This document shows, one piece after another, positions 1-13,987 of a stretch of 13,987 bases of DNA (positions are counted from its first letter, which is position 1; each line of letters begins with the position of its first letter). The stretch lies in the NCBI GenBank assembly GCA_027001995.1, contig JALTLO010000047.1, positions 1 to 13,987 of the forward strand, given 5' to 3'. This DNA is from Planctomycetota bacterium (GTDB lineage Bacteria; Planctomycetota; GCA-002687715; DRQF01). Position numbers and translations under genes: made by a program. The notes below the pieces were generated by a model. That model was given only the letters and a program-made list of their open reading frames with translations. It was not told where the DNA came from and made no database searches.

Positions 1-1137
1 TCCCCCACCTCTACGGGTGAAAGCCATGCTTAAGAGGAGCTTTTCAGCTTTGCCACCACGTTTACAATGGCCGAGAGCGATGGCTGCATTCCGTTGGACT
101 AACTTCGACTTGTCCCGCAGCAGTTTCTCGAGTGTTTTCTGTGACTTGGATTTCTTCTTAAGGCTAGCCCCAATGGCCCGCACTAAATTCTTCCGAACTC
201 CATCCTCTTTTTCGCGTTTCAACTGAGTGAGAAGAGGTTTAAGTGACTCCCCTACTCCGATATCCTCCAAGGCAACCGCTGCATGAGATCGAAAAATTCC
301 TTCCTTATGGGTCAAGAAAGGAAGGACTTGGGCAACTCCTGCCTTGTTGCCCTTGAAGCCATAGGCAAGCAAAATGCCACAAACCTGCACCTTTGTTGCC
401 TCTTGAGAAGCAAGAAGAACCGCCACTGTTTCTCCCGCTTCCTTTTCGTCTTTCCGCTTGATCAAGGTCCGCGCCAGTTCCTTGATTTCCATCTTGTCTT
501 CGGAAGCCAAAATCAACTCTTTGAAATCGGCGATCGTCTCCGGTTGCTTTGCTTCCTCACCCTCCCCGTCTTTGCTCTTTTCCTCCTCAGATTTATCCGC
601 CTGTTCGGCCTTTGGTTTCTCCTCCTCTTTTTTCTCAACAAATCGATCAGGGAAAAGCTCTCTCAAAACGGAGTCCAGAAGAGAAAGCAACTCATCCTTG
701 GTTAAGAAGTAGAGTTTCGATTTCAGAAGCTTACCGTCGGGGGTTAAGAAAATGTGTTGGGGAGCGACGACGTTGTTCGTCTCAAACAACGCTTTGCGAA
801 CATCCCTTTCAATCTTCACGTGGTCATTGCAGCTAATATGCCCACAACGCTGGCACTGTCCTTCTTCAGTCTCCCCATGGCGAAACTTGCTCATGAACAA
901 ACAAACGAATTCACTGGTCTTGGCGACAATCTTGGCGTCACGATAGTGTTCTTTCACCATCCGATCATTGGCCACATCGTTGTCCATGTTGACACAAATC
1001 AGCAAAGGTTTGTTCTCTTGCTTGGCAGCTGCGAGGGCATCTTTGAAATTGGACTTCCATGGGATCTGATTCTGTGCCCCAGCAGGCAAGGGCAAGCAGA
1101 GCAAAAGAGCGACCAAGAATAGATATCGATTCGTCAT
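1..1137 (-). CDS. Exported thioredoxin-fold + HEAT-repeat protein (3' end beyond the left edge, >379 aa)
   Basis: Absent from the ORF track because it has no stop in the window. Manual translation from ATG 1137 is open to position 1. It shows a signal peptide (MTNRYLFLVALLLCLPLPAGA-Q), a thioredoxin-like start (IPWKSNFKDALAAAKQENKPLLI), a cis-Pro-type segment (VVAPQHIFLTPDGK), a charged linker and HEAT-like repeats (FRSHAAVALEDIG, VRKNLVRAIG, VQRNAAIALGH). SD-like GAAGGGA lies upstream. Confidence 0.85.
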   Translation of the reverse strand, partial: MTNRYLFLVALLLCLPLPAGAQNQIPWKSNFKDALAAAKQENKPLLICVNMDNDVANDRMVKEHYRDAKIVAKTSEFVCLFMSKFRHGETEEGQCQRCGHISCNDHVKIERDVRKALFETNNVVAPQHIFLTPDGKLLKSKLYFLTKDELLSLLDSVLRELFPDRFVEKKEEEKPKAEQADKSEEEKSKDGEGEEAKQPETIADFKELILASEDKMEIKELARTLIKRKDEKEAGETVAVLLASQEATKVQVCGILLAYGFKGNKAGVAQVLPFLTHKEGIFRSHAAVALEDIGVGESLKPLLTQLKREKEDGVRKNLVRAIGASLKKKSKSQKTLEKLLRDKSKLVQRNAAIALGHCKRGGKAEKLLLSMAFTRRGGG

Positions 1138-1207
1138 AAAATTCCCTTCCGAGTCCTTCAATCCCAGGCCAGATCAACCTACCTGGGTTTCCAGACCTTT
1201 ACCCTTG

Positions 1208-1233
1208 CAACACAGGCGCAGAGGAAAAGTTTC
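1208..1233 (-). promoter_or_regulatory. Possible ECF-sigma-type promoter for the thioredoxin/HEAT gene
   Basis: Minus strand GAAAC-TTTTCCTCTGCGCCTG-TGTTG is AAC-N16-TGT, close to the ECF AAC-N16/17-CGT pattern. Short motif, weak support. Confidence 0.25.
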
Positions 1234-1274
1234 GGATATAAAAAGGAAGAGTAGAGTCGAGTGTGACGGTGGTC

Positions 1275-1988
1275 TCAATCGTTAGACGACGTTTTGCACA
1301 ATCCTTGATCACACGAACTCGATGGCCGCTGCAAGACAGTCAAGGAAAGCGCCTTCCTGCCGTTCACGATAGATTCCCATTCCTTTGAGCTGGTTGGATA
1401 GTCCACAATCCCCTCTTCCACCAACACCGGCACAGGCTCACCCCGATCTGCGAAATAAGTCCGGGTGCGGGCAGACTCCTCCTGGTAGAAGACCCGTTCT
1501 TCATCTTCCGCCTTTGCTACTTCCTGCCAGAAATAAATAGCTTGCCGAATATAGTCCTTGGTGATTGTCTGGGGTAAGTCAACGAGAGGGCATTTCCCTT
1601 GGGCCGAGTCCAAATCAAAGACAAGGCCGACAATCTCGCCATCGAAATCGAAATAGGGTAAGAATGGAAAGCTACGGCAATTGAGGCTACGGTTCTCACG
1701 TTCCGACGAACAGTTATGAGAACAAACGGCTAATTGATAATCCGGCAGTTCATCAGCCATCGCTTGTTCGACTGAGCAACTGGGTTTGAACGCTTGCCAC
1801 AACTTCGACCGCTCATTCAAGATGGTGTATTCCTTGTGGTAGAGCACAGGGATCACACCGTTACTTTCACAACAAATAGGAACCCCTTCGTTCATGGGCG
1901 AACAAAGCTGGCCACAATCGAATGCCGTCACCGGGGCGTCGAAACTTTTCAACAATCCCTCGATATCGAGATCCTCACCGTAGGCCAT
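1275..1988 (-). CDS. Cys-rich putative Fe-S/Zn-binding protein (YkgJ/CxxCxxCC-like)
   Basis: 237 aa with FDCGQLC...PICC, RSLNCRSFPFLPY and a KCPL motif, matching the YkgJ-family pattern C..C..CC / RxxxCRxFP / CP. The ATG overlaps the upstream stop (TAATG at 1986-1990). Confidence 0.7.
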   Translation of the reverse strand: MAYGEDLDIEGLLKSFDAPVTAFDCGQLCSPMNEGVPICCESNGVIPVLYHKEYTILNERSKLWQAFKPSCSVEQAMADELPDYQLAVCSHNCSSERENRSLNCRSFPFLPYFDFDGEIVGLVFDLDSAQGKCPLVDLPQTITKDYIRQAIYFWQEVAKAEDEERVFYQEESARTRTYFADRGEPVPVLVEEGIVDYPTSSKEWESIVNGRKALSLTVLQRPSSSCDQGLCKTSSND

Positions 1989-3325
1989 TACTTCCCGCCT
2001 CCGGCAACCCGAGCCACCTTGCTTCGCCAGGCCTTTTCAAATTCATCAAAAGAGACTCCCAAAGTCTTGGTGTAGAGTCCTTCAAAGGCCTTGTCAAATT
2101 TGATTTTCTTGAGATTGCGAACTTTGTATTTGCGCAAGTTGACTTCAATATTCAGCCTTAACCAAAGTTTCTTGAACTTCTCAATTCCATAAGTACGAAT
2201 CATGAAATCGACGTAAGAAATGCCAGTGCCAAACTGGTCGTTCCGTCGCTGGTGTTCATGAAGTTTGAGAATGCTGGGAAGAGAATTGGCTTTGAACATT
2301 TTGACCGCTTCACGATGAGGATCTTTGCCTTCGTCGGCTAAGTACTCACAAAAACCTTCAACCAAGGATCGTGACATGGGGCGGCTACCACCCCAGCGGG
2401 AACAGAGCTGAACTGCCAATGTGTGTTTCGCGGAGTACGGAGAATCAACAGCTGTGTAGCTCAGCCACCAAGAGGAGTCCCAGCCATGGGCCTCAACCCG
2501 TCCCGTCATGATTCCAGCTTCATCATCGTTTTCGAAGACGTACAAATGCCAAGGGTCTGGCATAGCGATCCCTAAGAAAGCAACAACCTTGTCAATCCAA
2601 CGATCAAGTTCTTCGACGTATTTCTTGCGGTCTGCAATCTTGGTGAATTGCTTGAGATCAGGAGAGAAATGAGCGTAGAGGTGACGGGAGTTCATCCGCG
2701 GCCACTCATCCAGGTCGCCCATCATCTTCAAGAGACGATTACCACGGTTACCGCTCTTGCGGTCAGCCTTGCCACCATCCCGCCGGAGAACCTTGAAGTG
2801 CTTGCGTGCTGCCCGCCAGTTCTCTTCCAACAGATCCATTTTCCCCAAGTTAAGGATAGCGGAGTGCATCACATCTTCGCGCATGAACTTCAGAGTTTTC
2901 ATGTATTCAAAACGCTCGCGTGCCAGCTTTCTCTTGCCTTGAAAGAAATAGAGTTGCCCAAGAAACTGCTGGGCTTTGATATGAGAAGGCATGGTCTGGA
3001 TGGCCAGCTTCAACTTCTCTTCCGCCCCGGGCTTGTCACCTGCCCGCCACTTCATGTTGCCATAGGTGATGAGCGTTGGAACGTCATGGCCACGATCGGC
3101 AAGAATCTTGTCATAGATCGCCCAAGCAGCTTCGAATTCGCCATCCACATTGAGCAATCGGGCCTCTTCAAAGCGCGGATCTACTTCCGCATCCGGATCA
3201 TCAAGTTCACTGCTGCCGCCGCCCTGGGCCATGGCCCCAGCAGACAACAGCAAAAAGCTCAAGAAGATTAACGAAAGGTTGCTTCTGGGATCTCGCCCCA
3301 CCTGAGTAAGATTTTCTTCGATCAT
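1988..3325 (-). CDS. Exported TPR protein with a C-terminal peptidase-MA (gluzincin)-like domain, apparently degenerate
   Basis: Likely start is ATG 3325 (AAAGGGAAG upstream); the ORF track uses TTG 3340. It has a signal peptide (LSLIFLSFLLLSAGAMA-Q) and 3-4 TPR-like helix pairs. The C-terminal part reads SRHLYAHF...WHLYVFEN...KHTLAV...SLVEGFCEYL...SYVDFMIRTYGIEKFKKLW...FEKAWR, typical of Peptidase_MA-like domains. Confidence 0.75.
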   Translation of the reverse strand: MIEENLTQVGRDPRSNLSLIFLSFLLLSAGAMAQGGGSSELDDPDAEVDPRFEEARLLNVDGEFEAAWAIYDKILADRGHDVPTLITYGNMKWRAGDKPGAEEKLKLAIQTMPSHIKAQQFLGQLYFFQGKRKLARERFEYMKTLKFMREDVMHSAILNLGKMDLLEENWRAARKHFKVLRRDGGKADRKSGNRGNRLLKMMGDLDEWPRMNSRHLYAHFSPDLKQFTKIADRKKYVEELDRWIDKVVAFLGIAMPDPWHLYVFENDDEAGIMTGRVEAHGWDSSWWLSYTAVDSPYSAKHTLAVQLCSRWGGSRPMSRSLVEGFCEYLADEGKDPHREAVKMFKANSLPSILKLHEHQRRNDQFGTGISYVDFMIRTYGIEKFKKLWLRLNIEVNLRKYKVRNLKKIKFDKAFEGLYTKTLGVSFDEFEKAWRSKVARVAGGGK

Positions 3326-3372
3326 GACTTCCCTTTTCAATCGCCCGTCTCCAGATGAGGAGTGGGCTTACC

Positions 3373-3401
3373 ATTGTGCGGTCAATGGGGTGATTCGGCA
3401 A
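3373..3401 (-). promoter_or_regulatory. Putative sigma70 promoter for the TPR/YkgJ-like operon
   Basis: TTGCCG (3401-3396), 17-nt spacer, CACAAT (3378-3373), located just after the upstream terminator. Confidence 0.4.
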
Positions 3402-3420
3402 GTTGTTTGGTTTTCTCATC

Positions 3421-3453
3421 AAAAAAGAGACCGCGGCTCATTGCAGCGGTCTC
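3421..3453 (-). terminator. Rho-independent terminator
   Basis: Minus strand GAGACCGC-TGCAATGAGCC-GCGGTCTC-TTTTTT: 8-bp perfect stem plus U6, about 30 nt after the stop at 3485. Confidence 0.85.
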
Positions 3454-3484
3454 CCCTGAATCTCAAACCAAGGAGGCTTTAGTC

Positions 3485-4525
3485 CTATTGTCCCAACTTC
3501 TTCTTGGAATATATCACCGTCTTCAAAACCGAATTGGTGCCCACTGTATCCACTTCCATTTCCATCTCTCCTCGAGCCATAGACATGGAGCGGGAATTGC
3601 TGCCTTCAACCTTGAGGCTATAGAGCCAACCATTCTTGACACCGATGAGTACGGTCCCGGTCAGTTTCGATTGTGAATCCACACTCATGACTTCTTGCTC
3701 AATCGACGTGTCGTCGGTAATCGAAAGAGCGAACTCGCCGCATTCCACTCCAAAGACTGTCTTAGTGCCCTTGAGTGTCAAGGTCGCTTTCATTGTCTCA
3801 GGTTTGGACTCTTCAGTGTTGGCTGCTCTGGTTTCGCCTCGGCGGCCGCCCCGTCTCCGTCCAGACCGCATGCCGAAACGGCTTCGGGCTTGGTTGCCTA
3901 CCAACAGAGTCGCACGCTTACGGTCCAAGGTAATCACTTCACCAACGGCGATCTGATTTTTTCCCAGGACGGCAATCATGTCAGATCCCCAGCCGGCGAA
4001 CTTGCCGTCTTTGCTCTCACGCTGCAAAACCAATTTCGCCACGTTCTCGGCAACGGCTTCCCCTTTTGCAGTGGTCACTTTGGGGGTTGCACCGGAGAAA
4101 TCCAGGATGAATGTCTGGCCTTCCAAGTCGCTGAGTTTGGCCCGCTCCGGTCGGTCTTCACCACCCCCACCTGGACGCCCACGACCACGCCGACGGCCTC
4201 CGGAAGGCCTCGAACTCTTCGCCTCTTTGTAGAACACCTGAGCCTTCTTAACCGTGCCTTTCTCAGCCAAAAGAATAGTCACTTCACGATTGATCGAGGA
4301 CGTCCTCTTGCTGCTTCGTGGCTCCCGGGATTCACCATTGCGAGTCATCTCTGTGGTTTGGGCGCTGCTGGATTTATTGGACGAACCAAAAAAGTCACCT
4401 CTGCTCGGTGCGGCTTTCTCAAAAGTCACGGTCTTCTTGGGGGTGTCCTTCTCTTGGGCCCCAAGGGGTGCAATACAAAAAGCCACAAAAACAATGGCAA
4501 AAGTCATGATCTGAGGGCGAGGCAT
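3485..4525 (-). CDS. Exported beta-strand-rich hypothetical protein with two Arg/Gly-rich inserts
   Basis: Likely start is ATG 4525 with a strong SD (GGAGGAG); the ORF track extends to 4585. It has a signal peptide (MPRPQIMTFAIVFVAFCIAPLGA-Q) and alternating beta patterns (TLTLKGTKTV, KLTGTVLIGVKNGWLYSLKVEG), and is followed by a terminator. Confidence 0.8.
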   Translation of the reverse strand: MPRPQIMTFAIVFVAFCIAPLGAQEKDTPKKTVTFEKAAPSRGDFFGSSNKSSSAQTTEMTRNGESREPRSSKRTSSINREVTILLAEKGTVKKAQVFYKEAKSSRPSGGRRRGRGRPGGGGEDRPERAKLSDLEGQTFILDFSGATPKVTTAKGEAVAENVAKLVLQRESKDGKFAGWGSDMIAVLGKNQIAVGEVITLDRKRATLLVGNQARSRFGMRSGRRRGGRRGETRAANTEESKPETMKATLTLKGTKTVFGVECGEFALSITDDTSIEQEVMSVDSQSKLTGTVLIGVKNGWLYSLKVEGSNSRSMSMARGEMEMEVDTVGTNSVLKTVIYSKKKLGQ

Positions 4526-4682
4526 GGTCTTCTCCTCCATGAGGTTCAAAGAATCGAGGATTGGATTGCCCAAGCTCAGCAGCAATCCCGGAAATTCGGC
4601 ATACTTGAAGAACCCCGCAGCCGTCGATTCCTCCCGAGTAATTCCAAGAAAACTTCGATTGAGGAAAATGTCCCCGAATCTC

Positions 4683-5645
4683 TTATTTAGGTTTAGAGCG
4701 AAATCGATTTAAGGCGCCAATCAGAGCGCCTCCCAGATTGGCAATAGAAACTTCTGGCCACGGTATTGGCCGGTCTCGATGACGAAGGGCTGAAATAAGA
4801 CCACACATCATATGAGCCGGAGCTAAGAGCTTATTCCTTAACCCCTCCCACGGTCGATCATTGCGGGGCCGAAACACCATGATGGTCAAATCATCGTCCG
4901 TCATCGCTTCAACTTCCCGGGTCAATTTCGCGATGAGCTCCTGAGGATTCTCAGCATCCGCCTGGGCCAACCATGAAAGAAGAAACTCCTGCCCTTTTCG
5001 TGCACTTCCCTGCCCCATGGTTTCCACCAAGGCATCGCTATAGCAGAGAATGAGGTCCATGGGGTGAAGTTGGCAGCGCAACTCACTGTAGATCACATCA
5101 TCCACCACCCCCAGAGGAACATCTCGCGGAATAGATCCAGGAGGTCTCTCTTCTTCCTCGTTCTCAAGGTAGCGCCACTGATCTTCATCGTGAACATAGA
5201 TCAGCGGACTTGGGTGTCCAGCATTGGTCAAGGACAACTCCCGAGTCGGCCCAAACCAGGACATAACCAACGCCGTAGCGAAATTGCCTTCGACGTCCAA
5301 TTGATGAAAAGAAGAATTGAGGCCAGCGACAAAATGAGTCTGATCGATGAAGTTGACAAACTTACGCATCAAGTGACGTAGAGCTGTAGAAATCTTGGAG
5401 ACGGCTTCCCCGTGCCCACTCACATCTGCCAGGAGCATTCTGGCCACCCGCCCCGTAGCACAAGAAGACAAATAATGAACATCGCCTCCCTGGGGTGCCC
5501 CTTTGAGGGGCCGACTCACGATCCAAGCGTCCAAACCCGCCATGGCGATTTGCGTATCGACGAAGTCATTTCCGCCCCAGACTTCCATGCATTGCATGGT
5601 GGCCTCGTTCATGTCATCTGGAGCAGTGGCAATTTCGGTCATCAT
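4683..5645 (-). CDS. PP2C-family (SpoIIE/RsbU-like) protein Ser/Thr phosphatase, stand-alone
   Basis: Motifs GGDVH, LLADVSGHG, FATAL, NAGHP, PLGV, YSDALVE and DDLT in the canonical order. GAGG SD upstream. Confidence 0.9.
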   Translation of the reverse strand: MMTEIATAPDDMNEATMQCMEVWGGNDFVDTQIAMAGLDAWIVSRPLKGAPQGGDVHYLSSCATGRVARMLLADVSGHGEAVSKISTALRHLMRKFVNFIDQTHFVAGLNSSFHQLDVEGNFATALVMSWFGPTRELSLTNAGHPSPLIYVHDEDQWRYLENEEEERPPGSIPRDVPLGVVDDVIYSELRCQLHPMDLILCYSDALVETMGQGSARKGQEFLLSWLAQADAENPQELIAKLTREVEAMTDDDLTIMVFRPRNDRPWEGLRNKLLAPAHMMCGLISALRHRDRPIPWPEVSIANLGGALIGALNRFRSKPK

Positions 5646-5781
5646 GGGGCCTCAAAGCATCGTGTCAGAGCTGATGTTGTAACGCACAATTCGGGTCGAC
5701 TATTTACGGAAGCCGAAAAAACACAAAAATCGGGTTTTTTGGGGGATTGGGTGTGAATGGAGGTTCAAGAGTGAAAAAGAG

Positions 5782-5854
5782 TGGCCGGGGCCAGATTTGA
5801 ACTGGCGACACCCGCATTTTCAATGCGATGCTCTACCAACTGAGCTACCCGGCC
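5782..5854 (-). tRNA. tRNA-Phe (GAA), CCA not encoded
   Basis: GGCCGGGTAGCTCAGTTGGTAGAGCATCGCATTGAAAATGCGGGTGTCGCCAGTTCAAATCTGGCCCCGGCCA: acceptor GGCCGGG/CCCGGCC, D arm GCTC/GAGC, anticodon loop TT-GAA-AA, T arm GCCAG-TTCAAAT-CTGGC; 73 nt. Confidence 0.97.
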
Positions 5855-5889
5855 ACTTCGTTGCCCGACCATGACGATCAGACAATTTT

Positions 5890-5925
5890 CGGGCGGATGG
5901 TAAGGAAACCAACCAAGGGAATCAA
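5890..5925 (-). promoter_or_regulatory. sigma70 promoter of tRNA-Phe with a GC-rich discriminator
   Basis: TTGATT (5925-5920), 17-nt spacer, TACCAT (5902-5897), then CCGCCCG, as is typical of stable-RNA promoters. Confidence 0.65.
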
Positions 5926-5978
5926 TGGCCGATTCCTAGACAAAGATCTTCTTGGCCGAAAAAGAAGGAGAGTCGCCT

Positions 5979-6917
5979 TCAGGCCCCTTGATCTAAATAG
6001 TCCTCAAATGCCCTCCGATCCAGCCTGATTTGGGCTTTGAGAGCATCCACCGAGTCGAATTTCTTCTCCGCTCGCAGACGGGTGAGAAAAACGACCTCCA
6101 AATCTTCACCGTAAAGATCTGCAGCAAAATCCAAAATATGGGTCTCAACCAAGGGCTGAACATCCCCACCCAGTTCAAAAGTTGGGCGTACACCGATGTT
6201 CGTGAGTGCATTCCTGACCTTCCCGTCCACGGAAACCCGGCACCCATAAACACCCAAGGGCGGCAAGAGCCCGTGATGAAGATCCAAATTCGCTGTGGGA
6301 AAGCCGATTGTCCGCCCTCTTTTGTCGCCACCGACAACAGTACCAAACAAGGAAAATGGTCGACCTAACATGGTCGAAGCCATCTCCAGGTCCCCGGCCT
6401 CTATGGAAGCGCGGATGTTCGTGCTTGAGAGAATAGCTTGGCCTACGCGGATTTCGGGGGCTTTCTTGGCGGTGAAACGGAATTCCTTGGCGTGCGCCAT
6501 AAGGAACTCCGCTGAGCCTTCGCGGTCTTTCCCAAAACGGCAATTGTGCCCCAAGACAACGTTCTCAGCCCCCAATGCATCCTCGAACACCCGGTGGGCG
6601 AAATCGTGAGCTGTCATCTCCCGCAAATCAGCGGTGAATGTGAGAGCCAAACAATGATCCACGCCCAACTCTTCAAAAAGGTTGAGGCGATGCTCAATGG
6701 GTGTGATGAGCTTGGGTGGCCGATCCGCAATGACTCCCCTGGGGTGTTCTGTGAACGTCACAACAACACTCTCCCCTCCCCGCTCTGCTGCCCAGGACAT
6801 ACATTCTCGAATAACGAAGCGGTGCCCCATATGAACGCCATCAAACACGCCCAATGTGCAAGTAGGATGAACGAAATGGGCTTTCACCGCCTCTTCAATT
6901 GAGCGATAGATTTTCAT
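5979..6917 (-). CDS. ribF: Bifunctional riboflavin kinase / FMN adenylyltransferase
   Basis: GVFDGVHMGH (HxGH), FGKDREG, SSTNIR, GRTIGFPTAN, NIGVRPTF, VETHILDF, LRAEKKF. ATGA overlap with the def stop. Confidence 0.97.
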   Translation of the reverse strand: MKIYRSIEEAVKAHFVHPTCTLGVFDGVHMGHRFVIRECMSWAAERGGESVVVTFTEHPRGVIADRPPKLITPIEHRLNLFEELGVDHCLALTFTADLREMTAHDFAHRVFEDALGAENVVLGHNCRFGKDREGSAEFLMAHAKEFRFTAKKAPEIRVGQAILSSTNIRASIEAGDLEMASTMLGRPFSLFGTVVGGDKRGRTIGFPTANLDLHHGLLPPLGVYGCRVSVDGKVRNALTNIGVRPTFELGGDVQPLVETHILDFAADLYGEDLEVVFLTRLRAEKKFDSVDALKAQIRLDRRAFEDYLDQGA

Positions 6918-7426
6918 TTTGGACGGGACGCTTCATACTGATCTCTTAGCTCTTGCAATCTCACCTTGCTGCGCAAACGGTCTGACTCTCGCATTTTGTT
7001 GACAAAGACCTTACCTTCCAGGTGATCGATTTCATGCTGAAGAACCCGCGCCAAGAGATCATGAGCCTCGATAGTACGCTCGACAAATTGCTCATCGCGA
7101 TACTTCACCGTGACGGTCATGGGACGATAGACTTCCCCCCAAATGCCGGGAAAGCTCAGACAACCTTCTTCTCGCCATTCTTTCTTGGGGCCCGTGGAAA
7201 CAATCTCCGGGTTGATCAGAACAATCTCATCTCCCTCTTCTCCCGTGGGACTAGCCAAGAGAATCGACAAAGAGAGGCCAACTTGTGGCGCAGCCAGACC
7301 AATGCCCTTCTCAACTTTCATGACATGGCGCATTCCTTCAAGGATTTCATCCATGTTGTCTGGCAATTCTTCAAGCCGAGCCGCTGCCTTCAAGAGTACC
7401 GGGTCTGGGAAGTAAACAATGCGCAT
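6914..7426 (-). CDS. def: Peptide deformylase
   Basis: All three signature motifs are present: GIGLAAPQVG, EGCLS, QHEIDHLEG. Confidence 0.98.
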   Translation of the reverse strand: MRIVYFPDPVLLKAAARLEELPDNMDEILEGMRHVMKVEKGIGLAAPQVGLSLSILLASPTGEEGDEIVLINPEIVSTGPKKEWREEGCLSFPGIWGEVYRPMTVTVKYRDEQFVERTIEAHDLLARVLQHEIDHLEGKVFVNKMRESDRLRSKVRLQELRDQYEASRPK

Positions 7427-7536
7427 GCTTGAGTTCTCGGTTCCAATCAGAGCTTCAGTAAGGGGTTCATGATACCGCGATGGTGGGTACCCCTTCCAAT
7501 CCCCAGGCCCATGAGGCGGAAGGGATTCGGAATCAT

Positions 7537-7565
7537 TTGACCCGCCTCCTGGGAAACTCTATAAC
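7537..7565 (+). promoter_or_regulatory. sigma70 promoter for the TPR gene and probably rpsT
   Basis: TTGACC (7537-7542), 17-nt spacer, TATAAC (7560-7565); each hexamer is 5/6 consensus. Confidence 0.7.
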
Positions 7566-7658
7566 ATTCCCTCGGTAGAGCGCGAAATTGGCCCCAGGAC
7601 CGTCGGCCAAGCGTGACCATAAACGACACGGTCATCAGGACTTAAAAGACAGGGGCCC

Positions 7659-9029
7659 ATGGACACAACCAAGCACATCGACCGAGCGGAAAAAGAAGCG
7701 GCTCGTAAGAACTACGATCTCGCCATTTCCATTTTCGATCAGGTGTTAGCCCTGGACCCAAATAGTGGCCCAGCAAGAACCGGGAAAAGACGGGCTGAAT
7801 TAGCCAAATTCGCTAAGAATTATCCCTCCCCATCAAGCACCCAAATCAAGAATCTGGGTCACAACTTCATGCGCGGCATCGCAAAGTTGTTCCGTATGCA
7901 CACAATGGCTGCGGCCCAGGCTGAAAAAGCCCTCTCCAATGACCCACGCAACGTGGCCCTCAACTTATCCTTGGGCCATTCACTCTTGGCGGCAGGCCAC
8001 ACAGCCGGGGCAGAAGCGGCCTTTGCGGTGGTCACAGAATTCGACAAGAACGACATCGATTCTCTGAAAATTCTGGGCAAGCTCTATTATGATAGCAAGA
8101 AGTATGAAGAATCGCTGAATTGTTACGAGCGCGTCCTCAAAGTCTCTCCCAGGGATCAAGAGTCGATCAAAATGAGAAAGAATCTTGCTGCGGAAGGTGC
8201 CATCAAGAGCGGTGGCTTCGACCAGGCAGGAAGCGCCCGTGACCTCACCAGAAGCGCCGACCAAATCAGTAATCAGGAAAAACGCCAGAAATTGGTGCGC
8301 ACCACCGAAGACCTCAATGCCGCCATTGACGAGCTCAAGGAAGCCGTGGCAGAGAACCAGGACGATGGCGATTCTTGGCTGCGCTTAGGTAGCCTCTATC
8401 AACAAGGCAGAAAGCTCAAAGAAGCCGAAGATGCCTATAGCCATGCCGTACGGCTAAAACCCGAAGACTACGAAATCGCTAACCGCTATGGCGATATCCG
8501 ACTTCAGCTCCTCGATGCTCAGGTGCGGCAATTGCGAGAAGAAATGAAAGCTGGGGAGGCCGGCGCCGACGATGACCTACGTTTGGCCCTGAAAGAAAGA
8601 CGAAATGTCCGTATCGACGAATTCCGTCGCCGGGTCAATGGGCACCCCACAGACACAGCCTTGCGGTATAAATTGGGTCAATTCCTCCTGGACGCCCACC
8701 AAGTAGACGATGCCATTGCCGAGCTCCAAATGGTCGTCAAAGACCCCCGCCGCAAGTATCAGGCTATGACTCTCATGGGCCGAGCTTTCTTACGTAAAGG
8801 CTTGGGAGACTTAGCGATAAAGCAATTGGAAGGAGCATTGGAAGGTTTAGGCGGGGTCAACGAAAAGAACTTGGAATTGGTCTATACCTTAGGCCAAGCC
8901 CAAGAGGAAGAAGGCCAATTGGAAGAGGCCCTGAACCGCTACACCCAGATATTCGAAATTGACATCAGCTTCAAAGATGTGTCCGACAAAATCAAAGACT
9001 TACGAGATAACTTGAAGAACGGGGCCTAA
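7659..9029 (+). CDS. Cytoplasmic multi-TPR protein
   Basis: 456 aa, no signal peptide, many TPR units (e.g. SLKILGKLYYDSKKYEESLNCYERVLKVSP; SWLRLGSLYQQGRKLKEAEDAYSHAVRLKP). AGGGG SD upstream. Confidence 0.9.
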   Translation: MDTTKHIDRAEKEAARKNYDLAISIFDQVLALDPNSGPARTGKRRAELAKFAKNYPSPSSTQIKNLGHNFMRGIAKLFRMHTMAAAQAEKALSNDPRNVALNLSLGHSLLAAGHTAGAEAAFAVVTEFDKNDIDSLKILGKLYYDSKKYEESLNCYERVLKVSPRDQESIKMRKNLAAEGAIKSGGFDQAGSARDLTRSADQISNQEKRQKLVRTTEDLNAAIDELKEAVAENQDDGDSWLRLGSLYQQGRKLKEAEDAYSHAVRLKPEDYEIANRYGDIRLQLLDAQVRQLREEMKAGEAGADDDLRLALKERRNVRIDEFRRRVNGHPTDTALRYKLGQFLLDAHQVDDAIAELQMVVKDPRRKYQAMTLMGRAFLRKGLGDLAIKQLEGALEGLGGVNEKNLELVYTLGQAQEEEGQLEEALNRYTQIFEIDISFKDVSDKIKDLRDNLKNGA

Positions 9030-9071
9030 GCACACAAACTGCGGCTCCAAGCAAGAAACAGAAGAAAAGAC

Positions 9072-9338
9072 ATGCCTAATTCAAAGCAAAAAGAAAAACG
9101 AGTTCGTCAAAACGACGTCCGCCGTATCCACAACCGAGGCCTCCGTTCAGCTATGAGAACCGCCATCAAGCGAGTTTCAGAGGCCGTAGAAGCTTCCAAC
9201 AAGGAAAGTGCCACCGCTGCCTTGGCCATGGCCATGAAGCGCATCGACAAGTGCGCTAAGCACAATATCGTCCACCGCAACAACGCCGCGCGCCGCAAGT
9301 CAAACTTGAGCCGCCTCGTTGCAACTTTGGGCTCATAG
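9072..9338 (+). CDS. rpsT: 30S ribosomal protein S20
   Basis: MPNSKQKEKRVRQNDVRRIHNR...SAMRTAIKR...IDKCAKHNIVHRNNAARRKSNL, the classic bS20 signature. Confidence 0.98.
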   Translation: MPNSKQKEKRVRQNDVRRIHNRGLRSAMRTAIKRVSEAVEASNKESATAALAMAMKRIDKCAKHNIVHRNNAARRKSNLSRLVATLGS

Positions 9339-9368
9339 CCCTCGGTTCGATAAGCAATCAAAACCAAG

Positions 9369-9406
9369 AGCCCCAGAACCTTCGCGTTTTGGGGCTATTG
9401 TCGTTT
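9369..9406 (+). terminator. Rho-independent terminator of rpsT
   Basis: AGCCCCAGAAC-CTTCGC-GTTTTGGGGCT (11 bp, one G-U pair that works only on the + strand), followed by ATTGTCGTTT, an imperfect U-tract. Confidence 0.75.
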
Positions 9407-9469
9407 CCGCACAGGGTCCCCATGGCCCAAACAACAAGCTGAATTACAGGCACTGAGCTCCGCCCCAAA

Positions 9470-9925
9470 GTGCAGACAGACTTCAGAGAGTTGTTAGCAT
9501 TGCTTACCCAGAACAACGTGGACTATCTCATCGTGGGAGGGTACGCTCTCGCATTCCACGGCGCTCCTAGATTCACAGGGGACATTGCTCTTCTGGTCCG
9601 CCCCACCAAGGAAAATGCTCAACAGGTTATGGCCTCTCTCTTAGAATTCGGATTTGGCTCCATTGGGCTCACAGAATCCGACTTCACCAAACACGATCAC
9701 ATCGTTCAGCTCGGCAAGCCCCCGGTCAGGATCGACATCATGACTTCCATCTCTGGTCTCTCATGGGAAGAAGCGGTCGAGAACCAAGTCGGAGGAACCT
9801 ATGGTGATGTGTCGGTCAACTTTATTGGACGACAGGATTTTATCGCCAACAAGAGAGCGAGTGGCCGTTTGAAGGACTTGGCAGACATCGAAGCACTTGG
9901 CGAATCTCCAAGCAACGAAAACTAA
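9470..9925 (+). CDS. Small Pol-beta-superfamily nucleotidyltransferase (DUF6036/AbiEii-like), possibly a pseudogene
   Basis: DFRELL...YLIVGGYALAFHGAPRFTGDIA...PPVRIDIMTSISG...FIANKRASGRLKDLADIEAL. The expected RxTxDxD reads RFTGDIA, and the GTG start has no SD. Confidence 0.85.
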   Translation: MQTDFRELLALLTQNNVDYLIVGGYALAFHGAPRFTGDIALLVRPTKENAQQVMASLLEFGFGSIGLTESDFTKHDHIVQLGKPPVRIDIMTSISGLSWEEAVENQVGGTYGDVSVNFIGRQDFIANKRASGRLKDLADIEALGESPSNEN

Positions 9926-9999
9926 ATCATGGTGAGCCACTTGCGCCCGAATACGAGCTGCGAACCTTCTCCAAAGACCTAAGCCAATAATTCACGACA

Positions 10000-10092
10000 C
10001 TCGCGGGTACACACCGTGCGTTTCCCTTCGTTCCCTGCGGTCAGGTTACGGGAGGACTTGCACCTCCAAGTCGGCAGTCATGCCGGGCACAC
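10000..10092 (-). mobile_element. Group IIC intron 5' fragment (start of domain I), truncated; no RT ORF or domains V/VI
   Basis: Minus strand GTGTGCCCGGCATGACTGCCGACTTGGAGGTGCAAGTCCTCCCGTAACCTGACCGCAGGGAACGAAGGGAAACGCACGGTGTGTACCCGCGAG. It has a GUGYG start, the first 14 nt match the Oceanobacillus iheyensis IIC intron start as I recall it, and it contains the GGAGG-TGCAAGT-CCTCC T-loop-type hairpin. It begins immediately after a terminator U-tract. The 3' boundary is approximate. Confidence 0.85.
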
Positions 10093-10125
10093 CAAAGAAA
10101 AGGGCGACCCCCAAAAGGGTCGCCC
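10093..10125 (-). terminator. Rho-independent terminator of the prenyltransferase-repeat gene (intron target site)
   Basis: Minus strand GGGCGACCC-TTTTGG-GGGTCGCCC-TTTTCTTTG: perfect 9-bp stem plus U-tract, 32 nt after the stop. Confidence 0.9.
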
Positions 10126-10157
10126 AATTCCAGAAACTCTAAGCTATGAGTCTTTGA

Positions 10158-11693
10158 CTACTTGCCGGTACCAAACACACGGCCATAGCGATAGTAAACT
10201 TCAAGACAGAGGGTCATCAAGGCCGTGGAGTAAACACGTCCACCTGTCTCACCCCAGGCTCCCTTAGGATCCCATGATCCGGAGAAGTTTCCATCAGCCC
10301 GCTGACGTTCGATAATGGCTTCGTTCATCGCCTCATTCCAGCTCTTCCAAGCCTCGCCACCAACTTGGAACATGGCCAAAGTGCCATAGTACCAGTAGTA
10401 CATGTCGATCGAGCCTTTCGCTTGATCCCACACAGGCAATTTCTTGGACAAGAGGTTTTCAACACCAAGCTTAATCATGCGCTCTTGTGCTGGATCTTGG
10501 CCGCAGAAAACACGGCAGCAGATACCAACAGCCGTCAAGGACTCAGACTCTTCCCCAGGGAATTCGTCTTTCTTGTTTGGCTCACGGACGGGAGGTTCGC
10601 CAGCGCGGATGTAACCAGTACGGCCGCTTTCCTCGTCAGTCATCTCCACGATCCAATCCAATGCCCAGCCAAAGCGACGCTCATCCAAGGAGATGTGGGC
10701 TGTCTTGGCTGACTTTAGAGCCATGACCATCCAGCCAGTCACAGAAGTATCATTCTGACCATCTGCTTCTTTGTAGCGCCAAGCCTTGTAAGGGTTTTGG
10801 CATTGTTGGACATAAGCAATGCCCTTTTCAGCACAACTCTTAAACAGCGGACTCTTGGTCAAACTGAAAGCCTCTGCCATGGCCAGGGCACCGATAGCAT
10901 GGTTATAGGTGAAGTTGGCAACGGTCTTTGAACCGAAACAGCCTTCGCCCCCTTGCTGGTCCCGGAGCCATTTGAGGCCCTTGGCAACAGTTGTCTTATA
11001 TTGGCCGTTACGGTGAGTTTCGCCAGCTCCCAAGAAGCAGAGCAAAGCCAAGCCAGTAACACCGACATCCCATTGTGGAGCACCTTTGCCATCAGCCAAT
11101 GGACCCTTTTGGGAATCGCCATTGTCCATGAAACCATCGCTATCCCAGCGTCCGTCTGGAGACTGATGCAATGCCAACCATTCCAAACCGCGGTCAACCG
11201 CAGCTTGAGCTTTGCGGCCACGACCACGACGTGCGCGCTTACGGCCACCACGGCGTCCACCGAAGCTACCGCCAGCACCACCACCCAGTCCGATGGCATC
11301 GTTGTTGCTCTTGGAATCCATCTTGTCCGAGATGAAGTCTTCTTCGCCAACGGTCTCTTCGTAATCTTCGTTGGTGTCGTCTTCGTCGTGGTCGTCAACT
11401 TCTTCGTCGACTTCGACCGGATCTTCCACCAATTCTTCTGGTTCAGGCTCTTCCTCGGGAGGTTCTTCTTCGATGATTTCCTCTTCCTCAGGAATCTCCT
11501 CCTCCATTTCCATCTTCGCTTGCTCAGGCTCGGGTTCCTCTTCAGGACCGCTCATGAAAAGCATCAAAATAATAACCACAATCGCGTGAACGGCTGCGGA
11601 GATCAAGAGCCACGGCGTCCGACTCAACTGTTCAACGAGGACGTCGTTAAAACTCTCCCCTTCAAACTGTTGGCGGTACATTTCGTAGGACAT
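10158..11693 (-). CDS. Membrane-anchored prenyltransferase/squalene-cyclase repeat (alpha/alpha toroid) protein
   Basis: AAGGAG SD 6 nt before ATG 11693 (GTG 11696 is an alternative). One TM helix, an acidic Glu/Pro linker and a Gly/Arg patch, then QW-like repeats: LEWLALHQSPDGRW, LKWLRDQQGGEGCF, YVQQCQNPYKAW, IERQRADGNFSGSW, plus DTSVTGW, YYWYYGT and GGRVYSTAL..LCLEVYYRY. Confidence 0.9.
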   Translation of the reverse strand: MSYEMYRQQFEGESFNDVLVEQLSRTPWLLISAAVHAIVVIILMLFMSGPEEEPEPEQAKMEMEEEIPEEEEIIEEEPPEEEPEPEELVEDPVEVDEEVDDHDEDDTNEDYEETVGEEDFISDKMDSKSNNDAIGLGGGAGGSFGGRRGGRKRARRGRGRKAQAAVDRGLEWLALHQSPDGRWDSDGFMDNGDSQKGPLADGKGAPQWDVGVTGLALLCFLGAGETHRNGQYKTTVAKGLKWLRDQQGGEGCFGSKTVANFTYNHAIGALAMAEAFSLTKSPLFKSCAEKGIAYVQQCQNPYKAWRYKEADGQNDTSVTGWMVMALKSAKTAHISLDERRFGWALDWIVEMTDEESGRTGYIRAGEPPVREPNKKDEFPGEESESLTAVGICCRVFCGQDPAQERMIKLGVENLLSKKLPVWDQAKGSIDMYYWYYGTLAMFQVGGEAWKSWNEAMNEAIIERQRADGNFSGSWDPKGAWGETGGRVYSTALMTLCLEVYYRYGRVFGTGK

Positions 11694-11801
11694 CACCCAC
11701 TCCTTTGGTCAACTGTCAGCTCAGAATCAGAGCTAACTCAAGTCAGAGGCTTGCTTTATGGCAGCAAGCCCTTGTTCGAAACTCGTCTCGGCAAAAAAAT
11801 G

Positions 11802-11826
11802 AACGGAGCCCTTACCCGAAGGTTCA
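11802..11826 (-). promoter_or_regulatory. Putative ECF-sigma promoter
   Basis: Minus strand TGAAC-CTTCGGGTAAGGGCTC-CGTT is AAC-N16-CGT, about 110 nt upstream of the start codon. Confidence 0.4.
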
Positions 11827-11908
11827 CCGATTCTCAGATTTCCTGCCACTTTCCCGGGACCACCTTTCCCTGCCAAAAACATCGGCATGGTGATCATAAA
11901 GCAATACA

Positions 11909-11954
11909 TATCAATGACTTAGAAACAGAACAAAAAGTCCTGCAAAAGTCATTG
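11909..11954. promoter_or_regulatory. IHF-consensus site forming one arm of a 9-bp inverted repeat
   Basis: TATCAATGACTTA (11909-11921) is an exact WATCAANNNNTTR match. CAATGACTT (11912-11920) and AAGTCATTG (11946-11954) are a perfect inverted pair in an AT-rich tract. Confidence 0.45.
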
Positions 11955-12048
11955 GTTTGAGTTGGGAAGGATACGTCTAAATAGAGTCTATGTCCATCCC
12001 GAGCAAGTTTTTACTGGGATGGCCATGGTGCCATGATTTCTGTGCTTA

Positions 12049-13092
12049 TTAGCGCTCTAAACCTCGCCTGATCAACTTCTTAAGGGAGGCAGGATAGATG
12101 TACGCTTTGTCCAGAAGATCCAATTCAACATCCCGGATGGCTCGATTAACTTTGGCCCATTGGCGGATCTGCCGAATCTTGGCTTGGGCTTCAGAAAACG
12201 GCACCACCCGCCCCTCGGCTTTGTCCTCTACCTTGATCAGCCAATAAGAATTGACGTGTTCAATAGGGCCAATGATGGCTCCCCCTGTGACTTTGGGGTC
12301 GAAGATGGCCTCTTCAATGATTTCCGGAACAAGAGCTCCCGCCCCTTTCTCTAAGGCCTCAATCAGTCCCCCGGAGTCTTTCGTGTCATGAGAGCTGTAG
12401 CGTTTGGCCAGAACGCCGAAATCGGCTTTCGTCTTGAGTTTCTGCTTGGCGCTCAAGAGTGTTTTTTTCTTCGACCGCCGATCTCCACGAACATTCTTGC
12501 GAAAATAGACTTGGATGACGCGCACCTTCGCGGTGGACTTAGTGGTGAATTCCTTCTTAAGATTCTTACGATAGTAAGCTCGTAACTCAGAAGGGCGAAC
12601 GGTGATGTTGTAGAGGGGTCTGAGCTCACGGGACAACCTAGCACCACCCCGTCCTGATACCACCCGTAGCCAGGCTGCCTGTTCCTGGGACCTTTGGAAT
12701 TCATCGTCAAACTGAGCCATGGATTGGCCCTTGCTCCGCAAGAAGGTCTCAAATTGCTCTTCGCCCCCTCGTTTCTCAATCTCACGGATCTTTCGGTTCT
12801 CTAATTCTTCTGGAGAAACCGCCACGCCGGACTTCTCGGCGGCTTCATCCCTCAAAGCCCGACGCACCAAAGTCGTGAGACGACCATTGAATTCGTATTC
12901 CTGCTCAGTCTTCGACATGGACTTGAGATCGACCTCGTCGGCCTTCAGAGATTCATAGATATCATAGCTAGTGATGACCGTTTTGTTCACGATGGCTACC
13001 ACTTGATTGTCGGTAACAATCTGAGCCATCAGACCGGTCCCGTTGACCAAAAAACCAACGACAAGGAACAGAATCATCTTAGGCGCGCACAT
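12049..13092 (-). CDS. SurA/PrsA-like periplasmic chaperone, parvulin-type peptidyl-prolyl isomerase
   Basis: Signal peptide; VVAIVNKTVITSYDI (SurA N-domain); AKVRVIQV...DFGVLAKRYS...SGGLI...IIGPIEHVNSYWLIKVEDK (parvulin). Its position downstream of mfd is a common arrangement. Confidence 0.9.
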   Translation of the reverse strand: MCAPKMILFLVVGFLVNGTGLMAQIVTDNQVVAIVNKTVITSYDIYESLKADEVDLKSMSKTEQEYEFNGRLTTLVRRALRDEAAEKSGVAVSPEELENRKIREIEKRGGEEQFETFLRSKGQSMAQFDDEFQRSQEQAAWLRVVSGRGGARLSRELRPLYNITVRPSELRAYYRKNLKKEFTTKSTAKVRVIQVYFRKNVRGDRRSKKKTLLSAKQKLKTKADFGVLAKRYSSHDTKDSGGLIEALEKGAGALVPEIIEEAIFDPKVTGGAIIGPIEHVNSYWLIKVEDKAEGRVVPFSEAQAKIRQIRQWAKVNRAIRDVELDLLDKAYIYPASLKKLIRRGLER

Positions 13093-13317
13093 CAGTCATT
13101 CTCCCAGCGATTGTTGGTCGAGGAAATCATCTACAACAAGAATACCATTTTAGCGACATCCTTGGACTGGTGAGTCGAATAGCCAAGACCACCATTTATC
13201 CATTATCTTCATCAATAGGGGGCCCAACAACCTTTGACTCCTCTAATCGCACAACCCAAGAGAACTATGAAGTCATAAATTGTGCAAATTCTGGCAAGAA
13301 GAAGGGCCAAGAGCCGC

Positions 13318-13987
13318 CTATTGCTGCTGGGAAACCTCAGATTCCAAAACCAGAGCAGCTTTCATGAGCTTGAGAGCCTCCGCCGGGGAATTGCACGCTT
13401 CCCCACTCACCAGCAAAACGTCTTTCTCAGCAATCACCCGATGCTCGACCCCAGAAGCGAGTAGCCTTCGCCGCACAGCTTTCATCCACCCAGGACGAAT
13501 CAACAACCCCCGACCAGCAGAGGTGGCCACCCGTTTCAATTCGTAGCGTTCGGCGATGGCGCGAATGCGACAGACGTCAATGAACTCATCAACAATTGTG
13601 GGTGGCCTGCCAAAGCGATCCTTCAACTCAGCTTTGACATCGTCAAACTCAGTATCACTATGACACCGACCGAGCTTGCGATAGATCTCTAGTTTCAGCT
13701 TGGGATCTTCAATGTAGGCCTTGGGAATGAACGCTTCGAAGTCGAGATTGAGGTCAACCTCGTCGGGGAGGACTGCCCGGGTCTTCTTCAGGTCTTTGAC
13801 TGCTGTTTCCAAAAGACGGCAATACATGTCGTAGCCCACCGCCGCAATATGCCCGCTCTGTTGGTGCCCGAGGAGGTTTCCAGCCCCACGAATCTCCAAG
13901 TCACGCATGGCGATGCGAAAACCACTGCCCAGATCATCAAATTCTTCAATCGCACGGATTCGCTTCTCCGCATCACCGGTCATAATC
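13318..13987 (-). CDS. mfd: Transcription-repair coupling factor, C-terminal part (5' end beyond the right edge)
   Basis: AEKRIRAIEEFDDLGSGFRIAMRDLEIRGAGNLLGHQQSGHIAAVGYDMYCRLL (TRG motif) and AFIPKAYI...KLEIYRKL...ELKDRFG (TRCF domain). The frame stays open to the edge. Confidence 0.98.
   Translation of the reverse strand, partial: IMTGDAEKRIRAIEEFDDLGSGFRIAMRDLEIRGAGNLLGHQQSGHIAAVGYDMYCRLLETAVKDLKKTRAVLPDEVDLNLDFEAFIPKAYIEDPKLKLEIYRKLGRCHSDTEFDDVKAELKDRFGRPPTIVDEFIDVCRIRAIAERYELKRVATSAGRGLLIRPGWMKAVRRRLLASGVEHRVIAEKDVLLVSGEACNSPAEALKLMKAALVLESEVSQQQ

What the first reader, a model, noticed from the sequence alone, without database searches (positions are those of the whole stretch)
10000..10125. 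Group IIC intron 5' remnant inserted precisely behind an intrinsic terminator
Seen: on the minus strand a perfect terminator hairpin and U-tract (…GGGTCGCCC-TTTTCTTTG) runs directly into GTGTGCCCGGCATG…GGAGGTGCAAGTCCTCC…GAACGAAGGGAAACGCA. Known: group II introns begin GUGYG, and class IIC introns target sites just downstream of Rho-independent terminator stems using a short IBS1 (here TTTG). Inference: this is the footprint of a retromobility event. Intron-like sequence stops after about 93 nt, and no RT/maturase, catalytic domain V or 3' end is visible. It may be a decayed scar or one copy of a dispersed family of non-autonomous terminator-associated elements. ORF-based annotation would miss it.
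Basis: partly seen in the sequence, partly recalled or inferred. Interest (0 to 1): 0.72.

Follow-up and report, generated by a model that had tools for sequence, protein, structure and literature searches.

The report
Broken stub of a terminator-seeking intron
This is the first 100 bases of a mobile self-splicing intron that once landed right behind a gene's stop signal for transcription and later lost the other 95% of itself, an ordinary genomic fossil with a few worn siblings in the same genome.

Summary
Confirmed, and ordinary. On the minus strand a terminator hairpin (10125-10102) and a 9-nt T-rich tail are followed at 10092 by the 5' end of a class C (IIC) group II intron. The stub runs 100 nt (10092-9993), not 93. 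It is 91% identical to the 5' end of an intron that carries a complete reverse-transcriptase gene, and that protein is closest to GsI-IIC among solved structures. The stub keeps two small hairpins and half-helices of domain I. It lacks the exon-binding loop, the protein, domain V and the 3' end, so it cannot splice or move. Three more copies lie behind other terminators of this genome. They stop at different points, one is internally deleted, and as a group remnants break base pairs that RT-bearing introns keep. This fits insertion followed by deletion, not a non-autonomous mobile family. Loss of the 3' part of bacterial group II introns is described in print (PMC5894124, PMC4181065). Left open: this copy's first 67 nt carry no private change, and a longer related copy may be in the same samples.

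The parts
10102..10125 (-). Intrinsic terminator hairpin of the upstream gene; the structure that a IIC intron targets
   Evidence: a hairpin at the same place behind the orthologous gene in 7 of 7 relatives printed
10093..10101 (-). T-rich tail and spacer; last 4 nt (10096-10093, TTTG) are the positional IBS1
   Evidence: same last four bases before 3 of the 4 genome copies; pairing partner absent from the stub
9993..10092 (-). IIC intron 5' stub, intron nt 1-100
   Evidence: (91% to L020, 88% to L021)
10078..10092 (-). Class C 5' boundary motif; fits 14 of 15 positions of the published consensus, and the 15th base is shared with L020 and L021
   Evidence: PMC4028801 passage
10068..10090 (-). 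5' strands of the basal helices of domain I (nt 3-25); their partners lie at about nt 243-274 and are missing
10051..10067 (-). First small hairpin (nt 26-42; IA in the usual naming, label recalled); all 5 pairs kept in this copy
10029..10050 (-). Second small hairpin (nt 43-64; IB, label recalled); all 7 pairs kept in this copy
9993..10021 (-). 5' arm and tip of the third subdomain (nt 72-100; IC, label recalled); ends just before the conserved AGGAA motif; holds this copy's private changes
   Evidence: AGGAA motif per PMC1702495
9926..9992 (.). 67 nt of unassigned DNA; no intron piece found in it
9470..9925 (+). 151-aa gene like DUF6036 / AbiEii-type nucleotidyltransferases, converging on the stub; not seen at this site in the relatives printed
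   Evidence: (score 0.97; families on 16-62% of cluster members); no Pfam hit
10158..11696 (-). 512-aa gene with a squalene-hopene cyclase C-terminal-like domain, whose terminator was the target

Best explanation
It is an inert scar. Step 1 (inferred from the known IIC pathway): an intact intron of about 1.85 kb, close to L020/L021, recognised the terminator hairpin and the four bases after it in single-stranded DNA, reverse-spliced in at 10093/10092 and was copied into DNA by its own reverse transcriptase. Step 2 (shown: the loss; inferred: its cause): one or more later deletions removed everything past nt 100, that is the rest of domain I with the exon-binding loop, domains II-VI and the protein gene. 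The nucleotidyltransferase gene now next to it may have arrived in the same or a later rearrangement. An aborted copy is unlikely, because reverse transcription starts at the intron's 3' end and an abort would keep that end (established knowledge). The 5' tip tends to survive because a deletion that runs past it would cut into the terminator (inference). Step 3 (shown for the set of remnants, not for this copy's first 67 nt): what is left drifts. It has no catalytic part and cannot be mobilised in trans.
For: 91% identity over nt 1-100 to an RT-bearing intron whose protein passes TIGR04416 and is closest to GsI-IIC RT. All 4 long matches in the genome sit 5-9 nt behind a hairpin. End points differ: C47 100, C178 83-91, C25 15; C23 keeps nt 1-66 and then about nt 150-217, an internal deletion (0, 1 and 0 of 100 shuffles as high against three introns); G001 129. 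No domain V near any copy. Six remnants break 8 of 72 pair cells in the two hairpins, eight RT-bearing introns 1 of 96 (Fisher p 0.005; sequences are related, so this overstates). The stub region folds no better than shuffles (z -0.46). No stub of 10 nt or more at the orthologous terminator in 7 of 7 relatives printed. A contig of another study carries the same stub with a few different letters (X2, depth 3.8). Loss of the 3' part is the described fate of bacterial group II introns (PMC5894124, PMC4496777, PMC4181065; passages).
Against: This copy keeps all 12 pairs of the two hairpins and has no private change in nt 1-67; its changes against L020 and the sister copy C178 cluster at nt 68, 72, 77 and 82. 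That is a post-hoc pattern on four changes, but drift alone does not predict it. No exact empty allele was found, so the original 3' flank and the deletion end are not known. No excess of 5'-only over 3'-only remnants was seen in the phylum sample (4 of 23 places against 9 of 30), so the 'terminator protects the 5' tip' step has no support beyond this family.
Confidence: 0.88

Rival explanations
1. The stub is one copy of a short non-autonomous element that is still spread behind terminators by the protein of an intact IIC intron.
For: Four copies in the genome, all behind terminators; several remnants end near nt 81-100; a longer related contig exists in the same samples.
Against: No shared end point; no domain V, no 3' end and no exon-binding loop in this copy, all needed for reverse splicing (established knowledge; PMC10190682 passages); only 2 of 40 relatives carry an intron-derived match (a third match covers the terminator only).
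Confidence: 0.03
2. The stub was kept because it now does something in cis, for example steadying termination between two converging genes or plugging the site against a new insertion.
For: nt 1-67 are unchanged and both hairpins are intact; the stub is at the same site in a contig from a second study and, as a weak hint, 24 nt of it in a more distant relative (X2 and X4; the X4 piece is under the tool's 31-letter bridging rule). Such a role has been proposed for other intron remnants (PMC4181065, passages).
Against: Sister remnants break the same hairpins; seven relatives do without it; the X2 contig differs at several letters within nt 68-86; a plasmid locus has one IIC intron directly in front of another intron's 5' end (L019), which suggests such a 5' end need not block insertion.
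Confidence: 0.06
3. The intron is complete in the living genome and the stub is an assembly collapse at a repeat.
For: The genome is a 204-contig, 92% complete assembly, and 8 of 23 phylum matches are cut by contig ends.
Against: The stub lies mid-contig, and one Logan contig spans 9408-10900 with no difference (X1; possibly the source sample, so not independent); no RT or domain V of this lineage in the assembly.
Confidence: 0.02

Closest known systems
Bacterial class C (IIC) group II introns, such as B.h.I1 (PMC1702495), the E.r. intron (PMC10190682) and GsI-IIC (PDB 6AR1)
   Same: 5' boundary motif, position a few bases behind a terminator hairpin, domain I sub-hairpins; the closest relatives carry a class C-like RT.
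   Different: Only nt 1-100 of about 1,850 remain; no exon-binding loop, no AGGAA motif, no protein, no domain V or VI.
Two RT-bearing IIC introns from metagenome contigs, L020 and L021
   Same: 91% and 88% identical over nt 1-100; both also sit behind a hairpin.
   Different: They continue through domain I, a 460-461 aa RT and domain V; L021 has its 3' end, L020's contig stops a few bases short of it.
3'-truncated intron remnants such as FRE652 of Sinorhizobium (PMC4181065, PMC5894124)
   Same: 5' part kept, 3' part and protein lost, intergenic, persists across strains.
   Different: FRE652 is 652 nt, derives from an RmInt1-like intron and keeps domains I-III with its exon-binding sites; this stub is 100 nt, class C, and keeps none.

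Membership tests
Class C (IIC) group II intron, by descent | 5' boundary consensus GUNYGCCNRGCAUGG | tested here: met
   14 of 15 positions; the 15th is shared with L020 and L021
Class C (IIC) group II intron, by descent | Homology to the 5' end of an intron with a class C-type RT | tested here: met
   class assigned by best PDB match and the CGC triad in L020/L021 domain V (PMC1702495), no tree built
Class C (IIC) group II intron, by descent | Inserted a few bases behind a terminator-like hairpin | tested here: met
   9 nt behind the hairpin
Class C (IIC) group II intron, by descent | IBS1-EBS1 pairing of 3-4 bases | tested here: inconclusive
   The loop is absent from this copy. In L021 the loop pairs fully with its own exon end. 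The worn loop left in C23 would pair with 3 of the 4 bases of TTTG, one as a wobble, and does not fit C23's own exon end
Functional IIC retroelement | Complete domain I with AGGAA motif and exon-binding loops | tested here: not met
   ends at nt 100, before the motif
Functional IIC retroelement | Domain V with CGC triad, domain VI and 3' boundary | tested here: not met
Functional IIC retroelement | Intron-encoded RT/maturase | tested here: not met
   tblastn finds only an unrelated 34%-identical tail on C40
Non-autonomous (ORF-less or miniature) mobile intron | Both ends and catalytic core kept | tested here: not met
Non-autonomous (ORF-less or miniature) mobile intron | Several copies of the same length | tested here: not met
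   100, 83-91, 66 plus internal piece, 15 nt
Domesticated regulatory RNA | Structure kept with compensatory change across hosts | tested here: not met
   remnants 88.9% paired, 64 of 500 shuffles as high; RT-bearing introns 99.0%, 0 of 500; this copy alone keeps all 12 pairs
Domesticated regulatory RNA | Expressed as a discrete RNA | not testable with these tools
   no RNA holder listed

The most novel reading that the evidence does not exclude
Terminators act as a ratchet that preserves the tips of past IIC insertions: deletions eat the intron from the far side but cannot cross the terminator, leaving a graded series of stubs (100, about 85, 15, possibly 10, 9, 8 and 7 nt here and in relatives). 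The few bases behind terminators would then be a readable census of old intron invasions, and the proximal two hairpins may in some cases be kept for a cis role. Support is thin: a 10-nt match on C38, a 9-nt match on C1, 8- and 7-nt matches at the orthologous site in G002 and G007, and GTGTG in 6 of 206 terminator tails against 123 of 33,896 controls, two of the six being known stubs.
Probability: 0.15. Interest if true: 0.5.

Novelty: new member of a known kind. Interest (0 to 1): 0.2.

Why it matters
Little on its own. It records that this lineage was invaded at least four times behind terminators by a IIC intron that is no longer intact in the assembly, and that neither ORF annotation nor Rfam sees such stubs, so counts of intron fragments built on the protein or on hits of 100 bp or more (the cut-off in PMC3522654) miss most of them. 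It would matter more if a census showed that terminator tails keep a systematic record of past invasions.

Tried and rejected
Rfam match for the stub: none to a group II family at E up to 1. Exact-pattern scans of genome contigs: 0 hits twice (the own genome and near ones may be left out). Intact parent in the assembly: no RF00029 hit; the 4 RT hits do not match the L020 protein by tblastn at E 0.01 and were not studied further; the C40 maturase tail is 34-37% identical to L020's, so another lineage. The idea that nt 72-90 is a fused piece of domain V and the 3' end: rejected, the stretch aligns base for base with nt 72-100 of L020. Further intron pieces in the 300 nt after the stub: none; the one hit at 1 of 100 shuffles lies inside the neighbouring gene and is not found with the two closer introns. 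A 22-of-23 match across the stub's end on contig C3 (E 0.086): context is not intron-like, treated as chance. A shared truncation point: rejected. A general excess of 5' over 3' remnants: not seen (4 of 23 against 9 of 30 places; the probes differ in reach, only 2 candidates per genome were scored, and 15 of the 45 3' places were not opened). Ultra-short stubs as a genome-wide class: inconclusive. Exact empty allele: not found; relatives are too diverged between the genes. Expression: no RNA holder listed. Earlier scan notes near this place, by sequence and in relatives: nothing. Strand bias relative to replication could not be tested in a fragmented assembly.

Full report
Observation. The window is contig C47 of a 5.2-Mb, 204-contig genome. 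On the minus strand the 512-aa gene at 11696-10158 (weak squalene-hopene cyclase C-terminal match) is followed by a hairpin at 10125-10102, a 9-nt T-rich tail and, from 10092, the intron-like stretch. Rfam gives no group II match in the window at E up to 1. This is explained by model coverage: in close intact relatives the first group II model begins at about intron nt 82.

What it is homologous to. A distant BLAST of the stub found 57 plasmid records. I opened 6 of the 20 listed. Three have an annotated ltrA gene about 380 nt downstream, one has an unannotated RT, one is a gutted copy with domain V and one is a 5' piece. A pattern scan of metagenome contigs gave two much closer relatives, L020 and L021. 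Each has a hairpin, the same 5' end, domain I matches, a 460-461 aa protein and domain V. Both proteins pass the TIGR04416 cut-off, and L020's is closest to GsI-IIC RT among solved structures (E 1e-136). Against L020 the window matches at 91% over nt 1-100, window 10092-9993, and then diverges just before the AGGAA motif that PMC1702495 names as typical of IIC introns. The first 15 nt fit the class C consensus given in PMC4028801 at 14 positions.

Anatomy. A consensus fold of eight RT-bearing introns places nt 3-25 in helices whose partners lie at about nt 243-274, two local hairpins at nt 26-42 and 43-64, and a third subdomain from nt 72 to 113. The stub therefore holds two complete small hairpins, several half-helices and the tip of the third subdomain. 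It is not a self-contained fold (z -0.46). No other intron piece lies in the next 300 nt. After 67 unassigned bases comes the end of a converging 151-aa gene that resembles DUF6036 / AbiEii-type nucleotidyltransferases (no Pfam hit).

Other copies. The genome holds four matches to the 14-nt 5' motif. All four lie 5-9 nt behind a hairpin with a T-rich tail, against a background of 0.0012; 1 of 204 shorter matches does. C47 and C178 follow a gene in the sense direction and C25 follows the RNase P RNA gene; for C23 the upstream gene is unclear. Their ends differ: 100, 83-91 and 15 nt, while C23 keeps nt 1-66 and then about nt 150-217. There is also a likely internal piece on C119 (E 5e-4) and a 3' remnant of another lineage on C40. 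The assembly has no RF00029 hit and no RT of this lineage; it is 92% complete, so absence is not proven. Among 40 relatives, 2 have intron-derived matches. G001's runs to nt 129; G006's C70 copy appears to join nt 1-81 to a domain VI-like piece (1 and 2 of 100 shuffles).

Empty sites. All 8 other family genomes have the upstream gene. I printed the downstream DNA for 7 of them: each has a hairpin, none has a stub of 10 nt or more, and in G001, G003, G006 and G007 the next gene is rpsT with no room for, or no sign of, the nucleotidyltransferase gene. G002 and G007 have 8- and 7-nt matches to the intron's start at the expected place, which may be chance or worn tips. The five RNase P loci printed lack the 15-nt stub. 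Spacers are too diverged to give an exact pre-insertion allele.

Populations. Seven runs were listed and four laid. One contig of X1, possibly the source sample, spans both junctions without a difference. A contig of X2, another study, bridges the 5' junction and differs at a few letters in nt 68-86 (depth 3.8, so errors are possible). A more distant X4 contig reaches 24 nt into the intron at this site, which is below the tool's bridging rule, and X4's copy of the nucleotidyltransferase gene has other flanks on both sides. X1 and X3 each hold a further contig that matches nt 1-100 with 14 differences and runs on; its depth (8.9 and 3.2) is near that of the window's own contigs (10.1 and 2.3-2.9). 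It is not among the assembly's copies and its continuation was not shown.

Decay. In the two local hairpins six remnants break 8 of 72 pair cells and eight RT-bearing introns 1 of 96 (Fisher p 0.005, overstated because the sequences are related). Against this, the window's copy keeps all 12 pairs. Of its 9 differences from L020, three in nt 1-67 are natural variants (one shared with L021, two a compensatory pair), and the other six lie in nt 68-96. I have no explanation for that clustering; it rests on few changes and on an unknown parent.

Is there a 5' bias? In 400 other phylum genomes a 5' probe gave 23 places outside G000: 8 followed by an RT, 8 cut by a contig end, 3 gutted with a 3' piece, 4 5'-only. 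A 3' probe gave 45 places, of which 30 were opened: 10 with an RT, 8 cut by a contig end, 3 gutted, 9 3'-only. No general 5' excess is shown; the probes are not equal in reach and only 2 candidates per genome were scored. A test for ultra-short tips behind 206 terminator-like sites of G000 was inconclusive.

How it works. Shown: descent from a IIC intron, the site behind a terminator, and loss of every catalytic and coding part. From the literature: IIC introns recognise a DNA stem, a spacer, IBS1 and IBS3, lack an endonuclease and use lagging strands as primers (PMC10190682, passages). Inferred: full insertion, then deletion. An aborted copy would keep the 3' end (own knowledge of the pathway), and the gutted sister C23 shows that deletion after insertion happens here. 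The stub most likely does nothing.

What is known. Most bacterial group II intron copies are truncated (PMC4028801, passages). Loss of the 3' end is described as a general route of inactivation (PMC5894124, PMC4496777, passages), and 5' fragments that persist are reported, with a proposed but unproven cis role (PMC4181065, passages). PMC3522654 (passages) counts fragments of a class C intron and discards hits under 100 bp. Of PMC1702495 I read the abstract, introduction and start of methods. Robart 2007 and Dai and Zimmerly 2002 I saw only as citations. Four searches showed no paper devoted to IIC stubs of 100 nt or less; the library lacks most subscription papers and I opened no supplements, which may list such fragments. 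Earlier scan notes on gutted IIC remnants in other genomes reach the same kind of verdict; they are unchecked and are not used as support.

Verdict. Real, correctly read, a new instance of a known kind of fossil. Interest 0.2.

Noticed in passing
G000:C25:5777-5791 (L013): A 15-nt IIC stub directly behind the terminator of the RNase P RNA gene; absent at the same site in five relatives.
   Followed up: yes
G000:C23:39592-39470 (L012): Internally deleted sister copy: nt 1-66 joined to about nt 150-217, keeping a worn exon-binding loop.
   Followed up: yes
G000:C40:6180-6660 (L001): 3' remnant of a different IIC intron: broken maturase tail plus worn domains V-VI below the Rfam cut-off.
   Followed up: partly
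G000:C119:989-1057: Likely internal domain I piece (about intron nt 183-252) with no 5' end nearby.
   Followed up: partly
G000:C38 (minus strand, from 1856) and G000:C1 (near 3170): 10-nt and 9-nt matches to the intron's start right behind terminator hairpins; possible ultra-short stubs.
   Followed up: partly
window 9470-9925: DUF6036 / AbiEii-like nucleotidyltransferase gene between rpsT and the stub, single copy in the genome, in another context in a relative's contig; no partner gene seen.
   Followed up: partly
runs X1 and X3 (records 3 and 19): A contig not in the assembly that matches intron nt 1-100 at about 86% and runs on; depth close to this organism's.
   Followed up: no
G000, terminator tails: The word TATGG occurs in 10 of 206 terminator-like tails against 187 of 33,896 control T-runs; unexplained.
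   Followed up: no
G000:C92 (L003, L004), C11 (L002), C84 (L005): Four reverse-transcriptase-like frames, two of them adjacent on C92, that do not match the group II protein; type not determined.
   Followed up: no
L019:2501-4664: Two IIC introns in tandem on a Polaromonas plasmid, the second starting at the base after the first one's 3' end.
   Followed up: partly
L015:2510-2720: A gutted IIC copy of about 210 nt with both ends on a Sulfuricystis plasmid.
   Followed up: partly
G001:C538:3866-4284 (L032): The orthologous spacer holds two copies of a palindromic repeat instead of the stub and gene.
   Followed up: no
window 5782-5854: tRNA gene on the minus strand with a GAA anticodon loop.
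   Followed up: no
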